Program-made: the position numbers and the translations under genes
In this document: positions 1 through 64,000 of the stretch, one piece after another
Numbering within the stretch: position 1 is the stretch's first letter
How the letters are laid out: each line of letters starts with the position of its first letter
The notes under the pieces: model-generated
What the model was told of the DNA's origin: nothing
Databases searched by the model: none
What the model saw: the letters and a program-made list of their open reading frames with translations, nothing else
Virus record (IMG/VR): IMGVR_UViG_3300047321_000238
Span: 183,884-247,883 of that record
Reading direction: 5' to 3' (one strand)
Length of the DNA: 64,000 nt

Positions 1-1
1 A

Positions 2-1189
2 GAATTCAATATTAAAGACTATGACATTGGAGACTTCTCAGGTGGAGTTAACGGTTCATCATCTTCTGGAGGTATATTTGGAGGTATGGGCTCTACAGTG
101 GTAAGAAATAAAATTGTAGAATATGCTAAAAATGCGGTTACTTTATGTGCAGAAGGGAAAGCTAAATATTCACAAGGTCAACGTATGTTACATGATGATA
201 AAGCTGTTAATGGTATTAGTTATTGGGATTGTTCTTCATTAGTTCAAGCAGCTTATGAAGCTGGAGGTATTACTGGAGTTACAGGAAATACATGTTCAGA
301 ATATCCGTCTTGTTTAGATACAAATGGTGGTTTACTTATCCCTATCGCGGAAGTAGATAAAGCTATACCTGGAGATATCGTATGGTTCTATTCAGGTAAC
401 AAACCAACCGATCAAGCAGGACTACAAACTATAGATTATAGTAATGCTAGTTTACTTCATCACGTTGCTATTTATATTGGAGACGGAAAGATTGCTCATG
501 CAAGTGGAGAGAATTCTACTCCTAATATTAAGATATCTGATTTATATAGTGAGGCAATAGCTTTTGGTAGACCAAAGGATTTAATTGAATTAGATAGAGC
601 TGCATCTACAGGAGCAAGTGGACCTGGTGTATGGAATAGAGAAGCTCAAGGAATAGATGATGAATTATGGAATGCATCATCAGTAGCTGATGAACAAGTA
701 CCTGCATTTATTGCTAATATGGCTAAGTACGGATATAAAGATGCTATTAATAATATAAGTAAAGAGTTTAATTTCGATCCTTATGTTATAGCAGCTATGG
801 CAACTATTGAAACTACAGGAAATCCTCATGAAGGTTCTACGTATAAAGGTATACTGCAAGTAGAAAATGGCTCTGAAGATCCAACAACTAATATAAGGCA
901 AGCTCTTGAAGGACTCATGGCAAGAAAACCTTACTTAGTACAAAATGGTTGGAGCGAAAATAATATTCACGTATTGGTATCTGCTCATAACTCTGGAGAA
1001 GGAACCGTAGGAGGAGCTAAAAAAGCTAGCAATTTAAATTTAGCATCTTGTAAAATACCAGAGATGGGAGAAGCTTTGTATAACTATGTAAAAGCAACTA
1101 CGTCTTGGGATCCTATGGAAAAGAAAACTTACACAACTAAAGTATTAAGAGCATATGCGTTACTTTATTCTCAAAACGCGTTAAGTTAA
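2..1189 (+). CDS. Virion-associated peptidoglycan hydrolase (NlpC/P60 peptidase plus lytic transglycosylase-like domain), 5'-truncated by the window edge
   Basis: Frame is open from position 2. NlpC/P60 motifs YWDCSSLV, PGDIVW, HHVAIY and IAHAS are present. SLT-like motifs AMATIETTGN, GILQV and SAHNSGEG follow. Confidence 0.85.
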   Translation, partial: EFNIKDYDIGDFSGGVNGSSSSGGIFGGMGSTVVRNKIVEYAKNAVTLCAEGKAKYSQGQRMLHDDKAVNGISYWDCSSLVQAAYEAGGITGVTGNTCSEYPSCLDTNGGLLIPIAEVDKAIPGDIVWFYSGNKPTDQAGLQTIDYSNASLLHHVAIYIGDGKIAHASGENSTPNIKISDLYSEAIAFGRPKDLIELDRAASTGASGPGVWNREAQGIDDELWNASSVADEQVPAFIANMAKYGYKDAINNISKEFNFDPYVIAAMATIETTGNPHEGSTYKGILQVENGSEDPTTNIRQALEGLMARKPYLVQNGWSENNIHVLVSAHNSGEGTVGGAKKASNLNLASCKIPEMGEALYNYVKATTSWDPMEKKTYTTKVLRAYALLYSQNALS

Positions 1190-1225
1190 GTTATTAGCTA
1201 TTAAAAATATAATCAAACAGGAGGT

Positions 1226-1537
1226 TTGCTTGTGGAAATTTTAAGTAGTATTAACTACGGCAGATGTTTGAATTATCATAATGTGCACGAAGAATGTGAT
1301 TTATGTTGCTGTGAGTGCACCAGCAGATGTGATAAGTGTTGTAAGATAATTAATCATTTGGATAATAGGCATGATTGTGGGAACTTCTATAACGTAGTTG
1401 ACTTCCATAATAAACTATTAAAGCAAACTCTTTTCATTAAAGAGGAAATGAAAAGACTCAATGATACTAAAAAGAGATTTGCACAAAGAGATTTAGGCAC
1501 AATACAAATCATAAAAAAGATAACAAAAGAAAGGTAG
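1226..1537 (+). CDS. Hypothetical Cys/His-rich protein, possibly metal-binding
   Basis: TTG start preceded by AGGAGG; contains ECDLCCCECTSRCDKCC; followed by a hairpin. Confidence 0.65.
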   Translation: MLVEILSSINYGRCLNYHNVHEECDLCCCECTSRCDKCCKIINHLDNRHDCGNFYNVVDFHNKLLKQTLFIKEEMKRLNDTKKRFAQRDLGTIQIIKKITKER

Positions 1538-1560
1538 TCGTTATGACTACCTCCTTTTTA
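1532..1560. terminator. Intrinsic terminator between convergent units
   Basis: AGGTAGTC-N5-GACTACCT stem followed by a T-rich tract, with an A-rich tract on the other side. Confidence 0.75.
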
Positions 1561-1578
1561 TTTTATTCTTTTCCCAAG

Positions 1579-1636
1579 TTGCTTACTTGCGAGTGCCACC
1601 GTATTTCTTTTTTTATTGCTTACTTACGAGTGCCAC
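1579..1636. repeat. Two 21-bp direct repeats (20/21 identical), 37-bp period
   Basis: TTGCTTACTTGCGAGTGCCAC at 1579-1599 and TTGCTTACTTACGAGTGCCAC at 1616-1636. Confidence 0.85.
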
Positions 1637-4600
1637 TATGAGATTGCTTCAAATGATTCCTCTGCTTCTTCTTCCATTATATCTATTTGTGGAAGTGTGT
1701 TAGTTTCTAGTACTGCGTTTGCTATTATCTTCCCGCTCGCGTCCTTCTTACCTTGGATAGTAATGTCTCTTATTACACTCATATCGAATGAACAACTTGT
1801 TTTCTTGTATAGGTTAGCAAATACTAATCCTTCAATTGATATTCCTTCATAACTGAAAGTTACAAATCCCATCATGTTTCCTTTCTTATCACACTTTTCC
1901 ATAACTTTTTCAAGTTTGAAAGTTTGTTGGAATGAATCATTTGTTTTGATTGTTTCCCACCATGGTTGATAAGTAATAGAAGTTCCAAGTACTTCAGTTT
2001 CTAATTCCATACATGCATTCTTATCATAAACTAAAGATACTAATCTTTCATCTTTATCTTTTCTAATATCCATTAGCTCATTCATAGTTTCATATCTATT
2101 AGTGTTATAGAAATCAAATGCTCCTGCTTTAATTAAACCAAACATAACTCTCTTGTTAGCATGTTTCTTATCCATTTTATCAAGAGTATCTTGAATACTT
2201 ACATAAGGTCTATTCTCTATTATATTGTTTATACTGTTTTCGCCTAACCCCTTTACTGATTTAAGTCCATAATATATTTCACCATTTACTTCAGTGAAAT
2301 CGTAGTCTGAATAATTCACATCGGGAGTGGTTATATTAATGTTGTAACCCTTAGCAGTTTTAGAATATAAATCTATTTTATCAGATTCACTTTGCATTGA
2401 AAGTAAAGCAGCAAAGAATTTAGCAGCGTGCTTTTTCTTCAAATACATTGTACATAAAGTAACTACGGCATAAGTCGCTGAATGAGATTTATTGAATAGG
2501 TATGAAGCGTATCCTTTAAGCTTATTCCAGAAATCTACTAGTTCCTCTTCAGTGTAACCATTGTTAATTCCCCCTACTACAGGTGAACCGTATTTACCCT
2601 TCGCATCGTATATGCATTGATCAGTATTCGTCTCATCATAATCTGCAGGAGGGTTACAATTTTTTTTACCATATATGAACAATCTCCTAGCAAGTTCCAT
2701 CTTATCAGCTTTCTTTTTAGCTAGTGCTTTACGAAGTATACTGTCAGCTTGAACATCGTCAAAGCCAGCTACTAGTTTAGAGATAAGCATACATTGTTCT
2801 TGGTATATAATTGTGTTATAGGTATCCTTAGTAATTTCTTCAGTCCCTCTAAGTTGTGGGATTGCTATTTCAAATCCGTTCTTTCTTTGAGCGTATTGAG
2901 TATGCATTCCTGCACTTAATGGACCTGGCCTACCTATAGCTAATATTGCACAGATATCATTAATGTCTGTTGGAATTATATCTGAAACTAAAGATTTAAA
3001 TAGATTACTTTCCATTTGGAATAATCCTTCTGTTTCTTTATTTTGTGTCATTTCAAATATCTCTTCATCATCTAAGTGATTTTCTATTTCTTTATATAAA
3101 TCATTCATTGTAGCATTTGAATCTACAGCCTTAATTGTTTTATCTAATACATCTAATGTTTTAAGTCCTAGTATATCAAGTTTGATTGCATTTAAGCTTT
3201 CTAATTGTGGACCTGTAAATAATGCAACTCTTATTCCATCAACAGTTCTTGTAGGGAAATAGTCTGTAACATCACATGGCATTACTAATATTCCTGATGC
3301 ATGAACTCCCATGTTTCTTGGAGTGCCTTCAAATCTTCTAGCTAATCTAAATAGTTCAGGATATCTATTTTCTATATCTTTAAATTTATTATACTTAGCT
3401 ATTAATTTATTGTAAGTAGCATCATCGCCTTCTGCTTTTGCTTCATTAGCACTTGTTTCTAATTTATCTAAGTCTTTAAACTTAATTGCTGGAGCATTGT
3501 CTGTTATATCATCAATATCTTTTGATATATTATTCATTATCATAAAGTCTACTCTAAGAACTCTACCGAAGTCTTTAAGTCCTGACTTAACTCCCATTAC
3601 TGTATAAGTTCCAATATGAGATACAGCAGCTTGACCATGAACTTCTTCTAGATGTTTTATAAGTTTATCTCTACCATAGTATGAGTAATCCATATCTACA
3701 TCTGGTGGATCAACTCTATCTTTAGTTAAGAATCTAAAGAATAATAAGTTATATTTAATTGGATCGATTATCTTAGTTGCACCATTAACGAATAGTGTAA
3801 GAGCTCCTGCCGCACTACCACGTCCTGGTCCTACTGGAATATCTTCTTGGTCACAGTATTCAACGTTCTCAAATATCTTTAATATATAAGGAGCAAATCC
3901 TTTAGAGTTTATGATATCTAATTCTTCATATAATCTTTTCTCATATTTGATTACATCTATTTCAGGATGTTCATTTTTATATTTATATAATCCTTTGTAT
4001 GATTTCAAAGTTAAGTATTGTTCAGTAGTTAATCCTTGAGGTACTTCTACTTTAGGGAATAAAGGTTTCTCTGAACCAATCTTTAAGCCATCTTCTATTC
4101 TACTTGCTATGACATTTGTATTAGATAAAGCATGCTTAATTATACTGTCCTTGATTTGATGTCTAGTTAAAGCACTTTCCATTTCATCATAACTTCTAAT
4201 CCAAAACTCTTCTTCGTAATGCATTCTGTCTTCATCGTCTTTAGACTTACCAATACCAACACATAATAAAGTATCATGGTCATCAGCATCTTCTCTTAGT
4301 GTGTAATGTACATCGTTAGTTGCAACTAATTCTATATCATGTTCTATAGATAATTCTATAAGTCTATGATTAACAAATTGTTGTTCAGCTACATTTAATG
4401 GTTGTATTTCTAAATAGAATCTATCTCCAAAGATACCTTTGTATTTTTCTATTAATGGATTTACTTGTTCTTCATGATGTCTTATACAATATGGTATCAT
4501 TCCACCTAAGCATGCAGATAAACATATAAGTCCTTCATTATACCTTTCAAGCATTTCAAAGTCACAACAGAATCTGCCATTGTAAGTGCATGTATCAGCC

Positions 4601-5091
4601 GCTTCTGATTGTAGTTTGATTAAGTTATTTAAACCTGTTTGGTTCATAGCTAATATTACAATATGGAATTGTTTAACTTGATATGTGTAATCAGAAATGA
4701 TTTCATTAATTTCTTTCTTAGTAATTTTCTTCTTACCAATCTTTTCAGGTATTTCAAGTCCAGTTGCTTCCGTATAATTTTTAATAGCTAACTCTCTTCT
4801 CTCATCAGCTGTTAATGATAATATACCAGTGTCCCAAGTTTGATACATTTCGCATCCGTATATAGGTTTGATTCCTTCTTCTTTACAAGCATCTTTAAAG
4901 TCTAACCAACCACCTATGTGATTATGGTCTGTAATTGCTATAGAAGTCATTCCTAGTTTTTTTGCTCTTTTAACTCCATCTATTATCTTGTTTCCTCCAT
5001 CTAGGAAACTATATGTTGTATGAACGTGTAAGTGTGTAAATTCTTCTTGTATTATTTCCATTGCATTTATCTCATCAAAAAAATTACTCAT
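1636..5091 (-). CDS. dnaE: DNA polymerase III alpha subunit (family C, DnaE type)
   Basis: PHP motifs HLHVHTTYSFLDG, AITDH and VATNDVHY; GPGRGSAAG; catalytic PPDVDMD; HASGI; KLDILGL; YLFNKSHS; C-terminal OB-like region. Confidence 0.97.
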   Translation of the reverse strand: MSNFFDEINAMEIIQEEFTHLHVHTTYSFLDGGNKIIDGVKRAKKLGMTSIAITDHNHIGGWLDFKDACKEEGIKPIYGCEMYQTWDTGILSLTADERRELAIKNYTEATGLEIPEKIGKKKITKKEINEIISDYTYQVKQFHIVILAMNQTGLNNLIKLQSEAADTCTYNGRFCCDFEMLERYNEGLICLSACLGGMIPYCIRHHEEQVNPLIEKYKGIFGDRFYLEIQPLNVAEQQFVNHRLIELSIEHDIELVATNDVHYTLREDADDHDTLLCVGIGKSKDDEDRMHYEEEFWIRSYDEMESALTRHQIKDSIIKHALSNTNVIASRIEDGLKIGSEKPLFPKVEVPQGLTTEQYLTLKSYKGLYKYKNEHPEIDVIKYEKRLYEELDIINSKGFAPYILKIFENVEYCDQEDIPVGPGRGSAAGALTLFVNGATKIIDPIKYNLLFFRFLTKDRVDPPDVDMDYSYYGRDKLIKHLEEVHGQAAVSHIGTYTVMGVKSGLKDFGRVLRVDFMIMNNISKDIDDITDNAPAIKFKDLDKLETSANEAKAEGDDATYNKLIAKYNKFKDIENRYPELFRLARRFEGTPRNMGVHASGILVMPCDVTDYFPTRTVDGIRVALFTGPQLESLNAIKLDILGLKTLDVLDKTIKAVDSNATMNDLYKEIENHLDDEEIFEMTQNKETEGLFQMESNLFKSLVSDIIPTDINDICAILAIGRPGPLSAGMHTQYAQRKNGFEIAIPQLRGTEEITKDTYNTIIYQEQCMLISKLVAGFDDVQADSILRKALAKKKADKMELARRLFIYGKKNCNPPADYDETNTDQCIYDAKGKYGSPVVGGINNGYTEEELVDFWNKLKGYASYLFNKSHSATYAVVTLCTMYLKKKHAAKFFAALLSMQSESDKIDLYSKTAKGYNINITTPDVNYSDYDFTEVNGEIYYGLKSVKGLGENSINNIIENRPYVSIQDTLDKMDKKHANKRVMFGLIKAGAFDFYNTNRYETMNELMDIRKDKDERLVSLVYDKNACMELETEVLGTSITYQPWWETIKTNDSFQQTFKLEKVMEKCDKKGNMMGFVTFSYEGISIEGLVFANLYKKTSCSFDMSVIRDITIQGKKDASGKIIANAVLETNTLPQIDIMEEEAEESFEAIS

Positions 5092-5250
5092 TTATTTATC
5101 CCCCTTATACTTTTCTATTACTAGTCTTAATCCCTCTTCTATTAAATCATTAGCACATATCTTTTTACTTTCATTCGATAATTGTAAAGCTAATATTTGA
5201 ATTGGTCTATATAAATCTCTTTCCAGAGTTGTATTTACTGCTACTCTCAT
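5092..5250 (-). CDS. Small ribbon-helix-helix DNA-binding protein (52 aa, not in ORF track)
   Basis: Translates as MRVAVNTTLERDLYRPIQILALQLSNESKKICANDLIEEGLRLVIEKYKGDK; AGGAG RBS; stop abuts the dnaE start; strand-helix-helix pattern. Confidence 0.7.
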   Translation of the reverse strand: MRVAVNTTLERDLYRPIQILALQLSNESKKICANDLIEEGLRLVIEKYKGDK

Positions 5251-5262
5251 TTTAATCGTCTC

Positions 5263-5652
5263 CTATTCTGTTGGTGTCCATTCAGCTGTGTATTCTTCAT
5301 CAAAAATAATTCTACTTACTCTAGCTCCCCTATATGCAGGAACTCTTTGATCAGGATATATTGCTCCTTCACCTATTTCATATGCATTTACATCATCATT
5401 ATAACGTCCATTAATATTTGTAACATGAGTATAAGTTTCATTAATCATTAATATGTTTTGCATCTTAATTTGAGTCTCTGCACAATCAGTAATAAATTTA
5501 AAAACTTCTCTAGGTACAAATTCATTTGTTAATGGATTAACTTTTAATATATTATATGCACCTGCATAATCTTCTTTTGTATCTCCGTTATATATTAAAT
5601 TTAACGCTTCATATATATCTTGTATTTGTTGAGTATATTTAAGTAGTTCCAC
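5263..5652 (-). CDS. Hypothetical protein
   Basis: GTG start with GAGGTG RBS, directly downstream of a sigma-A-type promoter. Confidence 0.75.
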   Translation of the reverse strand: MELLKYTQQIQDIYEALNLIYNGDTKEDYAGAYNILKVNPLTNEFVPREVFKFITDCAETQIKMQNILMINETYTHVTNINGRYNDDVNAYEIGEGAIYPDQRVPAYRGARVSRIIFDEEYTAEWTPTE

Positions 5653-5673
5653 TATTAACCACCTCTTGAATAT

Positions 5674-5702
5674 ATTGTATCATGTAGTTACCTACATGTC
5701 AA
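5674..5702 (-). promoter_or_regulatory. Sigma-A-type promoter with an inverted-repeat operator in the spacer
   Basis: Minus strand TTGACA-17 bp-TACAAT; CATGTAG-N4-CTACATG at 5681-5698. Confidence 0.75.
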
Positions 5703-5712
5703 CATGAAAAAT

Positions 5713-5742
5713 GTTAATAAGGGAAATATTTGTAGTAATATA
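5713..5742 (+). promoter_or_regulatory. Putative phage late promoter for the holin
   Basis: GTTAATA-N15-GTAATATA, a motif that recurs upstream of structural genes. Confidence 0.6.
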
Positions 5743-5772
5743 TATCGAATAAATTAAGATGGAGGTTTTATT

Positions 5773-6060
5773 ATGGATTATACTAATTTAGTTAAATTCG
5801 TCCCAGAACAACTATTAATTCTTGTAGCTGCATTAGGTGTGGTTGGGTACTTTGTAAAGAGTACTAACAAAATTCAAGATGCTTATATACCATTTATTTT
5901 AATGGTGTTAGGTGTTGCAGGTTCTTTGTTAATGATGGGGCTTAATGTTACTTCTGTATTACAAGGTATCATTTCTGCCGCAGTTGCCGTTCTTGGTAAT
6001 AATATTGTTAAACAAGGTTCTGAAATATTAGGCACTACAGATACAACAGATGTAAAATAG
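5773..6060 (+). CDS. Phage holin
   Basis: 95 aa with three hydrophobic segments; KIQDAYIPFIL and LQGIISAAVAV patterns typical of Firmicutes phage holins; GGAGG RBS. Confidence 0.85.
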   Translation: MDYTNLVKFVPEQLLILVAALGVVGYFVKSTNKIQDAYIPFILMVLGVAGSLLMMGLNVTSVLQGIISAAVAVLGNNIVKQGSEILGTTDTTDVK

Positions 6061-6066
6061 TTGCAC

Positions 6067-6097
6067 AAAAAGAAGAAGCCGTAATGGCTTCTTTTTC
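6067..6097. terminator. Bidirectional intrinsic terminator
   Basis: AGAAGCC-N5-GGCTTCT stem flanked by A and T tracts between convergent genes. Confidence 0.8.
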
Positions 6098-7020
6098 TAT
6101 TCTACATTACTTTTTGTACGTTGCATCATTGCGTTCTGAATGTTCGCACAGATCAACGTGTTCTCTAATAAACTACACAATGCTAAGTTTACATATTCCC
6201 AAACAGGTAGAACTTTTAAATAAGTTAAATAGTCAAATTTATATTTGTAATCTAGATTGTTATATTGAAGATTTCCATTAATTTTATTTGCACGGTTTTT
6301 ATGAATATCAAGGTCAAAGATATAAGTGGACTTGTTATTTATGCCGTGTATAATTCTTTGTTCTATGTGGTAGTTAACATCGTCTAATAAATCGTATCCT
6401 ATAGAGTTAGCTTTCTTATTAGCTATTAATATAATATTTGAATCATAAAATAAAGATGATAAGTTATGAGTATTATTATTTGCAATTATAATAGTAGACT
6501 TTTCTCTTCTTAATATTTCAGTTAAGTATTTTATATAGTGATTATTATTATCGTCTGTTACTATTAAGACCTTGCTCTTATCTAATGGCACTTTCTCGTA
6601 ACGAAGTAAAGATAAGATACCTTTTGCTATGCACGGTTGTGTAATATCTTCTCTAGTCATTAAAGATCCTACATTAGGAATAGATAAACAATCTACATCT
6701 TTAAAAGGTACAATATTATTCGCAAGGTTTTCATTGGGTGTTTCAAGGATAATGCCGTGAACATTAAAGTCATTATTATACTTATCAATGACTTGTATGG
6801 CCTTCTCCTTATTGTTACTGAACACGTCAACAACATCAAGTTTAATATTGCAATATTCACAATATTGTTTTAACACATCCATATAGTATTTATACTTTGA
6901 ACTTCTAGTTGTTCTTATTATAACTAAAGAGGGGTATACTCTTTGCATTCTTAGCAGACTAGTTCTTATCCTTGCATTCTTTAAAATGTTTTCTATTATT
7001 ATTTTAGTATCAATAATCAT
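6097..7020 (-). CDS. FolD-like (methylene-THF dehydrogenase/cyclohydrolase fold) protein with degenerate catalytic and cofactor motifs
   Basis: FolD landmarks YNNDFNVHGII, PFKDVD, PCIAKGILSLL, IFDLD and LLENT; 307 aa, close to full FolD length. Confidence 0.8.
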   Translation of the reverse strand: MIIDTKIIIENILKNARIRTSLLRMQRVYPSLVIIRTTRSSKYKYYMDVLKQYCEYCNIKLDVVDVFSNNKEKAIQVIDKYNNDFNVHGIILETPNENLANNIVPFKDVDCLSIPNVGSLMTREDITQPCIAKGILSLLRYEKVPLDKSKVLIVTDDNNNHYIKYLTEILRREKSTIIIANNNTHNLSSLFYDSNIILIANKKANSIGYDLLDDVNYHIEQRIIHGINNKSTYIFDLDIHKNRANKINGNLQYNNLDYKYKFDYLTYLKVLPVWEYVNLALCSLLENTLICANIQNAMMQRTKSNVE

Positions 7021-7121
7021 ATTTAATTTGCCTCCCTATTCTAATTTGTCGTTTTAGTATTCATTAATAGCTATTAATTTATTCATTATTACAACAATTA
7101 AAACAAGGAAAACTATGCCAG

Positions 7122-7496
7122 TTAATCTAGATATTCCACTTTGAGATCTGCTGATATTAAACTTAATGAATACACCATTTCATCGTCATTGTTTAATCTT
7201 ACTTCTTTACGCATTACGTAAGGACAATATAAGTGTATTGTAACTTGTCCATCTGGTGAACATATTATTAGACTTTGTCCTTCTTTTAAATGAGCAATGT
7301 TTTGATCTTTAGTTATTAAATCAACTACACAGTTTTTTCTTCCTACAGAATGAAAGTCTGGACCTTGACTGGATCCCATAGTGAATACAGGAGCAGTCTC
7401 TCTTGTGATTTGATAACTAACAGAGTCTGCTGTAATTGTTATTTCTGTTGCATTTTCTAATTTATTTATTTGTTGTACATAACTTAATAATTCCAT
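7122..7496 (-). CDS. Hypothetical protein, possibly a diverged tail-tube-like structural paralog
   Basis: SVSYQITRETAPVFTMGS resembles a motif recalled from large Firmicutes phage structural proteins (unverified). Confidence 0.45.
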   Translation of the reverse strand: MELLSYVQQINKLENATEITITADSVSYQITRETAPVFTMGSSQGPDFHSVGRKNCVVDLITKDQNIAHLKEGQSLIICSPDGQVTIHLYCPYVMRKEVRLNNDDEMVYSLSLISADLKVEYLD

Positions 7497-7849
7497 TATA
7501 TTATCTCCTCAGTTGTAAAAGATGCAGTTATATTTATACTTCCCCTGTCTGTAATGATTATTGGTACTTGTATTTTATCTATGGAAGATGTGACTATATC
7601 TATAGTTTTGTTACCATTAGTAAATGTACAATTCTTTATGTTGTCTCCAAACATGCCTATTCCATCTATGTGTAACTGCAATATACATATCATTCTATTC
7701 CCATGTTCGTTTATAGCCTCTACATTTATGAAAGTGTTTATTGGTGATCCATTGTAAATAAAATCGTTATTTTCAAATTCTATATCTATAGCTGTTGGAT
7801 AGCTATTAATTAAATATATTTCAGTATTTATATGTTTTAATAATTCCAT
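7496..7849 (-). CDS. Hypothetical protein
   Basis: AAGGAGG RBS places the start at MELLKHINTE rather than the longer ORF-track start. Confidence 0.7.
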   Translation of the reverse strand: MELLKHINTEIYLINSYPTAIDIEFENNDFIYNGSPINTFINVEAINEHGNRMICILQLHIDGIGMFGDNIKNCTFTNGNKTIDIVTSSIDKIQVPIIITDRGSINITASFTTEEII

Positions 7850-7899
7850 AATTTCCTCCTTAATAAGCATGCTTTTTTGTAAAAGAATAGACACTAGAC

Positions 7900-9684
7900 T
7901 TAAGCAGTCATAATGTCTATTACATTTAATGTGTATGCTCCATTCATAAATGATTTAGTAATTTCTCCAGCAATATGAATTGTAGATGGGCAATGTAATT
8001 CTTCTATATATTTAGAACCAAATCCCCATGCCCAAACGTCATGTCTTTGCTTTCCTTGTTTAACTGTGAACTTAATGTTTTCAGGATTATTCTTTGAAAG
8101 AGTATATCCTAATACTTTTAAATCAGTTAATGCAAATGTAGGATTCTTAAATTCCTTACCATTGCAAGGGAACATATTAACTATTGCATAGATTACTTTA
8201 CTTAAATGATTTAATGAAATGATTTCATCTATCTTTAATACTTCTTCGAATATTTCATCTGTACCATCTAATAGTTCGTCTTGTATTATTATAGCTTGAT
8301 TAAAGTATGTCTTTATCAATTCTATCTTATCTATATCAAATGTGCACACACACGCTGCAGAGTGACCACCGTATTCGATTATAAGTCCTAAGTGTTTCAT
8401 TTGCTTAAATAGTTCTATCATATCAATGTTATTATAAGTTCTTACTGAACCATGATAATGTCCATCAGCAGTCATTGTAGCGACTATAGCAGGTTTCTTA
8501 AATCCTTCTGCTATCTTTCCTGCTATGATTCCAAGTATTCCATTTGGATATTCATTAGTTGTAAAGATACAAACTTCATCTTTATCATAGTTCATTTTAG
8601 CAATCTTAGTTTGTGCTTTCTTTGTTATAGCTTTTCTATCTTCATTAGTTTTCATAATGTTCATTACATCTTGTTTGATAGTATCAGTTACAAAAAATAA
8701 CTTACTTGCTAATGCTGTGTCACCCATTCTACCGCAAGCATTAATCATTGGAGCAACTGACCAAAGAATATCTTTAGAAGTCATTACATCGATCTTAGCT
8801 AATTCTTTTAATACTTTAATACCTTGTGGGCAATCTTCTCCGTTGATTATTTCTAATCCGTATTGTACTAAAGCTACGTTTTCTTCATTCATAGGCATTA
8901 CATCTGCAAGTGTAGCAAATGCTAAGTATGGAGTGTAGTTCATCATATCATATATATTAAAATTCTCTTGAACCAATTGTGCTACTTTAAATGCTACTCC
9001 GCATCCACATAGATGTTTGAATGTATCATCTTGTTCGATATCTGCATTATGAGGATTAACTACAAGACAATCTGGCGTTTCACCTTTTTTAGATGGGTGA
9101 TGGTCTGTAACTACTACTTCTATTCCATTGTCTTTAAGAAGTTTAACTTCTTCTTTTTTAGTTATACCATTATCTACAGTAATAACTAATACATCTTTAG
9201 TTCCTTTGTTAGTAATTACAGATGTACAGAAAGGAATGTTTATTCCATATCCATTTATTCTATTTGGGAAGATAACTATAACTTCACAAGTAGTTAATGC
9301 TCTCAATACGTCTGCAAGTAAGTATCCACTTGTAACACCATCTACATCGTAGTCAGCATAGATATATATTATAGCATTAGGATTATTTAAATATGTTGTA
9401 ATCAAATCAGCAGATGCTTTAGCATTAACTAAATCATAAGGATTTGTAATAGAAACATTAATGTTGTTAAATAGAGTGTCAACCTTAGTTTGATTGTCAA
9501 TGTTTCTATTTATTAAAATGCAACTTATTAATTTTTCTACTTCTTCCTTAGCTACATTTCTAAATAAATCTTCTTTAGTTACATTTAATGTGTAACACAA
9601 TCTAGCTATTAATTTATCTTTATCTATAAGGTTTGAAACATTGATTATCTTTTCATCTAGTTGTTTGCTTGTTTCCCATTTCAT
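7900..9684 (-). CDS. recJ: RecJ-like ssDNA exonuclease (DHH family)
   Basis: IYADYDVDGVTS, PNRINGYG, ITVDNGI, VTDHH, LCGCGVAFK, ATLADVMP, APMINACGRM, GSVR and YGGHSAA. Confidence 0.95.
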   Translation of the reverse strand: MKWETSKQLDEKIINVSNLIDKDKLIARLCYTLNVTKEDLFRNVAKEEVEKLISCILINRNIDNQTKVDTLFNNINVSITNPYDLVNAKASADLITTYLNNPNAIIYIYADYDVDGVTSGYLLADVLRALTTCEVIVIFPNRINGYGINIPFCTSVITNKGTKDVLVITVDNGITKKEEVKLLKDNGIEVVVTDHHPSKKGETPDCLVVNPHNADIEQDDTFKHLCGCGVAFKVAQLVQENFNIYDMMNYTPYLAFATLADVMPMNEENVALVQYGLEIINGEDCPQGIKVLKELAKIDVMTSKDILWSVAPMINACGRMGDTALASKLFFVTDTIKQDVMNIMKTNEDRKAITKKAQTKIAKMNYDKDEVCIFTTNEYPNGILGIIAGKIAEGFKKPAIVATMTADGHYHGSVRTYNNIDMIELFKQMKHLGLIIEYGGHSAACVCTFDIDKIELIKTYFNQAIIIQDELLDGTDEIFEEVLKIDEIISLNHLSKVIYAIVNMFPCNGKEFKNPTFALTDLKVLGYTLSKNNPENIKFTVKQGKQRHDVWAWGFGSKYIEELHCPSTIHIAGEITKSFMNGAYTLNVIDIMTA

Positions 9685-9835
9685 TTAAATAACACTCCCA
9701 TTTCTCATCGATTAATGTTTCTAGTAAGGCGTTCTTGCCACTCTTTTCATAGTGAGCAGTTAGAATAGCCATTTTTTTAATATGTTCTTTTGTTAATGTA
9801 GTTGTAAACTTTGTTCTTTCATTGTTAGCTTTCAT
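9653..9835 (-). CDS. Small RHH-like transcription regulator (60 aa)
   Basis: RTKFTTTL strand followed by two amphipathic helices; AAGGAG RBS favours the start at 9835. Confidence 0.65.
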   Translation of the reverse strand: MKANNERTKFTTTLTKEHIKKMAILTAHYEKSGKNALLETLIDEKWECYLNEMGNKQTTR

Positions 9836-9860
9836 GTCATCTAACTCCTTTATATATACT

Positions 9861-9889
9861 ATTATACGTGTTGTACGTATGAATGTCAA
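9861..9889 (-). promoter_or_regulatory. Consensus sigma-A promoter overlapped by a TACGT-N5-ACGTA operator
   Basis: TTGACA-17 bp-TATAAT on the minus strand; inverted repeat at 9865-9879. Confidence 0.85.
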
Positions 9890-9890
9890 G

Positions 9891-9911
9891 AGAAAAGGCA
9901 AAAAAGCCTTA
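9891..9911 (-). terminator. Probable terminator after the sigma factor gene
   Basis: AAGGC-N6-GCCTT stem followed by TTCTCTT on the minus strand. Confidence 0.5.
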
Positions 9912-9930
9912 CTCTTTTAGAAATATTTTC

Positions 9931-10818
9931 CTAACCTGTAGGAAGTATTGCTTTCTTGCCACTTTTTCGTGTTCTCTTTATGCTTTCTAATTCAATACCT
10001 AAGTTCTCTGCTATTTTCTTAGCAGCACTTCTTCTACGTTGATTAACTGTATTTATATGCATTCCGAAATGGTCTGCTATTTGTTTATCTTTCCATTCTT
10101 CAAGATAGTATTTAATTAATATCTTTCTATCTAACGGAGTAAGGTTAGAGAATATATCTGAACAGTTACTTCCCATTACCCAATCTGTATTTGGAATACC
10201 AGTTAAGTCTTCATAGTAGTTGTCCTCATAAGAGTTTTCTATATCGTAATCTGTTTCTCCGTTTATACAATCTTCATATTCTAAATTCTTGTAAGCTATA
10301 TTGATTGGATCTTTTATAAAGTTCTTAATGAATCTACATACTTCGTATCTGTAAGCATTGTATACATAGGAACAAAAGTTTCTACCCATTTGCTTGTACC
10401 TTTTTGCAATAGTTAGCAATAACGTTTGCAGGTCTGATATAATCTCAACTTCCGTAAGAGAGCCATAGGTTTCTTTTATAAAATTGAATTTAACATATAT
10501 ATCATTTCTATAAGTAGCTTTTTGTTTCTTACGCTTAAGTGCTTTCTGTAAGTTCTTATCACTTATGAAGTTACATACGAACAGTTTCATTTCTTTATCA
10601 TTCCAATCGATTTGACCAGACGTTAATAATGAAGCGTACTTTTTAAATAATGGTATAAATTTCTCAAGTAATTGTTGACCAGCTATTTTTGCTTGTGTAA
10701 CCTCTAAAGGTGTAGCACCTTCATGGAATTGTTTTTGAAATTGCATAACATTGTCTTCGATATCCTGCCACTCTTTAAGTCTTTCATTATAGTTCTCATC
10801 TGCTTCTGAATAATACAT
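9931..10818 (-). CDS. Phage sigma-70-family RNA polymerase sigma factor
   Basis: Region-2-like EIISDLQTLLLTIAKRY...NFCSYV and region-4 HTH LTPLDRKILIKYYLEEWKDKQIADHFGMHINTVNQRR. Confidence 0.85.
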   Translation of the reverse strand: MYYSEADENYNERLKEWQDIEDNVMQFQKQFHEGATPLEVTQAKIAGQQLLEKFIPLFKKYASLLTSGQIDWNDKEMKLFVCNFISDKNLQKALKRKKQKATYRNDIYVKFNFIKETYGSLTEVEIISDLQTLLLTIAKRYKQMGRNFCSYVYNAYRYEVCRFIKNFIKDPINIAYKNLEYEDCINGETDYDIENSYEDNYYEDLTGIPNTDWVMGSNCSDIFSNLTPLDRKILIKYYLEEWKDKQIADHFGMHINTVNQRRRSAAKKIAENLGIELESIKRTRKSGKKAILPTG

Positions 10819-10821
10819 AGA

Positions 10822-11352
10822 TTACATACCTCCTAATAATAACTTTTTAGCTTTTTTGTCTGCTGAAATTCGTTTTTTGTTGGTATAATAATCCACCCAT
10901 TCACCTTTGCTAAGTACTACAACCTTTAAGTTTCTGTCAGGATATTTACACATAAACATTTTTCTCTTTAATTCAAAGTCAGCTGTTGCTATACCTTTTG
11001 GATCCACAACCTCATTGTGTCCATCAGCATAGTTAACATCGAAATCGCTAATGTATTTAATAGCTTGTACCGTTGGAGCTTTTGTTTGTCTTTTAATTTT
11101 ATTGAAGTTTGGATCATCTCCAAAAACAGCTTGTCCATCTACAATCATGAACTTGTCCTGTAATATGAATTCAGGTTGTAGAGTAAAGCTAGTTACTATT
11201 CCTTTAGCTTTTAAATCTTTTAAGTGTTCGTAATACTGCGATTCCATCTTTGAATCAAATATAATGTCATCCACTGTTGTCTTTGTATGCTTAATCTTTC
11301 CTGAGCTTAACTTAGGTTTAACTGATTTTTTACTCTTGAATCTTCTAGCCAT
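10822..11352 (-). CDS. DUF1064-like PD-(D/E)XK endonuclease
   Basis: VDDIIFDSKMESQYY, LQPEFILQ, IKYISDF, VVDPKG and FELKRKMF. Confidence 0.85.
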   Translation of the reverse strand: MARRFKSKKSVKPKLSSGKIKHTKTTVDDIIFDSKMESQYYEHLKDLKAKGIVTSFTLQPEFILQDKFMIVDGQAVFGDDPNFNKIKRQTKAPTVQAIKYISDFDVNYADGHNEVVDPKGIATADFELKRKMFMCKYPDRNLKVVVLSKGEWVDYYTNKKRISADKKAKKLLLGGM

Positions 11353-11377
11353 TTATAAATTTCCCCCTTAATATTAA

Positions 11378-11506
11378 CTACTTACTTTTCTTAGCAGTAG
11401 CTTTATCTTTAGTCTTAGTTGGTTTAGCTTTAGAATCTTTAACTAGTGAAGTTATTTCTTTAACTTCTTTAGGTTGATGTCCTACATATTCTTTAAGTTC
11501 TAACAT
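11378..11506 (-). CDS. Small Lys-rich protein (42 aa, not in ORF track)
   Basis: MLELKEYVGHQPKEVKEITSLVKDSKAKPTKTKDKATAKKSK; AGGAGGTGA RBS; fills the gap between genes. Confidence 0.7.
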   Translation of the reverse strand: MLELKEYVGHQPKEVKEITSLVKDSKAKPTKTKDKATAKKSK

Positions 11507-11522
11507 TACATTCACCTCCTTG

Positions 11523-12236
11523 TTATTTCCATCCTCTGCAATAGTTCTTATAAGAGCAACTTTGACACATGTGTGATTCTCTTGGGTAAAAGGCTTTATT
11601 GTTTATCCCTGTAGCTACTCCTTCTATAGTAGCAAGTAACCTATTATAATCGTTTTCTGTTCTTGCTGTTATGAAGTCTTTACCAGATTTAACATTATGG
11701 ACTTTAGTTGCATAGATTTGATTGTCCTTATTTGAGTTGTTAAATGACATCATATCTATTGAATACTTTAACTTAGTATCCACTTCTAATTGGTCAGGCA
11801 ATCTTGATGAGAAATTCATAATTAGAAATTCTAACTTCTTATCTTTGTTGATTGCAACTGGGTTCATTATTCCTTCTAATATAGTTTCTTTATGTGTTAT
11901 CATATATCTAACATCAGAATCTATTACAGCAATTTGATTACTGCATGCCCAGTTATAGAAGTTTCTTAATTGAAATATTGCATCGGTATATTGTTTTGTA
12001 CTTATGATATCCATGTAAGGTTTGGCTAGAGATTCAAACTTGGTTGTTATCATGTTCATAGTCGGAGTCTTCAAGTTGTTTACTACATAGAAGTAAAAGT
12101 ACTTAGATACTGTATTCAGTATTGAGTTTATTGAGAAAGCATCTTCTATTACTATTTTTTTATTATATTTCATATCGTACTTTGCAGGACAATATATATA
12201 ATCAAATAATTGTTGTTCTGTTAAACTAGTTTGCAT
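11523..12236 (-). CDS. Cas4/AddB-like PD-(D/E)XK-fold protein with four Fe-S-type cysteines and a degenerate nuclease motif
   Basis: N-terminal YIYCP and C-terminal FYPRESHMCQSCSYKNYC. Confidence 0.75.
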   Translation of the reverse strand: MQTSLTEQQLFDYIYCPAKYDMKYNKKIVIEDAFSINSILNTVSKYFYFYVVNNLKTPTMNMITTKFESLAKPYMDIISTKQYTDAIFQLRNFYNWACSNQIAVIDSDVRYMITHKETILEGIMNPVAINKDKKLEFLIMNFSSRLPDQLEVDTKLKYSIDMMSFNNSNKDNQIYATKVHNVKSGKDFITARTENDYNRLLATIEGVATGINNKAFYPRESHMCQSCSYKNYCRGWK

Positions 12237-12390
12237 TACTACACAACTCCATTCTTTTACATTCATCCTTTGATAACTGTCTATAAGAACTGTTTTCAGA
12301 GAACAAGTTTTTTAATATGTCAAATTCCTTAGTTGTAAGAATCGAGTTAACATCGTTATCATAGTTATGCACAAGAATGAAGTTGCTCAT
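12226..12390 (-). CDS. Hypothetical protein (54 aa, not in ORF track)
   Basis: MSNFILVHNYDNDVNSILTTKEFDILKNLF...; AAGGAGG RBS; overlaps the start of the next gene. Confidence 0.6.
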   Translation of the reverse strand: MSNFILVHNYDNDVNSILTTKEFDILKNLFSENSSYRQLSKDECKRMELCSNAN

Positions 12391-12403
12391 TAATAACGCC
12401 TCC

Positions 12404-12871
12404 TTATATAATTTTGCTTTTTGTTTTATAATATATAGAACATGCTAATGAAAAGTGTGCACCTGGAGTATTAGGATTAGGTATTAATAATACCATTGGG
12501 TGATCCTTTCCTAGTTGTCCCTCTATAGCTTGGAATATAGATTCAATATAAGTTTGAGGTACTTTTATATCCTCATTTAATTCATTCAATAACTTTCTTG
12601 CTTTGAATAGATTTTCAAAGTCTGACTCTCCATATTTGTAAGCTATATTATGAAGAAGAGAAGCAGCTGCTAGAACATCTACGAACAATGCATAATTGTT
12701 ATCAGCTATTAACTTATCATTCTTAAGCAAGAAGAACATCCACTCTGTTACTTGAACTGCATCTTCAGCAGTTTCATCAGTAGCATAAATTTCTACAGCT
12801 TTTGAAGTTAACTCTTTAATGCTTATATCTTGTATTCTTTCTACATAAGTACTATATGTTGATTTATCCAT
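12404..12871 (-). CDS. HD-domain-like protein with degenerate metal ligands
   Basis: DVLAAASLLHNI in place of the usual LLHD; IFQAIEGQLG in place of an aIxxHxG motif. Confidence 0.5.
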   Translation of the reverse strand: MDKSTYSTYVERIQDISIKELTSKAVEIYATDETAEDAVQVTEWMFFLLKNDKLIADNNYALFVDVLAAASLLHNIAYKYGESDFENLFKARKLLNELNEDIKVPQTYIESIFQAIEGQLGKDHPMVLLIPNPNTPGAHFSLACSIYYKTKSKII

Positions 12872-12885
12872 TAAGTGTTATCCCC

Positions 12886-13158
12886 CTAGTTCTCTTCTTT
12901 ATTTGCTTTTGCAAACTCTGCTATATGTTCATCATGTATTGCTTTAACACAATCCATACATATGCATTGGTCTACTCCGCTAGTTCTTACGAATATAGCT
13001 TTCTTGTTTGCTATCTTCCCTTTAAGTTCTGCTTGTGCTTCATAAGCACCTATCTTCTTTTCTGCACAAAGTTTCTTTGCACATATTGTACAGTAATCAT
13101 TGTCACCTGCTATTTTAAGAAAATCATTTATAGCTGTAACTCCATTATATATTGCCAT
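12886..13158 (-). CDS. Small zinc-finger-like hypothetical protein
   Basis: CTIC and CICMDC motifs; AAGGAGG RBS. Confidence 0.65.
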   Translation of the reverse strand: MAIYNGVTAINDFLKIAGDNDYCTICAKKLCAEKKIGAYEAQAELKGKIANKKAIFVRTSGVDQCICMDCVKAIHDEHIAEFAKANKEEN

Positions 13159-13184
13159 TATTATTCCTCCTTTAATTTATGTTT

Positions 13185-13200
13185 GGGGGACTTAGCCCCC
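13185..13200. other. Strong GC hairpin after the small-peptide cluster
   Basis: GGGGG-ACTTAG-CCCCC; no U-tract follows on the coding (minus) strand. Confidence 0.7.
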
Positions 13201-13208
13201 GTTATTTG

Positions 13209-13352
13209 CTATTTACCTTTTGTCATTTTAGCAGGCATAGTAGTTGATTTCTTAGCTGCAGGTTTAGTAGCAGTTTTCTTTGCTCCCTTTTTAGCAGTTG
13301 CTTTTTTATCAGTTGCCTTAGCATCTTTTTTAGCGAATGGTATGAAAGCCAT
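13209..13352 (-). CDS. Histone-H1-like Lys/Ala-rich peptide (47 aa, not in ORF track)
   Basis: MAFIPFAKKDAKATDKKATAKKGAKKTATKPAAKKSTTMPAKMTKGK; AGGAGGTGA RBS. Confidence 0.8.
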   Translation of the reverse strand: MAFIPFAKKDAKATDKKATAKKGAKKTATKPAAKKSTTMPAKMTKGK

Positions 13353-13386
13353 AATGTTCACCTCCTTTTATCATTTGTTAGTTAAC

Positions 13387-13527
13387 CTACTTGCTAGCAC
13401 TCATTCTTGTAGCATTGCTAATTGTTTTAGCATTGCAAGTAGTAACTTTGTTTGTAGTTAAACTTGATCCTATTGAACTAGGAACAACTACAGATGGTCC
13501 AGATGTCTTCTTTGGAAATGTAGGCAT
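13387..13527 (-). CDS. Small basic Ser/Thr-rich peptide (46 aa, not in ORF track)
   Basis: MPTFPKKTSGPSVVVPSSIGSSLTTNKVTTCNAKTISNATRMSASK; AGGAGGTGA RBS. Confidence 0.8.
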   Translation of the reverse strand: MPTFPKKTSGPSVVVPSSIGSSLTTNKVTTCNAKTISNATRMSASK

Positions 13528-13560
13528 AGATTTCACCTCCTTATAATGTATTGCTTACTA

Positions 13561-13689
13561 CTATTTACTTGCACTCATTCTTGTACTTTTGTTAGCAGTC
13601 TTTGCATTTGGTGCAGTTGGTTTTTTAGTAGTTAAGCTTTTACCAATCTTTGCAGGTTTAGTAATTTTTGTTGTAGTCTTCTTAGCCAT
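13561..13689 (-). CDS. Small basic Lys/Thr-rich peptide (42 aa), paralog of 13387-13527
   Basis: MAKKTTTKITKPAKIGKSLTTKKPTAPNAKTANKSTRMSASK; GGAGGTGA RBS. Confidence 0.8.
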   Translation of the reverse strand: MAKKTTTKITKPAKIGKSLTTKKPTAPNAKTANKSTRMSASK

Positions 13690-13718
13690 GTTAGTCACCT
13701 CCCTTCAATGTCATGTTA

Positions 13719-14903
13719 TTAAGATTGGATAATGATTTGGTCATATCTCTTGTTATCTTCTTTTTTACATTCCATACATAGAGAGTAGTAAGGTCTGAAC
13801 TTAGTGTAGGTTCTTCCTTTGAATGAAGACTTCTTGTTTTTGCTCCAGTCAATTTCAATAATCGCTCCTAGTTTATCTTCAGCCATATCATCTGCCCAGT
13901 ATATCTTAGCTCCACCTTTGTTCTTAGAAACATCATTGTAAACTAACCAAACTACAGAAGCTTCATATAATAATGTATTTGCTTCTTTTAAATCATCTAC
14001 GCCTGGTCTTCTATTACCATTAAGTTTTCTTAAGTGAGATGAAGAGAAAACAACTATGTCATAATCAACAGATAAGTCTTTAACAAAAGCTGCTGTGAAC
14101 TCTGCTTTTTGTTTATCTGATGTTGTATTAAAATCTAATTTAATATCATTTATAGAATCTATAGCTATTATGATATTCATTTCAGGATCGATAGACTTAA
14201 CAAAGGTTTGTACCTTTATGATATGCTTCTTTAAATCAGTTTGATTTTTAATCTTAGTAGTATCTTCTATTTTAAATAAGTTAGATTCTTCTCTAAGTTT
14301 CTTTAAACCAATTTCTCTTTTCTTTAATTGATCTTCAAAGATTAAAGCGTTATCATCATCGCCATGGTCTATCATGTTTTGAAATCTCTTTGGCTTAGAT
14401 GCAACTGCTATTGGTATTTGTTGTTCCATAGCAATTATTCTAGGAATGATTTCATTCTTACTATCATCTAATGAATAGTAAACACCATATAATTTATTTT
14501 CTTTGCAAGAACATATATCTTTAAGTATGTTCATCATTAAGGCAGACTTACCACTGTTTGATTCTCCAGCAAATAAGTAAAGTCCAGATTCTAAACCTTC
14601 AAGTCTTGCTTCCATTTCTGGATAACCAGGTATCTTATATCCGTCTCCTTTGTTCCATGCTCTTTCATCAAAGTTCTCATAATCATTTCTAGTTGTTGCA
14701 AAGAAATCTTCCATAATAACATCTTCTGATGATTCTACAGTTTCTTCTTCTTTTAAAAGAACGTTCTCAAGAGTTTGTACAGAATCTACATTGTAGATAT
14801 CTTGGTCATCTTGCTCTATGATATCTTTGCTTTCTATAACTTCCTCTTTGATAATCTTTGGAACAATATTAACTGATGGTTTTTTCCCTGGTAACTTAAT
14901 CAT
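13719..14903 (-). CDS. DnaB-like (SF4) replicative helicase
   Basis: Walker A AGESNSGKS; YYSLDD; Walker B IIAIDS; SHLRK...RRPGVDDLKE; KNKK. Confidence 0.88.
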   Translation of the reverse strand: MIKLPGKKPSVNIVPKIIKEEVIESKDIIEQDDQDIYNVDSVQTLENVLLKEEETVESSEDVIMEDFFATTRNDYENFDERAWNKGDGYKIPGYPEMEARLEGLESGLYLFAGESNSGKSALMMNILKDICSCKENKLYGVYYSLDDSKNEIIPRIIAMEQQIPIAVASKPKRFQNMIDHGDDDNALIFEDQLKKREIGLKKLREESNLFKIEDTTKIKNQTDLKKHIIKVQTFVKSIDPEMNIIIAIDSINDIKLDFNTTSDKQKAEFTAAFVKDLSVDYDIVVFSSSHLRKLNGNRRPGVDDLKEANTLLYEASVVWLVYNDVSKNKGGAKIYWADDMAEDKLGAIIEIDWSKNKKSSFKGRTYTKFRPYYSLCMECKKEDNKRYDQIIIQS

Positions 14904-14915
14904 GACTTCTTCCCC

Positions 14916-15956
14916 CTATTTATATATCTTGCATTCTTTCCCTACACATAATCCACTATCTTTAATTGATGCACAACCGTATCTTCTTCCCGATTGTACT
15001 TGTTGATAAGCACTTAACACTGTTGTATTAATCTCTGATTCTGAAAGGCTTGGATCATTTCTCTCATCATTCCATTTATGTAACATAGATGAAGTAGTGT
15101 CAAAATCAACACCTTGTTGAAAGAAGGCAGAGGCTAGTATAATAGTAGTGTTATTTCTATTCCCCTCTGCACAACCATTTTTATATATGTCTTGAATGCA
15201 ACTAGGGAATTTAACTTTAGATAAATCAACATTGGTAGGAATTGCTCTGTTCTTTTGTTTTTGTAATGCTACTTCTTTTAAAGTAGTTTTTATGGAGTTA
15301 TATTTATTAATAGCTTTATCAACAGGTTGTACTTCTTTTGAAGTAACACTCTTTGGGCTTGTAGCATATTCTCTAATCTCTTCATATGTAAACTTTAATA
15401 TGTCTGCATATGTGATTGGAACTTTATATAAGCCTGTCTTACCGTTGATACTGTTTGGTAATCTTAATAGTCTTTTCTTATCATATATCTTTATATCTAT
15501 TATCGGTAGGATAGTGTTTTCACTTAACTCTTTAGCTATTATCTTGTAGTATACATTCAAGTCTTTATCAGGCTTTATGTTAAATACTTTAGCAGGTATC
15601 ATTAAGTGGAAACCTTTCTTTCCTGTGAAATAGAACTTTATATAATCTGTTGGTATATCGTACTGTAGATTAAGATATGTAATGATTCTAGCTAAGTCAG
15701 CTTTTAGTTTGCTATATTCTTCGTTAGAATTGAACTCCATGTCTAAGTCTAGATACATGGGACCAAACAAGTCACTATCGTTTTGATCGTCTTTATTATA
15801 TTGAAATACTGTAGCATATACATCAGTGTTATTAAACTTACTTCTTATTTCAGTTTTTTTATCTATTGAAGTATATATCTTTCTTCCAAATACTTTTTGA
15901 GAATTAATATTATACGTTCCACCCATTTCTATATACCACATACGTCCATCCTCCAT
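14916..15956 (-). CDS. Archaeo-eukaryotic-type primase with a C-terminal PriCT/PriL-like domain
   Basis: YLDLD, FTGKKGFH and IYDKKRLLRLP motifs; C-terminal PSCI...EGNRNN...YGC...C...C. Confidence 0.85.
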   Translation of the reverse strand: MEDGRMWYIEMGGTYNINSQKVFGRKIYTSIDKKTEIRSKFNNTDVYATVFQYNKDDQNDSDLFGPMYLDLDMEFNSNEEYSKLKADLARIITYLNLQYDIPTDYIKFYFTGKKGFHLMIPAKVFNIKPDKDLNVYYKIIAKELSENTILPIIDIKIYDKKRLLRLPNSINGKTGLYKVPITYADILKFTYEEIREYATSPKSVTSKEVQPVDKAINKYNSIKTTLKEVALQKQKNRAIPTNVDLSKVKFPSCIQDIYKNGCAEGNRNNTTIILASAFFQQGVDFDTTSSMLHKWNDERNDPSLSESEINTTVLSAYQQVQSGRRYGCASIKDSGLCVGKECKIYK

Positions 15957-16564
15957 ATAACTTTGTTCTTCTTAGATGCTTTAGCGTTTTCTATATCTAA
16001 TTCAAGATACTCAACGCATTCTGTCTCATAGTTTCTTAAGTCATATAATGAAGTGGCTTTACAGCCTAATGAACTTACATAGTCTATTAGATGAAGTAAG
16101 AAGTCTACAGATTCAATGAAACCATATTTAGAGTAATCTTTCAACAAGTATTTTATTGAACCTAACTCTTTTTCTTTATTCATCCAATCTATATTTACTT
16201 TAAATGTTTTAGTAAAGTAATCTAATAGATTTTCTATAGAATATTGTATTTTCATTTCTATATAAAATGGAAACGACTTGTCCCATGTTGGAGGTGGAGA
16301 TAATATTTGAAGTTCTTTGTGGTAATAAAACTTATTTCTTACTAGTAAAGAACTTTCCCATAAATTATCTGGAATATCTTCTGGATATAATACATCTTTA
16401 TTAGGAAAATCATTTATTATACTTGTTAGTAATTGTTTTCTTGTACAACCCGATTCACTTAAAAATCCAAATATCATAGATGTCTTAATTAAGCTTTCTT
16501 GTTCTTCAGGAAATTCTCCAACTACGAAATTATAATAAAAATTATTCAATTCATTAAAATCCAT
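15929..16564 (-). CDS. Hypothetical protein, first gene of the replication operon
   Basis: 211-aa ORF with GGAGG RBS, overlapping the primase start. Confidence 0.75.
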   Translation of the reverse strand: MDFNELNNFYYNFVVGEFPEEQESLIKTSMIFGFLSESGCTRKQLLTSIINDFPNKDVLYPEDIPDNLWESSLLVRNKFYYHKELQILSPPPTWDKSFPFYIEMKIQYSIENLLDYFTKTFKVNIDWMNKEKELGSIKYLLKDYSKYGFIESVDFLLHLIDYVSSLGCKATSLYDLRNYETECVEYLELDIENAKASKKNKVIWRMDVCGI

Positions 16565-16590
16565 ATTCTATTCCTCCCATATATTTTTTG

Positions 16591-16638
16591 TACGTCTAGT
16601 ACGTATATAAATATAACATATGTACAAACAATATGCAA
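16591..16638 (-). promoter_or_regulatory. Sigma-A-type promoter with a TACGT-N5-ACGTA operator near +1
   Basis: TTGCAT-17 bp-TATATT with an extended TG; TACGTCTAGTACGTA at 16591-16605. Confidence 0.65.
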
Positions 16639-16653
16639 GAGGAATTTTCCAAT

Positions 16654-17766
16654 TTATCTATTCTCTATATGAAACTTTAACGCAAATATGGTAGAATTGG
16701 CAGATATAGTAGTGCTAACTTGTCCAATAGGAACTTTGAAATATATTTTCTTAATATTTCTAGATATAGTTTTCCTTGTGTTTTCAGAAGGTTCTAGTTC
16801 TGTAGTTAAAATTCCATTAACTTTATCTAAATATATTTTGATATCTTGTTCTAATAAAGTTGTAGTTATTATTCCAGTAGGAGTATATATATCTACTTTA
16901 TTATTAACATAATCTATATATTCCTCTGAAGTATATGAAAGTTCTACATAAGAATCATTTCTAAAATCAGCTTCGTAGAAATATATATGCTTTAATCCAA
17001 AAGGAATTATTTCTTCACCACTTTTTATAGTACTATATTTAGGAACAATTACAAATTCTACTTTTCTAAATAAATACTTTTGGTCTAAGATAATTCTTGT
17101 TTTACCTACGTTTGTAATTGCATCTATTGTTTTAGTTGCAGTTACATCATTAGCATCATAGATTTTAATACTTTCTATATCAAATGACTTCATTAAGAAA
17201 GGATCGATTTCTATCATGTTGAACTTATTAATTCCATAAGCTTTTTGTGTGTCTATAGAAACTCTTATTGTAATCTTATTGTCTTTAGCGATATAAGCTG
17301 TTCCGACTGTGTCAGTAGCGATTGAAGTGCTTGACGCATATTCTTCAAAGAACACTTTCTTCGATGCTACAGTGTCTTCCTTTAAGATGTTTTTATAAAA
17401 GTCATTCTCTACTCCATTGATTGCAACTTTCATTTCATCTTTAAAATATATAGCATCACTATTAACAGGTTTTAGATTAAACATATTAATAGGTTCTTTC
17501 TTAAAGTATGGATGTACATTATTACAGTACGTAGAATACAATCCTTCATTGTTATTATCAAGTAATATATATACACCATCTTGTGGCACTGCATTGCTCA
17601 GTTGCTCTACAGATGTATTTAAATAACTTATCTCATGGTCTAATACTGTAAGTTTAGTTTGCATATCATTCTTTATAGTAGTAATGCCATTATTCATAGT
17701 TAGAATCTTATCTTGAGTATCTGACAATATATCATTCAAGTCTTGTGATGACATTTTCTTTATCAT
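16654..17766 (-). CDS. Putative virion structural protein
   Basis: N-terminal coiled coil plus beta-rich domain; last gene of the structural cluster. Confidence 0.6.
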   Translation of the reverse strand: MIKKMSSQDLNDILSDTQDKILTMNNGITTIKNDMQTKLTVLDHEISYLNTSVEQLSNAVPQDGVYILLDNNNEGLYSTYCNNVHPYFKKEPINMFNLKPVNSDAIYFKDEMKVAINGVENDFYKNILKEDTVASKKVFFEEYASSTSIATDTVGTAYIAKDNKITIRVSIDTQKAYGINKFNMIEIDPFLMKSFDIESIKIYDANDVTATKTIDAITNVGKTRIILDQKYLFRKVEFVIVPKYSTIKSGEEIIPFGLKHIYFYEADFRNDSYVELSYTSEEYIDYVNNKVDIYTPTGIITTTLLEQDIKIYLDKVNGILTTELEPSENTRKTISRNIKKIYFKVPIGQVSTTISANSTIFALKFHIENR

Positions 17767-18021
17767 TTAATATTCCCCCTTATAATTATGAAACTTAGTA
17801 AATATTTGTTCAGTGATTCCTATTTCTTTAGATGTTCCTAATAACTTATCGTATAAGCTATTAATAGAATCATAAATTGAATTTAGAGATTCCTGTTCCA
17901 TGTCTGATTGACTTAACTCATTGAGCTCCGCTAAATTAACAGCATTATATAACTGCAATATATTCAAGACAAACTTATCATATTCATATGGTCCACGTTC
18001 TCTCATGTTGTACAAAATCAT
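17767..18021 (-). CDS. Putative virion structural protein (small)
   Basis: GGAGG RBS; operon context; RERGPYEY N-terminal motif. Confidence 0.55.
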   Translation of the reverse strand: MILYNMRERGPYEYDKFVLNILQLYNAVNLAELNELSQSDMEQESLNSIYDSINSLYDKLLGTSKEIGITEQIFTKFHNYKGEY

Positions 18022-18033
18022 ATAAGTGCCCTC

Positions 18034-19224
18034 CTAATTCATTTTCTTTATAACTATATTCTCTATAGATACATTGTTGTTGTTATCATTATAGATCTTA
18101 AGCTTAGATTCGTATGTCTTGGAAGCACCTGCTGCTTCTTCTATAATATGAAAGTCTGTTACTATATTTGGTCCAGTGTAATATAACTTATTGTTATTTA
18201 TGATTCCATCTTCATTTATTGCATAGATATTGCCTTTATCTAGCGACACCTCAAAGCAGAAGTCTTCATCGCATTCTAAGAAGAAGTGATGAACAGGACT
18301 CAGGTTAGTTACAGTGTTGTCTTCTATAGGGAAATTAGTTGATATTGGTTTCTTATTAAAGTTAAATGATATTGTATTACCACCAACTACATAGAAGTTA
18401 ATGTATAACTTATCATTAAATAATAGTACACCAGAACTATTAGGTACATCCTGTACGCTATATACGTTAGTTGCTTTGTTATTTATAAACATCTTATCTT
18501 TTCCGCCGAGGATAGTATATTTGTTTTTAGTTACTATATCATTAGATAAGTTTATTAAAATGGGCCCACTAACTGCTTGAGTCTCTGATAAAGAATAATC
18601 ATATGCTGCAGTAGTCTTTTTACCTGGAATAGTTAATGTAGCATTCCCTATATTATAAGGAGATATAGTTAGCTCTTCGTCCCCGTTTGTAAATGAGAAG
18701 ACTATATTATTGTTGTCAGTGTTATTTACATTTGCTATGCATGCGATCTCTGACGCCTCTTCTACAGTGATTGAAGATAAATCTACTATTGTAGTACTGT
18801 TATCATTTGAGATAGTAAAGTTATTATTTTGGAATAGTAATGTTTCTCCAAGAGTAGTTGAGTTATTTTCATAACTAGCACGCGTCTTATAAGTATCTAC
18901 TACAGAGTTAAGCTCATTGATGTATGAGTTTATATAATTCTGCAGGTCGTTAAATTCTTTAATAGCTAAATCTTCTAGTATTCCGTAGAGGATTTTTATA
19001 TCAGTATATATCATCTTTATACTTTCATTGAATTCAATTGCATCGAAGTTCTCTCCAAGTACTTTATTGTAGTTCTTGAATATAGATAAATTTAAATCTA
19101 TATTATCCAAGTGATTTGTTATTAAAGTGTTATCTGGATAAATTCCCTTTTGAATAAATTGTTGAAGTATCTTTTCTTTTTGATATATAAGTTTTTGTTC
19201 TACATCTAAGTATTGCTCACTCAT
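18034..19224 (-). CDS. Putative virion structural protein
   Basis: Helical N-terminus and beta-rich C-terminus; translationally coupled to its neighbours. Confidence 0.6.
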   Translation of the reverse strand: MSEQYLDVEQKLIYQKEKILQQFIQKGIYPDNTLITNHLDNIDLNLSIFKNYNKVLGENFDAIEFNESIKMIYTDIKILYGILEDLAIKEFNDLQNYINSYINELNSVVDTYKTRASYENNSTTLGETLLFQNNNFTISNDNSTTIVDLSSITVEEASEIACIANVNNTDNNNIVFSFTNGDEELTISPYNIGNATLTIPGKKTTAAYDYSLSETQAVSGPILINLSNDIVTKNKYTILGGKDKMFINNKATNVYSVQDVPNSSGVLLFNDKLYINFYVVGGNTISFNFNKKPISTNFPIEDNTVTNLSPVHHFFLECDEDFCFEVSLDKGNIYAINEDGIINNNKLYYTGPNIVTDFHIIEEAAGASKTYESKLKIYNDNNNNVSIENIVIKKMN

Positions 19225-20513
19225 TAGTTATAACCTCCTACTAGTAGTTTCAGATTTGAAATGTATGGCGTGATACTTGTTGAAGAGCTTATAACTATTT
19301 TAAGTTTTGCACTCTTAATACTTTCTTCTATATATATAGTGTTATCTAATTGATAAGTTTGAGAAGATGTTCTTATTATCTTCTTACCATTACGTTGACT
19401 ATTTACTGGAGTTATTTCGTGTTCAGTTCCATTTATAATCAAGTAATACTTCACAGTATTCTCTATATCGTAATCTGAACTGATGTATTCATTACAATAA
19501 AGTCCTATATACTTTACTGGATCCGTGATCAATTCTTTTGATACAGCAGTTCCTTTTCCATATACATTCTTAGATAACGTGATTCCATTTAATTTAATCA
19601 CATGTCTCTTAGCTGATGCAACTTGAACAATCTTCTTAGTTACTGTTGTAGTGTCACTAAATGCTTTTATATATGCAATTGTGTCATCAGTATATCCATT
19701 TGATTTAAAACATAACTTTACATACTTACTAGGTTTTACTGATATGATACCTGAGCCATAGATGTAAGATTGATCATTGTATTTTTCCTGATTCTTATTA
19801 ATTTGAATGTTGTACGTTCTGTCTAAAGTAAAAGAGGAACCATCATCAGATATATAAACCTCTTTCAATATTAAATCAGTTCTATCACTATTAACTAATA
19901 CTTTGTTTATATAATCAGAAGAGCTTAGAACTATAGAACACTTTGCCTCTATTGAGTCTTTATTAAAAGATAGAGGAGCCGTCTCGCTATTGTTAATTGT
20001 TAGTCTTTCATATTCATACGAAGTGGTTAAGTTACCATCACCTATATATGAAGTATTGCTTGTATCTAAAACATCAGAGATAAACTCTTCATTTTGGTAT
20101 ACATAAGTATTACCAGCCTGGCCATTACCACTAATATCTTTCACTGTATATGTTAAAGGTGTTGTGCTATTAACATTGGCAGTTAAGATTCCATCTGTAA
20201 AAGTTAAACCTGCTTCGAAGTTTGGCTCTCCTAAAGTAATTACAGAAGAGAAGTCAGAGTATTTATTACATAAGATGTTTATATCTTCTTGTCTTTCCTT
20301 TTCTGTATTCAATAGCTCTTTTATATTATTAAGTTTTAATTTAGTGCTTTCCATTAAAGAGTTATAATTAGAAGCAACCATTGTTAATGTATCATCTATA
20401 TATTTCAAATCAGTGTCTATTTGAGTTATATTTAAATTTAATTCATCTACAATAGGTTCTTCTTCTGGATGTATATATATAGGATTAAAATTCATATCTG
20501 TTATACTGTCCAT
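19224..20513 (-). CDS. Putative virion structural protein
   Basis: Same architecture as its neighbours; C-terminal YYLIING...TPYISNLK. Confidence 0.6.
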   Translation of the reverse strand: MDSITDMNFNPIYIHPEEEPIVDELNLNITQIDTDLKYIDDTLTMVASNYNSLMESTKLKLNNIKELLNTEKERQEDINILCNKYSDFSSVITLGEPNFEAGLTFTDGILTANVNSTTPLTYTVKDISGNGQAGNTYVYQNEEFISDVLDTSNTSYIGDGNLTTSYEYERLTINNSETAPLSFNKDSIEAKCSIVLSSSDYINKVLVNSDRTDLILKEVYISDDGSSFTLDRTYNIQINKNQEKYNDQSYIYGSGIISVKPSKYVKLCFKSNGYTDDTIAYIKAFSDTTTVTKKIVQVASAKRHVIKLNGITLSKNVYGKGTAVSKELITDPVKYIGLYCNEYISSDYDIENTVKYYLIINGTEHEITPVNSQRNGKKIIRTSSQTYQLDNTIYIEESIKSAKLKIVISSSTSITPYISNLKLLVGGYN

Positions 20514-21868
20514 AAGTTGTTACCTCCGTACTTCTTTATTTTTATATTATTAATAAAGCTAACATAATTAGTATCATAAGATCTAATTATTACTTTTATT
20601 TTTATAGAGTCATTAATTAAGTTTCCAATAGTATTGATTACTGGAACATAAGAAACTGTATAATTTCCGCCAGAAGTATTAATAGCATCATACAACGATA
20701 CGTTAACTATTTCATTATTCATTTTAACAACTGGAGCAACCTTAGTATCAACAGTAAATCTTGTAGGTGATTTATAAAATATCTTTTCATCAACTACTTG
20801 AGTTTGATTCTCTGGAAGCATTGGGATTGTCTCTGAGCCATTTATAATATAGTATTCTATACTTCCTCTTTCTACAGAGTCTTCTGCATATAAAGTTAAA
20901 TGTTCATTTGTATTTAACTTCCCAATACTTACTTCTTTAGAATAGAAGCCACTCTTTTCATATACAGTTACATATTGAGCAGAGATACTGTCAATACCAA
21001 ATAAATAATAATAATATTTAGTAGCACCTACAGTTGAATTTGTATCTGTATTTACATCATTGATTATAGATGTAAAGTTAGTTGATGTTATATCAGAATA
21101 ATTAGTTTGAGATACAGAATAGTTTGAGCAGGATACTATTACAGAAACCGAATCAACATATTGTGTTTCAAATAAATTTAACTTATCAATATCTAAGTCT
21201 TTAGTTTTATTGTTTTCTAAGTTAAGTGTGACAGATTTTATTTTGCAATTAGATAAATTCAATTTAAGTTTATTTAATTTAACTGTGCTATTGAATTTAA
21301 AAGTTATAGTTTCCTCTATTGGTGCAGAGCTAATTGCTTTGAATGCATATAAAGATCTGTAGTTTTTTGCAGTCAAGTAATTTGCTTCGTTGCTATATAT
21401 GCAAGTTTGGCTTCTTTTTATTGCGAAGTAAGACATAAGATAAGAAGCTATTACGTTATCTGCTAAGGTAAGTTTACCGTCATATACAGTTGCTGTGTTA
21501 ATTATTGAATTGTCTCTATCTATTATATTATTTAATCCAAAATAAAATGGCACTGAATATTTAATATATGTTTTATCTTTAACTAAATCCTTATCATCTT
21601 CTATTGATTGAAGAAGAGTTTTGCAATCTGTAATACTGCTATTAATTTCATTAGTCAAGAAAGTTTTAGAGTATTTGATTAAGTCTTGTAGAGTTCTATT
21701 TTTCTCATACAAGAAGTTAAGTGAATCCTCAATATACTTAAAAGTATTATTGAAAGAATCTGAGTCTAATATCTTGCTTTGTAAATCTATATTATTTTCT
21801 ACATTTGTACTTAAGCTATGATTTAATATAAAATCCATGTTTGCATTAAAGTCATAATTGTTTGCCAT
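20501..21868 (-). CDS. Putative virion structural protein
   Basis: SIEYYIING...IPMLP motif; follows a putative late promoter. Confidence 0.6.
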   Translation of the reverse strand: MANNYDFNANMDFILNHSLSTNVENNIDLQSKILDSDSFNNTFKYIEDSLNFLYEKNRTLQDLIKYSKTFLTNEINSSITDCKTLLQSIEDDKDLVKDKTYIKYSVPFYFGLNNIIDRDNSIINTATVYDGKLTLADNVIASYLMSYFAIKRSQTCIYSNEANYLTAKNYRSLYAFKAISSAPIEETITFKFNSTVKLNKLKLNLSNCKIKSVTLNLENNKTKDLDIDKLNLFETQYVDSVSVIVSCSNYSVSQTNYSDITSTNFTSIINDVNTDTNSTVGATKYYYYLFGIDSISAQYVTVYEKSGFYSKEVSIGKLNTNEHLTLYAEDSVERGSIEYYIINGSETIPMLPENQTQVVDEKIFYKSPTRFTVDTKVAPVVKMNNEIVNVSLYDAINTSGGNYTVSYVPVINTIGNLINDSIKIKVIIRSYDTNYVSFINNIKIKKYGGNNLWTV

Positions 21869-21887
21869 TACGAATCACCTCTTTTTA

Positions 21888-21917
21888 TATATTACTTAAA
21901 GAAAATATGTTATAAAT
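21888..21917 (-). promoter_or_regulatory. Putative phage late promoter
   Basis: ATTTATA-N15-GTAATATA. Confidence 0.55.
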
Positions 21918-21945
21918 AAAAAGCCCAGGAATAATTCCTGAGCCT
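21918..21945 (-). terminator. Intrinsic terminator
   Basis: GGCTCAGGAAT/ATTCCTGGGC stem followed by TTTTT on the minus strand. Confidence 0.75.
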
Positions 21946-21952
21946 AATATTA

Positions 21953-23410
21953 TTATGGCCATAGTTGGCACAATGCATATTCTTGGTCATGTGTTTTGTC
22001 TTCTAATAATCTACCAACACTATGATCAGTTTTATGATGTGTAGTAACAAACGTAACATGTTCTCCGTTTAAGTTAAAGATATTAACATAGTTACCTACT
22101 TTTCCACTAACCTCTGTGCCAAGTTTACATTTAATTCTTCCTACTAATGTTACTGCAACCATTCTACCTGAATCAACATCATCTCTATCAGCTCCAAATA
22201 AAGTTGCATACTCATTAGATACGAATCCTAAGAATCTTTTACTATTGGCTTCATCGTATTTAGTTACTTTTAAGCCACCTTCTTCACACAAGCTAACTGG
22301 ATCTCCAGGTTGCAAGTCGCAAGTTGGAATGTAAGCTTCTGCTATATCTGCAAACCATGGATTGAAAACCCTTGCTCCAGTAATATCTCCAGTTGATTTT
22401 ATATCTCCATTTACTTCTAAGTTTACTTTTGTGCCATCAGTACTTTTCATTACAACGTTACCGTTTATTAATGCTGTGTTATAACGCTCTTGATTATCTA
22501 CAACTACAATTGGTTGTATTTTTATAGAGTTATTTATAAGTAATTGCGTACTTGCATTTAACTTAGTTATTGATACTGCACCGTCAGCTATAAGATTAGT
22601 TGTGATATTATTGTTTTTAATTTTAGAACTTAATATTGAATTATCAAGTATCTTGAATCCATCTACTGCCTCTATGTGACTATCCTTAATTGCATAGTTA
22701 GGAATTTTATTTCCACTTACTGCACCTGTAGCTATTTTCTCTGCAGTAATGCAAAGATTATCTAAGTGAATAGTCTTTACTTCTTTAACTCCAATATTGT
22801 TAGCTAGAATAGCATTGTCTGCAATTAATCCATTTAAAATAGTCTTAGCTACAATTTTATCTCCTGTTATAGATGCATCAACAATTTGATCAGCAGAAAC
22901 AGAATCATCTGCAAGTAACTCTAGTGTTATATTTTTAGGAGTTATTTTATTTGTAGTTATTGCTCCATTGAAAATCTTATCACCCGTTATAGAGTTGTCA
23001 CAGATCTTACTTGTAATAATAGTGTTATCTTTTATTTTATCTGCATCTATACAATTTAATTCAAACTTGCTATCTGTAATAGCTTTGTCTGCAATTTTTA
23101 TTGTAGTTATACCAGCATCAATAATCTTATCTGGAGATATAGATAAGTCAACTAATTTAGCAGCGTGTAAGGAATTATCTTGAATCAATGCTGAATCAAA
23201 AGTTCCATCTTCAAATAAATCACTCATATCAAATGTATTCCATATTTTTGTTCCATCGCCAGCTAAATGTATATACTTAAGTCCACCAGAAGTTGGATCC
23301 AAAAAGATCGTGCCTGGTGCTAATGTAGAAGTATCACTATTGAATTGTGTCATTACTAATGTACGACCGTCTTTAAGTAAATACTCATTAATCTTCTTTA
23401 CTCCATCCAT
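21953..23410 (-). CDS. Tail fibre/spike with IxDxxIxxxK-type repeats and a C-terminal intramolecular-chaperone (peptidase G2-like) domain
   Basis: About 200 aa of 10-residue repeats; FADIAEAY motif; VAVTLVGRIKC; VGRLLED. Confidence 0.7.
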   Translation of the reverse strand: MDGVKKINEYLLKDGRTLVMTQFNSDTSTLAPGTIFLDPTSGGLKYIHLAGDGTKIWNTFDMSDLFEDGTFDSALIQDNSLHAAKLVDLSISPDKIIDAGITTIKIADKAITDSKFELNCIDADKIKDNTIITSKICDNSITGDKIFNGAITTNKITPKNITLELLADDSVSADQIVDASITGDKIVAKTILNGLIADNAILANNIGVKEVKTIHLDNLCITAEKIATGAVSGNKIPNYAIKDSHIEAVDGFKILDNSILSSKIKNNNITTNLIADGAVSITKLNASTQLLINNSIKIQPIVVVDNQERYNTALINGNVVMKSTDGTKVNLEVNGDIKSTGDITGARVFNPWFADIAEAYIPTCDLQPGDPVSLCEEGGLKVTKYDEANSKRFLGFVSNEYATLFGADRDDVDSGRMVAVTLVGRIKCKLGTEVSGKVGNYVNIFNLNGEHVTFVTTHHKTDHSVGRLLEDKTHDQEYALCQLWP

Positions 23411-23434
23411 TGTTATTTCACCTCCATATAAATG

Positions 23435-23466
23435 TCACACTGCTCTTAATATAAAGGGCAGTGTGA
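23435..23466 (-). terminator. Stem-loop or terminator
   Basis: TCACACTGC...GCAGTGTGA inverted repeat. Confidence 0.6.
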
Positions 23467-23472
23467 ATATTA

Positions 23473-25512
23473 TTAATAGTTCTTATCAAACGATAATATT
23501 AAATCATTAATTCTACCGATTAATTCATTGAATCCATTTTGAATATTTTCAGGTTTATTGATTTCAGCAAATTCAAATTTACTTTTCCATCTCATTTGGA
23601 ATTCGAATTCATTTGCTAATTTAGCTATTCCGTTATCATCATTTCCAAAGTTACCTTCAAATAACAATCTATCAGAAATTCTAGAACCAGCCTTATTGCT
23701 TCCTGTTGGAAGTACTGCAACTAAGTCTAAGTTTACTATTTCATTTGTAACTGCAGTAGACACGAATTCTTTTTTAACTGTATCAAAGTTTGTCCAATCA
23801 ACAAGGTATGGTTTTATAGATACATCGTAATTCATTCTATATACAGGGATCTTTGTAGAAGTGTTATTCTTTGTATATAGTTTTTCAATTCTTGAATCTA
23901 TAAAGATTGGAGCATATAACTCTACAGTGTTGCTTGTACTTTTCTTAACTGTACCAACTTGATTTCCTATAATAATTGTATCACCATCATCAAATCTTAA
24001 ATCAGTTGTTGAAGCAGCATATACATCTTCCTTAGCTAAAGTGAATTTAGTATAAGAAGCATCATAAGACTCTACATACCAACATCCTTCTCTTTCTATT
24101 CTAGTAGTTAATCTAGCTCTAGAAATATCAATAGGTTTTGGTAAGATTATCTTAACTGTATATAAACCTTCTTTATTACCGTATTCAGTTTGATCGATTA
24201 TTTCTTTAGTAGTTAACATGAATAACATATCGTATTTGTCTATATCATCTATAACACTGATAGATCTTTCTAAAGGATTAGATCCTGTATCAATTACAGT
24301 ATGGAAATCAAAACTTGCATTGTTCTTTTCTAAGTCTTCAATTAAGCTTGCACCATTCATGTAATAAGAGAATCTAATATTCCATAAGTTAGTTGCATCA
24401 GCATTAACACATTCTATTACAAACAAGTATTGAGTGTTAGAAATAACAGGATATTCATTTGTTGATAAATCAAAGAAGTTAAAAGCTAATTGTGATTCAT
24501 TGAAAGCGTCCTCAGCCTTTATTGGTTGAGATGTTGCAATAACTAGACCTTTATCTTTTGCATCTTGTATAGATGTAAATTTAGGAGCAAATACTCCTGT
24601 GTCATATATTGAATCTGCTTTAACTACGTGACATAATAAGTTTCCTGGATTTCCAATTGCTTTAGCTGTGATAGCAAAACTTGTTAGAGCTGCTTTAAAG
24701 TTTGTAACACAATTGTCAGGAACTTTAAAGTATATTGCATATCCTGTTCCTGTTGCACTTATTTGTCTTGGAGTAGTCATAGTATCATCTGATTGCATAT
24801 GATATCTTTCTTTACTTCCAATATCAACACCTGAAACTACTTTAGAGAAAGAGAAACTGTCTCTAAGATACATTCCTGAAGTCTTATGAAGTTCTATAGT
24901 ATCTTTATCAAATAACAAACTACTAGAAGGATAGAAAGTTATTTTATTAACACCGTCAGATGTTGCAACAGTAACTATTTGTTCTTCAGTAGTATCAGTC
25001 TTCTTAATTATAAAACTCTTGCCTACTTCAAAATCTCTTATCTTAGATTCATCAGATATAAACAATGTATCTGTAAGAGCTATAGAAGATTCAAAGATTC
25101 CACAAATAAGTCTTTCATATTTTATATTGTTATTTTTGAATGAATCTTGGAAACCTTCATAAGGAATAGTTTCTTCGATATATCCATTTTTAGATAGTTG
25201 AGATTTTAATTGATAAAGTTCATCTCTTAAATTCTTAACTTCTCCAGAGAATAGTGTAGACATATTATCTGCAACACCGATTATCTTAGTTCCATCTTCT
25301 GATGTCATATAATCATCTGCAACTAATCCACCTAATTTAAGTGAATTTTCTACTGTAGTGTTATCTCCAGCTACAGAGACAGCTAATGGATCTATAGCTG
25401 TCTCGATAGCTTCAGTAACAAGAGTATTTGTCATAAAGTTTCTGTTTTCCTTTAAATCACCTGCAATATCTTCCATAGGAAGAAAAGTGATACTTGGTTT
25501 TTCTAAAGCCAT
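23473..25512 (-). CDS. Putative virion structural protein
   Basis: GGAGG RBS before MALEKP; NSLKLGG fibre-like motif; operon context. Confidence 0.6.
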   Translation of the reverse strand: MALEKPSITFLPMEDIAGDLKENRNFMTNTLVTEAIETAIDPLAVSVAGDNTTVENSLKLGGLVADDYMTSEDGTKIIGVADNMSTLFSGEVKNLRDELYQLKSQLSKNGYIEETIPYEGFQDSFKNNNIKYERLICGIFESSIALTDTLFISDESKIRDFEVGKSFIIKKTDTTEEQIVTVATSDGVNKITFYPSSSLLFDKDTIELHKTSGMYLRDSFSFSKVVSGVDIGSKERYHMQSDDTMTTPRQISATGTGYAIYFKVPDNCVTNFKAALTSFAITAKAIGNPGNLLCHVVKADSIYDTGVFAPKFTSIQDAKDKGLVIATSQPIKAEDAFNESQLAFNFFDLSTNEYPVISNTQYLFVIECVNADATNLWNIRFSYYMNGASLIEDLEKNNASFDFHTVIDTGSNPLERSISVIDDIDKYDMLFMLTTKEIIDQTEYGNKEGLYTVKIILPKPIDISRARLTTRIEREGCWYVESYDASYTKFTLAKEDVYAASTTDLRFDDGDTIIIGNQVGTVKKSTSNTVELYAPIFIDSRIEKLYTKNNTSTKIPVYRMNYDVSIKPYLVDWTNFDTVKKEFVSTAVTNEIVNLDLVAVLPTGSNKAGSRISDRLLFEGNFGNDDNGIAKLANEFEFQMRWKSKFEFAEINKPENIQNGFNELIGRINDLILSFDKNY

Positions 25513-25516
25513 TTTA

Positions 25517-28500
25517 TTACCTCCACTCAAAAGTGATAAAGTTATTACCACTATTATCTATTAGATTTTCTATTTTCGTATCTTGTAATGTAATAGTTTT
25601 GTATTCATTCTTATAGGTATTACCATATGCATATCCATTTATATATATCATGATTGTATCTTTAGATTTAAATAAATCTTCTGGTAATCCATCTGCAACT
25701 CCAAAACTAGTTTGACCATACTTAAGGGTTAATGTTGCTTCTCTTAAACCTAAATCTGTTCTGCTTTCAACAGTGATTGAATCTATTACTTTATAAAAGT
25801 CTTTTACACTAGAAGGATTGTATGGGAATAATGGAGTAACTTCATCTCCAAGATTTGTTCCATGACCACCTATTAATGGATATTGAACTTGAATTGTATG
25901 AGAATCTATAACTGTATAAGCTTCAATCATATTTCCATCTATATCAGCATAAGCTCCGTATGGTTGTCTTAATCCATTAATGAATACTTTTATATTTCCT
26001 TTATTAAGATTTAAACTCTTGTTAGAATAAGTGTTGTTAGCATAAGCACCCTTAGAAGATAAAGCATCTTTATAAGTTAACACTGTTCTGTCGCATGCCA
26101 TAGATTCTCCTGTCTCACAAGGTTCAATTACATAGTAAATAGTATTTTTGTTTGGAGAACTTACAAGAGTAATTGTTGAGCCTAAATCTTTAATAGCTTG
26201 TAATTCAACATCAGTTAGTTCAACTTTCTTATATAAGTAATCAGTTGATCCATCTTTTACAGTTTTGTAAGTATAGTATCCATCGTAAGCATTAATTGCT
26301 TTACCTAGATTTGATCCATTCTCATGAGCAAGAACGAAACTGTTAGTTCCAATTAAATTACATTCTCTGTTAGTAGATTCATTAAATCCAGCTTCAAATG
26401 GAGATACAAGATTTTGTCTTATACCATTTAAGTAAACTGTTAATTCATTTCTACCTGGAGAATAATAATGTTTAGGACTTAATTTGAAATCCGACACACC
26501 ATCATTAATACCCATTTGACCATCAGGATCTACAAATCCAGTTAACAATTGTTTCTCTACAGTATCTGAATATACATAAGCAAAATAAGTGCAATATTTT
26601 TGATCTACTAAGTCTTTTAAAATAGTTACATTGTTATTATAAGATGTATAACCATTTGCATTAGACATTATTATTGCAGCTTCTGTTTCAGTTATTGTTT
26701 CCCACATTGAAGTATAGTCACTGTACATTACCCATTTGTCTTGAACTGTATTAAACAAGTGCTTAATTTCTCCGTGAACTCCTTCTTCAGATAATGTAGT
26801 TACAGTAACTGCATCAGTATCACAAATCAATCCATCTTTAACATAAAGAACAGTTGTGTCATTTCTTTCAGTTTTAACTACTACACTTGATATATTATCT
26901 TCAAATAAAACATTATCTGAATTTAAACCAGCTAAAGCACTAAAGTTATATATTGTATGCAAGTATCTTAAATCTTCATAAATGAATTCTGTCAATACTT
27001 CTACTCCTGTGTTAGGATCTGTCATGCTTTCTATGATTTGTCTCTTAGTAACATCTTCTTCTAATGGAGCTTGATTTTGAAGGTTAATAAGCAATTCAGT
27101 TTTTTCAATGATATCATCAATTGAAATATTCGAATTGATATCCGCAAGCATTACTACATTTTGACCTGCAACTAATCCATCTACTGATAGATAGTCTTCA
27201 AAAATATTTACATCTTTTTGTGATACCAAGATACCATCTACAAAAAGAATAGGAGATTCAGTATAATCTAAGAATAGAATATCTGGAGTAACTTGATTCT
27301 TATCTCTAGTGATTTTAATACCTACTTCACTATTTACATTTATAGCAGTAGTTGTGCCTCTATACATTTCAAGAGTTAAAGTGCTATCTTCAAACCAATC
27401 TGTTTCAGCTATAACCCAATCAATTTCTCCATTGTGAGCATCTACATAAGCTTGAGTAAAGTTAGTAAAATAAACGGCTGTTAAATCATCAGGATAGAAA
27501 GCAAAGTCATTTAGAGGATCTACTTGAATCCCAGATATGAAACACATACAATGTGCAGTGTTATATGGAATAGCATTAATATCTATTCTATAACCTCTAC
27601 CTGATATATAACTTGCAGCATTATAACTATCAGTAGTTATTGTACCTTTAAATAGATTAGGGAATTTAAGTACTGATATATCCATTCTTTCATCTGGAGA
27701 AACTAATAACTTATCTTTGAATTCTATATATTCAGTATCATAATTGTAAGTATAAGTATCGTCAGCTTGTTGATAGAATAGCCCTTGAGCAAATACTGCG
27801 ATAAATCTATCATTTTCTTTACCTATATATATTGAAGTTTCGTCATTTAATTGAACTTTCTTTCTATATAAAAGACCAACTTTTTTAGCTGATGAAATAA
27901 AATCATAATGAATTGCATATATATAGTCATACTTCATTGCAACCTTATCTGATATTTTAATACATACATTATTGTTATATAATGCAGAACAATAATCATA
28001 TACTGTGTCAGAAGTTGTTTCAAATAATAATGTTCCAATACCATCTATGATTCCATAGAATTCAGTATTCTCTTTTATAATAGGAACTATTTTTGAAGTC
28101 TTATCTAACTTAATAAAATGCTTTGTTATTTTATCAACTCTAACTGGATTAACATGAATAGCACTTACCATCTTGTAAGCTTCATCTTTTCCATAATGGT
28201 ATTCATCATTGTCTAGATAGCTTCCAGCATCATCTTTATCTCTCATAAGATCTGATTCAGGAATATATAAAGCAATATTAGTGTTAGCTATATATCCTTC
28301 ATCTTCAGTAATAGGTTTTATGTCTACAGTATCTGAAGGAATATCAGTAGCACCATCTACTAACAAAGTAGCAGTATCGTAATAACCTGCGTCATTATCA
28401 ATATCAAATCTTAAACTATCATGAATAACAGAATCGTCTTCATAACCAAATGTAAGACCAAATGATTTGTAAAGAGTTTCTTTTATATCATCTAATACAG

Positions 28501-29224
28501 AACCTACTTTTTCATGAGCAAATAAACCATTAATAAATACCTTATCCGTAACAGTGTTAGGAACTAAGAATTGTATTAAACTATCAACTCTTGACCAGTA
28601 GTAAGGATTGTTCAATGTTATAGAATCACTTGCATAATGTTCTCTATTACATACATATAAAACTCCAGTAGGATCAGTTACTCCTTGTTGATAATAATAT
28701 AATGTTCCATTTGTCCATGGCAGTATAGGAGTATTAGCAAATAAGAATTTACTAAAGTTATTAAGCACTGCATGTTCAGCATATTCTAATGGAGAGATAG
28801 CTAAGAAGTCTTCAAACATTGAAGTATTAGAATCTTCTGTATCTGATAGTGTTGACTTAATGGGAATGAATTGCCCATCTTTATAATATGTTAAAATACC
28901 AGAACTATTAATCCATAATTGGCCTTCTACTGGACTTGTAGGTTCTGATGAATCTAGCATATGAGTTATTAATTTGAACCTATCACCAAATAATAGTTTC
29001 CATGTTCCACTATCATAGTATTTCAAATCAGCGTTGTCATTGTCGTTATATTTGTCTAACCATAAAGCACCGTTTTGTATACCATCGGAAGTTGAAAATG
29101 TTTCAGGACCTTTGGTAAAATCGCTTGGATGATTAAAATAATATTCCATAGCTTTGAAAATATCGTAATGAGTTGAATTCATTAAGACTTCGTTTTGACG
29201 ACCTATATCAAATTTTCTTGACAT
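25517..29224 (-). CDS. Large virion/baseplate-associated structural protein
   Basis: 1235 aa; SSEPTSPVEGQLW motif; repeated (V/I)(F/Y)xNGxRQ beta modules. Confidence 0.65.
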   Translation of the reverse strand: MSRKFDIGRQNEVLMNSTHYDIFKAMEYYFNHPSDFTKGPETFSTSDGIQNGALWLDKYNDNDNADLKYYDSGTWKLLFGDRFKLITHMLDSSEPTSPVEGQLWINSSGILTYYKDGQFIPIKSTLSDTEDSNTSMFEDFLAISPLEYAEHAVLNNFSKFLFANTPILPWTNGTLYYYQQGVTDPTGVLYVCNREHYASDSITLNNPYYWSRVDSLIQFLVPNTVTDKVFINGLFAHEKVGSVLDDIKETLYKSFGLTFGYEDDSVIHDSLRFDIDNDAGYYDTATLLVDGATDIPSDTVDIKPITEDEGYIANTNIALYIPESDLMRDKDDAGSYLDNDEYHYGKDEAYKMVSAIHVNPVRVDKITKHFIKLDKTSKIVPIIKENTEFYGIIDGIGTLLFETTSDTVYDYCSALYNNNVCIKISDKVAMKYDYIYAIHYDFISSAKKVGLLYRKKVQLNDETSIYIGKENDRFIAVFAQGLFYQQADDTYTYNYDTEYIEFKDKLLVSPDERMDISVLKFPNLFKGTITTDSYNAASYISGRGYRIDINAIPYNTAHCMCFISGIQVDPLNDFAFYPDDLTAVYFTNFTQAYVDAHNGEIDWVIAETDWFEDSTLTLEMYRGTTTAINVNSEVGIKITRDKNQVTPDILFLDYTESPILFVDGILVSQKDVNIFEDYLSVDGLVAGQNVVMLADINSNISIDDIIEKTELLINLQNQAPLEEDVTKRQIIESMTDPNTGVEVLTEFIYEDLRYLHTIYNFSALAGLNSDNVLFEDNISSVVVKTERNDTTVLYVKDGLICDTDAVTVTTLSEEGVHGEIKHLFNTVQDKWVMYSDYTSMWETITETEAAIIMSNANGYTSYNNNVTILKDLVDQKYCTYFAYVYSDTVEKQLLTGFVDPDGQMGINDGVSDFKLSPKHYYSPGRNELTVYLNGIRQNLVSPFEAGFNESTNRECNLIGTNSFVLAHENGSNLGKAINAYDGYYTYKTVKDGSTDYLYKKVELTDVELQAIKDLGSTITLVSSPNKNTIYYVIEPCETGESMACDRTVLTYKDALSSKGAYANNTYSNKSLNLNKGNIKVFINGLRQPYGAYADIDGNMIEAYTVIDSHTIQVQYPLIGGHGTNLGDEVTPLFPYNPSSVKDFYKVIDSITVESRTDLGLREATLTLKYGQTSFGVADGLPEDLFKSKDTIMIYINGYAYGNTYKNEYKTITLQDTKIENLIDNSGNNFITFEWR

Positions 29225-29294
29225 TATTTACGTTCACCTCTTTCTATGAATTTCTATAATAATATTACTGTCTGAAAGTTACATCTTCATATTA

Positions 29295-29927
29295 TTATAG
29301 ATGTATTATAAAATTTAAAAGATTGTTATATATCTTCTTTGATATTGCATTGATACCTATAAGACTTTTAGTTCTAATTCTATTAAGACCTGGATAGTTA
29401 ATATTAATCCAATTATTCAAATCATATAAACTATTATTAATAAAAGAGAAATAGTTTTTATAAATCTTAGATTCATTAGAAGAAGGGTTGTCCATATCAA
29501 TAGGAGTTCTGTTATAAGCTTTTAATGTATCATTAGTCATGAGTAATAAAGACTTAAATTTAGGAGCAGTAATTGCCTCTGTATCTTCATTAACAGCTAA
29601 CAATGATTCTTTGTAGTTAAACATAAAAGTTTTTTCAGAACTAAAACTTTCATCACCATATGTTCTAATAGAGACTACGTTCTCTCCTTCGCATATATCT
29701 TGAGATACAAATGAAACTTTATCAAATGGTTTAAATGCAATTGCACTAAACAATTCAGGATTTCTTGTGCTAGTGTAATTGAATACTCCTGTATTATTAC
29801 TTACTGTTACATATATGATTATTAAACCATTACCATCATTTAAGTTAAATAGTATTCTTGCATCTTTGCAATAAAGTGTACTGTTGTTAATTGGAGCTAC
29901 TAATGTAACTGGTTCTAATACGCCCAT
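29295..29927 (-). CDS. Putative virion protein with an Ig/FN3-like N-terminus
   Basis: PVTLVAPINNS start and beta-rich first half. Confidence 0.5.
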   Translation of the reverse strand: MGVLEPVTLVAPINNSTLYCKDARILFNLNDGNGLIIIYVTVSNNTGVFNYTSTRNPELFSAIAFKPFDKVSFVSQDICEGENVVSIRTYGDESFSSEKTFMFNYKESLLAVNEDTEAITAPKFKSLLLMTNDTLKAYNRTPIDMDNPSSNESKIYKNYFSFINNSLYDLNNWININYPGLNRIRTKSLIGINAISKKIYNNLLNFIIHL

Positions 29928-29944
29928 TATTTATCACCTCGTTT

Positions 29945-29974
29945 TATATTACTACGAAAATTAAGAGTATGTAT
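29945..29974 (-). promoter_or_regulatory. Putative phage late promoter
   Basis: ATACATA-N15-GTAATATA. Confidence 0.5.
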
Positions 29975-29989
29975 ATGCTACATACTCTT
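29963..29989 (-). terminator. Terminator closing the sensor-holin unit
   Basis: 11-bp stem AAGAGTATGTA/TACATACTCTT. Confidence 0.7.
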
Positions 29990-29993
29990 CTTT

Positions 29994-30338
29994 TTACTTT
30001 TGTTTATCGCCAAAATCTGTATCTGAATCATCTAACTTGATACTTTTTGCACTTGCGAATAGTTTTACACCAATCTTTAATACTAGTTTCATTAAGTCAA
30101 ATCCAAAAAGCCCTCCGATTCCAGCAGCAATTGTTAGAGAATTCATATCTGTCCATCCCAAATATTTAGATGCAATTAACGCAAAAATCCACCCACTGAA
30201 TCCATGTAAAATAATTTCTCCAAAAAATATATTAAATGATTCGTTAGTTTTAGATTTATCATTTATCTCCTTAGCTAGAGCTCCAAAAAAAGAGATCATA
30301 AGTGTATATATTATATTGGAGAAGCCGTTGTTATTCAT
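29994..30338 (-). CDS. Holin-like membrane protein
   Basis: Three TM segments (ISFFGALA, ILHGFSGWIFALIA, IAAGIGGLFG) and a charged C-terminal tail. Confidence 0.7.
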   Translation of the reverse strand: MNNNGFSNIIYTLMISFFGALAKEINDKSKTNESFNIFFGEIILHGFSGWIFALIASKYLGWTDMNSLTIAAGIGGLFGFDLMKLVLKIGVKLFASAKSIKLDDSDTDFGDKQK

Positions 30339-30364
30339 TATAGCAGCATCTCCTTTCATACTTA

Positions 30365-31141
30365 TTATACTTTTTTGTTTAGATACACGTATATTATTAA
30401 GTTAAATATACATACAGCTACAGACATCGAAACAAATAACTGCGTTTGTTCGATAGTCTTGTCGATAGTTTCGAAGTTCTTTGTAAATGTGCTTTGAACT
30501 TCGTCTTGTTGTGTCCCCAGAGCGATTAACAATTTACTATACTTTTGATTAGGTATTCCACCCACGGTAATTGGCTCTGCGTTGAAACCAAGTGAACCTG
30601 GAGGTATAACTATCCATTCTAAATATTCTGGTGATCCATCAAAGTTCCACCAATTATTATCTAAAGTAGTTAATGTGCTTTGAGCTAATCTCATTTTATC
30701 TAATATGATTTTAGCTTGTGCTGGATCATAATGCATTCCTGCTTCATCTTTCATGAATCTACCGTTAGTTATAAAATCTGTTTTAGCACAATCGGGACTT
30801 CCATCCCAGATGAATTTTTCATTGCCTAGATTTATCATAAAGGCATCACCTGTATTTCCACCATTTAATACTCCAGATATATTTCTTTTAGCCCACGATT
30901 GTAATGATAGTTCATTAGATGGATCAACTGTTCCATTATTCATATCATACATAAATTGAGCTTCAAGATTAGAGAGAGTTCTTTTTGCTTGTTGTCGCCA
31001 TTCAGTTTCAATATTTGTTTTCAAACTTTCTTTGGTAGATTTTAAACTGTTTACGATACCACTTCCAACAAAAAATATAGTAAGACAAATAACGAATGCA
31101 ATGACATTGATTATATTTTGCATATATCTTTTTTTAAACAT
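30365..31141 (-). CDS. Two-TM membrane protein with an approximately 200-aa extracytoplasmic domain (Cache/PDC-like pattern) and no cytoplasmic output domain
   Basis: Hydrophobic segments near aa 10-30 and 234-253; long helix after TM1; central beta strands DAFMI, FIWD, LEWIVIP and LLIALG. Confidence 0.6.
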   Translation of the reverse strand: MFKKRYMQNIINVIAFVICLTIFFVGSGIVNSLKSTKESLKTNIETEWRQQAKRTLSNLEAQFMYDMNNGTVDPSNELSLQSWAKRNISGVLNGGNTGDAFMINLGNEKFIWDGSPDCAKTDFITNGRFMKDEAGMHYDPAQAKIILDKMRLAQSTLTTLDNNWWNFDGSPEYLEWIVIPPGSLGFNAEPITVGGIPNQKYSKLLIALGTQQDEVQSTFTKNFETIDKTIEQTQLFVSMSVAVCIFNLIIYVYLNKKV

Positions 31142-31176
31142 AGAATAATCTCCTTTCTTATATATTTGACTCGTTA

Positions 31177-31206
31177 TAAATTACTATGATATTCCATTAT
31201 ATTAAC
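31177..31206 (-). promoter_or_regulatory. Putative phage late promoter
   Basis: GTTAATA-N15-GTAATTTA. Confidence 0.6.
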
Positions 31207-31224
31207 ATGGCTTGTACGTAAAAG

Positions 31225-31248
31225 AAAAAAGACTATTGCTAGTCTCAT
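31225..31248 (-). terminator. Intrinsic terminator
   Basis: AGACTA-N4-TAGTCT stem with a T tract on the minus strand; near-identical to 36222-36247. Confidence 0.7.
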
Positions 31249-31249
31249 T

Positions 31250-32395
31250 TTATTCCCAAATTTCGTAAGTAATTGTAGCATTAGCTGGATAAAATCCACT
31301 AGTTGCAGTGATAGTAGTTGAAGTGCAAGTAATATTAGCTACGGATCCAGAGCCAGCCCAAAAAACACCTGATATACTAGGATAAGAATAATGCCCACCA
31401 GACACGGCTGAAGATGTCATATAAATAAAACGTGCTGTAAAAGGCAATGTAAAAGTTGCTGCTGTTGAAGTCACATAATTAAATGTTCCTGTAGCATATC
31501 TTTTCCCACCTAAACTTGCTATTGTCAATGAACCTGTTACTCCGAATATGCTCTTACCACTAGGTATATTACTAGCTATAAAGTTAGCATCATAAGCATA
31601 TACCCAACAATTAGCATCACCACTCCAATATCCTTGAGCTGGCTTTAGGTAAACTGTTCCAACGGCGTTTAATCCAGTACTTATACACGCTTCTTGTTCA
31701 TGTGTAGCCATTATTCCAGTTAGTCCAATTCCATTAGCACTATTAAAAGTAGAACCAGCTAACACTTGAGCTGTAGTTGCAGTACCTGTAGTAGCTGCTA
31801 TTGTTTGTGCTCCACTAAGATATTGATTAGTAGCTATTGTTTGTACCGCGGTGCTTGGATTGTAAGTTTGTGCAGTCTTACTAGACATAGTCCCAACTAA
31901 TCCCGTATCATCATCATTGCTAAAAGTTTTACCAGCTAGAACATTAGCAATTACTGCTGTGCCCTCTGTACTAGCTTTGATAAAAAAATTATCACCACTT
32001 AAGTTGTACCATACGGTATAAGCCTTTCCTAAAATTAAGTTAGGTGCTAAAACTGTATTAGGCTTGTACAAAGGCTTTCCATTAATTGTTGTAGCAACTC
32101 CACCATTACTTGCACTTGCTATAAAAGTTCTATTATAACCATTTGTTAATGTTCCAAAAGTTAAAGTAATAACTGTTCCAGTTCCACCTGCTGTTTCATA
32201 TGCAGAGTCAGATGGCTGAATGGAATTGACAACTACAGTTAAATTATCTAAGTCTAATTGTTTTGCAAAACCAATATTTCCAGAATCAGAGCCAACATAA
32301 AACTCTTCTGTATCAGTAGTGAAAGCTGGCTCGCCTACACTTAATGTAGGAAGATTAGCTTTAGCTCCTCTTTTCATTTGTATTTTTTGACTCAT
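31250..32395 (-). CDS. Tail fibre / receptor-binding protein with an Mtd_N-like N-terminus
   Basis: MSQKIQMKRGAKANLPTLSVGEPAFTTDT; VLAGKTFS...GTM repeats; NIxxGxxIFGVTG; short C-terminal tip domain. Confidence 0.8.
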   Translation of the reverse strand: MSQKIQMKRGAKANLPTLSVGEPAFTTDTEEFYVGSDSGNIGFAKQLDLDNLTVVVNSIQPSDSAYETAGGTGTVITLTFGTLTNGYNRTFIASASNGGVATTINGKPLYKPNTVLAPNLILGKAYTVWYNLSGDNFFIKASTEGTAVIANVLAGKTFSNDDDTGLVGTMSSKTAQTYNPSTAVQTIATNQYLSGAQTIAATTGTATTAQVLAGSTFNSANGIGLTGIMATHEQEACISTGLNAVGTVYLKPAQGYWSGDANCWVYAYDANFIASNIPSGKSIFGVTGSLTIASLGGKRYATGTFNYVTSTAATFTLPFTARFIYMTSSAVSGGHYSYPSISGVFWAGSGSVANITCTSTTITATSGFYPANATITYEIWE

Positions 32396-32415
32396 TTATT
32401 ATTCCTCCTTTTTTA

Positions 32416-34107
32416 TTATCCAATTGCAAACCAAGAACACAGATGAGAACCATTCGACGTATATATTGGTAATGTAAATCCAGTACTTGATATAACTACT
32501 GGTGACGTATCTCCTCTCATGCAATAAGTTCCATATCCAGTATTACCTCCACTATCGTTAGTGTTCGAAAACGACCTAACTATAGCTCCAGCATATACTG
32601 GATCAGGTAATATTTTTTCATATATTGTAGAATAGGTCAGCGTAGTACCATCACGATATTTTAATGATATAAAAGTCGGCAAAAATGTCAAACCTGTTAC
32701 AGTTGCAGTAGCCATATATACTAGATTTCCATATACTGTAGTAAAAGCAATAGCACTTGCAGAAGATGTAACAGTACCACTTGCAAAATTTAAACCACCC
32801 ATATTTGCTGCTGTTGCTGTACCAATTACTCCAAATATATTTTTACCAGTTACTATATTAGCAGCTACTAACTCTGCTTCAGCAGCTTGAAGTTGTGTTG
32901 TTGGAACTTTTACTTCTGAAGATCCTCCTCCTGATCCAGAGAGATAGTAACCTGATTGAGCTAAATAAACTGCTAAAGCTCCATCGCCCCATTGAGAACA
33001 TGAACTTGATATATTAGCGGCTCCTATAGTTGCCATTGTTCCAGTAATTTTATTTCCATTTACATATGCAGTTTGACTTGCTAATATTTGTGGAGCTGTT
33101 GCAGTTGCATCGGAAGTGTAAGTCCCTGCTACATAATGTCCACTCCATCCAGCTTGTGCTCCTGCTTTTATATTACTAGGATATAGATTTGGAATATGAA
33201 TTCTTGATAAAGAACTTCCATTGTAATATCCTTCTGGAATATACATGTCCCATGCTCCAACTGACGTATTAGATGTGGCTCCTCCGCATAAAGCAGCACT
33301 TGCAGTAAATGCATCTATTGCAGAAGAACCTATTATTGTTCCAGATTTATTAACCATAGTACCTGTTAATTGTGCTCCATCTACAAATGCAATTTGACTT
33401 GCTAGTATCTGTGCTGCAGTTGCAGTACCAGGACTGGTATCAACAACATTACTATTTCCTGCTAATCCAAATACTGAAACTCCTGATTTTATATTAGTTG
33501 AAATAAAATTGCTATCAATAACTTGTGTGTTAGTTCCAGCTACTCCATCGTAATATCCAATTTTAGGACGAACATTTAACAGACCAGATCCATCAGTAAA
33601 AATAGCATCTGCTGTTGTTATTGTTCCAGTTCTATCTATCATAGTTCCAGTTAATCCTACATCACTATCATTGCTAAATGTTTTACTCGCTAGTACTTGA
33701 GAAGCAATTACATCTCCTTCAGCACTAGCTACACAAAAAAAACAACTACTTGCAGAATTGTACCAAATAGAATACGCCTTCCCAGCTACTAAATTCGGAG
33801 CTGTTGTTGTATTAGGTTTGTATAATGGATAGGTTGCATTAATAGTCGTTGCTGAACCACCATTATTAATATTTGCTATAAACTTTTTAGAATATCCACT
33901 TGTTAAAGTTCCAAGAGTTAGTATCATAGCAGTGCCTGTTCCACTCGCTGTTTCGTAAATCATTTCAGATTCTTTTATATATCGTATATTGCTTGTACCA
34001 TTGCCGACATATAAATCATTACTATCAGTAGTGAAAGCGGGTTCGCCTATACTTAACGTAGGAAGATTTGCTTTAGTACCACGTTTGAATAATATTTTTT
34101 GACTCAT
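32416..34107 (-). CDS. Tail fibre / receptor-binding protein with an Mtd_N-like N-terminus
   Basis: Same N-terminus; ATAxQILASQxA(F/Y)V repeats; VTGLTFLP tip domain. Confidence 0.8.
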   Translation of the reverse strand: MSQKILFKRGTKANLPTLSIGEPAFTTDSNDLYVGNGTSNIRYIKESEMIYETASGTGTAMILTLGTLTSGYSKKFIANINNGGSATTINATYPLYKPNTTTAPNLVAGKAYSIWYNSASSCFFCVASAEGDVIASQVLASKTFSNDSDVGLTGTMIDRTGTITTADAIFTDGSGLLNVRPKIGYYDGVAGTNTQVIDSNFISTNIKSGVSVFGLAGNSNVVDTSPGTATAAQILASQIAFVDGAQLTGTMVNKSGTIIGSSAIDAFTASAALCGGATSNTSVGAWDMYIPEGYYNGSSLSRIHIPNLYPSNIKAGAQAGWSGHYVAGTYTSDATATAPQILASQTAYVNGNKITGTMATIGAANISSSCSQWGDGALAVYLAQSGYYLSGSGGGSSEVKVPTTQLQAAEAELVAANIVTGKNIFGVIGTATAANMGGLNFASGTVTSSASAIAFTTVYGNLVYMATATVTGLTFLPTFISLKYRDGTTLTYSTIYEKILPDPVYAGAIVRSFSNTNDSGGNTGYGTYCMRGDTSPVVISSTGFTLPIYTSNGSHLCSWFAIG

Positions 34108-34142
34108 TTGTTATTCCTCCTTTTTCATTGGTTTAGTTAAAG

Positions 34143-34328
34143 TTATACTGTAGTATAAGAATCTAATAATGCTTTTAATTCATTGTATTGAGTAATTACT
34201 ATTCTATCTCCAGCTAAGAACAAATCTATAATGTTTTGCATTTCAACGACATCTAATGTAAGTTTATTAATAGCTGAATTAATTCTGTTTTTTAATACTG
34301 TTCCTAAAATCTCTTGTTTTTGTGTCAT
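34143..34328 (-). CDS. XkdX-like small fibre-associated protein
   Basis: IDLFLAGDRIVITQYNEL pattern; lies next to a fibre gene. Confidence 0.6.
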   Translation of the reverse strand: MTQKQEILGTVLKNRINSAINKLTLDVVEMQNIIDLFLAGDRIVITQYNELKALLDSYTTV

Positions 34329-34329
34329 A

Positions 34330-34755
34330 TTAAACAACTCCATTCTCTATATTTGTTAATTCATATTGTATAATTGCATTTTCAATATCATCAATACTAC
34401 TAGTGTTTTGGTTAACATATTCACTGATTGTGTTTATTCTACTTTCGGTAACTTGCTTATCTGCTATCACTTGAGCTTGACCATCTAATTCCTCTTGAGT
34501 ATATTTGATTACCTCAAAAGTTCTAGTTGACAAATTGACAGAATATGATTTTGCATTGTTAAACGTAGTCGCTAAAGTTCCATATTCTAATTCTATATAA
34601 TCTATCTCATCTATAAACTTGTCCTTTAATATATCATAAACTTCCATATCTCTTTCTTTTGTTGAAGGTTCTACACTTCCTTGCATTTCTGCAGTTACAG
34701 CTAGTACCTCTCCTGTTGCTATTAAGTAATATATCTTTGCACATATTTGATTCAT
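34330..34755 (-). CDS. XkdW-like tail fibre assembly chaperone
   Basis: KIYYLIATGEVL...IELEYG followed by a C-terminal coiled coil; directly downstream of a fibre gene. Confidence 0.65.
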   Translation of the reverse strand: MNQICAKIYYLIATGEVLAVTAEMQGSVEPSTKERDMEVYDILKDKFIDEIDYIELEYGTLATTFNNAKSYSVNLSTRTFEVIKYTQEELDGQAQVIADKQVTESRINTISEYVNQNTSSIDDIENAIIQYELTNIENGVV

Positions 34756-34778
34756 AATTTATTCCTCCATAATCATTT

Positions 34779-36149
34779 TTATTCATAAGCAAACCAGTTA
34801 CAAGCATTTTGTGCAACGCTAAAAGGCAATATAAAACCAGTAGAAGTTACACTTGCATGTGTAGTATCAGCTCTAAAAGCGGTTGTACCCATTGATAATG
34901 TTCCAGTATTTGTTGCAAAGCATTCAACAGTACTTCCAGCATAGTTAGAACTATAACCAGCAGACATATATAAAGTTCTCCACGAGTTACCTGCTGTTTT
35001 TGATATTATAAGTATTATTGATGGTAAAAAAGTTAAACCAGTTACTGTAACTGGCCAAGCAGCAGCAGTACCACTAGATATATATGCAAATGAAGATGAT
35101 GATGCTGCTGATGTTGCTGTACCACTTGCCATCTGCTTACCTCCTAAACTTGATACCGTTGCAGTTCCTGCTAATCCAAATATATTTGCAGTACTTAATA
35201 TGTTTGAAGCTATATAGTCAGCATCACTTTTATAAAGCCAAACATTGGTATCGTAATATCCTTTTGGCACATTATAAAATAAAGAATGTGTACCTAACCA
35301 AGTACTCAACGCTTCAAATCTTGCAGTAGTAGCTGCATCATCACCCAAGCCAGCATGACTTGCATCTGATACCATAGTTGTTCTATCAACAATATTTCCA
35401 GTTATTAAACTTCCATTTACATAACCAGTTTTCCCACTTAGTATTTGTGCAGCTGTTGCCGTTGCACTGCTTGTTTCTACTACGCTTGTTTTACCTGCAA
35501 CTCCAAATATATTAGCACCAGCTTTTATATTGGCAGATACTAAATCAGGATCACCTAATATAGTTTGTACATCACCAAGATATTGTCCTGCCGCTATAGT
35601 TTGATTAACTGTATTTGGAGTATAAGTTTGTGCAGTTTTAGTAGTAATTGTTCCTGTAATTTGTCCACTATTTACTGTAGCTGTTGCTGGAGCTAATATT
35701 TGAGCTGCTGTAGCTGTTCCACCTGTACTTGTACCACCACCTCCTTTACCCTGTAATATAAAAGAATTAGATACACTTTCATATCTTAAGTTTACGATTA
35801 AATTTAATCTTACATCAGTAACTGCTGCTCCTGAGTAGTCTAAAATACTTACATCGCCTAAAGTATTTACATTTAAAGTAATTGCTCCAGTACTAGCAGC
35901 ATTAAATTTAATAACAAAAAGATGGCCATCAGTTAATGTAATTATATTAGGTATAGTAACTGTATATGCATTTCCAGAATTAGTAGTTATATATACTGTA
36001 TTAATGTCAGAATCTTTTGCAATCCTTATATTGCTTGTGCCATTTCCTATATATATATCTTCTGTGTCTGTAGTGAAAGCAGGCTCTCCTGTATTTAACA
36101 TAGGAAGATTAATTTTAGTACCTCTTTTAAACAATATTTTTTGACTCAT
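34779..36149 (-). CDS. Tail fibre / receptor-binding protein with an Mtd_N-like N-terminus
   Basis: MSQKILFKRGTK...GEPAFTTDT; FILQGKGGG linker; tip domain paralogous to 32416-34107. Confidence 0.8.
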   Translation of the reverse strand: MSQKILFKRGTKINLPMLNTGEPAFTTDTEDIYIGNGTSNIRIAKDSDINTVYITTNSGNAYTVTIPNIITLTDGHLFVIKFNAASTGAITLNVNTLGDVSILDYSGAAVTDVRLNLIVNLRYESVSNSFILQGKGGGGTSTGGTATAAQILAPATATVNSGQITGTITTKTAQTYTPNTVNQTIAAGQYLGDVQTILGDPDLVSANIKAGANIFGVAGKTSVVETSSATATAAQILSGKTGYVNGSLITGNIVDRTTMVSDASHAGLGDDAATTARFEALSTWLGTHSLFYNVPKGYYDTNVWLYKSDADYIASNILSTANIFGLAGTATVSSLGGKQMASGTATSAASSSSFAYISSGTAAAWPVTVTGLTFLPSIILIISKTAGNSWRTLYMSAGYSSNYAGSTVECFATNTGTLSMGTTAFRADTTHASVTSTGFILPFSVAQNACNWFAYE

Positions 36150-36179
36150 ATTATCAAACCCCTTCTAAATCACTCATTA

Positions 36180-36209
36180 TAAATTACTTATATTACATAA
36201 GTTATTAAC
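36180..36209 (-). promoter_or_regulatory. Putative phage late promoter
   Basis: GTTAATA-N15-GTAATTTA, with a second GTAATATA inside the spacer. Confidence 0.6.
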
Positions 36210-36221
36210 ATAATTTTCTTT

Positions 36222-36247
36222 AAAAAAAAGACTATCGCTAGTCTTTT
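36222..36247 (-). terminator. Intrinsic terminator
   Basis: AAAAGACTA-TCGC-TAGTCTTTT. Confidence 0.75.
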
Positions 36248-36260
36248 AATCATTCTCAAA

Positions 36261-37844
36261 TTAGAATGTTCCACCATCTATTGTTGCGATAATTGCAGCT
36301 ATTGAAATATTTGCAGTACCATCAAAACTTGTAGCTGTCCCTGTAACATCTCCACTTATAGCTATAGTTCTTGCAGTAACTAACTTTGTAGTTGAAGTAG
36401 CATTGCCACTAAATGCAGGAGCAGTTACTGTACCTGTAAATATTGGTGAAGCTAATGGAGCTTTTAAAGCTAATTGATTTGTCATAGTTGTAGAGAAGTT
36501 AGCGTCATTACCTAAAGCAGTTGCAAGTTCATTTAATGTATCTAAAGTAGCGGGAGCTGTATTAACTAAATTAGCAACAGTAGTAGCTACGAAAGCAGTT
36601 GTCGCTAATTGTGTAGTGTTTGTACCTACAGTTGCTGTTGGTGCTGCTGGAGCTCCAGTGAATATTGGTGACACTAAAGGTGCTCTTGTTGCATCAATAG
36701 GATGGACATGATCTTGTCTTGAATATAAATATGAAGTACCTACCGCAACTGTTCCATTTACTAATGGACTTGCAGTACCAACTTGTCCTAATACAAATTG
36801 AGTTGTTGCAACTTGTGTTGTGTTAGTATTTACTGCAGCAGTTGGAGCAACAGGAGTTCCTGTAAATGTTGGAGTTGTAAACATAACTGTTTTAGATTCA
36901 TTAGTTACATTTCCTAATCCCATATTTGAAGCAGAAATTAAATTAGTCCAAGCTCCCCATGCTGAAGTTATATAATTTCTTTTGTATATAACGTTAACAT
37001 CATCTGGATACCATAGTTGAAATGGAATAGCAGTATCAAAATCTACAACTAATCTACCAGTATCAGTAGTAGCTGCATTTGTATTTGATCCTACTGTGAA
37101 ATCAAATATTCCAGTAGTCATTAAAGTATTAAAATCTGTAACTGCGGTATACTTAGCTTTATATACTGCATCTGTAATAGAGTATCCTGCAATTGTAGTA
37201 GGATTTGCTCCTACTGTAACTCTGCCTTTTGCATCTACAGTAATTTTAGTATAAGTACCAGCAGTTACTCCAGAGCTTGATAAAACTAAAGGTATTGTTA
37301 CATTTACAGTTCCATCAAAAACTACAGAACCTGTAGCATCTCCAGAAGTTGCAATTGTTCTAGCAGTAGTTAATTTGTTAGCAGTTGCAACAGTTCCAGA
37401 AACTGCACTTGATACAGCACTAGTAACGAAAGCAGTTGTTGCTAACTGTGTTGTATTTGTTCCAACTGTAGCTGTAGGTGCTGCTGGTATTCCAGTAAAT
37501 GCAGGAGAAACTAATGGAGATTTTAAATCTAAAGCGGTTTGTAATCCAGTTACAGTTGATATCGTATGATTATGACTGTCATCAACTACAGTAGCTACAA
37601 TAGATACATTAGAACCTCCATCAAAATTTGCAGTACCTGTTACATCTCCAGATATTGCAATAGCTCTTGCAGTGCTAAGTTTATCAGCAGCTACATATGA
37701 GTCTGGATTTATTAGTATTTTGCTTGCACCATTTCCGATATATAATTTATTAGTATCGGTAGTGAAAGCTGGTTCAGAAGTGTTTAAGGATATAGCACCA
37801 ATATTAGTACTAAGACCTCTTCTTAACAATATTGTTTGTGGCAT
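36261..37844 (-). CDS. Tail fibre shaft protein (Mtd_N-like start, ends IDGGTF)
   Basis: KLxTARxIAxSGDxTG and PTAxVxTNTTQxATTxFV repeats; APATLDTLNELATALGND. Confidence 0.8.
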   Translation of the reverse strand: MPQTILLRRGLSTNIGAISLNTSEPAFTTDTNKLYIGNGASKILINPDSYVAADKLSTARAIAISGDVTGTANFDGGSNVSIVATVVDDSHNHTISTVTGLQTALDLKSPLVSPAFTGIPAAPTATVGTNTTQLATTAFVTSAVSSAVSGTVATANKLTTARTIATSGDATGSVVFDGTVNVTIPLVLSSSGVTAGTYTKITVDAKGRVTVGANPTTIAGYSITDAVYKAKYTAVTDFNTLMTTGIFDFTVGSNTNAATTDTGRLVVDFDTAIPFQLWYPDDVNVIYKRNYITSAWGAWTNLISASNMGLGNVTNESKTVMFTTPTFTGTPVAPTAAVNTNTTQVATTQFVLGQVGTASPLVNGTVAVGTSYLYSRQDHVHPIDATRAPLVSPIFTGAPAAPTATVGTNTTQLATTAFVATTVANLVNTAPATLDTLNELATALGNDANFSTTMTNQLALKAPLASPIFTGTVTAPAFSGNATSTTKLVTARTIAISGDVTGTATSFDGTANISIAAIIATIDGGTF

Positions 37845-37890
37845 ACACATCAACTTCCTTCTAAATATTGTATATTTTCTATACAATAAC

Positions 37891-37898
37891 TATATTAC
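37891..37898 (-). promoter_or_regulatory. Putative late promoter -10-like element
   Basis: GTAATATA upstream of the fibre gene; upstream element matches poorly. Confidence 0.4.
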
Positions 37899-37939
37899 GT
37901 GCGTATGTCATCATTTTCCATATTATCTATAATTTTATT

Positions 37940-38197
37940 TTATACAATACTTGTAATCAATCCATCTACTACTGTAATTGTTTTAGAATCTACAGTAGTG
38001 AAAGTACCACTGATTCCGTTCTTTACATTGCTGTTCGATATAGCATTCTCTAAATCTACTTGTTTAGCTAGTCCTATATTGCCAGAATCAGAGCCAACAA
38101 ATAACTCTTCTGTATCAGTGGTGAAAGCTGGTTCTGCCACACTTAATGTAGGCAGATTAGCTTTTGTTCCACGTTTTAATAATATTGGATTTGACAT
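37940..38197 (-). CDS. Minimal Mtd_N-like domain protein (85 aa)
   Basis: ILLKRGTKANLPTLSVAEPAFTTDTEELFVG followed by a short SGTFTTVDSKTITVVDGLITSI tip. Confidence 0.75.
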   Translation of the reverse strand: MSNPILLKRGTKANLPTLSVAEPAFTTDTEELFVGSDSGNIGLAKQVDLENAISNSNVKNGISGTFTTVDSKTITVVDGLITSIV

Positions 38198-38221
38198 ATT
38201 TATTCCCTCCTTAGTTATTTA

Positions 38222-39403
38222 TTAGAACGTACCACCGTCTAATGCAGCAGTATCCGCATTTTGTAATGATACGATTTGATTTTGTAAACTAGTTAATGTT
38301 GTATTTATAGTACCAATACTATTATTAGTTGCTGTTGTGAAACTAGATAATGTATTGTTAACATTTGTGATACTTGTATTTAAAGCTGTTAATTGATTTG
38401 TCATAGTAGTAGCAAAGTTTGCATCATTATTTAAAGCAGTTGCTAACTCGTTTAAAGTATCTAATGTTCCTGGAGCCCCATTAATTAGTTCAGTAAACTT
38501 AGTTTCAACAAATCCATCTTTATATAAGATTCTATATTTATCATTAAATAAAGTCACTGTAGGATCAGTTGTAACGCATTCAAATGATTTATTTATAACT
38601 GAAGTTTCTATATAGATATAATCTCCGTTTACAACAGTTAAACTCATTGCATCAGCTAATGTAGTTTGAATACAAGTCGCTTTGTCTTGAGCAGTTGTTA
38701 CTGTAAATCTTGTAGCAAACGTACTACCACCTACATTCGTACATTGATAGAAGTCAGTTGTTATAGTAACAAAGTTTACAATAGTCCCAACATTAATTGT
38801 AAGACCATCTAAGTCATCTTCAGTTTCTACATCTATTGAACCTAGTCCAGCAAAGCCATCAAACTTACTATCTATATAACTATTCATAGTTAAGTAATAA
38901 GTCGGATCATTATTAATAGCTGATGCCAATTTGTTTAAAGTATTTAGAGTGGCTGGAGCTGATCCTTTAAGAGTACTAATGTTTGTATCAGTATAAGTCT
39001 TAGCAGCAGCCAAGTTACTATCTAATAAAGTTTGTATACTACTTCCATCAGCAGCAGCATTCCAAGTAGTAATTTGAGCATCTGTTACGAACTTGTGAGT
39101 AGAATCTCCCAATATAATACTTGCTGGAAGAGTAGAAGGAAGAACATAATTATTAGCACCTACTTCTATACCACCTAACTTATTTTTTTCGTCTGTTGTG
39201 TAATTCTCTTGAGATAATCCCATTCCAGTTACTTTATCTACTTTATTAGCAACATCAGATGTTGTCATTACTTCAACCAAAATAGATTCAAGATCACTTG
39301 CAGTAAATAAATTATTTAAGTCTGCAACAACTACATCTTTAGCTTGTGTCACAGAACTAATAAGTTGACCTTTATAATACATTTGTCCACTTCTAGTAGC
39401 CAT
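38222..39403 (-). CDS. Tail fibre shaft protein (ends LDGGTF)
   Basis: KVDKVTGMGLSQENYTTDEKNKL; HKFVTD; two APxTLxTLNxLAxAxNND motifs; coiled-coil C-terminus. Confidence 0.75.
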   Translation of the reverse strand: MATRSGQMYYKGQLISSVTQAKDVVVADLNNLFTASDLESILVEVMTTSDVANKVDKVTGMGLSQENYTTDEKNKLGGIEVGANNYVLPSTLPASIILGDSTHKFVTDAQITTWNAAADGSSIQTLLDSNLAAAKTYTDTNISTLKGSAPATLNTLNKLASAINNDPTYYLTMNSYIDSKFDGFAGLGSIDVETEDDLDGLTINVGTIVNFVTITTDFYQCTNVGGSTFATRFTVTTAQDKATCIQTTLADAMSLTVVNGDYIYIETSVINKSFECVTTDPTVTLFNDKYRILYKDGFVETKFTELINGAPGTLDTLNELATALNNDANFATTMTNQLTALNTSITNVNNTLSSFTTATNNSIGTINTTLTSLQNQIVSLQNADTAALDGGTF

Positions 39404-39422
39404 GTGTTAAATCCCTTCCTTT

Positions 39423-41480
39423 CTATAGTTTGTATATTTCAACATGATTTTTGTAAGTATAAACATAATTAGGATAAGTTCCTGTATAAGTAGTAATACT
39501 GCCCATGAGCAATCTATATTTACTTGTTAAGTTACCATAGTAACCTAAAGGAGATTGAGTGAATGTACCAGTAGTAGGATCAATTCCATCCATATATCCT
39601 GAACTAGCACTAGTTGTCCATTGTTGAGGATTATTAGTTAGAAGTCCTCCAAAAGCATAAATCGGATCACTATTGTTACTAGATGAATAGAAGTAATATT
39701 CTTGAGTATCACTTAAAATATCATAAATGTAATAATAAGTTTTATCCGTATCGCTACTATTAGAAGAATGTATATGCTCAGTTTGAATTTCAATTAATCT
39801 ATCAGCTTCTTGACTTGGAAGAGTATAAGCACGATATTGATCTGCATCCCAAGCAGAACTGTTTCTTGTTCTAATAAGTCCTTGATAAGTTCTAACAATA
39901 GATGCAGTATTAGTAATATCAACCTTAGCAAAATGACTATAATTAGATGTTCCATTGTTTGTTAAATTTTGTTCTTTTATATATACATAATTACCTTTTA
40001 TAGCCAAAGCAGCAGAATCATCATATGTTACTAATGATGGTAAATCACATACAGTAGTTAAAGAGAAATTCGCATTAACTCTACTAACTCTTATAAAAAT
40101 TCTTTCTCCATAGAACTCATCTGAATAACTACTAGAATACTTAGCATTCGAATGATAATATTGAACTGGAGAATAGTGACAATATTCAATAAAATACAAG
40201 TTAGCTGTATTTGAATAATCTACTATAAAATGATTAACAGTTCTCCTATTACTAAAGTTTAGATTATGAGGATCTCCATCAGCATCATTTATTACCATAT
40301 AAAAATCATCGCCAGTTCTAGTTGCGTAAGAAGCTACTTCAGCAAATTTCAAATCATATATCTTTGTTCCATATATATAATATTGTTTATTCCATAGTTT
40401 CATAGGACCATAACCATTTAAACCTGATGCAACTTTTGTTGCTAAATTTCTTCTAAGATTAAATGTATATAGATCATTACCCATGGTTCTATAAAGAACA
40501 GTTTCATAATTCACTATTCTAACAACTTCAGCTACTCTATCATTTGCAGCTACTATTGTATCTCCGCTAGTAAGAAGTGTACCACTACCTGGCGTTATGT
40601 CAGGAGTTGTATCAAATAGTCCTCCAGATTTCTTACTAGCCCTGATAAAAAAATAGCTTCCAACCCTTACTAATATAATAGGTATTCCAGCTTTTAAATC
40701 CCCTGCAGATAATAAATCTCCATCAAGATTTTTGATTTGCAAATAAGCTAATGTATTAATTCTTATTGTTGGTGAAGCTCCACAATCAACATGAGGTAAT
40801 ATAACAACAGTTACGCCATCTGAATAAGACGCCACACCTGCAATTGATACAGTATAAGCTATATTCGAACCAGTTGTAACAGCATAGTTATTACCCTTAG
40901 TAATAATTTGATTAGTCAAAGTATTAGTTGTTGCAGTATTTGTTGATGTTATAGTACTATTGATAGTTGACACAGTAGAGTCAACTTGAGTCTTTGTATA
41001 ATACCTAGTATCAGCCGCAGTCTTAGTATAATAATTAGTATCTGCTTGTGCCTTGGTATAATAATTAGTATCTGATTGCGTTTTAGTATAATAATTAGCA
41101 TCTGATTGAGCCTTAGTATACACACTATTTTGTAATAAAGTTACGGTATTATCTTGTGTATCATTATAATCTTGTAAATCAATTATGTTATTATCAATAA
41201 CATTTATAGATGTTGCTATACTAGTAAGAGCTCCATCTTGTGTAGCATCTTTAGTTTGGATAGCTGCAATCTGAGATGTAAATGTTGTATCTTTATCTTT
41301 TAAACCTTGAACATCAACGATGTTAGTATCCTTGTATAGTATTAGTTCTGTGATTCTGTCTTCAACAGAAGTTGCTCCATCGTATTCAACTGCATCTGCA
41401 GAAGTGTATGGATCTACTTCTTTTAATACTTGTCCAGTATTTTTATCTAATAACTTAATTCTTGCTTTTTCATAAGCCAT
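39423..41480 (-). CDS. Tail fibre / receptor-binding protein with a coiled-coil stalk and large aromatic beta-rich head
   Basis: DPYTSADAV start; YTKxQxD repeats; adaptor domain ending FFIRAS; AAGGAGG RBS before MAYEK. Confidence 0.75.
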   Translation of the reverse strand: MAYEKARIKLLDKNTGQVLKEVDPYTSADAVEYDGATSVEDRITELILYKDTNIVDVQGLKDKDTTFTSQIAAIQTKDATQDGALTSIATSINVIDNNIIDLQDYNDTQDNTVTLLQNSVYTKAQSDANYYTKTQSDTNYYTKAQADTNYYTKTAADTRYYTKTQVDSTVSTINSTITSTNTATTNTLTNQIITKGNNYAVTTGSNIAYTVSIAGVASYSDGVTVVILPHVDCGASPTIRINTLAYLQIKNLDGDLLSAGDLKAGIPIILVRVGSYFFIRASKKSGGLFDTTPDITPGSGTLLTSGDTIVAANDRVAEVVRIVNYETVLYRTMGNDLYTFNLRRNLATKVASGLNGYGPMKLWNKQYYIYGTKIYDLKFAEVASYATRTGDDFYMVINDADGDPHNLNFSNRRTVNHFIVDYSNTANLYFIEYCHYSPVQYYHSNAKYSSSYSDEFYGERIFIRVSRVNANFSLTTVCDLPSLVTYDDSAALAIKGNYVYIKEQNLTNNGTSNYSHFAKVDITNTASIVRTYQGLIRTRNSSAWDADQYRAYTLPSQEADRLIEIQTEHIHSSNSSDTDKTYYYIYDILSDTQEYYFYSSSNNSDPIYAFGGLLTNNPQQWTTSASSGYMDGIDPTTGTFTQSPLGYYGNLTSKYRLLMGSITTYTGTYPNYVYTYKNHVEIYKL
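40981..41120 (-). repeat. 30-bp tandem repeat (about 4.7 copies) encoding YTKxQxDxNY
   Basis: GTATAATAATTAG-type unit recurs with an exact 30-nt period. Confidence 0.85.
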
Positions 41481-41516
41481 AGTTAATTCCTCCTTGTTAC
41501 TTGTTTTTTTCATATA

Positions 41517-41546
41517 TATATTACATATCATTAATCTTTTATAACT
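41517..41546 (-). promoter_or_regulatory. Putative phage late promoter
   Basis: AGTTATA-N15-GTAATATA. Confidence 0.55.
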
Positions 41547-41561
41547 AAGTTAATAAAACAA

Positions 41562-41590
41562 AGAAGCTAGAAAATCAATTCTAACTTCTC
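41562..41590 (-). terminator. Intrinsic terminator
   Basis: AGAAGCTAGAA...TTCTAACTTCT imperfect stem with a T-rich tract on the minus strand. Confidence 0.55.
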
Positions 41591-41611
41591 CATTTTTACA
41601 AGTATAAGAGA

Positions 41612-41752
41612 TTAAACTACTATAGGATCTCCATTTTCATCAAGACCTAAATTAAATAAATAAGCTCTTACTCCATCTTGTAATTTTGCAGGTACTTGAT
41701 CAAATGTAGTACCTCCGCTTATGATTTCACTTGCATATAATCTTACTAACAT
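41612..41752 (-). CDS. CD1375-family small protein
   Basis: LYASEIISGGTTFDQVPAKLQDGV pattern. Confidence 0.7.
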   Translation of the reverse strand: MLVRLYASEIISGGTTFDQVPAKLQDGVRAYLFNLGLDENGDPIVV

Positions 41753-41814
41753 ATTTTTGCCCTCGCTTCCTTTAATTAATAAATATATAAATAATAACAA
41801 GTAATTAATCATTA

Positions 41815-41940
41815 CTAATCACCTACTATTGCTTTATCTAATTCTGCTTGTATCTTTTCTTTTAATTTAGCTGGTACATCATCAATTGTGATATTACCAT
41901 TAATTATCTCTTTACAATATAATGTTATTAAATTTTCCAT
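41815..41940 (-). CDS. Second CD1375-family small protein (41 aa, not in ORF track)
   Basis: MENLITLYCKEIINGNITIDDVPAKLKEKIQAELDKAIVGD; AAGGAGG RBS. Confidence 0.75.
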   Translation of the reverse strand: MENLITLYCKEIINGNITIDDVPAKLKEKIQAELDKAIVGD

Positions 41941-41954
41941 GAATAAATTCCTCC

Positions 41955-42293
41955 TTAAGCATATACAATACTAGCTAATTCCATAACACAGCCTTTTAGT
42001 AATTCATTGTCAGATACTACATTATCTAAAGTTGTTTTCAATGAATCATTGTTAGTTGTTAAATCAGCTACTTGTTTTTGCAAAACTTCAACATCTGTAG
42101 GTTGTACTATTTTTTCTTCAGAAGCCATTATAGTCATATTCAAATCATTTGCAATATCTGTAGCCCATGCTATAGCTTCATCTTTATTGGCAAAGTAATC
42201 TTGAGTAGCAGGATTCTTTTCTTGAAATATTGTTATATCGAAGTCATTAGTTATAGTTATTGCTGTATTTCCATTAAAAAAATATCTAAGCAT
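41955..42293 (-). CDS. Fibre-associated chaperone-like protein
   Basis: QEKNP...FANKDEAIAWA followed by a C-terminal coiled coil ending CVMELASIVYA. Confidence 0.6.
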   Translation of the reverse strand: MLRYFFNGNTAITITNDFDITIFQEKNPATQDYFANKDEAIAWATDIANDLNMTIMASEEKIVQPTDVEVLQKQVADLTTNNDSLKTTLDNVVSDNELLKGCVMELASIVYA

Positions 42294-42308
42294 AGTTATC
42301 ATTCCTTT

Positions 42309-43256
42309 CTATAAGTTTCTTGGAACTTGCGTAACAATTAATAATCCACTAAGAGCTGTATTGTCATCCATTTTTATATTAATAGCAAAGTTACCTGCTA
42401 CCGTAGGAGCACCTTTTAGATATCCATTTTCAAAAAACATACCTTGAGGCAGTGCTGTTATATCAGTTACAGTACCTTTAGTAAACGATAAGTATTGTTC
42501 AAAATAAGAATACTTCTGGACTACAAGCCTAAAGCCTTTTAATCCTCCTCCACCACTAAATGCAATTACTCCAATAGCAGGTGGTTTGTAATCTTCAATA
42601 GTAACTGTAACTGGTTGGATTAGAGTAGAAGTACTTTTTATTACTGGAACTCTATTCTCAACAAAGATACTGGCATAATTGATTTTTAATCTACTATCAT
42701 CAATGTCATATACCATTACATCTTTTTCAACACCTAAAGGATAGTATTGATTTTCATGCACTTGTCTTTTACTAAATACTAATTTTGGTTTATTAATAAT
42801 TATACTTTGTTTATAACATGTTACTGATGCGTTATATGAATACACTCTAGTATCATCCATTATTAAATATTGCATAATATACTTATTTGTATCATTTTTA
42901 TCAATAACCTGACAAGTAGCTTTCATTACTATAGAACTTTGAGCAGAATTATCTACTGTAACTGATGCCTCGCTGTTTTTGTTTTTGTTATATGACCAAA
43001 ACAAAGTAGGCTTTTTTTCATGTGATGCTACAATTTGTGTTTCACTATTGATAACGATTCTATTGAGATTTAATAATTCATTATTAGCCATCAAACTCTT
43101 TTCAAAACATAAATCACTATCATTTATAGTATCACTAACTACAATAATGTCTGTATTGACATTACTATTTACTACAGCAATTCCATTAGCTATTAAACAT
43201 ATTACAGAACTTCCTACTGTTCCAATACTTTGTGCTATACCATCTCCAAAACTCAT
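42309..43256 (-). CDS. Putative virion protein with a C-terminal Ig-like (He_PIG-type) domain
   Basis: ALPQGMFFENGYLKGAPTVAGNF. Confidence 0.55.
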   Translation of the reverse strand: MSFGDGIAQSIGTVGSSVICLIANGIAVVNSNVNTDIIVVSDTINDSDLCFEKSLMANNELLNLNRIVINSETQIVASHEKKPTLFWSYNKNKNSEASVTVDNSAQSSIVMKATCQVIDKNDTNKYIMQYLIMDDTRVYSYNASVTCYKQSIIINKPKLVFSKRQVHENQYYPLGVEKDVMVYDIDDSRLKINYASIFVENRVPVIKSTSTLIQPVTVTIEDYKPPAIGVIAFSGGGGLKGFRLVVQKYSYFEQYLSFTKGTVTDITALPQGMFFENGYLKGAPTVAGNFAINIKMDDNTALSGLLIVTQVPRNL

Positions 43257-43281
43257 TAAATTCACCTCCTGATTGTAAAAC

Positions 43282-43302
43282 TGGGGTATATAAAATACCC
43301 CT
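43282..43302 (-). terminator. Stem-loop or terminator
   Basis: GGGGTAT-N5-ATACCCC. Confidence 0.55.
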
Positions 43303-43310
43303 TATTATTA

Positions 43311-44846
43311 TTACAGTACTAATTGTGGATATATTGTTAAACTACCTGCTCCTTGAACTTTTATAGGAACTTGCAAATCACCTGTTGATAGAGTAGCAAC
43401 TGTTAAAGTTTTGCTACCACTAGAAGTAAATATACCATTACCTTTTAAAGTTAATTGTAAATTTGTTACGATATAATTACCTGAGTAGTTTTGACAATTG
43501 ATTGTGCTATAAGTATTTATATCAGTTCCTTCATATTTATAAGATCCAAGTTCATATTTAACATTAATGTTTGTAGGAACGAATGGACTTAAGTATTCTA
43601 CTTCTCCCAAAGCATTAACTATCCATATATTTTCACTTTGATCTGTTCCTATATGAGATGGTTGATTACTTAGAGTGTCTGTAATTACAAACTTTTCATT
43701 TGCAACATCAAAGTTCATGAATATACAAGCAGTAGGAGATGCACATACTAAGAATGAGTTATTTTTAACTCCTACAAATCCTCTGAAGTAATCTACAGTA
43801 GGTTGTACAAAACTCTTAAAAGTTAATGTATTAGCAGCCATATCTATTAGGAAAGTATAAATACCGTATCCAGTTAGATTGGCTGGAGTTGAAGAAATCG
43901 TATGCTCATATATTGCAATATTTAAATATTGCTTACCATTTGCAGTTGTTATAAAAGGTTCATATTTAACATTAAGGTTAGCAGCGAAAACTGGAAGTTG
44001 AGTTATTGAACCCCAAGTAATTGTTGGATCTGCTTCTGTACATATAGTAGCCAGAGTAGCTTGTGTTGTATCAAATTTATATCTAGTGAATGCAAATTTA
44101 TTAGTACCTGTATTATGCCATGGTGCGAAAGTATAGAATTCTGTATCGCTAACGTTTATAGTATCTGAATAACAAGTTCCAAAATCTAGAGTAGATGTTT
44201 TAGCACCTAACGTAAAAACTTCATTTAAAGCTGTTGTCTTATTATATCTTTTTATATTAACTGTTCCATATCTCTTTTTAGATGCATGGAATATATGAGT
44301 ACTATTTTCTTTGATTGCATTTGACCAACCATAAGTTAAATAATCTTCAATAGTAGTTTGAGTTAAAGTTATTTTATCTATTTTTACAAAGTAATCATGG
44401 AAAGTTGTTGCACTCATTATATAATATAAATAGTTAACATCTTGTCCACAATAAGCCCGTACAAAAGGATAAGTAGTTGGTATAGCTCCATAACTTATAG
44501 AAGTTTGCAAAGTAACCTCTCCGTTACTTTCTTTTATTTTCATAAGTCTCATTGTATTAGAAGCTCTTGTTCCCATAACCCAAACATAACTTATTGTTGG
44601 ATCATATCTATCTGTAACAACTGTATCTCCTTGAGTTTTTGAACTATGAATCCAAGAATGATTTAACATAAGTTTTTGAGACATACTTACATCAGCAATA
44701 TCACCTAATGTTGGAAATAGCTTAAGTGGTTTTGGTATCATTTGTGCTTTGTCGTAGTAATGTGCATTAATGATATAGCCTAATGGAGTTTCTACTACCT
44801 TTTGTATTGAACCTGAAATTGAGTTATTGTCTAAAATTTTAGCCAT
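43311..44846 (-). CDS. Beta-propeller-like virion/adhesin protein
   Basis: All-beta pattern; IGTDQSENIWI; paralog of 44868-46400. Confidence 0.55.
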   Translation of the reverse strand: MAKILDNNSISGSIQKVVETPLGYIINAHYYDKAQMIPKPLKLFPTLGDIADVSMSQKLMLNHSWIHSSKTQGDTVVTDRYDPTISYVWVMGTRASNTMRLMKIKESNGEVTLQTSISYGAIPTTYPFVRAYCGQDVNYLYYIMSATTFHDYFVKIDKITLTQTTIEDYLTYGWSNAIKENSTHIFHASKKRYGTVNIKRYNKTTALNEVFTLGAKTSTLDFGTCYSDTINVSDTEFYTFAPWHNTGTNKFAFTRYKFDTTQATLATICTEADPTITWGSITQLPVFAANLNVKYEPFITTANGKQYLNIAIYEHTISSTPANLTGYGIYTFLIDMAANTLTFKSFVQPTVDYFRGFVGVKNNSFLVCASPTACIFMNFDVANEKFVITDTLSNQPSHIGTDQSENIWIVNALGEVEYLSPFVPTNINVKYELGSYKYEGTDINTYSTINCQNYSGNYIVTNLQLTLKGNGIFTSSGSKTLTVATLSTGDLQVPIKVQGAGSLTIYPQLVL

Positions 44847-44867
44847 TATAATTTCCTCCTCTTATTA

Positions 44868-46400
44868 TTATAGTGCTTTAACAGCTACTTTAAGATTTCC
44901 AGAGTCTGTAATAGTTACTGGAATCGACATTGTATCAAGGTTAGATGTTGTAATAGTTTTAGTTCTTGTCCCATTATCAGTAAATTTACAATTACCATAA
45001 AGATTAATTTGCAAACTTGTAGACAAATAGTGTCCTTGATAATTTTTAACATATGCAACTACATTTGTAGTTATATCTGTTCCATTGTAGTTATAAACAT
45101 CTGATTCAAAATCTGCAAATATAGTTACTGGCATTACATTTGAAATCATCTCTATGCTTGAATCAGCATATTGAATATAAAGATTATTATTACTATCGCA
45201 ACCGATTTGACTTATAGGTATATCAAATGAAGATACTTTTTTATATGAAGTTGTCCCAGTATCCCATGTATAAATATGACAACCATTTTCATAAGCTAAC
45301 ATTAAAGTTTGATTATTTAATACAGGTAAAACTGTTTTATATATTATTGGATTAAAGTTCGTATAAGACACAAGTTTCCAATTGTTTTCATCTATAACTT
45401 CATACGTATATAGAGCTGAATCGTTAGCAGTGAGGGCTATAGCATTTGTGCCTCTATTGTAAGATAAATGATTTATATATTTTTTTCCTGTAACTGAATC
45501 AGTAAAATCTATCAATGTATTACATACATATAAATGAGAAGGGGATGTAAATGGAATTTTGCCAGCAGGCAATAAAGACATATCCACTGTCACTGTAGAA
45601 TTTACTACAGTATCTTTAGTGGTATTTAATACATATTTTCTATATGCAAAATAATGATCAGTCATTCCTAAACTTAAACCATCCCTAACTGCATAAAATA
45701 CTCCATTGCTATTCATATCAGATGGGAATATCTCAAAAAAATTTCCAGTAGCAAATGTCTCTGCCAAAATCCAAGTTACTGCATTAGTAATTTTATTATA
45801 TTTTCCAATATTATAAGTAGTAGTACTCATAGTAGTTGTTCCAAAATATATATACATATCAGTGTCTTTTAATATTTTAATAGTTCCCATAGTACCTAAA
45901 TTTACAGATGTTTGCACCATAGTTGTTTTATTTATATAACCAATATAAGCATATGCTGCACCAGCTTCTCGGTTTACTGTAAAGTATGCTTTTTGACTAT
46001 CTTGACTTATTAAATCTACACATGTGAAATAAGAAGTAAGAAAATCAGTCATTTGAGTATCTGTCCAAGTTCCATTTGAATTCTTGGTAAGTTTATGAAC
46101 ATATGCATTTCCAGTTATACCTAATATACTTTGAGCTGCCACATAACAAGTTGAAGGATCTACAGAGTCTATTAAATAACTATTGGTTGTTCTATTTCTA
46201 TACCAATGACTATTTACATAAGCAGTTTTACTTAAAATCATATCATTGTTTGCACCAACAAGTATTGGACAGAAATCGAAAGGGATTGGAGAAAGTGTAT
46301 TTTTATCGTACACTTGTCCATTTATTAAGAAGCTATCACCTAGCTCTACTAATTTAGATACATTTCCATTAAGTGAATTCGTTCCTAAAATTTTTGCCAT
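44868..46400 (-). CDS. Beta-propeller-like virion/adhesin protein
   Basis: MAKIL start; IGCDSNNNLYI; YxYxGTDIxT...NYxGxY shared with its neighbour. Confidence 0.55.
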   Translation of the reverse strand: MAKILGTNSLNGNVSKLVELGDSFLINGQVYDKNTLSPIPFDFCPILVGANNDMILSKTAYVNSHWYRNRTTNSYLIDSVDPSTCYVAAQSILGITGNAYVHKLTKNSNGTWTDTQMTDFLTSYFTCVDLISQDSQKAYFTVNREAGAAYAYIGYINKTTMVQTSVNLGTMGTIKILKDTDMYIYFGTTTMSTTTYNIGKYNKITNAVTWILAETFATGNFFEIFPSDMNSNGVFYAVRDGLSLGMTDHYFAYRKYVLNTTKDTVVNSTVTVDMSLLPAGKIPFTSPSHLYVCNTLIDFTDSVTGKKYINHLSYNRGTNAIALTANDSALYTYEVIDENNWKLVSYTNFNPIIYKTVLPVLNNQTLMLAYENGCHIYTWDTGTTSYKKVSSFDIPISQIGCDSNNNLYIQYADSSIEMISNVMPVTIFADFESDVYNYNGTDITTNVVAYVKNYQGHYLSTSLQINLYGNCKFTDNGTRTKTITTSNLDTMSIPVTITDSGNLKVAVKAL

Positions 46401-46421
46401 TATATAATTCCTCCTTTATTT

Positions 46422-49400
46422 TTAATATGCAGTAAGATAGTAATTTGCACTAAACTTACCATTAACCATTACTTGCACATTCGGACTTATACCCAATATA
46501 TACTTTTGCGTACTACCAGGTGGAATCAAAACATCTACTACAACTAAAGAACTATCTAGCACAACTAAATGTAATTGATTAATTGCTTTAGCATCTTCAG
46601 TTTCATTGACACTAATTACATCATTTTTAATAGTTAATTCACTTTGCATAATTGCACTATAAATATTTGCATTAAAAATTGTATTAACATCAGCAAGTAA
46701 AGTAGATGAAGCAAAAGTTTGTGTATCCCAATGATTTTGATAAGTGTAAGGTTGTAAGTTAGTTAAAATTTTCTTACCTCCAAAATACATATTACCGTTA
46801 ACATCTTCTGTTATTTTATTTAATGAAGCAATATTTGTATGAATATGCTCATTTATTTTAGAAGAGAATAATGCACTAGATTCTGTTTTAGTATAAACAG
46901 TACTCTTAGCAGCGTAACCACCTAATACAGTTGTTATCTTAGAAGAACTATAAGTTTTATCTGTTCTACTTCTAGTATCATCTATAAAATCAGCAGTCAT
47001 AACTGTTGCTGATCCTCCTCCAGTTCCTGTACCATTACCTACTGCTCCTTGAGAACAATTTATAACAACTCTTACAGCATTATTAGTTGGAGATTCTAAT
47101 ATTATTTCATCTGGATTTGTTCCATCTAAAAGTCCCCACGAAATACTGTTTATACTAAAGTTGGTTGCATCATAGAATCCTACTATAAGATTTTTAGAAT
47201 TTAGTCCATGCTGAACCAAAGCAGTGTATATTCCTAATCCTGAATCATAAGTCCAATCTGTTTGACCTATTGTTTTAGTATAGTTCTCTTTACTATTAGT
47301 AAGAGTTCCTATATCTTTCAACTCGTAATTCATTAGTGTTCCATTTGCAACTAAAATTTTACCATTGTCATAAACATCTGGCATGTCTTGCAAATCTGTA
47401 GTAAACATATTTGGTAAACTTAGTTCAACAGTTCCATCTACTTTTTGTAATCCTGTTAAATTTTTAAATGTCAAGTTTGGAACGTCTGTAAAATCTATTC
47501 CATCTTTATCAGTTACTTTTTGTATCTTTATCATAGACTTTATAGAGCTAAGATAAGTAACTTGTGTTCCTGTTGAATTAGTAACTAAGAAAGCACTTGG
47601 CTTAACTATTGGATCTACATCAGATAATCCTGCTAATTTGATAGCACTTATCTTTGTATTTACAGTATTGTTAGTAACTAATTTATTTGAACTTGAAACA
47701 TCAGGAGGGATATCTGTAGCAATACCAGTTAAGGTAGTATTTATTGTAGCTTGCGTAGCTACTACTGCTGTTAAATTTTGAATATTAGCTTTTTCTGCAT
47801 CTGTTACATATCTAAAGTTTGTAGTTTCTACTAAGTCTGCAGTATTAAATAGTGACAAGTCACTTATTCCTCCACCGCCTCCACTACTTATAATAGGATT
47901 TCCTTTATACAATGGATTACCTAATCCATCTTCTGTGAAGAAATCTATAACATTCTTATTACTATGATCATGAGCTTTATTAATAGCATTTCCTATATCA
48001 GTATTAGTTTGAGTATAAGTATCTAATAAAGGCTTGTTAGCATGAGTATGTTTATTATTTACTGCATCTGCTAAATCAGCATCGATCTGAGTGTAAGTTG
48101 ATAATAGAATTGCATTAGGCAGATTTTGAATATCTGTTTTTCTAGCTATAAGTGGATCTATTCTACCTTCTTGATACATACCTGTTGATTCAGTAATAAC
48201 ATTAAGTTGGTTAGTACTAAAGTCACGAATAGTAGCCGTAAAAGAACCAGAGTAACTCCAAGAAGATGATGCATATAAATATATAGTAGATGCTCCTGCA
48301 TGAGTTTCATCAGCTATTACTATAATCATATCTTTTGATTTTGGAGATGGAAATGTAGTTGCTATGTCTGCTTTAGTTGGCACACTCCCTGTGAAGTTTC
48401 CTACACTTGAAATTGCATTGATTTGTGCTTGTATATTACTAGTAACTCCATACATATAATTTAATTCAGTTATAGTAGAAGTTAATCCATCTAAAGTAGT
48501 AGCTTTATCAACTATTCCATCACTATTAGCATCATAGATACTTTTCTTCATATCTCCTAATATTTTTCCATTATAATATAAATTACCTAATACATCTGTC
48601 ATATTATTAATTGCATCATGTTGATTTTTATCTATATGGTAGAATTCTGCTGTAGCAACTTTTCCACCTTGTATGGTACTTAATCCATTATGATTACCTG
48701 TAGCAGATAATATTAAATTGGTTTTATCAAATGTTAATCCACTTGTGAAATTACTTGTAACCGTATAAGTCTCATTGTTATATACTAGGTTTTGACCTAT
48801 TGTGTAAGGTGTACTTGGTTTCCATGTTTGAACTAATTGAGTTTCTATTGCCATATCAGCAATCAAAGCATGTTCTGCTCTATCTACTAAAGCATTTCCG
48901 TTTATATCATAAACAGTCTTATGCATATCAGAAACTACAGTCCAATCATTTAAATCAAAAGTTGAACTACTAGCAAAACTTGATTTAGATGTTAATAGAT
49001 TACTATCGTGAACAATAGTCTCTCCATAACTATAAGGATTGTTTGGAGTAAAGTCGGGGAATTTAATACTTGTACTACCACTTCCTCCTCCACTACCTCC
49101 GCCATATACAGCATAGTTTCCTGGATCTATATCTGGACTTACTATAGCACTCGCAATTTCGTTTAAAGTTTTATATAACTTACCCATATAAGATATAAGT
49201 TGAAATTGTTTAAAACTTTTTCCTGATTGCCAATCTAACACTATAGCTACATCACTACCTGCTTCACTAACACTTTTGTCTATATTTATTTTGTAAATTG
49301 TTACTTTACTATTTGTAGTATCTGTAACAGCACATACTTGTCCAGCATATGCTTTTGAAGTTAAAGCAAAAGTTTGCAAAGCTGATAATGATGAAAATAC

Positions 49401-49820
49401 TGAACTTGCTTTAAGATCTGATGCAAGACTTGCTATATTTGTTGTTATCATATTGTCAACACTTGTTGCAGTTGAAGCAAACATTGCATTGATTTGTTCT
49501 TTAGTATAATAATCATTTAAATCAATTACATCAGTAATAGGATTACCTTGAAATAATAATTGTCCACCTACAAATGAGAACTTGTTTAATAAAACATCAT
49601 TTAAAGAACCTAATTTATTTTTATCTGCTGTTATATAATTATTATCAGACAATCCAGTTATAACTACATCAATTTTAGAACCGTCTTTCATTGTAAAGTG
49701 CAATGTACCGCCTGTATTTACAATGCTTTCTATTCCAACGTGCATACTGTTAATTGCTTCCATAACTATAATTTTAGATTTACCTTTAGCTATGGAAAGT
49801 GTTGTTACATCTATACTCAT
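46422..49820 (-). CDS. Long tail fibre protein with CBM5/12-like modules
   Basis: WKPSTPYTIGQNLVYNNETY-type modules; HTHANK and HDHSNK motifs; DMKKSIYD; GVTSNIQAQIN. Confidence 0.7.
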   Translation of the reverse strand: MSIDVTTLSIAKGKSKIIVMEAINSMHVGIESIVNTGGTLHFTMKDGSKIDVVITGLSDNNYITADKNKLGSLNDVLLNKFSFVGGQLLFQGNPITDVIDLNDYYTKEQINAMFASTATSVDNMITTNIASLASDLKASSVFSSLSALQTFALTSKAYAGQVCAVTDTTNSKVTIYKINIDKSVSEAGSDVAIVLDWQSGKSFKQFQLISYMGKLYKTLNEIASAIVSPDIDPGNYAVYGGGSGGGSGSTSIKFPDFTPNNPYSYGETIVHDSNLLTSKSSFASSSTFDLNDWTVVSDMHKTVYDINGNALVDRAEHALIADMAIETQLVQTWKPSTPYTIGQNLVYNNETYTVTSNFTSGLTFDKTNLILSATGNHNGLSTIQGGKVATAEFYHIDKNQHDAINNMTDVLGNLYYNGKILGDMKKSIYDANSDGIVDKATTLDGLTSTITELNYMYGVTSNIQAQINAISSVGNFTGSVPTKADIATTFPSPKSKDMIIVIADETHAGASTIYLYASSSWSYSGSFTATIRDFSTNQLNVITESTGMYQEGRIDPLIARKTDIQNLPNAILLSTYTQIDADLADAVNNKHTHANKPLLDTYTQTNTDIGNAINKAHDHSNKNVIDFFTEDGLGNPLYKGNPIISSGGGGGISDLSLFNTADLVETTNFRYVTDAEKANIQNLTAVVATQATINTTLTGIATDIPPDVSSSNKLVTNNTVNTKISAIKLAGLSDVDPIVKPSAFLVTNSTGTQVTYLSSIKSMIKIQKVTDKDGIDFTDVPNLTFKNLTGLQKVDGTVELSLPNMFTTDLQDMPDVYDNGKILVANGTLMNYELKDIGTLTNSKENYTKTIGQTDWTYDSGLGIYTALVQHGLNSKNLIVGFYDATNFSINSISWGLLDGTNPDEIILESPTNNAVRVVINCSQGAVGNGTGTGGGSATVMTADFIDDTRSRTDKTYSSSKITTVLGGYAAKSTVYTKTESSALFSSKINEHIHTNIASLNKITEDVNGNMYFGGKKILTNLQPYTYQNHWDTQTFASSTLLADVNTIFNANIYSAIMQSELTIKNDVISVNETEDAKAINQLHLVVLDSSLVVVDVLIPPGSTQKYILGISPNVQVMVNGKFSANYYLTAY

Positions 49821-49836
49821 TAATTAATCCTCCTTT

Positions 49837-50043
49837 CTATTGTAAATGCCATTGTTCATCATCTTCTGAATACATATAAACGTCTCCCGTATCGATTACG
49901 TACACCGTACTAGAAGTAGGAATATATCCTCCAGTTTTGTTTAAGTTTGTAGGAAGATTAGGAACATCAGAAGACATACATGATAATTCTTTTATCTTTC
50001 TAACTTTTTCTCCATCCTTATCTACTCTAATCATTAAAAACAA
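49837..50043 (-). CDS. Small fibre-associated protein
   Basis: SSDVPNLPT...STVYVIDTGDVYMY...W motif; AAGGAG RBS. Confidence 0.6.
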   Translation of the reverse strand: MFLMIRVDKDGEKVRKIKELSCMSSDVPNLPTNLNKTGGYIPTSSTVYVIDTGDVYMYSEDDEQWHLQ

Positions 50044-50051
50044 CTCCTTTC

Positions 50052-50486
50052 TTAATCGAATTCTATATCTAAAAACATATTCTTTAGACCGTTTTTTAGA
50101 TTTCCAGGGAAGTTACTGAATTTTAATTTGATGTTTTTATAACTAGCAGCATTAGTTGATTGCTCTAATCCATCATTATATTCTCCACTTAACTGCCCTA
50201 TTGAAACGACAGCTCTTTGAAGTTCCGTTTCTGGAACTGCATAGTAGCTATCGTTAACTGAAACTGTACAATATGATAATAGTGATGAATCTTCTATAGT
50301 GTCAAAATAGATAGCTAATCTTGCATCGTCAATGTTATCTACACTTTTCGAACCATATCTGTTATTCCAGACTTGTACACTTACATTGATTTCTGAATCA
50401 GATGTATATGAACCTAAGTAATATTCATCATCTTGCATATAACTGTCCTGCTCTTTTACATACCAACTTATTATAGGATTACTCAT
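50052..50486 (-). CDS. Putative virion structural protein
   Basis: QVWNNRYG motif; operon context. Confidence 0.55.
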   Translation of the reverse strand: MSNPIISWYVKEQDSYMQDDEYYLGSYTSDSEINVSVQVWNNRYGSKSVDNIDDARLAIYFDTIEDSSLLSYCTVSVNDSYYAVPETELQRAVVSIGQLSGEYNDGLEQSTNAASYKNIKLKFSNFPGNLKNGLKNMFLDIEFD

Positions 50487-50503
50487 ACCAAATATTCTCC
50501 TTT

Positions 50504-52879
50504 CTATGATCTATTAAATCTTATACCAGTCAAATATAAATGGTTAGATGCTAATACATCCGCGGCCATAATCGTCAAGAAAGTGTAGTCATTTTCTACT
50601 TCAATTTTGTAATCTATATTTTGACATAATAATTTATTACTGTTGATATTCACCAATATAACAAAATCGCCATAAGAAAAAATATTGGTAACATCAAACT
50701 TTTGATAAAGTTGAGACACTGTAAGAGTAGTGTTTATGTTATTCATAGCAATACCTTCATACATTGCTGTGCTCAAATTATCTTTACCTATCTTAATGTC
50801 CTTAGCTAAATACTTAGAATCTAAATTAGTCTCTATATTACTTAAAGTTTCTATATGACTTCTTACATCTGCAGTATAATCTTCTATCTTTTGATTCATA
50901 GCAGTTACTGTTGCACTATTTTGTTCTACTAAAGCATGTACAGTATCTATTTGATCTTGGAATCCAGATAATAAATTTTGTACGTGATCATAAGAATAAA
51001 CTGTAGAAGTTATCTTGTAAGAAACTCTATCTCCATCTTTTATTTCAGCTATTACTTTAAAGTTAAATAGATTAGCTCCTTTATCGTCAAGTTCAGTTCC
51101 TAACTCAATAAATCCAATTCCTTTATCTAAACGCTTTCCATTTAGATATACTTCTAATTGATTCTCTTGATATCTAAAAGGTGTTGCACATTTAAATATT
51201 GGTTCTTGGAATTCGCTACCGTTAACTGTTTGAATATACTTTGTATAAACAGCAGAGTCCTCAGCTACAAATGTTGCACTTCTTTGGAATCTTTTAGCTA
51301 TAGGATTTGAGTTCACTCTATGAGTTACTGAAGCTTCTATATAACAACTTTTCTTTTGAAGAGCTGCATCTAATTTAAATCCTACTCCAATGTTTTCATA
51401 TGCTTCAGCTATTTTATAATCTTCAAAATCATTTTGATAATCATAATAACTAACTAATTGTCTTCTTATAAAAGAAGATTCATCTCCAGCTATTGCATCG
51501 TTAATTGTTATTTCTTCAAATTGATCTGAATGTAATGGTGTTTGATCTATCATTATATCTAAGCAATTCTTACCTGGAGTAAATAACATGTTTCTATTAC
51601 TCTTAGAATTAAAGAAGAAATGTTGTAAATCCATCTCACATGTAAAGTTCAAATAACTAACATATTCAGGAGTCCATATGAATCTTTCTTTTGCATCGAT
51701 ATAAGACTTATCATTTGCTGCTACCCATTCTGCATATCCATCATATCTTGTAATCCTATAAGTTATTAAATCACCTTTAACTAAAGTCTTTAATATCTTG
51801 AATTGTTTAGTCCATGCAGTAGAGGCTTCTTTTTCTAGGTCAGTTAAGTCTGATCCTTCTACGAACTCTTCTATATTAGTAAGTTCATTTCCATTTACAT
51901 AAACCTTTATTTGTTGCATACCATATTTATATCTTACATTTGTATCAAATATTTGAGGACTATTTGGATCTGAACTAGTGAATGCAATTGCATCTGCAAA
52001 TTCAGAATAATCAGTATGTCTCCAAACCTTTAATTCATTTGAGAAAGTATCATACCATAAAGCATACTCCTCAGGATCTGATGGTTCAACAACATGAATT
52101 GTCTTTAATGAATCAAAAGGTAATCCACATAGATATAGTTTATTGTTACTATCTGTGTAAACATTTCTAACTGATTTAAAATCTTTTACAAACTTAATTG
52201 TAGCAATTTCATTACCTAAAGAGTCTACGCCGAATCCATCTACTTCAATGTATCCTAGCATGTAACTATACTCAGTGTCTTTTACTTCTGGAACTGAAGG
52301 CGATGGTGAAGTTATTCCTTGTCTGTATTGTAATTTGTAGTTAGTATCTATAAAGATAACATCACGTCTTTTGTATGTTATGTTATAGAACACATCTAAC
52401 TTCTTGCTTGCTAAATCTGTTATAGCATTTAAAGTTACGTAGTTATCACTAATGCTTGCTATAGATAACTTTTGTGTATTGTCTTCTGATAGTACTACAG
52501 TAACTCCTGAGTTAACTAAGTCAACATTATCTGAAGTTGTTAATCTAGTTAATGCATATGGTTTTTCTGCAAGTTTAACTCTATTGTATTCATCAGTGCT
52601 AACTAATAATTCGCTCTTCTCTATAAGTATAGGTTTATCTATACTCATTGTTGTTGTATCGATATATACTTCGGATCCGTCATTTGCAATTAAACATCCT
52701 TCTGCTATTGTTAAAGAAAAGTCGTTTAAAGTAAAATCAAATCCATAAGAAATACCAGGTCCACCAACCGCTCTTCGTTCATTACTTATTTGATCTTGAA
52801 TAACATCGAAGTTGTGTTGTATTTCTGTTTGTTTGATTCCATTAGAGAAATCAATCATTTTCAATTTTTTATCGCTCAT
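50504..52879 (-). CDS. Baseplate/fibre-attachment structural protein
   Basis: GPGISYGFDF...IAEG; RRDVI...SPSPSVP; repeated VYxNG modules. Confidence 0.6.
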   Translation of the reverse strand: MSDKKLKMIDFSNGIKQTEIQHNFDVIQDQISNERRAVGGPGISYGFDFTLNDFSLTIAEGCLIANDGSEVYIDTTTMSIDKPILIEKSELLVSTDEYNRVKLAEKPYALTRLTTSDNVDLVNSGVTVVLSEDNTQKLSIASISDNYVTLNAITDLASKKLDVFYNITYKRRDVIFIDTNYKLQYRQGITSPSPSVPEVKDTEYSYMLGYIEVDGFGVDSLGNEIATIKFVKDFKSVRNVYTDSNNKLYLCGLPFDSLKTIHVVEPSDPEEYALWYDTFSNELKVWRHTDYSEFADAIAFTSSDPNSPQIFDTNVRYKYGMQQIKVYVNGNELTNIEEFVEGSDLTDLEKEASTAWTKQFKILKTLVKGDLITYRITRYDGYAEWVAANDKSYIDAKERFIWTPEYVSYLNFTCEMDLQHFFFNSKSNRNMLFTPGKNCLDIMIDQTPLHSDQFEEITINDAIAGDESSFIRRQLVSYYDYQNDFEDYKIAEAYENIGVGFKLDAALQKKSCYIEASVTHRVNSNPIAKRFQRSATFVAEDSAVYTKYIQTVNGSEFQEPIFKCATPFRYQENQLEVYLNGKRLDKGIGFIELGTELDDKGANLFNFKVIAEIKDGDRVSYKITSTVYSYDHVQNLLSGFQDQIDTVHALVEQNSATVTAMNQKIEDYTADVRSHIETLSNIETNLDSKYLAKDIKIGKDNLSTAMYEGIAMNNINTTLTVSQLYQKFDVTNIFSYGDFVILVNINSNKLLCQNIDYKIEVENDYTFLTIMAADVLASNHLYLTGIRFNRS

Positions 52880-54748
52880 TTATATTTCCTCCTTAAAAAT
52901 TATGATAGGATAATCTTCAGCTAACATATATTGTTTCACTATATCCATTACTTTGTCTTTGTACTCTTCTAAATACTTTGGTAAAGTAATTATTAGTGAG
53001 CCAGCTTTTCTATAAGGTCTACCATACATATTTCCGATATCAAAACAATCAAAGTTATCATCTGCATCTAAAGGTAAGCCGCCACCTCTTTGTCTCATAT
53101 CGTAGATAGTGTTTTCAGTCTTAGTTACATCTTGCGATACGGTTATGGTCATTAGTATTAAACCGTTTGATGCTGCTGTGTAAGCTTTCTTATTTAATAG
53201 CTCATACTGACTTACTGAATCATTTTGCTTACAGATTAAATAATATGTCTCATCTTGAATCTTTTGTTCTACATTATTAATTACTTCAATTAATGGTATA
53301 ATTATAGGTTCTTGATTATATTTTATGAAAATTCCTGCATCAGAATTTTTAAAAGGTTTTAATTCAATGACTATCTCATCATCTATTCTTTCAACATTAA
53401 CACAATCTTCTATTGCTTCATTTATCTTATATATAAAATCTTGATAGAAGAAGATCTCTTCGTTAGTATATATAGACACCCAACCTGCAGGTTTCTCTTT
53501 TGGATCAGCATATATATTATCTGCTCCTCTAAGTTTAGTGAAAGTTAGGTAGTTATTATATACTCCACTATAAGTTACGTAAGGATATTTAGCTGAATCT
53601 ATTACAACTGTAGTACTACTTATTTCACTATTATTAAGTCCGACTAACTCAGGAATGCTTAATGCACTAGTAAATTTATTCTTCTTAATAAGTTTATTGT
53701 CTTTAACTATATAGTCTGGAACCACATCTGCGATCCAATCAGTAATTAAATCTGAGTTGAAATAGCTATTAAAATAAGTGTAACTTAGCATCTCATAGAA
53801 TATCTTGTAATTACTAGTTGCAGTATTTAATAAGTCTTCAGAAATATATATAACAAAAGTCTTGTCCACATTTTCTTCTATAAGAACTGGAGTCTTAGTT
53901 GTATTTGTAAATAGACTATAGTATTTCTTAGTAGAAGTGTTTGGTGGCACATTGAAATAGTACTTAGTAATCATGCTACTGTTGCTATATATATTTGGAT
54001 TACTAACTGTGTAGCTAGTGTTATTATAACTATACAATAAATTTACTTTACTACTATCGTATATGTCTCCTTCATAATCTTTAATGGCAAAATCATTCTT
54101 TACTATGAAGCAGAAGTTTGTATCATAGTTATCTATATAATAATCTTTATCAAATGTTAATGTAGCATCATCATCCTGCAATATAGTAGTCATATTTTTT
54201 AACAAGAAGAATGTAATATCAGAATCAGCAATTGTAGTTTCGCATAACTTGTTTAATGACATGTCACTATTGTTGATTGTAATGTTCCCTGGAGCCAATG
54301 CTCTAGAAACAGCATCTCCGAATATAGGCATTAATCTATTTGCATAAACTTTATTGTTAAAGAATAATGCACTTATATTGTAAAGCATATTAGATTGATA
54401 TTTGATTTTCTTTTTAGCTCTAAGCTTATATTCAAATGTCTTTGGCCTAAACTTAGTACTATCACTTTTAGGAATATATATATAACCACTAGTTTCATCT
54501 CTAGAGAAATCTTTAACCATATCATCGTATGGTATTTGATTTTCATATTTATCAAATAAACATATATTAGTATTAACCACGTTATATGGCAATACTTCTT
54601 GTTTGCTATAAGTTTTGAAATCATCATTGATTACTGTACTTATGTTATATGCAGACGCCGTAGTGTCTACATATGCCAATGGAATATCTGTAAGTGCATC
54701 TAGTTCTTTCTTGACTTCTATAGTAGATTTATTAGGATAGATCTTCAT
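52880..54748 (-). CDS. Putative baseplate structural protein
   Basis: C-terminal YDMRQRGGGLP...DIGNMYGRPY; operon context. Confidence 0.55.
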   Translation of the reverse strand: MKIYPNKSTIEVKKELDALTDIPLAYVDTTASAYNISTVINDDFKTYSKQEVLPYNVVNTNICLFDKYENQIPYDDMVKDFSRDETSGYIYIPKSDSTKFRPKTFEYKLRAKKKIKYQSNMLYNISALFFNNKVYANRLMPIFGDAVSRALAPGNITINNSDMSLNKLCETTIADSDITFFLLKNMTTILQDDDATLTFDKDYYIDNYDTNFCFIVKNDFAIKDYEGDIYDSSKVNLLYSYNNTSYTVSNPNIYSNSSMITKYYFNVPPNTSTKKYYSLFTNTTKTPVLIEENVDKTFVIYISEDLLNTATSNYKIFYEMLSYTYFNSYFNSDLITDWIADVVPDYIVKDNKLIKKNKFTSALSIPELVGLNNSEISSTTVVIDSAKYPYVTYSGVYNNYLTFTKLRGADNIYADPKEKPAGWVSIYTNEEIFFYQDFIYKINEAIEDCVNVERIDDEIVIELKPFKNSDAGIFIKYNQEPIIIPLIEVINNVEQKIQDETYYLICKQNDSVSQYELLNKKAYTAASNGLILMTITVSQDVTKTENTIYDMRQRGGGLPLDADDNFDCFDIGNMYGRPYRKAGSLIITLPKYLEEYKDKVMDIVKQYMLAEDYPIIIFKEEI

Positions 54749-54750
54749 GG

Positions 54751-56589
54751 TTATATACCTCCTTGTGATAAAACAATGTATCCATTTATATTGCCATTAA
54801 TGTTTGTTACTTTATAGTTATTTATTTGAGTAATTAACTTATCTGAGTTCGCATCATCTATTGTTAAACTATCATATAATATCTTAGTATCATTTAGACT
54901 TGATATATCAACTTCATATATATTCTTAATGTAGTCATAGTTAATGCTGTAACTATCATTCTTTAGATAATCTACAATTATCATTTCATAGTTCTCAATT
55001 TGTGAATTTGTTAAATATATAATTGACTTCGTCTTATCAAATAATAATAAATCTAACTCTCTTATATAATCATATTCTTTTGTCATAAGATCTATTGAAT
55101 TTATATTATCTTCTGGTACGTTATATATATCGTCCAGGTCAAACTCTGCACCTTTTCTTATTCCATAAATCATAATAGTAGCTTGTTGATCTATTATGCT
55201 TCTCTCTAGTTTAAGTGTCTTAGTTGGGATAAAGTATTCTCTCTCCCAGTTAGTGAATAAGTATTTATCATGGTCCGTATATTTACATAGTCTATATGAA
55301 CTAGATAAATCTAATGGTAAGTTATATCCATCCACAACTATGATTGGGCTGGAGATATTTGCATTAACAAAGTTACTTTCTTCATCACTAGTCACTATAT
55401 CAGTCACTGTGTTATCTTTTTTATAAAGAGTAAGCTTTGTGATTACTGCAGATATATTCTTGAATAAAGTTATTCTATTACTGATGTTAATCATTCTTTG
55501 TGTAAAGATTTGCTCACCGTCTTTACTTATTGTAAATATGAAAGTCTTAACATTAAATTCATAATCATATTCTGTACCTAATAGTACATCAGTGTTCTCA
55601 GGTTTTACTGCAACAGCATCATCAAGTATTAATCCATACTTAATTTTATTACTATCTACTTTAGCATAAGGAGTTTTATTAACTATACCTTTCCAAGTTA
55701 TCTTATCGAAATCTTGAATAAGTATATCTATATAACTTCCATCAAAGTCTATAGCATTCAAACTAGTAGGGATGTAATCTGCATCTTTGTCTGTAGATAA
55801 TATAATATTAGATATCTTACCGTTTTTTCCAACTATTTTAAAGTTAAGTTCAGTATCTTCAAATAAAGTGAAAGAATCATTTCTTAATATATTCTTTTCT
55901 TCATCTGTATATCTATCATCATCTGATCTATAAACATAATATTTGATGTCGCATAATTTATTAATAGCTGATAACTTTGCACCTAGATAATATGTGCCAG
56001 CTTTTAATAACAACTTAGATTGTTCTATTTCTGCATTGTTTGCACAATCAGTTAATTCAAATGAATCTTCTAGAAATCTAACATATCCGCCTCTTGTATT
56101 CTTCATGTTGATTACCCAATCTGTAGGTGTATTAGCTGCAATTGAAATATCATTTAACATATTGCCTACGTTTGAATAATAACCTATGTTGTATTTATCT
56201 AATGTTTTGTTTATATATTCTTCCATGATTAATTTATCATTAAGATATATTGAGATTTTTTTACCAGACTTCTTAAGTGAAAAAGTCATATTGTCTTGGA
56301 TAGTAATTGCTTCAGGACAACTGATTTGTCTTATGAGTTCTACACCAGTAGCTGTTGAGTAGTAAATACTTGCTTCTCTATAACCTACTTTAAATAAATA
56401 AGTATCTGGTTTATCTTTAATAGAAGAGCTCCCAGTATCAATGAGAGCTATTCCAAAACCAGGTGTTATATAAGTTACATTTGCAATCACTTGGATATCA
56501 TGAGTGAAGACGTAGTCATCATGTAACACGTCTTTCTCATAAAATTTATATCCTTTAAATTTTTCTATTCTACAATTTTGTTGTAACAT
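54751..56589 (-). CDS. Putative baseplate structural protein
   Basis: 612-aa beta-rich ORF coupled to its neighbours. Confidence 0.55.
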   Translation of the reverse strand: MLQQNCRIEKFKGYKFYEKDVLHDDYVFTHDIQVIANVTYITPGFGIALIDTGSSSIKDKPDTYLFKVGYREASIYYSTATGVELIRQISCPEAITIQDNMTFSLKKSGKKISIYLNDKLIMEEYINKTLDKYNIGYYSNVGNMLNDISIAANTPTDWVINMKNTRGGYVRFLEDSFELTDCANNAEIEQSKLLLKAGTYYLGAKLSAINKLCDIKYYVYRSDDDRYTDEEKNILRNDSFTLFEDTELNFKIVGKNGKISNIILSTDKDADYIPTSLNAIDFDGSYIDILIQDFDKITWKGIVNKTPYAKVDSNKIKYGLILDDAVAVKPENTDVLLGTEYDYEFNVKTFIFTISKDGEQIFTQRMINISNRITLFKNISAVITKLTLYKKDNTVTDIVTSDEESNFVNANISSPIIVVDGYNLPLDLSSSYRLCKYTDHDKYLFTNWEREYFIPTKTLKLERSIIDQQATIMIYGIRKGAEFDLDDIYNVPEDNINSIDLMTKEYDYIRELDLLLFDKTKSIIYLTNSQIENYEMIIVDYLKNDSYSINYDYIKNIYEVDISSLNDTKILYDSLTIDDANSDKLITQINNYKVTNINGNINGYIVLSQGGI

Positions 56590-56592
56590 TTA

Positions 56593-59500
56593 TTAAATCA
56601 CCTCTAAATCAATATGATTGATTTTTATTGATGCATTTTCTCCTTTTAGTAATAATCTAAATTGGAAGTATCTATAATCAATAAAAGTTATTCTATCAAC
56701 TATTTGCTGATTAGAATCTAAAGTTACATCTTTCCAAGAAGTCCAAACTGTTTGTTCATCATTTTCTTTTGAAGCTCTTATTTGGAAAATGTAATTACTA
56801 AGATCAGAAGAATTATTCTCAACACTTAAACTTTTAACTAAATAACGTTCATTATATTGAGTATCTAGGACCTTAGATGTGTAACTTCCATTGGTTACTT
56901 CCATCTTAGAAGGAGCATTATCTGCATTAGATAAATATTCAATAAAAATCTCTATATTATTTATTACCTTGTTTGGAGGTATTTCAACCATTAGTTTTAT
57001 ATAAGATGATAAATTTGTTCCTGGAAGTGAATTTATATTTTCTGTAGACACCAATACTTCTTTATATCCAGTATTTACACTAGCTGATGTCAACAGTTTT
57101 ATCTTAAAGTCTTGCATGCTATCAAACATTACATCATTAACTTTATACAATAAATTTCTAATAATGTTTGTGTCTCCTACGTAAATTGGAATACTTGTAA
57201 TAGTTCCTACTTTACTTCCTGTCTTAATAATACTCTTATTATCAAACTGAAGTATATCAACATTATCTAATATACTTTTCTTAAAATCATTATAAGTGTT
57301 TATAGATTTTATCTTTGTATATCCCCAATGTACATAGGAGCTATTAATAATATTGTCATCTTCATTGATTTCTGTGCCATCTAAGATTCCACCATTCTTA
57401 TCTGTAATATAAAGTCTTGTATTATAATCAACATATATATTCTCTTGAATATCAAGACTTAATAGGTCCAGGTTCTTAGTATGGTTATGAATATCATACT
57501 TGCTAGCTTCTACTAAAAGAATATCATCTATTACTCCTGATCCAGTTAATACTAAGAAGTAATTTTCACCAGTATTGTTTGTAAAAGCTTCTTCATATAT
57601 ATTGTCAATGGATCCAGATAAGTTTATTGTATCAACTATTTCAATTAATGATTGGTAGTCGAATTCAATGCTCTCATTGCTTATAGTCTTTTCTTTACCT
57701 AAGTATGCTTTGCACTCGCCGCTTAGGAAGAATGATAGCATATAGTTCTTATCATCTTGAATGAACTTACTTAAAGGTAAATAACAATATCCATTAGTTT
57801 CATATAAAGAATCAAATCTTAAACCTTGGCCGTTGTATCCACTTACTATTGATAACGTAGAGGCAAATGTGTTCCAATAATTAAATGTCTCACAAACGCT
57901 TATTTCATTTAACTCTGATATTCCTTGAACATCTTTTTCTGAACAATCTAGATTTAGTATTTCACCTTTTGTGTTCAAATCAAAAGTAGAGTTAGTAACA
58001 AAGTTTTCGCTCTTTTGTTTTAATAAGAAAGAGTTATTATCTTTAATTACATTATGGAAATTAACTGAGTCTATCTTATTTATATTGTCATACTTCTCAT
58101 CTGCTAGTAAGTAGAACTCTCTGCCATCCATATAATAATATCCAGTCTTAATTGCAATAGAATTAGCTTGTGTATTATTAATTAAAGTAAGTATTCCATT
58201 ATTTATTTCAGACAAGAATCCTGCAGTTCCAAACTTAATTGATATTAAATCGCTCTCTGCATAATCTTCATAATTAGTTAAGTTAACTGTCTCACTAACT
58301 TTTACATCAGTCATATAAGCTGTGCTTATTAATTCTAAAGAATTAACTGGATACTTTATTTGAGTATACAGATCATCTAAATCTACATCAAAAGATTTAG
58401 CTACATTTATATTGTAAGTTATCTCTACATGACTTGAGTTTATTAGTTGATCATTTAACCAAATAATAATTCCTTCATCTTTTAATAATGTATAATCTAA
58501 ACCTTCGATTAGTTGGCTTCCATTATATATCAGTGTTTCGATTTCATTAATGTTACTAAACTTAAGTTTGCTTATTCTATTACTGTCAATAGAAACAACA
58601 TCAGTAAATATATAATCTAAGTAACTATCCATGTCAGTGTATCTATTAAGATAGTTAATTGCAAAATCCATAGATATTATAAATTGTCTTGGATCCACTA
58701 TCTCTCCTGAACTCATTAGCAATGAGTCTGGTATCTCTACAGAACTTCCTAATAACAATTTAGTTTCTACAGTAAATGAATCACTGTTGTAATCTATAGT
58801 TCCTAAGTCTTTGGCTTTGATTGAAATCTTAGTTGAATCCAATGTTTTAATGTCACATAACTCAAACGCTGCATTTGTTTCAAACCTTACATCAAATTCT
58901 TCATTTAGGCTTTCTAAAACAAAGAACATTGAAGATGTAGAATTCACATCATAACTATTGTTAAATGTATTTACTATTGGAATAGACTTTGTATATGGAA
59001 GTATTACATTGTATTCATTAATTGCTGTATATAGATTTCCTTGAGTTGGTTCAAAAGCTATATATTGATAGTCAGATTTATTACTGTTTGAGTAAACTGC
59101 TAAATTTCCATCAAGAATAAATTTAGGCACGATATTATTATCTGTGCAATCTATCGCTATAGTTGCTGTTGAGAACTTAGTAAACAAGTCTTCTTTGTAT
59201 ACTTTAATGTATTTTAACTCACCTGTTACTTTGTTTTTTCCTATAATACTATTTTCATTTTTAGTTATATAGAAATCATAATCTACATAATTGATTCCTT
59301 TCTTATTAATGATTGATGATAATGTTTGATCAACTATAGGCTTATTAGACTTTCCAAATAAATCAAAAGATATAAGAGCTCTACCCTTTGGGATAGTTAA
59401 GATATATTTTTTATTTATAGGATTGATTGCATCGATCTCTATCGTTCCATAATCGACCGCGAACGATGATACAGTGTAATCATCTAAGATTAACTCTACT

Positions 59501-61626
59501 TCAACATCTTCTCTAGCAGTGTATTCTATATAAGGTTTATAATCAAATATAGTTTCTATTAGAGCTCCTGCTTTATCATATTTCTTTAATTGTAATCTAC
59601 AGTTCTCGAATTTAGCATCTAACTTGTTTCCGCTAATTGTATTAAAAGCTATTCCATAATAACCATTTGCTTCAGTTAACTTGTTTCCAATGTAGATATA
59701 CTTAAGTACTGGAGAGAATCCAGCATATGACTTCATTGTTACTATAAGATTATTAGTCTCGTAATTAGGAAGATATGTCATAGTTCCTGAGGTAACTAAG
59801 TTGCCTTCACTTGTATACATTCTAAAATCATATTTAGAATACATTACATTCTTTAATTTGCCATCGCTAGCTAAGAATGTTATTTGTAACTTAATGCTTT
59901 TAGCTGTATCACTTTTATCTATCTTGAAATCAAACACATTATTATATGCATCTGTTAAAGTAGTTTCGTCTCCTCCATCTATAGAATACTTGATTTGATA
60001 TGGGCCCTCTATTCTAGCAGAGAAGCTATTAGCTATTAAAGTAAGATTCACATACTTATCGCCAACTACAGTATCAGATACAATACAGTTATCTTTGATA
60101 TAACAATTAGTCTTAGTGAAACTTGTTAAGTTTAAGATAGTTTCTTTATAGTCATAATCATAGAATAAACTTGTTCCTTTGCATCCATCTATATTTACAG
60201 TCATAGAACTTTCTTTAGATAAATCAGTTATCTCAAATCCATTTACTGTCTTCTTTATATTTTGGCTAGAGGTTAATTGATATAAGTTATCTATATACTT
60301 CTTTGATGACGTAGAGATTAATCCCTCTCCGTTGCTCTCAAAGCCTGGATAGTTTGTATTAAGTAAATCAATGTATAAATCGTTTTGTCCTTGTCTACAG
60401 TAGTCTATAGAGAAGTTACCGATACCATTCGTAGGAATGAAATCTATAACGTAATCATAAGTACTATCTAATAGAGATTTATCTTCTTCAGTTATATTTG
60501 TTGTATCGTAAGAAGTAGAAATAACATCCTGGATATTAATATTGAAGTCACCGATCTTTTCTTCTATTGCTTTTAAAGATACATTGTTAGTATTTATCTT
60601 TCTTGCATCTGATGCAGTAATTCTATATTTAATATTTTTGCTATTAATGTTTTCATTGAATCTTTTTAAGTTTAACTTAAATGTTTGCTTAACATTGTTA
60701 TTCTTAATATAATCATTAGCCATCTCTAACATCTTCTTATAGAAGTAGATAGTAACATCTGTAGTTGGTTCTGCATCTATGATTTGTACTTTTAAATCAT
60801 CTTTATATCCAACTCCATTAACATATTCAGATAATAATATATCCCACGCATGCGGAATGTAATCTATTGATTTAATACTAAAGTTCCAAGTATCTACATC
60901 CCATCTCTTCTCTTTATAGACATCTCTATTAATATGAGATAAATGATCTAAGATAGTTTCGAACTCATCATAATATTTTACTAAGTTTTCTGCTGTAGGT
61001 CTTTCTATTACTATATCATCACCAGATAGTTCTGGAGCTATATTGATTAAGTTAGCCAGAATAGCATTCTTAAGTCCGTCTTCTGAACTATTGACTTTTA
61101 CTTTAGCAAAAGCAAGTATCCTATTTAATAGTTCTTTGTTAGTTTCCCATTGATATCTTTTAAGTCCTAAGAATATAGCAAACTCATCAAATATATTCCA
61201 GACATGAATCTTTTCTAAAGTTCCTTCATATTTATAGTTATCTATACTGTAAATAACTTTAGTTTCTTCTTCTTTAAAATAAAGGTATCCATCGCTGTAA
61301 TACGCGTAACCTTGATTATTATAGAAGATATCTTCATCTTCAGTGATTGTGTATTCAGGAATTATTAAAGCTAGCACGTCAATGCTGTCAACTGTACCTA
61401 CAGTCATTTTATATAAGAATGCAATTGTGTTATCTTCTTTACCAATATAATTATCAATAAAGAAGTCTTTCTTGTATTCATTTATGGCCGATTGTATATC
61501 TACAATACTTTCTCCAATAGAAGTTAGATAGAGTCCACCAGTAGAAGTATTAATCTTTCTTCTGATGTCCATCCATCTAGGGAAGTGTACTTTCATTTTT
61601 TCTAATATATCCTCAATCATCATCAT
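56593..61626 (-). CDS. Large baseplate wedge-like protein
   Basis: 1677 aa; HVWNIFDEFAIFLGLKRYQWETNKELLNRI; follows the baseplate-J-like gene; C-terminal YRYFQFR. Confidence 0.65.
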   Translation of the reverse strand: MMMIEDILEKMKVHFPRWMDIRRKINTSTGGLYLTSIGESIVDIQSAINEYKKDFFIDNYIGKEDNTIAFLYKMTVGTVDSIDVLALIIPEYTITEDEDIFYNNQGYAYYSDGYLYFKEEETKVIYSIDNYKYEGTLEKIHVWNIFDEFAIFLGLKRYQWETNKELLNRILAFAKVKVNSSEDGLKNAILANLINIAPELSGDDIVIERPTAENLVKYYDEFETILDHLSHINRDVYKEKRWDVDTWNFSIKSIDYIPHAWDILLSEYVNGVGYKDDLKVQIIDAEPTTDVTIYFYKKMLEMANDYIKNNNVKQTFKLNLKRFNENINSKNIKYRITASDARKINTNNVSLKAIEEKIGDFNINIQDVISTSYDTTNITEEDKSLLDSTYDYVIDFIPTNGIGNFSIDYCRQGQNDLYIDLLNTNYPGFESNGEGLISTSSKKYIDNLYQLTSSQNIKKTVNGFEITDLSKESSMTVNIDGCKGTSLFYDYDYKETILNLTSFTKTNCYIKDNCIVSDTVVGDKYVNLTLIANSFSARIEGPYQIKYSIDGGDETTLTDAYNNVFDFKIDKSDTAKSIKLQITFLASDGKLKNVMYSKYDFRMYTSEGNLVTSGTMTYLPNYETNNLIVTMKSYAGFSPVLKYIYIGNKLTEANGYYGIAFNTISGNKLDAKFENCRLQLKKYDKAGALIETIFDYKPYIEYTAREDVEVELILDDYTVSSFAVDYGTIEIDAINPINKKYILTIPKGRALISFDLFGKSNKPIVDQTLSSIINKKGINYVDYDFYITKNENSIIGKNKVTGELKYIKVYKEDLFTKFSTATIAIDCTDNNIVPKFILDGNLAVYSNSNKSDYQYIAFEPTQGNLYTAINEYNVILPYTKSIPIVNTFNNSYDVNSTSSMFFVLESLNEEFDVRFETNAAFELCDIKTLDSTKISIKAKDLGTIDYNSDSFTVETKLLLGSSVEIPDSLLMSSGEIVDPRQFIISMDFAINYLNRYTDMDSYLDYIFTDVVSIDSNRISKLKFSNINEIETLIYNGSQLIEGLDYTLLKDEGIIIWLNDQLINSSHVEITYNINVAKSFDVDLDDLYTQIKYPVNSLELISTAYMTDVKVSETVNLTNYEDYAESDLISIKFGTAGFLSEINNGILTLINNTQANSIAIKTGYYYMDGREFYLLADEKYDNINKIDSVNFHNVIKDNNSFLLKQKSENFVTNSTFDLNTKGEILNLDCSEKDVQGISELNEISVCETFNYWNTFASTLSIVSGYNGQGLRFDSLYETNGYCYLPLSKFIQDDKNYMLSFFLSGECKAYLGKEKTISNESIEFDYQSLIEIVDTINLSGSIDNIYEEAFTNNTGENYFLVLTGSGVIDDILLVEASKYDIHNHTKNLDLLSLDIQENIYVDYNTRLYITDKNGGILDGTEINEDDNIINSSYVHWGYTKIKSINTYNDFKKSILDNVDILQFDNKSIIKTGSKVGTITSIPIYVGDTNIIRNLLYKVNDVMFDSMQDFKIKLLTSASVNTGYKEVLVSTENINSLPGTNLSSYIKLMVEIPPNKVINNIEIFIEYLSNADNAPSKMEVTNGSYTSKVLDTQYNERYLVKSLSVENNSSDLSNYIFQIRASKENDEQTVWTSWKDVTLDSNQQIVDRITFIDYRYFQFRLLLKGENASIKINHIDLEVI

Positions 61627-62423
61627 TAATCATTCACCACCATATTCCAAGTTATATCATCATATACAAACTTTTGCTCAAGCTTTTGAGTTACACTTAA
61701 GTTTTGTAATTCAACGCCATCGATTATTACGCTTGATATAGAAAAATAACTTACATTACTTTCATCAGTACCAATCTTATTAAGTTGACCAACTTCTAGA
61801 AGATCTCCAGGAGCTATGTTGTTTATATAAGTTTCAAACTTACTAGCTATATTCGTCTTAATATTATCTTCATCTTTATATACTGAAAGATAAACAACTG
61901 CTTGTACTTTTAGAATCTTAGGAACTACATATTCTATATAAGAGCTCTTAGCAGTTGTATTAGCTAATCTAGCTTTTGTTTCTGCTATTGCTGAAGCTAT
62001 TGTATTTTCATCTAAAGACTTAGGAATAATATAAGCAGTACCTGTAGCTACACCTTGAGTGTAAGGGACATAGGTAACATTAGAAGCATAAGTCATATTA
62101 GTTAGAGATGTTTCTATTGCAGTACTATTTCCGCATTGATTTGATTTGTTCCAATTAATCATTCTAAATAAATATGATGCATCATCTTCATTCTCTAATC
62201 TAGCACAACCTACAAGTATACCAACACTGTCAGTATTTGAACCTGAAAGATTAGTATAGATATGAGGATTCTTATTGTCCTCAATTGTTTGATAAGCACT
62301 TTCTAATCCTGCTGCAACAGATACAGTGTACTTGTCAATAACAGAACCTTTGTATATATCTAAGTTTGTTTTCTTTTTGAACTTGCTTATTATATCACTA
62401 TAAATTTCGCTTAAATATTTCAA
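61626..62423 (-). CDS. Baseplate J-like protein
   Basis: ARLENEDDASYLFR; YINNIAPGDLL; GSVI N-terminal motif. Confidence 0.7.
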   Translation of the reverse strand: MKYLSEIYSDIISKFKKKTNLDIYKGSVIDKYTVSVAAGLESAYQTIEDNKNPHIYTNLSGSNTDSVGILVGCARLENEDDASYLFRMINWNKSNQCGNSTAIETSLTNMTYASNVTYVPYTQGVATGTAYIIPKSLDENTIASAIAETKARLANTTAKSSYIEYVVPKILKVQAVVYLSVYKDEDNIKTNIASKFETYINNIAPGDLLEVGQLNKIGTDESNVSYFSISSVIIDGVELQNLSVTQKLEQKFVYDDITWNMVVND

Positions 62424-62432
62424 TTAATTCAC

Positions 62433-62957
62433 CTAACTTTCTATTTTATATTGAAGTAACAAGTTGCTGTCATTATAAATAAATAATTCAACTGCTTGCT
62501 TGTATCCATTTGTATAACTTATAACTGGAGTTGCTTTAACAATTGGATTATAAAGATAATCAGCTAAGAATGTTTGTAAGTAAGACTCCAAAGCTCTTAA
62601 TGTATCTTTGTTAATGTTTTGATGTTTGTATAAAGATAATTTTGAACCATCATCTGTTCTATATGAGAGTTCTCCTAAAGTATCTTTTAATTGTAATGAA
62701 ATTAATTGAGCTAGCGAAGTATCATCTTTATATACTATAGAAGTAGTTTTATTATCTACGTCTTCTATTGTAAAAGATAATTGCAAGTAGTTATCTGATT
62801 TATGGTGTACCTCACCATCTGTAGTGGTAAGAAAAGATATCTTTTGAACTTTAGTCTTAGATATATTAAATTTTATATTTAATGATTTGTATTTATCGTC
62901 TCGCTTTGAGAATAGTAAATCTCCACTATCATTAATAGCAAAATCTACGTAAGCCAT
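62433..62957 (-). CDS. gp25/gpW-like baseplate protein
   Basis: VDFAINDSGDL; QLISLQLKDTLGEL...GSKL; lies before the baseplate-J-like gene. Confidence 0.55.
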   Translation of the reverse strand: MAYVDFAINDSGDLLFSKRDDKYKSLNIKFNISKTKVQKISFLTTTDGEVHHKSDNYLQLSFTIEDVDNKTTSIVYKDDTSLAQLISLQLKDTLGELSYRTDDGSKLSLYKHQNINKDTLRALESYLQTFLADYLYNPIVKATPVISYTNGYKQAVELFIYNDSNLLLQYKIES

Positions 62958-62961
62958 GTTA

Positions 62962-63516
62962 TCACCACCTGTTATTTAATTTATCGACATTTCTCATGTC
63001 AGTGATTTCATCAGATATATTAGTAGCTTCATCTAATCCCATATCTGCTGGAACATCTGGTATTGGTAATAAGTTAGAGAATATAGGAGTTCTTACTGGT
63101 CTTCTTATTAAAACCCATTTTTCTAGAGTAGGTTCCCATGTCTTTACTAAAGCAGTAGTACACATAGTTAGTCCACCTATTGCAGATGTTGGATCAGCAT
63201 ATAACCTTTTCATGTCTGTCAGTTCCCATAGTTGAGGATTAAGTTTATGTTTATTAACTACTATTTCATCTGATTGAATATTTTTTCTATTAGTTATTGT
63301 ATTACTTTGCAGAGATATCTCTGTAGCTTGTCCCTCTGAATACTTCATTTTATATTGAACAGTTTGAGAAGCTGCTATAGTAACATTACCTGCTTGATCT
63401 AACATAATAGAAGAACCAGTCTTATCATTTATAATTCCTTTGTCTATAGACCTGTTTGCATTTTCTGCTCTATCTTTTATTTCACTTACAATATTTTGTG
63501 TAATACCTTGTGACAT
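62962..63516 (-). CDS. Putative baseplate spike-related protein
   Basis: GSSIMLDQAGNVTI beta-strand pattern; context. Confidence 0.45.
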   Translation of the reverse strand: MSQGITQNIVSEIKDRAENANRSIDKGIINDKTGSSIMLDQAGNVTIAASQTVQYKMKYSEGQATEISLQSNTITNRKNIQSDEIVVNKHKLNPQLWELTDMKRLYADPTSAIGGLTMCTTALVKTWEPTLEKWVLIRRPVRTPIFSNLLPIPDVPADMGLDEATNISDEITDMRNVDKLNNRW

Positions 63517-63529
63517 TTTTATTACCCCC

Positions 63530-63898
63530 TTAAAATAAGAATCCACCTAATACATCCAAAAATGATTCAGAAAAAATATCATTTTTTAAAGTAATACTTT
63601 TCTTAATGTCGCCATAGTTGGAATAAGATGGACCTGTTATATATATTACAGTATTTTTCTCTTGAAGTAAAACTGTTTCTCCTTCTTCTGGAAACCAATC
63701 TATTATGCTTTTATTAGTTAGCATAACAGGTACATTGTCTTTATTATTTTTTTTACCGTCCTGTCTTACAAAACTAACACTACATGAATTAGTTTTTTCA
63801 TTGACTGATATTATAGTTCCTAACAGAGTAGAAGCACTGCGGCCATTAGCCGCAGGATCTATCAGATTTTCTTTTAGCTTCTTTGTAATTTCATTCAT
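63530..63898 (-). CDS. Putative baseplate OB-fold (gpV N-terminal-like) protein
   Basis: GTIISVNEKTNSCSV...NVPV...WFPEEGETVLL. Confidence 0.5.
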   Translation of the reverse strand: MNEITKKLKENLIDPAANGRSASTLLGTIISVNEKTNSCSVSFVRQDGKKNNKDNVPVMLTNKSIIDWFPEEGETVLLQEKNTVIYITGPSYSNYGDIKKSITLKNDIFSESFLDVLGGFLF

Positions 63899-63910
63899 AC
63901 TATTTCCTCC

Positions 63911-64000
63911 TTAAAGTGCAGGTGATATCATAACTGTATAAGTGTTATCTCCCATAGAAGTATCCTCTTTATAGTTAAATACTCTTGTTGGAGTCGATTG
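63911..64000 (-). CDS. C-terminus of a gene extending beyond the window
   Basis: Open frame QSTPTRVFNYKEDTSMGDNTYTVMISPAL ending just before the RBS of the next gene. Confidence 0.55.
   Translation of the reverse strand, partial: QSTPTRVFNYKEDTSMGDNTYTVMISPAL

What the first reader, a model, noticed from the sequence alone, without database searches (positions are those of the whole stretch)
6097..7020. Full-length FolD homologue that has lost its catalytic and cofactor motifs
Seen, compared with recalled FolD motifs: the YxxxK lysine aligns to Leu (YMDVL), the GILVQLP glutamine to Glu (GIILETP), KDVDG to KDVDC, the GRSxxVG dinucleotide loop to TDDNNNH, and PVPGGVGP to PVWEYVNL. The 307-codon frame and RBS are intact. 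Inference: this is a maintained pseudoenzyme rather than a metabolic gene. It could bind folates, poison host FolD dimers, or have a structural or anti-defence role. Automated annotation would miscall it as an auxiliary metabolic gene.
Basis: partly seen in the sequence, partly recalled or inferred. Interest (0 to 1): 0.6.

Follow-up and report, generated by a model that had tools for sequence, protein, structure and literature searches.

The report
Dead FolD enzyme kept by jumbo phages
A 248-kb phage carries a full-length copy of the folate enzyme FolD that has lost its catalytic lysine and its whole NADP pocket yet is kept under purifying selection, so it is a maintained pseudoenzyme that annotation pipelines wrongly list as a viral metabolic gene.

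Summary
Window 6097-7020 (minus strand) is an intact 307-codon gene with an RBS and a terminator. Both Pfam FolD domains match. The AlphaFold model (pLDDT 94.6) superposes on solved FolDs (TM 0.75-0.85).

The functional residues are gone:
- Catalytic Lys56 is Leu and Gln100 is Glu.
- In the NADP pocket, Arg173/Ser174 are Asp/Asp, His196/Ser197 are Asn/Asn, and the glycines at 178, 217, 237 and 274 now carry side chains.
- Gly276 of the PGGVGP loop is deleted.
- KDVDC is a normal variant, not a loss.

Ten relatives from independent metagenomes share these changes. They form one clade (100/100) on a 1.8 substitutions/site stem. The clade nests among phage FolDs with intact motifs, and one of those occupies the same slot (recJ, FolD, holin) in a related 157-kb phage. 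So an active phage FolD was converted once and then retained. dN/dS is at most about 0.17, like neighbouring replication genes.

A FolD-type homodimer is predicted (0.63 against 0.00 for controls). The genome encodes ThyX and no other folate enzyme that I searched for.

The function is not established. My preferred guess is a non-catalytic folate-binding dimer that supports thymidylate supply. It is a new variant of a known kind, of moderate interest.

The parts
6097..7020 (-). FolD-like pseudoenzyme gene, 307 codons plus stop (protein P0001)
   Evidence: ORF. Pfam PF00763 and PF02882 above gathering cut-offs. PHROG 7320. AF2 pLDDT 94.6. Foldseek top hits are all FolD, TM 0.75-0.85.
6580..7020 (-). 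N-terminal (former catalytic, folate-site) domain, residues 1-147
   Evidence: PF00763 match over residues 3-110. Domain limits taken by analogy to LmDHCH 5-147 / 148-298 (PMC3368264).
6100..6579 (-). C-terminal (former NADP-binding Rossmann) domain, residues 148-307, heavily remodelled
   Evidence: PF02882 match over residues 116-217 only. Residue table. Clade-specific conserved residues cluster here.
6871..6885 (-). YMDVL (residues 46-50): Tyr52 equivalent kept, catalytic Lys56 replaced by Leu
   Evidence: Lys in 104 of 121 canonical and 5 of 5 sister proteins; Leu in 10 of 11 and Phe in 1 of 11 in the dead clade.
6736..6756 (-). GIILETP (residues 89-95): Gln100 replaced by Glu, Leu101 by Thr
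   Evidence: Gln in 111 of 121 canonical and 5 of 5 sister proteins; Glu in 9 and Asp in 2 of 11 in the dead clade.
6688..6702 (-). KDVDC (residues 107-111): Lys122 and the pterin-binding Asp125 equivalent retained; Cys is a normal variant
   Evidence: Cys in 38 of 121 canonical proteins; Asp retained in 8 of 11 dead-clade members.
6538..6558 (-). TDDNNNH (residues 155-161) in place of the G-R-S-x-x-V-G dinucleotide loop; Arg173/Ser174 replaced by Asp/Asp, Gly178 by Ile163
   Evidence: Codons checked by hand.
6478..6495 (-). Strand TIIIAN (residues 176-181): predicted antiparallel dimer strand. It ends in Asn181-Asn182 where FolD has the 2'-phosphate-binding His196-Ser197.
   Evidence: closest contacts 178:178, 176:179. 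Dimer description in PMC3368264.
6343..6396 (-). Inserted helix of about 16-18 residues (residues 209-226). Absent from canonical FolD and already present in shorter form in the intact sister phage FolDs.
   Evidence: Alignments A3 and A4. Helix 209-224 in the model.
6184..6207 (-). PVWEYVNL (residues 272-279) in place of PVPGGVGP; Gly273 replaced by Glu, Gly274 by Tyr, Gly276 deleted
7031..7036 (-). Shine-Dalgarno GGGAGG, 10 nt upstream of the ATG
   Evidence: Read directly.
6073..6093 (-). Terminator-like hairpin (8 bp stem, T-run) directly after the stop codon, between the FolD-like gene and the convergent holin gene
7900..9684 (-). Context: RecJ-like exonuclease gene, the conserved upstream anchor of the syntenic slot
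   Evidence: PHROG 2484, E 1.8e-85. Synteny.
5773..6060 (+). Context: holin gene, convergent, the conserved downstream anchor of the slot
   Evidence: PHROG 1129, E 5e-25. A holin follows the gene on the opposite strand in L003, L005, L010, L014, L015, L017, L018 and L019.

Best explanation
The gene encodes a FolD-derived pseudoenzyme.

Shown here:
- The protein has the complete two-domain FolD fold.
- The catalytic Lys and Gln are replaced.
- The dinucleotide pocket is abolished. Four conserved glycine positions now carry side chains, one is deleted, and the phosphate-binding Arg/Ser and His/Ser are replaced by Asp/Asp and Asn/Asn.
- These changes arose once, in a lineage of phage FolDs whose other members keep all motifs and sit at the same locus.
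- The gene has since been kept intact under purifying selection in the replication-gene module of a family of roughly 130-260-kb, AT-rich phages.

Inferred:
- It cannot bind NADP(H) or carry out either the dehydrogenase or the cyclohydrolase reaction (about 0.85).
- It still forms the FolD-type homodimer (about 0.65).
- It acts by binding something rather than by catalysis.

My preferred specific mechanism (about 0.35) is a non-catalytic folate-binding dimer. The two residues that position the substrate are the Tyr that stacks on the p-aminobenzoate ring and the Asp that holds the pterin. Both are kept, together with Lys122, in the window's subclade, while the chemistry residues are lost. The protein would then hold or hand over reduced folate without oxidising it. 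That would favour the phage's own flavin-dependent thymidylate synthase ThyX, the only other folate-dependent enzyme found among those searched for in the genome, during DNA replication.
For: Fold and family.

Residue losses, scored against the literature list (PMC3368264). Glycine content is 2.0% against 7.0% in canonical FolDs.

Single origin from an active phage FolD:
- The dead clade is monophyletic at 100/100, with a stem of 1.82 substitutions/site.
- It nests (97/93) with intact-motif P0012, P0014, P0016, P0029 and P0034.
- P0014 lies in the same primase, DnaB, DUF1064, sigma, RecJ, FolD, holin arrangement in a 156.7-kb contig.
- The divergent dead members P0011, P0013 and P0010 occupy the same slot.

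Selection:
- Median NG86 dN is 0.235 and dS is 1.29, giving omega 0.165, within the range of RecJ, DnaB and DUF1064.
- The gene is retained across phages whose core proteins are only 46-62% identical.
- The replacement residues are themselves conserved: Leu50, Asp156, Tyr162, Asn201, Ser206, His240 and others.

Dimer: ipSAE 0.63 against a best control of 0.00. That mark was reached by 21 of 30 proteins solved as pairs of one chain and 0 of 23 solved as single chains. The three runs agree in at least 95% of contacts, and partner pLDDT is at least 76. The interface is the antiparallel strand 176-181 plus helices 114-124, 161-172 and 183-193, as described for FolD.

Folate link: Tyr46, Lys107 and Asp110 are retained. 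ThyX is present at G000 170147-170854. ThyA, DHFR, SHMT, formyltransferase, FTHFS and a second FolD are absent.
Against: - No biochemical data exist, and no RNA data set holds the gene.
- Folate binding is doubtful. Only 2 of the 7 key substrate residues survive. Leu101 and the Gly273/Gly276 loop, which also contact the substrate, are lost.
- The most divergent dead-clade members have lost Asp125 (P0011 Asn, P0013 Tyr), and P0013 has also lost Tyr52. Folate binding therefore cannot be the function shared by the whole clade.
- The gene evolves faster than every neighbouring replication gene, for example 35% identity between L017 and L018 against 60-72% for RecJ, DnaB and sigma. Constraint is real but looser.
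- dS is saturated, so omega is approximate.
- The predicted dimer may reflect the model's memory of solved FolD dimers, and interface residues are not more conserved than the rest of the protein.
- ThyX is 13 kb outside the window and is not a neighbour. Co-occurrence with ThyX in the relatives could not be checked.
Confidence: 0.55

Rival explanations
1. Pure protein scaffold or regulator without any folate ligand. The FolD fold and dimer would be kept only as a platform that binds another phage or host protein, for instance a replisome or nucleotide-supply component. The gene would be expressed with the replication genes it sits among.
For: - The gene holds a fixed position inside the primase, DnaB, sigma, RecJ ... 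PolIII-alpha module, on the same strand, with a terminator after it.
- Folate-site residues are not conserved in the most divergent members.
- There is a precedent within the family. [quoted passage not shown]
Against: - No partner was identified.
- The small ORFs directly upstream are a fast-evolving paralogue array of variable copy number, not a conserved partner.
- Net charge shows no consistent trend that would suggest nucleic-acid binding.
- Tyr46, Lys107 and Asp110 are retained at 50-65% overall identity in the window's subclade, which is unexplained if the folate site is irrelevant.
Confidence: 0.25
2. Neo-functionalised protein. The remodelled former NADP cleft plus the inserted helix would form a new ligand-binding or catalytic site, so the protein would be a new enzyme or sensor rather than a dead one.
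For: - The replacements at NADP-contact positions are not random. They are clade-specific and nearly invariant polar or aromatic residues: Asp156, Tyr162, Asn181, Asn201, Ser206, Gly208, Tyr209, Asp214, Asn216, His225, His240, Asn250, Gln252, Tyr253, Asn254.
- The block at residues 195-208 is the most conserved part of the protein (0.94 identity over strand 195-201 in 11 sequences).
- The very long stem branch (1.82 substitutions/site) fits a burst of adaptive change.
Against: - Replacing glycines with bulky residues at four pocket positions is what simple occlusion of a pocket looks like.
- No similarity to any family other than FolD was found.
Confidence: 0.2
3. Dominant-negative decoy. The protein would heterodimerise with the host's FolD through the conserved edge strand and inhibit or mislocalise it, diverting one-carbon units to thymidylate.
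For: - The predicted interface uses the same elements as canonical FolD dimers.
- The pairing strand TIIIAN resembles canonical TVT(I/V)(C/A)H.
- The phage ThyX would profit from spared methylene-THF.
Against: [quoted passage not shown]
- Interface helices have diverged from the canonical consensus. Leu is replaced by Arg171, and Glu168 and Arg172 are conserved.
- Sister phages carry an apparently ACTIVE FolD at the same locus, which argues that these phages profit from FolD activity rather than from its inhibition.
- The host is unknown, so no pair could be tested.
Confidence: 0.1
4. Residual or altered FolD chemistry, for example a cyclohydrolase-only enzyme using the neighbouring Lys51 (Tyr+5) and Glu93.
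For: - Lys51 directly follows Leu50 and is conserved in 9 of 11 members.
- Of the 121 canonical FolD homologues aligned from the hit list, 17 also lack the canonical Lys while keeping an intact GRS loop, and many of them have Lys at the next positions.
Against: - Gln100, Leu101, Thr148 and the Gly273/Gly276 substrate loop are all changed as well.
- NCBIfam FolD equivalog scores are a fifth of the cut-off.
- A dehydrogenase is excluded without a dinucleotide site.
Confidence: 0.06
5. A decaying gene on its way to loss, with no function.
For: - It evolves faster than all neighbouring genes.
- Pfam no longer recognises the most divergent member, P0013.
Against: - The full-length frame is open in 11 of 11 representatives from independent samples, across deep phage divergence.
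- dN/dS is about 0.17 or less.
- The model is confidently folded (pLDDT 94.6).
- New residues are conserved within the clade.
Confidence: 0.03

Closest known systems
Canonical bifunctional FolD (methylene-THF dehydrogenase / methenyl-THF cyclohydrolase), e.g. PDB 5o22, 1b0a, 3p2o, 3l07, 1a4i
   Same: - The same two-domain fold (TM 0.75-0.85).
- Both Pfam domains match.
- The Tyr52, Lys122 and Asp125 equivalents are present.
- The same predicted dimer geometry, through an antiparallel edge strand.
   Different: - Only 18-23% identity.
- Lys56, Gln100, Leu101, Thr148, the G-R-S-x-x-V-G loop, His196/Ser197, Gly217, Gly237 and the PGGVGP loop are all replaced or deleted.
- Two insertions in the C-domain.
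- 74 bits against a 355-bit equivalog cut-off.
Intact-motif phage FolDs of the sister lineage (P0012, P0014, P0016, P0029, P0034)
   Same: - Nearest relatives on the tree (97/93).
- The same genomic slot next to recJ and a holin gene in a related large phage.
- They already carry the KDVDC variant and the N-R-S variant of the loop. P0012, P0014 and P0016 also carry part of the C-domain insertions.
   Different: - They keep Tyr52, Lys56, Gln100, Leu101, Asp125, Thr148, Arg173, Ser174, Gly178, His196, Ser197, Gly217 and Gly276 in 5 of 5.
- They score about 243-255 bits on NCBIfam FolD models, against 74 for the window protein.
- They are presumably active auxiliary metabolic enzymes.
N-terminal dehydrogenase/cyclohydrolase-like domain of mitochondrial MTHFD1L
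   Same: A FolD-homologous domain that is retained although the protein is a monofunctional 10-formyl-THF synthetase (PMC5718140). That the domain is inactive through loss of key residues is from my own knowledge of the literature and was not checked here.
   Different: MTHFD1L's dead domain is fused to an active synthetase domain in a eukaryote. Here the dead FolD is a free-standing protein of a bacteriophage with no synthetase partner in the genome.
Human MTHFD2, non-catalytic role
   Same: A FolD-family protein whose effect on proliferation does not need its dehydrogenase activity and which co-localises with DNA replication sites (PMC4602236). The phage gene likewise sits among replication genes.
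   Different: MTHFD2 is a fully active enzyme that moonlights. The phage protein has lost the catalytic apparatus altogether. The resemblance is only a lead.

Membership tests
FolD (bifunctional methylene-THF dehydrogenase/cyclohydrolase) | Two-domain FolD fold; both Pfam domains above the gathering score | tested here: met
   PF00763 scores 46.6 (cut-off 32.8) and PF02882 scores 46.2 (cut-off 27). AF2 pLDDT 94.6. Foldseek TM 0.75-0.85 to FolD structures.
FolD (bifunctional methylene-THF dehydrogenase/cyclohydrolase) | YxxxK motif with the catalytic Lys56 | tested here: not met
   Tyr46 is present. Lys is replaced by Leu50, or Val49 in the alternative register. None of the 11 clade members has Lys.
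FolD (bifunctional methylene-THF dehydrogenase/cyclohydrolase) | Gln100 and Leu101, which act with Lys56 | tested here: not met
   Glu93 and Thr94.
FolD (bifunctional methylene-THF dehydrogenase/cyclohydrolase) | Substrate-positioning Tyr52 and Asp125 | tested here: met
   Tyr46 and Asp110 are retained. Within the clade Tyr is kept in 10 of 11 and Asp in 8 of 11.
FolD (bifunctional methylene-THF dehydrogenase/cyclohydrolase) | PGGVGP loop (Gly273, Gly276) contacting the substrate | tested here: not met
   PVWEYVNL: Gly273 is Glu, Gly274 is Tyr, Gly276 is deleted.
FolD (bifunctional methylene-THF dehydrogenase/cyclohydrolase) | NADP(H) site: G-R-S-x-x-V-G loop, Thr148, His196/Ser197, Ala215-x-Gly217, Gly237 | tested here: not met
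   TDDNNNH/YI, Ile131, Asn181/Asn182, Ala200-Asn-Lys202 and Asp238. Only about 2-4 of the 13 listed contact residues are kept.
FolD (bifunctional methylene-THF dehydrogenase/cyclohydrolase) | Score above an NCBIfam FolD equivalog cut-off | tested here: not met
   The best score is 74.3 bits against a cut-off of 355. A canonical control, P0015, scores 373 against 355.
FolD (bifunctional methylene-THF dehydrogenase/cyclohydrolase) | Homodimer through the NADP-domain edge strand | tested here: inconclusive
   Predicted with ipSAE 0.63 against a best control of 0.00, with a canonical interface. The pass may be from the model's memory of solved FolD dimers, and the interface is not specially conserved.
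FolD (bifunctional methylene-THF dehydrogenase/cyclohydrolase) | Dehydrogenase and cyclohydrolase activity | not testable with these tools
   Needs purified protein.
Pseudoenzyme (inactive homologue maintained by selection) | Clear homology to an enzyme family together with loss of catalytic and cofactor residues | tested here: met
Pseudoenzyme (inactive homologue maintained by selection) | Intact reading frame kept under purifying selection in several lineages | tested here: met
   All 11 frames are open. The median omega is 0.165 with dS saturated. The gene is retained across phages with 46-62% core-protein identity.
Pseudoenzyme (inactive homologue maintained by selection) | Demonstrated lack of the ancestral activity | not testable with these tools
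   Needs an assay.
Viral auxiliary metabolic gene (AMG) | A phage-borne gene encoding a catalytically competent host-type metabolic enzyme | tested here: not met
   The gene is phage-borne (248-kb record with terminal repeats), but the catalytic apparatus is lost. The sister lineage would qualify.

The most novel reading that the evidence does not exclude
The protein is not dead but re-tooled. After one burst of change, the former NADP cleft and the lineage-specific inserted helix would form a new conserved polar site (Asp156, Tyr162, Asn181, Asn201, Ser206, His225, His240, Asn250, Gln252, Tyr253, Asn254). That site would bind a new ligand or catalyse a new reaction needed for replication of these large phages. 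This would be a documented case of a viral auxiliary metabolic enzyme evolving in place into a protein with a different function.
Probability: 0.2. Interest if true: 0.8.

Novelty: new variant of a known kind. Interest (0 to 1): 0.55.

Why it matters
There are three reasons.

1. It is a caution for virome studies. Pfam- or KEGG-style pipelines name this protein as the bifunctional FolD enzyme, as JGI does for three homologues, and would count it as a viral auxiliary metabolic gene. It almost certainly cannot perform either reaction.

2. The locus offers an unusually clean natural experiment in pseudoenzyme evolution. Related phages carry either an intact-motif FolD or the dead form in the same genomic slot. 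The conversion happened once, on a very long branch, and the product has been kept for a long time. Comparing the two forms should reveal what a FolD scaffold is good for once catalysis is removed.

3. If the protein still binds folate, or acts with the replication genes that surround it, it would link one-carbon metabolism to phage DNA synthesis in a non-catalytic way. That would echo the unexplained non-enzymatic role of human MTHFD2 at replication sites.

Tried and rejected
- Scan of IMG/VR viral contigs with the family alignment: no relative found apart from the window's own record.
- Scan of 185,579 species genomes: only one ordinary FolD at 23% identity, in a Flavobacterium MAG. So there is no prophage copy and no host clue.
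- Phage GenBank collection (tblastn): only distant hits at 19-24%. The one I inspected (MT835478) is a canonical FolD next to formate-THF ligase, so ordinary 'phage' FolDs in that database are intact.
- Expression: no RNA run holds the stretch. The only full holder is a rhizosphere metagenome that is probably the source. Read laying was therefore not used, and expression is untested.
- A conserved small-protein partner upstream: rejected. The upstream ORFs are a variable paralogue array confined to the window's subgroup.
- Interface conservation as support for dimerisation: no enrichment (0.64 against 0.65).
- Charge or pI as a hint of nucleic-acid binding: no trend.
- Tubulin, seen next to the polymerase gene in relative L005: absent from the window's genome.
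- Host identification: no tRNA in the window. The nearest isolate by PolIII-alpha is Moorella phage MTATph1 at 34%, which suggests only a Bacillota-type host.
- ML (GY94) pairwise dS values were wildly saturated (2 to 37), so only NG86 values are quoted, as approximate.
- Heterodimer with host FolD and a complex with ThyX were not submitted to complex prediction. Only one job was allowed, the host is unknown, and the homodimer was the best-founded pair.
- Model coordinates are not exposed, so I could not test whether the clade-specific residues line a single cavity.
Full report
**1. What is in the sequence**

Window 6097-7020 holds a 307-codon open frame on the minus strand.
- GGGAGG lies 10 nt upstream of the ATG (read).
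- An 8-bp GC-containing hairpin with a T-run lies directly after the stop, at 6093..6073.
- The gene is the last in a run of co-directional genes: primase, DnaB, DUF1064, a sigma-like factor, RecJ and two small ORFs.
- It converges on a holin gene (5773-6060, plus strand). A 1151-residue PolIII-alpha gene follows further on.
- The window is the last 64 kb of a 247,883-bp IMG/VR virus record with direct terminal repeats. GC content is about 30%.

**2. It is a FolD homologue with the FolD fold**

- Both Pfam FolD domains match above their gathering scores.
- PHROG 7320 matches over residues 2-290.
- 24 solved FolD/MTHFD sequences match at E of 0.01 or better; the best is 3l07 at 5.9e-14.
- An AlphaFold2 model built on a 137-sequence alignment has mean pLDDT 94.6 and pTM 0.91.
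- Its 50 best Foldseek matches in the PDB are all FolD/MTHFD structures, with TM 0.72-0.85.

**3. The functional residues are gone**

An open-access structural paper lists the functional residues in human numbering (PMC3368264).
- Seven residues are key for substrate binding and catalysis: Tyr52, Lys56, Gln100, Leu101, Asp125, Gly273 and Gly276.
- Thirteen residues form the NADP site: Thr148, Arg173, Ser174, Ile176, His196, Ser197, Ala215, Thr216, Gln218, Met221, Cys236, Gly237 and Ile238.

I located these columns through the motifs in a 137-sequence alignment. The human sequence itself was not available from a tool, so the numbering rests on the motif patterns.

| Position (human numbering) | Canonical FolDs with the expected residue (of 121) | Window protein |
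|---|---|---|
| Tyr52 | 118 | Tyr46 (kept) |
| Lys56 | 104 | Leu50 |
| Gln100 | 111 | Glu93 |
| Leu101 | 85 | Thr94 |
| Asp125 | 117 | Asp110 (kept) |
| Gly273 | 110 | Glu275 |
| Gly276 | 118 | deleted |
| Thr148 | 118 | Ile131 |
| Arg173 | 91 | Asp156 |
| Ser174 | 110 | Asp157 |
| Ile176 | 66 (Leu 32) | His161 |
| Gly178 | 119 | Ile163 |
| His196 | 102 | Asn181 |
| Ser197 | 96 | Asn182 |
| Gly217 | 115 | Lys202 |
| Met221 | Phe/Leu/Met | Ser206 |
| Gly237 | 108 | Asp238 |

- Two of the seven substrate residues survive, and about two to four of the thirteen NADP residues. That is no better than the protein's background identity to the FolD consensus.
- Glycine content falls from 7.0% to 2.0%.
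Cys occurs there in 38 of 121 canonical proteins.
- An alternative HMMER register puts Val49 rather than Leu50 opposite the lysine. Either way no lysine is there.
- Lys51 follows immediately and is conserved in 9 of 11 members.
- Seventeen other FolD homologues in the hit list also lack the canonical Lys while keeping the GRS loop. I therefore keep a small probability for residual cyclohydrolase-type chemistry.

**4. The state is shared, old and derived**

- A word-based search found six homologues of 59-66% identity.
- A full profile search of 1.84 billion representatives found more distant ones: P0009, P0010, P0011 and P0013.
- All eleven carry the same set of losses.
- Next in the hit list come P0012, P0014 and P0016. 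These keep every catalytic and nearly every cofactor residue, and they already have the C-domain insertions.

On a maximum-likelihood tree of 42 sequences:
- The eleven dead proteins form one clade (100/100) on a stem of 1.82 substitutions per site.
- That clade nests (97/93) with the intact P0012, P0014, P0016, P0029 and P0034.
- All outgroups are intact, so the loss is derived and happened once.

**5. Same locus in related phages**

- Contigs carrying the homologues (up to 258,779 bp) show the same order: primase, DnaB, DUF1064, sigma, RecJ, small ORFs, FolD-like, holin on the opposite strand, PolIII-alpha.
- The divergent dead members occupy the same slot.
- The intact P0014 sits in the same arrangement in a 156,743-bp contig that also carries tail-fibre genes. 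P0012 also lies next to a holin gene.
- By core-protein identity, the phage with the intact gene is the most distant. RecJ is 40-43% identical, against 46-51% between the window group and L017/L018; DnaB is 50-52% against 55-62%.
- The simplest history is that an ancestral phage carried an active FolD here, and one descendant lineage converted it and kept it.

**6. Selection**

Pairwise NG86 estimates for the seven closest genes give the values below, alongside the flanking genes of the same genomes.

| Gene | Median omega |
|---|---|
| FolD-like | 0.165 (median dN 0.235, dS 1.29) |
| RecJ | 0.215 |
| DnaB | 0.150 |
| DUF1064 | 0.149 |
| primase | 0.113 |
| p237 (unnamed conserved 237-residue protein) | 0.074 |
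| sigma | 0.053 |

- dS is saturated, so true omega is probably lower. ML estimates were unstable.
- The protein is the fastest-evolving of the seven conserved replication-module genes compared. Mean identity is 0.67 against 0.72-0.85 for the neighbours. Between L017 and L018 it is 0.35 against 0.52-0.72.
- It is nevertheless clearly constrained.
- Many replacement residues are nearly invariant within the clade and rare or absent in canonical FolD: Leu50, Asp156, Tyr162, Tyr192, Asn195, Asn201, Ser206, Gly208, Tyr209, Asp214, Asn216, His225, His240, Asn250, Gln252, Tyr253 and Asn254. This rules out simple decay.

**7. Quaternary structure**

A two-copy prediction reached ipSAE 0.63, with three runs at 0.62-0.66.
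- The best of three controls scored 0.00.
- That mark was reached by 21 of 30 proteins solved as pairs of one chain and by 0 of 23 proteins solved as single chains.
- The runs agree in at least 95% of contacts, and partner pLDDT is at least 76.
- The interface is the antiparallel pairing of strand 176-181 (closest contact 178:178) plus helices 114-124, 161-172 and 183-193.
- This matches the published description of the FolD dimer: alpha5, alpha7, alpha8 and antiparallel beta6 strands.
- Because FolD dimers are solved, the pass may show likeness only.
- Interface residues are not more conserved than the rest of the protein.

**8. Metabolic context**

- The genome encodes a flavin-dependent thymidylate synthase ThyX (208 bits), 13 kb upstream of the window.
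- It has no ThyA, DHFR, SHMT, formyltransferase, formate-THF ligase, class I/II ribonucleotide reductase or second FolD.
- ThyX consumes methylene-THF, the FolD substrate. This is established biochemistry and was not tested here.

**9. How it most likely works**

Shown:
- Fold, loss of the catalytic and cofactor apparatus, single origin from an intact phage FolD, and long-term maintenance.

Inferred:
- The protein has no FolD activity (about 0.85).
- It is a homodimer (about 0.65).

Beyond that the function is open. The options I weigh are these.
- **Non-catalytic folate binder (about 0.35, my preferred reading).** The two residues that orient the substrate, Tyr52 and Asp125, are kept along with Lys122, while the chemistry residues are lost. 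The only folate consumer found in the genome is ThyX. Against this, the Gly273/Gly276 loop and Leu101 are lost, and P0011 and P0013 have lost Asp125.
- **Ligand-free scaffold or regulator acting with the replication module (about 0.25).** The non-catalytic, replication-site-associated behaviour of human MTHFD2 is a precedent (PMC4602236).
- **New ligand or catalytic site in the remodelled cleft (about 0.2).**
- **Decoy for host FolD (about 0.1).** This is weakened by the remoteness of the active site from the interface, and by sister phages carrying an apparently active enzyme.
- **Residual chemistry (about 0.06).**
- **Decay (about 0.03).**

**10. Comparison with what is known**

- The protein is a homologue of FolD but fails most of its defining functional features, and it fails the NCBIfam equivalog cut-offs: 74 against 355 bits. 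The sister proteins score 243-255 and a canonical control scores 373. I do not file it as FolD.
- It fits the definition of a pseudoenzyme as far as sequence can show.
- A dead FolD-like domain is known in the monofunctional MTHFD1L (plus my own knowledge).
- FolD is listed among viral auxiliary metabolic genes in virome surveys.
- I found no paper describing a free-standing inactive FolD in phages.
- I therefore rate it a new variant of a known kind.

**11. Limits**

- There is no biochemistry, no expression data and no host.
- The nearest isolate by polymerase is Moorella phage MTATph1 at 34%, and the source is probably a rhizosphere metagenome.
- dS is saturated.
- Residue numbering was mapped through motifs.
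- Model coordinates could not be inspected.

Noticed in passing
window 7122-7894 (-); L003 9165-9909; L006 9191-9904; L010 8092-9912; L011 282-1005: Between recJ and the FolD-like gene lies a tandem array of fast-evolving paralogous ORFs of about 115-130 residues. Copy number varies from 1 to 5 among close relatives, with pairwise identity of 23-63%. They have no Pfam match; one has weak PHROG matches of unknown function. This could be a diversification hot-spot, for example for host-interaction or counter-defence genes.
   Followed up: partly
L003 12628-17287; L004 5079-9738; L018 11460-16854 (compare window 1636-5091): The PolIII-alpha gene is one 1151-codon frame in the window. In relatives it is split into two ORFs by an inserted HNH-repeat ORF (L003/L004) or an HTH/LAGLIDADG-like ORF (L018). 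That is consistent with homing-endonuclease or intron-type insertions in the polymerase gene.
   Followed up: no
L005 15510-16616 (-): A tubulin-family (PF00091) gene lies next to the polymerase gene in one relative. The window's own 248-kb genome has no tubulin match.
   Followed up: yes
L003 17366-19075; L004 9817-11526: A 569-residue methyl-accepting chemotaxis-type protein (4HB_MCP, HAMP and MCPsignal domains) is encoded in the 258-kb relative next to the polymerase gene. This is an unusual gene for a phage.
   Followed up: no
L002 (G000 168647-172354): 66-467, 1062-1466, 1492-2346: The phage ThyX gene is preceded by a MazF/PemK-type toxin gene (66 bits) and a BRCT-domain protein gene (41 bits).
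   Followed up: no
window 9931-10818 (-): A 295-residue sigma-factor-like protein (region 4 only by Pfam and PHROG) is the most conserved gene of the module (82-87% identity among close relatives, omega 0.05). This suggests that the phage redirects host RNA polymerase.
   Followed up: no
alignment A4: proteins P0040, P0047, P0060, P0087, P0110, P0122, P0147, P0154 and others: Seventeen FolD homologues in the hit list keep an intact GRS dinucleotide loop but have Ile, Gln, Leu, Val, Arg or Ala at the catalytic Lys56 column, often with Lys one or two positions later. This could be a separate variant class (dehydrogenase-only?) or a register shift in the helix.
   Followed up: partly
window 86-1189 (+): The first ORF of the window matches tail-protein families (PHROG 329 minor tail protein, PHROG 1015 tail protein with lysin activity). 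It lies directly beside the replication module, on the opposite strand.
   Followed up: no

What the first reader, a model, noticed from the sequence alone, without database searches (positions are those of the whole stretch)
13185..13710. Unannotated tandem array of three tiny basic peptides with ideal ribosome-binding sites
Seen: three ORFs of 42, 46 and 47 aa directly downstream of the helicase, each preceded by GGAGGTGA, with a GGGGG/CCCCC hairpin after the last. Two share 19 of their last 28 residues, including an invariant TRMSASK end, and have no acidic residues. The third has 15 Lys in 47 aa with KKATAKK and PAAKK, resembling histone H1 tails. Inference: these are highly expressed DNA-condensing or nucleoid-remodelling peptides, or virion core peptides. 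The conserved Ser/Thr-rich end could instead be a recognition signal for modification, packaging or proteolysis. No modifying enzyme is visible in the window.
Basis: partly seen in the sequence, partly recalled or inferred. Interest (0 to 1): 0.68.

Follow-up and report, generated by a model that had tools for sequence, protein, structure and literature searches.

The report
Conserved tiny basic phage peptides
Three real genes for very small, positively charged, unstructured peptides follow the replication helicase of an uncultured giant phage; they are conserved in its relatives, belong to no known family, and most likely coat nucleic acid, though this is untested.

Summary
On the minus strand, directly after a DnaB-like helicase, lie ORFs of 42, 46 and 47 aa. 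Each is preceded by GGAGGTGA plus a 5-nt spacer, and a GGGGG/CCCCC hairpin follows the last. The window is the end of a 248-kb phage genome with terminal repeats, distantly related to Bacillus phage 0305phi8-36.

The genes are real:
- Eight further metagenomic phage lineages carry the same layout: helicase, 1-2 "F1" peptides, 1-3 Lys-rich peptides, a GC hairpin, then a Cys-rich 85-96-aa protein.
- Pairwise dN/dS is 0.2-0.8.
- Conserved residues use different synonymous codons.
- Indels are in frame.

F1 (pepA, pepB) has only six clusters among 1.84 billion representative proteins. It has no Pfam, PHROG, NCBIfam or PDB match and is predicted disordered. Only R-[M/A]-S of the "TRMSASK" end is conserved family-wide.

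GGAGGTGA occurs 12 times in the genome. Four of those sites precede small Lys-tailed peptides of the replication module, whereas primase and helicase have weak ribosome-binding sites.

Best reading (confidence about 0.35): abundant disordered polycations, co-transcribed with replication genes, that bind nucleic acid. Virion-core peptides, RiPP precursors and signalling peptides are less likely. Function is untested.

The parts
13719..14903 (-). DnaB-like replicative helicase (394 aa). It is the gene directly upstream of the peptide array. It has a weak ribosome-binding site and an N-terminal basic Pro-rich stretch followed by an acidic stretch.
   Evidence: PF03796 DnaB_C at 1.6e-14 and phrog_243 at 1e-26. 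About 29% identical to the helicases of Bacillus phages 0305phi8-36, Edson and WH1 and of Moorella phage MTATph1. Only 4 nt of Shine-Dalgarno (SD) complementarity.
13695..13702 (-). Shine-Dalgarno site GGAGGTGA of pepA, 5 nt before the ATG.
13561..13689 (-). pepA, 42 aa, an F1-family peptide (short 'MAKK' N-terminus). pI 11.6, 11 Lys, no acidic residue.
   Evidence: F1 profile score 56.5 bits. 77% identical to metagenomic P0006.
13533..13540 (-). Shine-Dalgarno site GGAGGTGA of pepB, 5 nt before the ATG.
13387..13527 (-). pepB, 46 aa, an F1-family peptide ('MPTFPKK' N-terminus). pI 10.6, 17 Ser+Thr, predicted disordered.
   Evidence: 74% identical to P0004 of locus L006. AlphaFold2 with a 12-row alignment gives pLDDT 64 and pTM 0.18.
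13358..13365 (-). Shine-Dalgarno site GGAGGTGA of pepC, 5 nt before the ATG. It sits in an 11-nt run complementary to the assumed 16S 3' end.
13209..13352 (-). pepC, 47 aa, a Lys-rich F2a peptide (MAFxPFxKK head, K/A/T/P tail). It has 15 Lys.
   Evidence: Orthologues occur in L006 (43 aa, 34/43 identical, in-frame 4-codon indel, 9 synonymous and 9 non-synonymous codon differences) and in L020 (44 aa).
13185..13200 (-). GC hairpin (5-bp stem, 6-nt loop) between the last peptide gene and the next gene. There is no U-run on the coding strand.
   Evidence: Stable hairpins of unrelated sequence fold at the same place in L002, L016, L018, L020 and L021. L006 carries the same G5/C5 sequence, although its minimum-energy fold pairs it differently. 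L007 has no stable hairpin.
12886..13158 (-). Conserved Cys-rich 90-aa protein (CxxC ... CxCxxC ... H). It is the invariable downstream neighbour of the array.
   Evidence: Alignment A5 has invariant C23, C26, C65, C67, C70 and H78. AlphaFold2 pLDDT 78. No PDB fold match. No Pfam, PHROG or NCBIfam hit.
11378..11506 (-). A fourth small Lys-tailed peptide (42 aa, MLELKEYVG head plus K-rich tail) with the same GGAGGTGA and 5-nt spacer. It lies between the PD-(D/E)XK nuclease and the DUF1064 resolvase genes.
   Evidence: Orthologues occur in L002, L006, L007, L016 and L020.

Best explanation
The three ORFs are real protein-coding micro-genes of an uncultured ~248-kb jumbo phage. The host is inferred to be a low-GC, probably anaerobic, Gram-positive bacterium.

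The genes lie in the replication module and are read from the same transcript as the primase and the DnaB-like helicase. Their near-perfect Shine-Dalgarno (SD) sites should give many more peptide molecules than helicase molecules. The hairpin after the last one probably marks or stabilises the 3' end of this highly translated segment.

The products are intrinsically disordered polycations. The Lys-rich type (pepC, and the fourth peptide at 11378-11506) has a short conserved head and a variable K/A/T/S/P tail. Like a linker-histone tail or a protamine, it most likely binds nucleic acid non-specifically by charge neutralisation. It would then coat or compact replicating phage DNA, or the host nucleoid.

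The F1 type (pepA, pepB) is less charged. It carries two conserved short linear motifs: P-x-V-x-V-P-x-x-[IL]-G-x-S-L-T-T-x-K, and R-[MA]-S near the C-terminus. It most likely uses these to contact a protein partner that is not yet identified.

Shown: the genes, their conservation, purifying selection, position, SD strength, the lack of known relatives, and predicted disorder. Inferred: high abundance, nucleic-acid binding, and the biological role.
For: Conservation:
- The same layout is found in WIN, L002, L006, L007, L016, L018, L020 and L021: helicase, then F1 x1-2, then Lys-rich x1-3, then a hairpin, then the Cys-rich protein.
- Helicase nucleotide identity among these loci falls as low as 75%.

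Coding evidence:
- Pairwise dN/dS for F1 is 0.19-0.80.
- Invariant Pro, Gly and Ser are written with different synonymous codons, for example Ser as AGC, AGT or TCT.
- pepC and its L006 orthologue differ by an in-frame 4-codon indel.

Translation strength:
- GGAGGTGA occurs 12 times in the genome, and 4 of these sites precede the small peptides, each with a 5-nt spacer.
- The peptides have 8-11 nt of contiguous anti-SD complementarity, against 4 nt for primase and helicase. Only 10 of 241 ORFs of 100 aa or more reach 9 nt.

Operon context: gaps of 29-50 nt leave no room for separate promoters, and no promoter-like hit lies in them. The neighbours are primase, helicase, PD-(D/E)XK nuclease, DUF1064 resolvase, sigma factor, RecJ and DNA polymerase.

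Physical chemistry: pI 10.6-11.6, 5-15 Lys, and 0-2 acidic residues. AlphaFold2 gives pTM 0.18 for pepB.

Precedents for early, replication-linked phage DNA-organising proteins are phi29 p6 (PMC10899789) and T4 MotB (cited in PMC11323111).
Against: - There is no experimental or transcript evidence. No RNA run holds this sequence.
- Nucleic-acid binding is inferred from charge and composition alone.
- pepB-type F1 peptides carry only +6 net charge, and one relative (P0012) has acidic residues. A pure counter-ion role therefore fits F1 poorly.
- The strictly conserved motifs in F1 point to a specific partner, which could be a host protein.
- The distant relatives 0305phi8-36, WH1 and MTATph1 replicate with a syntenic module that lacks such peptides. 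The peptides are therefore accessory rather than core.
Confidence: 0.35

Rival explanations
1. Host-takeover or anti-defence micro-proteins. The conserved short motifs of F1 dock onto a specific host protein (for example a replication, transcription, chaperone or defence protein) and block or redirect it. The basic charge is incidental or serves to target an acidic surface.
For: - F1 has two strictly conserved short motifs separated by a variable linker, typical of peptides that fold on a partner.
- Copy number and type turn over quickly between close relatives, as in accessory host-interaction genes.
- The family is confined to one phage clade.
- The peptides are absent from distant relatives with the same replication module.
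- Many characterised phage small proteins act this way (review PMC11323111).
Against: - The host is unknown and no partner is identified.
- The invariable position inside the replication operon, next to the helicase, is unusual for takeover genes. These usually cluster in early 'host-takeover' blocks.
- The Lys-rich tails evolve by composition rather than by sequence.
Confidence: 0.25
2. Virion-packaged core peptides. These polycations would enter the capsid with the DNA, neutralise its charge and, where terminal Cys residues are present, cross-link like protamines.
For: - The Lys-rich composition.
- Terminal or near-terminal Cys recurs in relatives...SACK...KGC...RGC, CKSNCKGC, and MAC... heads.
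- The genome is large (248 kb) and must be packed.
Against: - The genes are co-transcribed with primase and helicase in the replication module, far from the head genes.
- The window's own peptides lack the terminal Cys.
- No proteomic data exist.
- Related cultured phages lack them.
Confidence: 0.12
3. Precursors of ribosomally made, post-translationally modified peptides (RiPPs), or substrates of another modifying enzyme. The Ser/Thr-rich conserved part would be the core or the recognition signal.
For: - The size (41-48 aa), the Ser/Thr richness and the Cys residues in some relatives.
- The genome encodes one generic 292-aa radical-SAM protein.
Against: - No maturase lies next to the peptides in any of nine loci. 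The neighbours are always replication genes.
- Cys is not conserved: Ser, Phe, Tyr or Gln occupy the same position.
- The radical-SAM gene is about 90 kb away, and its best family scores are far below the cut-offs.
- There is no Pkinase match and no NCBIfam precursor model hit.
Confidence: 0.05
4. The ORFs matter mainly as translated spacers. They would regulate the downstream genes through translational coupling, or protect the mRNA through ribosome loading. The peptide sequences themselves would have little function.
For: - Very strong SD sites in a tight operon.
- A hairpin directly after the array.
- The Lys-rich tails are poorly conserved in sequence.
Against: - dN/dS is below 1.
- F1 residues are invariant yet written with different codons.
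- The head motifs of the Lys-rich peptides are conserved.
- Gaps of 29-50 nt separate the ORFs, so they are not overlapping and coupled.
Confidence: 0.04

Closest known systems
Linker-histone (H1) C-terminal tails and bacterial H1-like Lys/Ala/Pro-rich proteins (Chlamydia Hc1/Hc2, Pseudomonas AlgP KPAA repeats). This comparison is from general knowledge.
   Same: pepC has 32% Lys, with Ala, Thr and Pro interspersed (KKATAKK, TKPAAKK). It is predicted disordered and has almost no acidic residues.
   Different: - It is a free-standing 47-aa peptide without any globular domain.
- It has no canonical S/T-P-K-K motif.
- There is no Pfam match and no detectable homology.
- The F1 peptides (pepA, pepB) are Ser/Thr-rich rather than Lys/Ala-rich.
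Phage phi29 protein p6, a genome-organising 'histone-like' early protein (PMC10899789, PMC4974454)
   Same: It is a phage-encoded small protein expressed with the early replication genes. It coats phage DNA and assists replication and transcription switching, which is the role proposed here.
   Different: - p6 is 90-104 aa, acidic at its C-terminus, folded and multimeric.
- There is no sequence similarity (no PHROG or Pfam hit).
- The peptides here are half that size and predicted disordered.
[quoted passage not shown] 54 in PMC11323111)
   Same: It is a phage protein made early that compacts host and phage DNA.
   Different: MotB is a larger folded protein. No homology is detected.
Protamines and adenovirus core peptides mu and pVII (general knowledge)
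   Same: They are very small polycationic peptides that neutralise DNA charge. Terminal Cys residues in several relatives recall protamine cross-links.
   Different: - Those peptides are Arg-rich, whereas these are Lys-rich.
- Those are packaged with the genome, whereas these are encoded in a replication operon and have not been shown in virions.
Arbitrium AimP and other RRNPP signalling pro-peptides (about 40-45 aa; PMC11323111)
   Same: The length is similar, and the C-terminal end differs between phage lineages.
   Different: - There is no hydrophobic signal sequence (GRAVY -0.2 to -1.0).
- No receptor gene lies nearby.
- The gene set looks like that of a lytic jumbo phage.

Membership tests
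Linker histone H1 / bacterial H1-like proteins | Globular winged-helix domain (Pfam Linker_histone), or the Hc1/HC2 family profiles | tested here: not met
   No Pfam family at E <= 0.1 for pepA, pepB or pepC. The peptides are 42-47 aa.
Linker histone H1 / bacterial H1-like proteins | Lys/Ala/Pro-rich low-complexity tail with S/T-P-K-K or KPAA-type repeats | tested here: inconclusive
   pepC has 15 Lys in 47 aa and contains KKATAKK and TKPAAKK, but no canonical S/T-P-K-K. pepA and pepB are Ser/Thr/Lys-rich and do not fit.
Linker histone H1 / bacterial H1-like proteins | Binds and condenses DNA | not testable with these tools
   Needs gel-shift, AFM or tweezers assays with synthetic peptide.
RiPP precursor peptides (lanthipeptide, ranthipeptide/SCIFF, sactipeptide, graspetide) | A maturase gene (radical SAM/SPASM, LanB/C/M, YcaO, ATP-grasp) in the same gene cluster | tested here: not met
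   Nine loci show only replication genes around the peptides. In the genome itself, two radical-SAM hits are NrdG-like and one is generic, about 90 kb away.
RiPP precursor peptides (lanthipeptide, ranthipeptide/SCIFF, sactipeptide, graspetide) | Conserved modifiable core residues (Cys pattern, or Ser/Thr with Asp/Glu) | tested here: not met
   Cys is present in only some members and is replaced by Ser, Phe, Tyr or Gln. Acidic residues are absent. The invariant residues are M1, P16, L23, T24, R41 and S43. No NCBIfam precursor model matches.
Arbitrium/RRNPP signalling pro-peptides | N-terminal secretion signal, and an adjacent TPR-type receptor gene | tested here: not met
   There is no hydrophobic segment. 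The neighbours are the helicase and the Cys-rich protein in every locus.
phi29 p6-type genome-organising protein | Sequence or profile homology to p6 | tested here: not met
   No PHROG or Pfam hit. No PDB sequence hit.
phi29 p6-type genome-organising protein | Encoded and expressed with the early replication genes, and very abundant | tested here: inconclusive
   The position in the replication operon is met. Abundance is only inferred from SD strength. No RNA data exist.
Small basic ribosomal proteins (bL32, bL34, bL36) and minor small acid-soluble spore proteins | A match to the family profiles | tested here: not met
   No Pfam or NCBIfam hit at E <= 0.1 / 0.01. Resemblances seen by eye at the N-terminus were not supported.

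The most novel reading that the evidence does not exclude
This phage clade may have evolved a modular set of free-standing micro-proteins, each with a short head motif and a poly-Lys tail. There are at least four in the replication module and one more at genome position 76 kb. Together with the F1 adaptor peptides, they would tether replication and recombination enzymes to DNA. Alternatively they would drive a charge-based condensate around replicating phage DNA. That would make a protein-light replication compartment in a Gram-positive jumbo phage, built from peptides of about 45 aa.
Probability: 0.12. Interest if true: 0.7.

Novelty: new variant of a known kind. Interest (0 to 1): 0.4.

Why it matters
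If these peptides do coat or condense DNA, they would be the smallest free-standing nucleoid-type proteins known from a phage. They would also be a simple, chemically synthesisable model for charge-driven DNA organisation during replication of giant phages of Gram-positive hosts.

Even without a function, the result shows that conserved genes below 50 aa carry the strongest ribosome-binding sites in a jumbo-phage replication operon. Proteins of this class are easily lost in annotation and in tryptic proteomics.

The F1 family is confined to six clusters in 1.84 billion representative proteins. It has two strictly conserved short motifs, which gives a defined handle for partner hunting.

Tried and rejected
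- Complex prediction of helicase plus pepB (the first attempt did not complete). Score 0.02, 'no answer'. This counts neither for nor against binding.
- Nucleotide search of 'phages' with 3 kb and tblastn with pepA: no match.
- IMG/VR scans with the helicase and with the F1 alignment: no confirmed locus.
- Word search with pepC: nothing at E <= 1.
- ESM Atlas look-alikes for pepB and pepC: no usable lead.
- PDB sequence searches: nothing.
- Fold search of the Cys-rich neighbour: no match with E <= 0.001.
- Sequencing runs: only two DNA holders (a rhizosphere metagenome that may be the source, and a wastewater metagenome with a small share) and no RNA run. Expression could not be tested and read laying was not used.
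- The helicase N-terminus (KLPGKKPSVNIVPK) resembles the F1 N-terminal half by eye. The F1 profile does not match the helicase or any ORF in the genome other than pepA and pepB, so no homology is claimed.
- By-eye resemblances to bL32, bL34, SspK and SCIFF were recalled from memory. The Pfam and NCBIfam scans do not support them.
- The 201-aa ORF on the plus strand (12856-13461) is the Phe/Leu/Cys-rich antisense reading of the Lys/Ala-rich genes. It cannot be conserved in relatives whose Lys-rich genes differ, so it is taken as spurious.
- Only genetic code 11 was used.

Full report
**What the window is.** The 64-kb window is the last quarter of a 247,883-bp IMG/VR virus record with direct terminal repeats. 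GC is about 30%, and almost all genes are on the minus strand. The upstream part encodes tail-fibre-like and other structural proteins.

The part from about 17.8 kb down to 1.6 kb is a replication module. In order, it holds:
- an archaeo-eukaryotic-type primase (14916-15956);
- a DnaB-like helicase (13719-14903);
- the three small ORFs;
- a Cys-rich 90-aa protein (12886-13158);
- a 155-aa protein;
- a PD-(D/E)XK nuclease (11523-12266);
- a further small ORF;
- a DUF1064 resolvase;
- a sigma factor;
- RecJ;
- a FolD-like enzyme;
- a large DNA polymerase.

The helicase is about 29% identical to those of Bacillus jumbo phages 0305phi8-36, Edson and WH1 and of Moorella phage MTATph1. 0305phi8-36 shares the order primase, DnaB..., RecB, small ORF, RuvC. 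Two NrdG-like activases in the genome suggest an anaerobic host. The only DNA holders among public runs are a rhizosphere metagenome (possibly the source) and, with a small share, a wastewater metagenome.

**The observation.**
- pepA is 13689..13561 (42 aa), pepB is 13527..13387 (46 aa) and pepC is 13352..13209 (47 aa).
- Each ATG is preceded by GGAGGTGA with a 5-nt spacer.
- pepA and pepB align with 22 identical columns and share 19 of their last 28 residues, ending in TRMSASK. Neither has an acidic residue.
- pepC has 15 Lys.
- The GGGGG/CCCCC hairpin lies at 13185-13200.

**Are they genes?** Yes, on five lines of evidence.
- A profile of pepA and pepB found homologues of 41-48 aa in metagenomes. 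Looking up their contigs gave eight further lineages: L002-L005, L006, L007-L009, L016, L018-L019, L020 and L021.
- In all of them the peptide genes follow the helicase stop codon and precede the Cys-rich protein. Helicase nucleotide identity among these loci falls as low as 75%.
- Pairwise dN/dS for F1 is 0.19-0.80.
- The conserved Pro, Gly and Ser positions are written with different synonymous codons. Ser22 and Ser43 use AGC, AGT and TCT. Selection therefore acts on the peptide and not on an RNA.
- pepC has orthologues in L006 and L020. The L006 copy differs by an in-frame 4-codon indel, with 9 synonymous and 9 non-synonymous codon changes.

**Anatomy of the families.** The F1 alignment (A4, 12 sequences) has invariant M1, P16, L23, T24, R41 and S43, and nearly invariant P11, V13, G20, S22 and T25. 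This amounts to a central motif P-x-V-x-V-P-x-x-[IL]-G-x-S-L-T-T-x-K and a C-terminal R-[MA]-S.

Relatives end in RMSACK, RASACN, RASVFKG, RASSFNK, RASAYQG or RMSAQKPKYN. Where a genome has two F1 copies, both share the same C-terminal type. That fits either recent duplication or gene conversion, or co-evolution with one partner.

The Lys-rich peptides vary much more between lineages:
- F2a has a MAFxPFxKK head (WIN, L006, L020).
- F2b has an ...ELRGI..SGSSS head plus a K tail (L002, L007, L018, L021).
- F2c is a further type (L018).
- F3 has a MACKPNK head (L002, L007, L018, L021, L016).

Every locus has at least one F1 and at least one Lys-rich peptide. A fourth small peptide in the window (11378-11506, MLELKEYVG head plus K tail) is likewise conserved in five relatives. 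GGAGGTGA also precedes it in the window and in L002, L006 and L007, while L016 and L020 carry weaker variants.

**Novelty of the sequences.**
- There is no Pfam, PHROG or NCBIfam hit for any of the peptides.
- There is no PDB sequence hit and no Atlas lead.
- The exhaustive profile search of 1.84 billion representatives returned only six clusters, all 41-48 aa.
- The distant cultured relatives have unrelated, non-basic proteins after their helicase.

**Expression signals.**
- GGAGGTGA occurs 12 times in the genome, against about 1.8 expected. Four of these sites, each with a 5-nt spacer, precede pepA, pepB, pepC and the fourth peptide.
- I measured the longest run complementary to the assumed Gram-positive 16S 3' end. 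The peptides have 8-11 nt and the primase and helicase have 4 nt. Only 10 of 241 ORFs of 100 aa or more reach 9 nt.
- Intergenic gaps of 29-50 nt leave no room for promoters, and the promoter scan found none there.
- The inference is that one transcript is translated far more often on the peptide cistrons than on the enzymes.
- A GC hairpin follows the last peptide gene in most lineages. The window has a G5/C5 stem. L002, L016, L018, L020 and L021 fold stable stems of unrelated sequence there. L006 carries the same G5/C5 sequence, but its minimum-energy fold pairs it differently. L007 has no stable hairpin.
- The hairpin lacks a U-run on the coding strand. I read it as a 3'-end, stabiliser or attenuator element rather than a classical terminator. 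This is inference.

**Structure.** AlphaFold2 with the 12-row alignment gives pLDDT 64 and pTM 0.18 for pepB, which means no stable fold. Together with the composition (pI 10.6-11.6, GRAVY -0.2 to -1.0), this indicates intrinsically disordered polycations.

**Mechanism.** The most economical explanation is that these are abundant, disordered, nucleic-acid-binding peptides made together with the replication enzymes.
- The Lys-rich ones would act like linker-histone tails or protamines, by charge neutralisation and compaction or coating of DNA.
- F1 would use its two conserved short motifs to hold a protein partner.
- Known functional analogues, without homology, are phi29 p6 (PMC10899789) and T4 MotB (cited in PMC11323111).

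I put this at about 0.35. The rivals are:
- Host-directed takeover or anti-defence peptides, 0.25. Supported by the motifs, the rapid turnover and the clade restriction.
- Virion core peptides, 0.12. Supported by recurrent terminal Cys in relatives. Weakened by the operon context.
- RiPP precursors or modification substrates, 0.05. No maturase nearby in nine loci, Cys not conserved, no kinase, and only a generic radical-SAM gene about 90 kb away.
- Mere translated spacers, 0.04. Contradicted by selection on the amino-acid sequence.

An arbitrium-like signalling role was rejected because there is no signal sequence and no receptor gene.

**Limits.** There is no transcript, proteome or binding data, and the host is unknown. 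The complex prediction for helicase plus pepB gave no answer and is not used as evidence. The similarity seen by eye between the helicase N-terminus and F1 is not supported by the profile.

**Verdict.** This is a correct observation of a real, conserved and previously uncharacterised set of micro-genes. The interpretation as highly expressed DNA-binding peptides is plausible but unproven. The virion-core and modification-signal variants are less likely. Interest is moderate.

Noticed in passing
window 11378-11506 (-): A fourth small ORF (42 aa, MLELKEYVG head plus Lys-rich tail) has the same GGAGGTGA and 5-nt spacer. It lies between the PD-(D/E)XK nuclease and the DUF1064 resolvase genes and is conserved in five relatives.
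   Followed up: partly
own genome G000:C1:76259-76405 (+), outside the window (L022:6260-6406): Another 48-aa peptide has a short head (..YGIGDRTSLSS..) and a K/T/S tail behind a strong SD. The ORF before it also ends in a poly-Lys run. The surrounding block of small plus-strand genes has no informative PHROG hits.
   Followed up: partly
window 12886-13158 (-): A strongly conserved 90-aa protein has invariant CxxC...CxCxxC...H (probably zinc-binding). It always lies directly after the peptide array. The AlphaFold2 model has pLDDT 78 but no PDB fold match and no family hit.
   Followed up: partly
window 14800-14903 (-), helicase N-terminus: The helicases of this clade carry an N-terminal extension absent from 0305phi8-36 and Moorella phage helicases. 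It has a basic Pro-rich stretch (KLPGxKPP..) followed by a very acidic stretch. The basic part resembles F1 by eye, but the F1 profile does not support this.
   Followed up: partly
loci L002:5460-5500, L007:5610-5650, L016:4285-4310, L018:1880-1900: A conserved motif (..TTACAACC..) lies between the hairpin and the SD of the Cys-rich gene in several relatives but not in the window. It could be a promoter or regulatory element.
   Followed up: no
own genome G000:C1:106970-107848, 140658-141362, 162716-163222: There are three radical-SAM ORFs. Two are NrdG-like anaerobic ribonucleotide-reductase activases, which hint at an anaerobic host. One is a generic 292-aa enzyme with only weak MoaA/SPASM-type hits.
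   Followed up: partly
window 7496-7894, 43311-44846, 44868-46400 (-): Three proteins share a C-terminal domain matching phrog_22549 / phrog_20698 (unknown function). One lies in the replication module and two are tandem paralogues in the structural region.
   Followed up: no
window 6097-7020 (-): A FolD-like tetrahydrofolate dehydrogenase/cyclohydrolase gene (phrog_7320) lies inside the replication module. It is an auxiliary nucleotide-metabolism gene.
   Followed up: no
window 12856-13461 (+): A 201-aa Phe/Leu/Cys-rich ORF lies antisense to pepB, pepC and the Cys-rich gene. It is taken as a by-product of the A-rich coding strand and not as a gene.
   Followed up: no

What the first reader, a model, noticed from the sequence alone, without database searches (positions are those of the whole stretch)
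29963..31248. Stand-alone unit pairing an orphan extracellular sensor-like protein with a holin: candidate environment-sensing lysis timer
Seen: two genes bounded by an upstream terminator, their own putative late promoter (31177-31206) and a downstream terminator (29963-29989), inserted among the fibre genes. Gene 1 (258 aa) has a TM helix at each end, about 200 aa between them and only a few basic residues inside the cell. Gene 2 is a three-TM holin-like protein. Established: TM, long helix, central beta sheet, TM is the layout of Cache/PDC sensor modules in chemoreceptors and histidine kinases, which normally carry a cytoplasmic output domain. T4 RI/T shows that holins can be gated from outside the membrane. 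Inference: with no output domain, this protein could signal only through the membrane, plausibly to the co-transcribed holin as a ligand-responsive antiholin. A second, unrelated holin lies at 5773-6060, so this one may be specialised.
Basis: partly seen in the sequence, partly recalled or inferred. Interest (0 to 1): 0.8.

Follow-up and report, generated by a model that had tools for sequence, protein, structure and literature searches.

The report
Sensor-fold membrane protein paired with holin
A jumbo phage carries a two-gene late operon in which a membrane protein shaped like the outside-facing sensor part of bacterial receptors, but with nothing on the inside, sits directly upstream of a hole-forming lysis protein. 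The same pair recurs in very distant phages, including the laboratory phages AR9 and PBS1, so it is a real, undescribed and testable lysis-module partner whose function is still unknown.

Summary
Gene 1 (30365-31141, minus strand, 258 aa) and gene 2 (29994-30338/30359, minus strand) are real genes. They are bounded by two hairpin terminators and preceded by a bipartite motif that occurs only three times in the 248-kb genome.

Gene 1 has one transmembrane (TM) helix at each end, with roughly 8 and 5 residues in the cytoplasm. Its AlphaFold2 model (pLDDT 86) matches Cache/PDC sensor modules of histidine kinases and chemoreceptors in four independent searches. No Pfam Cache model is hit by sequence.

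Gene 2 is a three-helix LydA-type holin. Its start is more likely M8, giving 114 aa.

In 13 independent lineages the gene 1 homologue is followed:
- by this holin family in 9, including Bacillus phages AR9/PBS1 and BpSp;
- by another small membrane protein in 3;
- directly by an M23 peptidase in 1.

An endolysin of three different classes follows in three lineages. In AR9, published RNA-seq shows both genes are late and have their own late start site.

No family member carries an output domain. The family is essentially absent from bacterial genomes.

What is supported is a holin-linked, output-less sensor-fold protein. The ligand-responsive antiholin reading is untested. I found no description of such a pair in the literature.

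The parts
31219..31246 (-). Upstream intrinsic-terminator-like hairpin (7-bp stem, 4-nt loop) plus U-run, ending the preceding fibre-like gene
   Evidence: Fold -7 kcal/mol, z -2.75. A near-identical hairpin recurs at about 36222-36247.
31180..31207 (-). Bipartite promoter-like motif TGTTAATA-N13-AGTAAT
   Evidence: Three copies in the 248-kb genome against 0.04 expected in the window. All are upstream of start codons on the coding strand, and one precedes the other holin gene. The whole intergenic block is 76% identical to 36150-36263.
31150..31157 (-). Shine-Dalgarno sequence (GAAAGGAG) of gene 1, 8 nt before the ATG
   Evidence: Read from the sequence.
30365..31141 (-). Gene 1: 258-aa bitopic membrane protein (N-in, C-in) with an extracytoplasmic single Cache/PDC-like domain and no cytoplasmic output domain; phrog_23473
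   Evidence: ORF. TM helices. AF2 model pLDDT 86.4, pTM 0.77. Fold matches. Family of 154 clusters at 50% identity.
30350..30356 (-). Shine-Dalgarno sequence (AAAGGAG) serving the ATG at 30338 of gene 2
   Evidence: Read from the sequence. Homologues start at the equivalent Met.
29994..30338 (-). Gene 2: 114-aa three-helix LydA-type holin (the open frame extends to an ATG at 30359, giving 121 aa)
   Evidence: phrog_6384 holin, E 5e-10. PF16083 at 17.7 bits, below the cut-off, but precomputed PF16083 hits on 5 homologues. AF2 model has three helices. Nearest viral models are the PBS1 holin and LydA-like holins. An endolysin lies directly downstream in L002 and L005.
29963..29989 (-). Downstream terminator hairpin (11-bp stem) closing the two-gene unit
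   Evidence: -13.8 kcal/mol, z -6.2.

Best explanation
Gene 1 and gene 2 form a conserved, late, two-gene lysis module.

Shown:
- Gene 2 is a LydA-type three-helix holin.
- Gene 1 is a phage-specific membrane protein. Its about 200 extracytoplasmic residues adopt the single Cache/PDC sensor fold, held between two TM helices that leave fewer than about 10 residues in the cytoplasm.
- The gene pair is conserved and is associated with endolysins.
- In AR9 the pair is co-expressed late.

Inferred:
- Because gene 1 has no transmitter domain, it can act only within or outside the membrane.
- The most likely action is on the co-translated holin, through helix-helix contacts. A change in the ectodomain, by ligand binding or a change in dimer state, would shift its two TM helices as in sensor kinases. 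That would change how readily the holin oligomerises, and so tune the time of lysis.
- The sign of the effect (delay or trigger) and the cue are unknown.
For: Fold:
- AF2 model pLDDT 86.4.
- Foldseek against AFDB clusters: the named top hits are mostly Cache, histidine-kinase, chemoreceptor or HAMP sensors; best E 1.6e-9, TM 0.71.
- Swiss-Prot models: ZraS, WalK, DcuS, CitA and chemoreceptors.
- VIA-align: Z 9-11 over residues about 33-229 to solved Cache ligand-binding domains 9hvj, 3ub6, 4wy9, 4k08, 4ywz and 4jgo.
- ESM Atlas: 0.96 to sCache_2 clusters.

No output domain:
- 103 of 118 members keep both terminal TM helices, with a median of 10 residues before the first helix and about 16 after the second. 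No Pfam domain is found in any member.

Linkage:
- The same holin family lies directly downstream in the window, L009, L008, L005, L002, BpSp, AR9, L011 and L014.
- Holin homologues lie on contigs of the same lengths as those carrying gene 1 homologues.
- An endolysin follows in L002 (M15_3), L005 (Amidase_3) and L013 (Amidase_2).
- In L002 the two genes overlap.

Timing:
- In AR9 the membrane protein reads 0.98, 8.3 and 628 at 5, 20 and 40 min, and the holin reads 2.3, 26 and 2701. A late start site lies 44 nt upstream of the membrane-protein gene (PMC5312081 supplements).

Window:
- Terminators on both sides and a shared promoter-like motif.

Conservation:
- Scaffold residues and an acidic cluster after strand 2 (D99, D113, S115, D117) are kept in 60% or more of 118 members. 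The rest of that region varies between subfamilies, as in sensor domains.
Against: - No experiment bears on the function of any member.
- No Cache Pfam model matches by sequence. Foldseek against solved structures gives only weak PAS hits.
- The holin exposes only about 8 and about 10 residues outside the membrane, so any coupling must be within the membrane, and this could not be modelled here.
- In L006 the homologue is followed directly by an M23 peptidase, with no holin-like protein nearby. In L012, L013 and L015 the downstream membrane protein is not detectably of the same holin family.
- Known antiholins are usually dispensable and poorly conserved, whereas this partner is strongly conserved. 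That fits an essential co-factor at least as well as a regulator.
- In the window's phage the endolysin lies about 60 kb away, and a second holin exists.
Confidence: 0.5

Rival explanations
1. Gene 1 is an obligatory structural partner of the holin, as in the two-component holins of Bacillus phages, and does no sensing. The two proteins together would form or position the membrane lesion, and the ectodomain would serve only as a scaffold or wall contact.
For: - The pairing is strict and ancient, at 22-25% identity between subfamilies.
- The genes are translationally close or overlapping.
- Two membrane proteins are needed for lysis in Bacillus thuringiensis phage Deep-Purple (PMC9327680) and in mycobacteriophages (PMC13056207).
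- The high conservation fits a required component.
Against: - Known co-holins are small and lack a folded ectodomain.
- The fold is specifically that of ligand-binding sensor modules.
- The conserved acidic cluster lies where Cache domains bind ligands (the position is from general knowledge of the fold).
- L006 has no holin next to the homologue.
Confidence: 0.2
2. Gene 1 acts on the host, not on the holin. As a kinase-less copy of a sensor module it could pair with host Cache-type sensors such as WalK-like kinases and disturb cell-wall homeostasis late in infection. Alternatively it could act as a superinfection-exclusion or receptor-masking protein.
For: - The fold resembles the TM-sensor-TM part of WalK, KinD, DcuS and CitA.
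- In the window it lies among fibre-like genes.
- A weak SieB hit occurs in one of 118 members.
Against: - There is no sequence similarity to any cellular sensor: the profile search found only family members of similar length (190-440 aa for near-full-length hits), with no room for a kinase or other output domain.
- Only one of 185,579 species genomes holds a homologue, on a phage-like contig.
- Expression in AR9 is very late, with the holin, whereas exclusion genes are typically early.
- Linkage to holins and endolysins holds in every lineage examined.
Confidence: 0.13
3. The ectodomain is a wall-binding or enzymatic helper of the endolysin. It would tether or activate the peptidoglycan hydrolase at the outer face of the membrane, independently of the holin.
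For: - In L006 and L007 the gene overlaps an M23 peptidase gene, with no holin between them.
- In L005 peptidoglycan-hydrolase genes flank the pair.
- Many polar residues are invariant within the window's subfamily, including D99, D113, S115, D117, C118, R128, E133 and H137.
Against: - Most of those residues are not kept in the AR9 and BpSp subfamily, which argues against a conserved catalytic site.
- No hydrolase fold was matched.
- In the jumbo phages the endolysin is far from the pair.
Confidence: 0.1

Closest known systems
Bacillus phage AR9 gp080 (g081 in the transcriptome paper) with holin gp081, and the PBS1 and vB_BpuM-BpSp (gp152/gp153) equivalents
   Same: - Direct homologues of both genes in the same order: hhalign probability 99.6% and E 1e-23 for gene 1; 36-40% identity for the holin.
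- The PBS1 model is the best viral fold match, TM 0.80.
- Late co-expression in AR9.
   Different: - They are annotated only as hypothetical or membrane proteins, and no function is known.
- They are about 60 aa longer through an insertion after strand 2, and the acidic pocket motif is largely replaced.
- Those phages encode their own multisubunit RNA polymerases, whereas the window's phage has no detectable beta subunit.
Cache/PDC extracytoplasmic sensor modules of histidine kinases and chemoreceptors (for example WalK, DcuS/CitA, ZraS, TlpB, Adeh_3718)
   Same: TM helix, long stalk helix, PAS-like alpha/beta core, C-terminal helix and second TM helix.
   Different: - There is no HAMP, kinase, chemoreceptor or cyclase output domain in any member.
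- No Pfam Cache model matches.
- The family is phage-restricted and is linked to a holin.
Phage T4 RI antiholin acting on holin T (lysis inhibition)
   Different: RI has a single releasable N-terminal anchor and a small helical periplasmic domain that binds the large periplasmic domain of T. Here the partner has two TM helices and a Cache-like fold, and the holin has almost no exposed loops, so any coupling must be intramembrane. There is no homology.
Two-membrane-protein holin systems of Gram-positive phages (PBSX XhlA/XhlB, SPP1 gp24.1/gp26, Deep-Purple HolP30/HolP33, mycobacteriophage LysF1a/LysF1b)
   Same: Two co-transcribed membrane proteins in or near the lysis cassette that together set lysis (PMC9327680, PMC13056207).
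   Different: Those partners are small, or have a cytoplasmic extension, and none has a folded sensor-type ectodomain between two TM helices. There is no sequence relation.
WalH/WalI (YycH/YycI) regulators of WalK in Bacillus
   Same: They are a precedent, recalled from memory, for membrane-anchored proteins with only an extracytoplasmic domain that control a partner through TM-helix contacts.
   Different: They are host proteins with a single TM helix and a different fold, and their target is a kinase. They were not tested here.

Membership tests
Cache superfamily (extracytoplasmic PAS-like sensors; Pfam clan of sCache/dCache families) | Extracytoplasmic location between two TM helices | tested here: met
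   TM helices at about 10-28 and 235-253, with basic residues at both short ends. 103 of 118 members keep both helices.
Cache superfamily (extracytoplasmic PAS-like sensors; Pfam clan of sCache/dCache families) | Long N-terminal stalk helix followed by a PAS-like alpha/beta core | tested here: met
   AF2 model: helix 2-68; strands 100-104, 109-112, 172-179, short strands near 192-197, and 204-211; helix 220-257. Z 9-11 to solved Cache ligand-binding domains. TM 0.71 to an AFDB Cache protein.
Cache superfamily (extracytoplasmic PAS-like sensors; Pfam clan of sCache/dCache families) | Significant match to a Cache-family sequence model | tested here: not met
   No Cache family at E <= 0.01 in any of 118 members. 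A profile search against PDB sequences found nothing. Only language-model features point to sCache_2 and sCache_3.
Cache superfamily (extracytoplasmic PAS-like sensors; Pfam clan of sCache/dCache families) | Cytoplasmic transmitter (kinase, chemoreceptor, cyclase and the like) on the same chain | tested here: not met
   Cytoplasmic ends have medians of about 10 and 16 residues, and no Pfam domain is found.
Cache superfamily (extracytoplasmic PAS-like sensors; Pfam clan of sCache/dCache families) | Binds a small ligand in the pocket over the sheet | not testable with these tools
   There is only a conserved acidic cluster, D99/D113/S115/D117.
Holins, superfamily III (LydA-like, PF16083; phrog_6384) | Small protein with TM helices and a charged C-terminal tail | tested here: met
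   114 aa, with helices at 5-28, 35-59 and 65-97, then a tail rich in Asp and Lys.
Holins, superfamily III (LydA-like, PF16083; phrog_6384) | Match to a family model | tested here: inconclusive
   phrog_6384 holin, E 5e-10. PF16083 at E 0.004 and 17.7 bits, below the 28.4-bit cut-off. Five close homologues carry precomputed PF16083 hits. Fold neighbours are LydA-like holins.
Holins, superfamily III (LydA-like, PF16083; phrog_6384) | Genetic linkage to an endolysin | tested here: met
   Not in the window, where the endolysin lies about 60 kb away. Holin-family homologues in L002 and L005 are followed directly by an endolysin; in L013 a small TM protein of uncertain family is followed by Amidase_2.
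Holins, superfamily III (LydA-like, PF16083; phrog_6384) | Timed, lethal membrane permeabilisation | not testable with these tools
   This needs expression in cells.
Antiholins (T4 RI, lambda S107, P1 LydB) | Binds the cognate holin and delays triggering | not testable with these tools
   No complex prediction or experiment was possible. Only co-transcription and conserved adjacency are shown.
Antiholins (T4 RI, lambda S107, P1 LydB) | Sequence or fold relation to a known antiholin | tested here: not met
   No such hit in Pfam, PHROGs, NCBIfam or the BFVD and PDB fold searches.

The most novel reading that the evidence does not exclude
The pair is a ligand-gated lysis clock of phages of Gram-positive bacteria. 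The Cache-like ectodomain would read a cue in the wall space, such as muropeptides released by neighbouring lysed cells, a cation, or an incoming superinfecting phage. It would pass the signal through its two TM helices to the LydA-type holin, delaying or triggering lysis. This would be a functional analogue of T4 lysis inhibition, built from a kinase-less sensor module.
Probability: 0.2. Interest if true: 0.85.

Novelty: new variant of a known kind. Interest (0 to 1): 0.66.

Why it matters
How phages of Gram-positive bacteria set the time of lysis, and whether they can adjust it to outside conditions, is poorly understood. Holin regulators with an external input are known in detail essentially only for T4.

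This family provides a concrete candidate. It has the most widespread bacterial extracellular sensor fold, stripped of any output and welded genetically to a holin. It is conserved from 35-kb contigs to 270-kb jumbo phages, and even in a phage that reads TGA as glycine.

Homologues exist in AR9 and PBS1, which grow on Bacillus subtilis 168, so the hypothesis can be tested directly by deletion, co-expression and ligand screening. Even if the protein turns out to be a structural co-holin, it would define a new class of holin partner and give names to a few hundred hypothetical proteins.

Tried and rejected
- Pfam, NCBIfam and PADLOC scans of gene 1 gave nothing meaningful. The DUF3169 and PtuB hits are noise over TM or short stretches.
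- A profile search against PDB sequences found nothing.
- Foldseek against solved structures gave only weak PAS and GAF hits, E >= 0.03. The Cache assignment therefore rests on the AFDB, VIA-align and ESM Atlas searches.
- Megablast of the region against phage records found no match.
- IMG/VR and GTDB scans each returned a single locus, so contexts had to be taken from metagenome contigs.
- The AR9 late-promoter motif AACA-N6-TR is barely enriched upstream of genes here (1.4-fold). The genome has no detectable RNA polymerase beta subunit, so AR9's promoter logic cannot be transferred.
- A sigma-70 consensus scan is no better than shuffles.
- The loose motif AGTAATWTWWWWW is not enriched. Only the bipartite form is.
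- The 210-aa gene downstream of the terminator has no family hit and is not related to the 224-aa gene in the same position of L008. I do not count it as part of the unit.
- No paralogue of gene 1 exists in the genome.
I rebuilt the alignment without that sequence.
- Complex prediction of the pair was not possible with the tools.
Full report
**What is in the sequence**

On the minus strand, a 258-aa ORF (30365-31141) is followed after 26 nt by a holin-like ORF.
- The longest frame of the second ORF starts at 30359, giving 121 aa. That ATG has no ribosome-binding site.
- AAAGGAG (30350-30356) precedes the ATG at 30338, and 19 of 20 homologues begin at the equivalent Met. I therefore take gene 2 as 29994-30338, 114 aa.
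- Gene 1 has its own GAAAGGAG 8 nt before its ATG.

The pair is bracketed by two hairpin terminators.
- Downstream: an 11-bp hairpin at 29963-29989, -13.8 kcal/mol, z -6.2.
- Upstream: a 7-bp hairpin plus U-run at 31219-31246, -7 kcal/mol, z -2.75.

**The promoter claim**

A sigma-70 consensus scan finds no more sites than shuffles do. The late-promoter motif of phage AR9 is barely enriched upstream of genes in this genome (1.4-fold).

The 108-nt spacer upstream of gene 1 is, however, 76% identical to the spacer at 36150-36263. The two share the terminator hairpin and a bipartite element.

The element, TGTTAATA-N13-AGTAAT, occurs exactly three times in the window and in the whole 247,883-bp genome, against 0.04 expected in the window. 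Every copy is on the coding strand, 30-40 nt upstream of a start codon. The three genes it precedes are:
- gene 1;
- the fibre-like gene 34779-36149;
- the second holin at 5773-6060.

Its activity and timing are not shown.

**Gene 1**

Hydropathy gives TM helices at about 10-28 and 235-253. The cytoplasmic ends are only MFKKRYMQ and NKKV.

Sequence libraries give only phrog_23473, of unknown function.

With a 24-sequence alignment, AlphaFold2 gives a confident model, pLDDT 86.4 and pTM 0.77. Its elements in order are:
- one continuous helix, 2-68;
- a short helix;
- two strands;
- a flexible loop, 117-120;
- helices;
- three further strands;
- a helix, 220-257, that packs back against the first.

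Four independent comparisons identify this as the TM-Cache/PDC-TM sensor module.
- Foldseek against AlphaFold DB clusters: best hit is a 315-aa "Cache domain-containing protein" (E 1.6e-9, TM 0.71), followed mostly by histidine kinases, chemoreceptors with Cache sensors and HAMP proteins.
- Swiss-Prot models: ZraS, WalK, MctS, DcuS, CitA and CtpM.
- VIA-align against 48,161 solved chains: Z 9-11 over residues about 33-229 to Cache ligand-binding domains 9hvj, 3ub6, 4wy9, 6mni, 4k08, 3li8, 4ywz (WalK), 4jgo (KinD) and others. These are interleaved with uninformative long-helix matches.
- ESM Atlas language-model features: 0.96 to sCache_2 clusters.

Foldseek against solved structures alone is weak. 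No Cache Pfam model is hit in any of 118 family members. The relation is therefore at the level of fold, not demonstrable sequence homology.

**The family**

An exhaustive profile search finds 154 clusters at 50% identity.
- 103 of 118 aligned members keep both terminal TM helices. A median of about 10 residues precedes the first and about 16 follow the second. None carries a Pfam domain. The lack of an output domain is therefore a family trait, not a truncation.
- Only one of 185,579 species genomes holds a homologue, on a phage-like contig of a Clostridia MAG.
- Only one IMG/VR contig was retrieved.
- Across the family the best-kept positions are E45, R49, K/R53 and L56 in the stalk helix; D99, D113, S115 and D117 on and after strands 1-2; and E172, L174, E175, P180, G185, N198 and E214.
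- The window's subfamily has many more invariant polar residues. The AR9 and BpSp subfamily replaces most of these. This pattern is expected of a sensor scaffold with a variable pocket rather than of an enzyme. That reading is an inference.

**Gene 2**

- It matches phrog_6384 "holin" (E 5e-10) and, below threshold, Pfam LydA holin.
- Five close homologues carry precomputed PF16083 hits.
- Its AF2 model (pLDDT 84) has three helices, 5-28, 35-59 and 65-97, then a charged tail.
- Its nearest viral models are the PBS1 holin and LydA-like holins.
- Conserved features include a glycine-rich third helix and polar residues in helix 2.

**Gene neighbourhood**

I examined 13 independent lineages.

| Gene directly downstream of the gene 1 homologue | Lineages |
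|---|---|
| Same holin family | Window; L009 (236-kb IMG/VR contig); L008; L005; L002-4; Bacillus phage BpSp (gp152/gp153); AR9 (gp080/gp081, hhalign 99.6%); L011 (270-kb contig); L014 |
| Another small membrane protein | L012; L013; L015 |
| An overlapping M23 peptidase gene | L006 and L007 |

- An endolysin follows the small membrane protein in three lineages, and it is of a different enzyme class each time: Peptidase_M15_3, Amidase_3 with PG_binding_1, and Amidase_2.
- Holin homologues found independently lie on contigs of the same lengths as those carrying the gene 1 homologues.
- All eight phage records with a holin hit are AR9/PBS1-like phages or BpSp. The partner was confirmed upstream in AR9 and BpSp, and a PBS1 homologue appears in BFVD.

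The pair is therefore an old, mobile two-gene module of lysis cassettes. Its position varies between genomes: among fibre genes here, next to RNA polymerase and protease genes in AR9.

**Experimental anchor**

In the AR9 transcriptome (PMC5312081), supplementary tables list g081 "hypothetical membrane protein" at 0.98, 8.27 and 628 and g082 "putative holin" at 2.33, 26.3 and 2701, at 5, 20 and 40 min. They also list a late start site at 66651, 44 nt upstream of the membrane-protein gene, with an AACA-N6-TA motif. The paper's numbering is one higher than RefSeq's. This shows late co-expression of the orthologous pair. It says nothing about function.

**Genome context of the window**

- The phage is a complete 248-kb genome with direct terminal repeats and 30.5% G+C.
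- It has no detectable RNA polymerase beta subunit, so it is not an AR9-type phage despite sharing the module.
- Its endolysin lies about 60 kb away. It is 439 aa, with glucosaminidase, Amidase_3 and choline-binding-type repeats, which points to a Gram-positive host.
- A second, unrelated holin (phrog_1129, E 5e-25) is at 5773-6060.

**Interpretation**

Shown:
- a sensor-fold ectodomain between two TM helices;
- no output domain anywhere in the family;
- restriction to phages;
- conserved adjacency and co-transcription with a LydA-type holin and with endolysins;
- late expression in AR9.

Inferred: the protein works with or on the holin inside the membrane. The holin exposes only about 8 and about 10 residues outside, so a T4 RI-style contact between ectodomains is unlikely. 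Coupling would be helix to helix, in the way sensor kinases move their TM helices.

Whether it delays lysis (antiholin), promotes it (co-holin or activator) or is ligand-controlled at all cannot be decided here. The strong conservation fits a required partner at least as well as a dispensable regulator.

My weights are about:
- 0.5 for a holin-coupled regulator of lysis timing. Within this, a ligand-gated lysis clock in either direction is about 0.2.
- 0.2 for a non-sensing co-holin.
- 0.13 for a host-directed or exclusion role.
- 0.1 for an endolysin or wall helper.

**Novelty**

Full-text searches found nothing relevant. They combined Cache domain, PAS-like or sensor domain with holin, phage or lysis; antiholin with extracellular domain and lysis cassette; and stand-alone Cache domains. 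The AR9, PBS1 and BpSp proteins are annotated as hypothetical.

I class the finding as a new variant of a known kind: holin plus a membrane partner, with an unprecedented sensor-type partner. It is readily testable in B. subtilis with AR9 or PBS1.

Noticed in passing
window 5712-5739 (+), 31180-31207 (-), 36183-36210 (-): The bipartite motif TGTTAATA-N13-AGTAAT occurs only three times in the 248-kb genome. The copies lie upstream of the second holin, of the gene 1/holin pair and of a fibre-like gene. Both holin genes thus seem to share one regulatory signal, possibly a very-late promoter class.
   Followed up: partly
window 36150-36263 versus 31142-31252: Two intergenic spacers are 76% identical. 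They share the hairpin AGACTAGCRATAGTCTTTTTT and the promoter-like block, and look like a reused terminator-promoter cassette.
   Followed up: partly
L013 2577-4061 (Logan contig from SRR13225480): This homologous locus is full of in-frame TGA codons that align with conserved glycines; for example, the conserved DGSPDC motif reads D-TGA-SPDC. That indicates genetic code 25, a phage of Gracilibacteria or Absconditabacteria. The order there is homologue, a 105-aa membrane protein, then Amidase_2.
   Followed up: partly
window 5773-6060 (+): A second holin (phrog_1129, E 5e-25) stands alone on the opposite strand between unrelated genes, next to a FolD-like gene at 6097-7020. The lysis genes of this phage are scattered.
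   Followed up: partly
G000:C1:152745-154064 (L010 1015-2334), outside the window: The likely endolysin is a 439-aa three-part protein: an N-terminal glucosaminidase or FlgJ-like domain, Amidase_3, and C-terminal choline-binding-type repeats. This hints at a host with choline-decorated or similar wall polymers.
   Followed up: partly
window 31250-32395 and 32416-34107 (-): Two adjacent fibre-like genes share an Mtd_N-type N-terminus (MSQKI..KRG.KANLPTLS.GEPAFTTD) with divergent C-terminal parts. The gene at 34779-36149 starts the same way. This looks like a set of paralogous receptor-binding proteins.
   Followed up: no
L006 5001-6348 and L007: In this lineage the Cache-like gene overlaps a Peptidase_M23 gene, and no holin-like membrane protein lies within 4 kb. 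This is an exception to the holin pairing and may say something about the protein's real partner.
   Followed up: partly
whole genome (G000): No RNA polymerase beta-subunit domain (PF00562) was detected in this 248-kb phage, unlike AR9, BpSp and the L011 contig, which carry the same holin module.
   Followed up: partly
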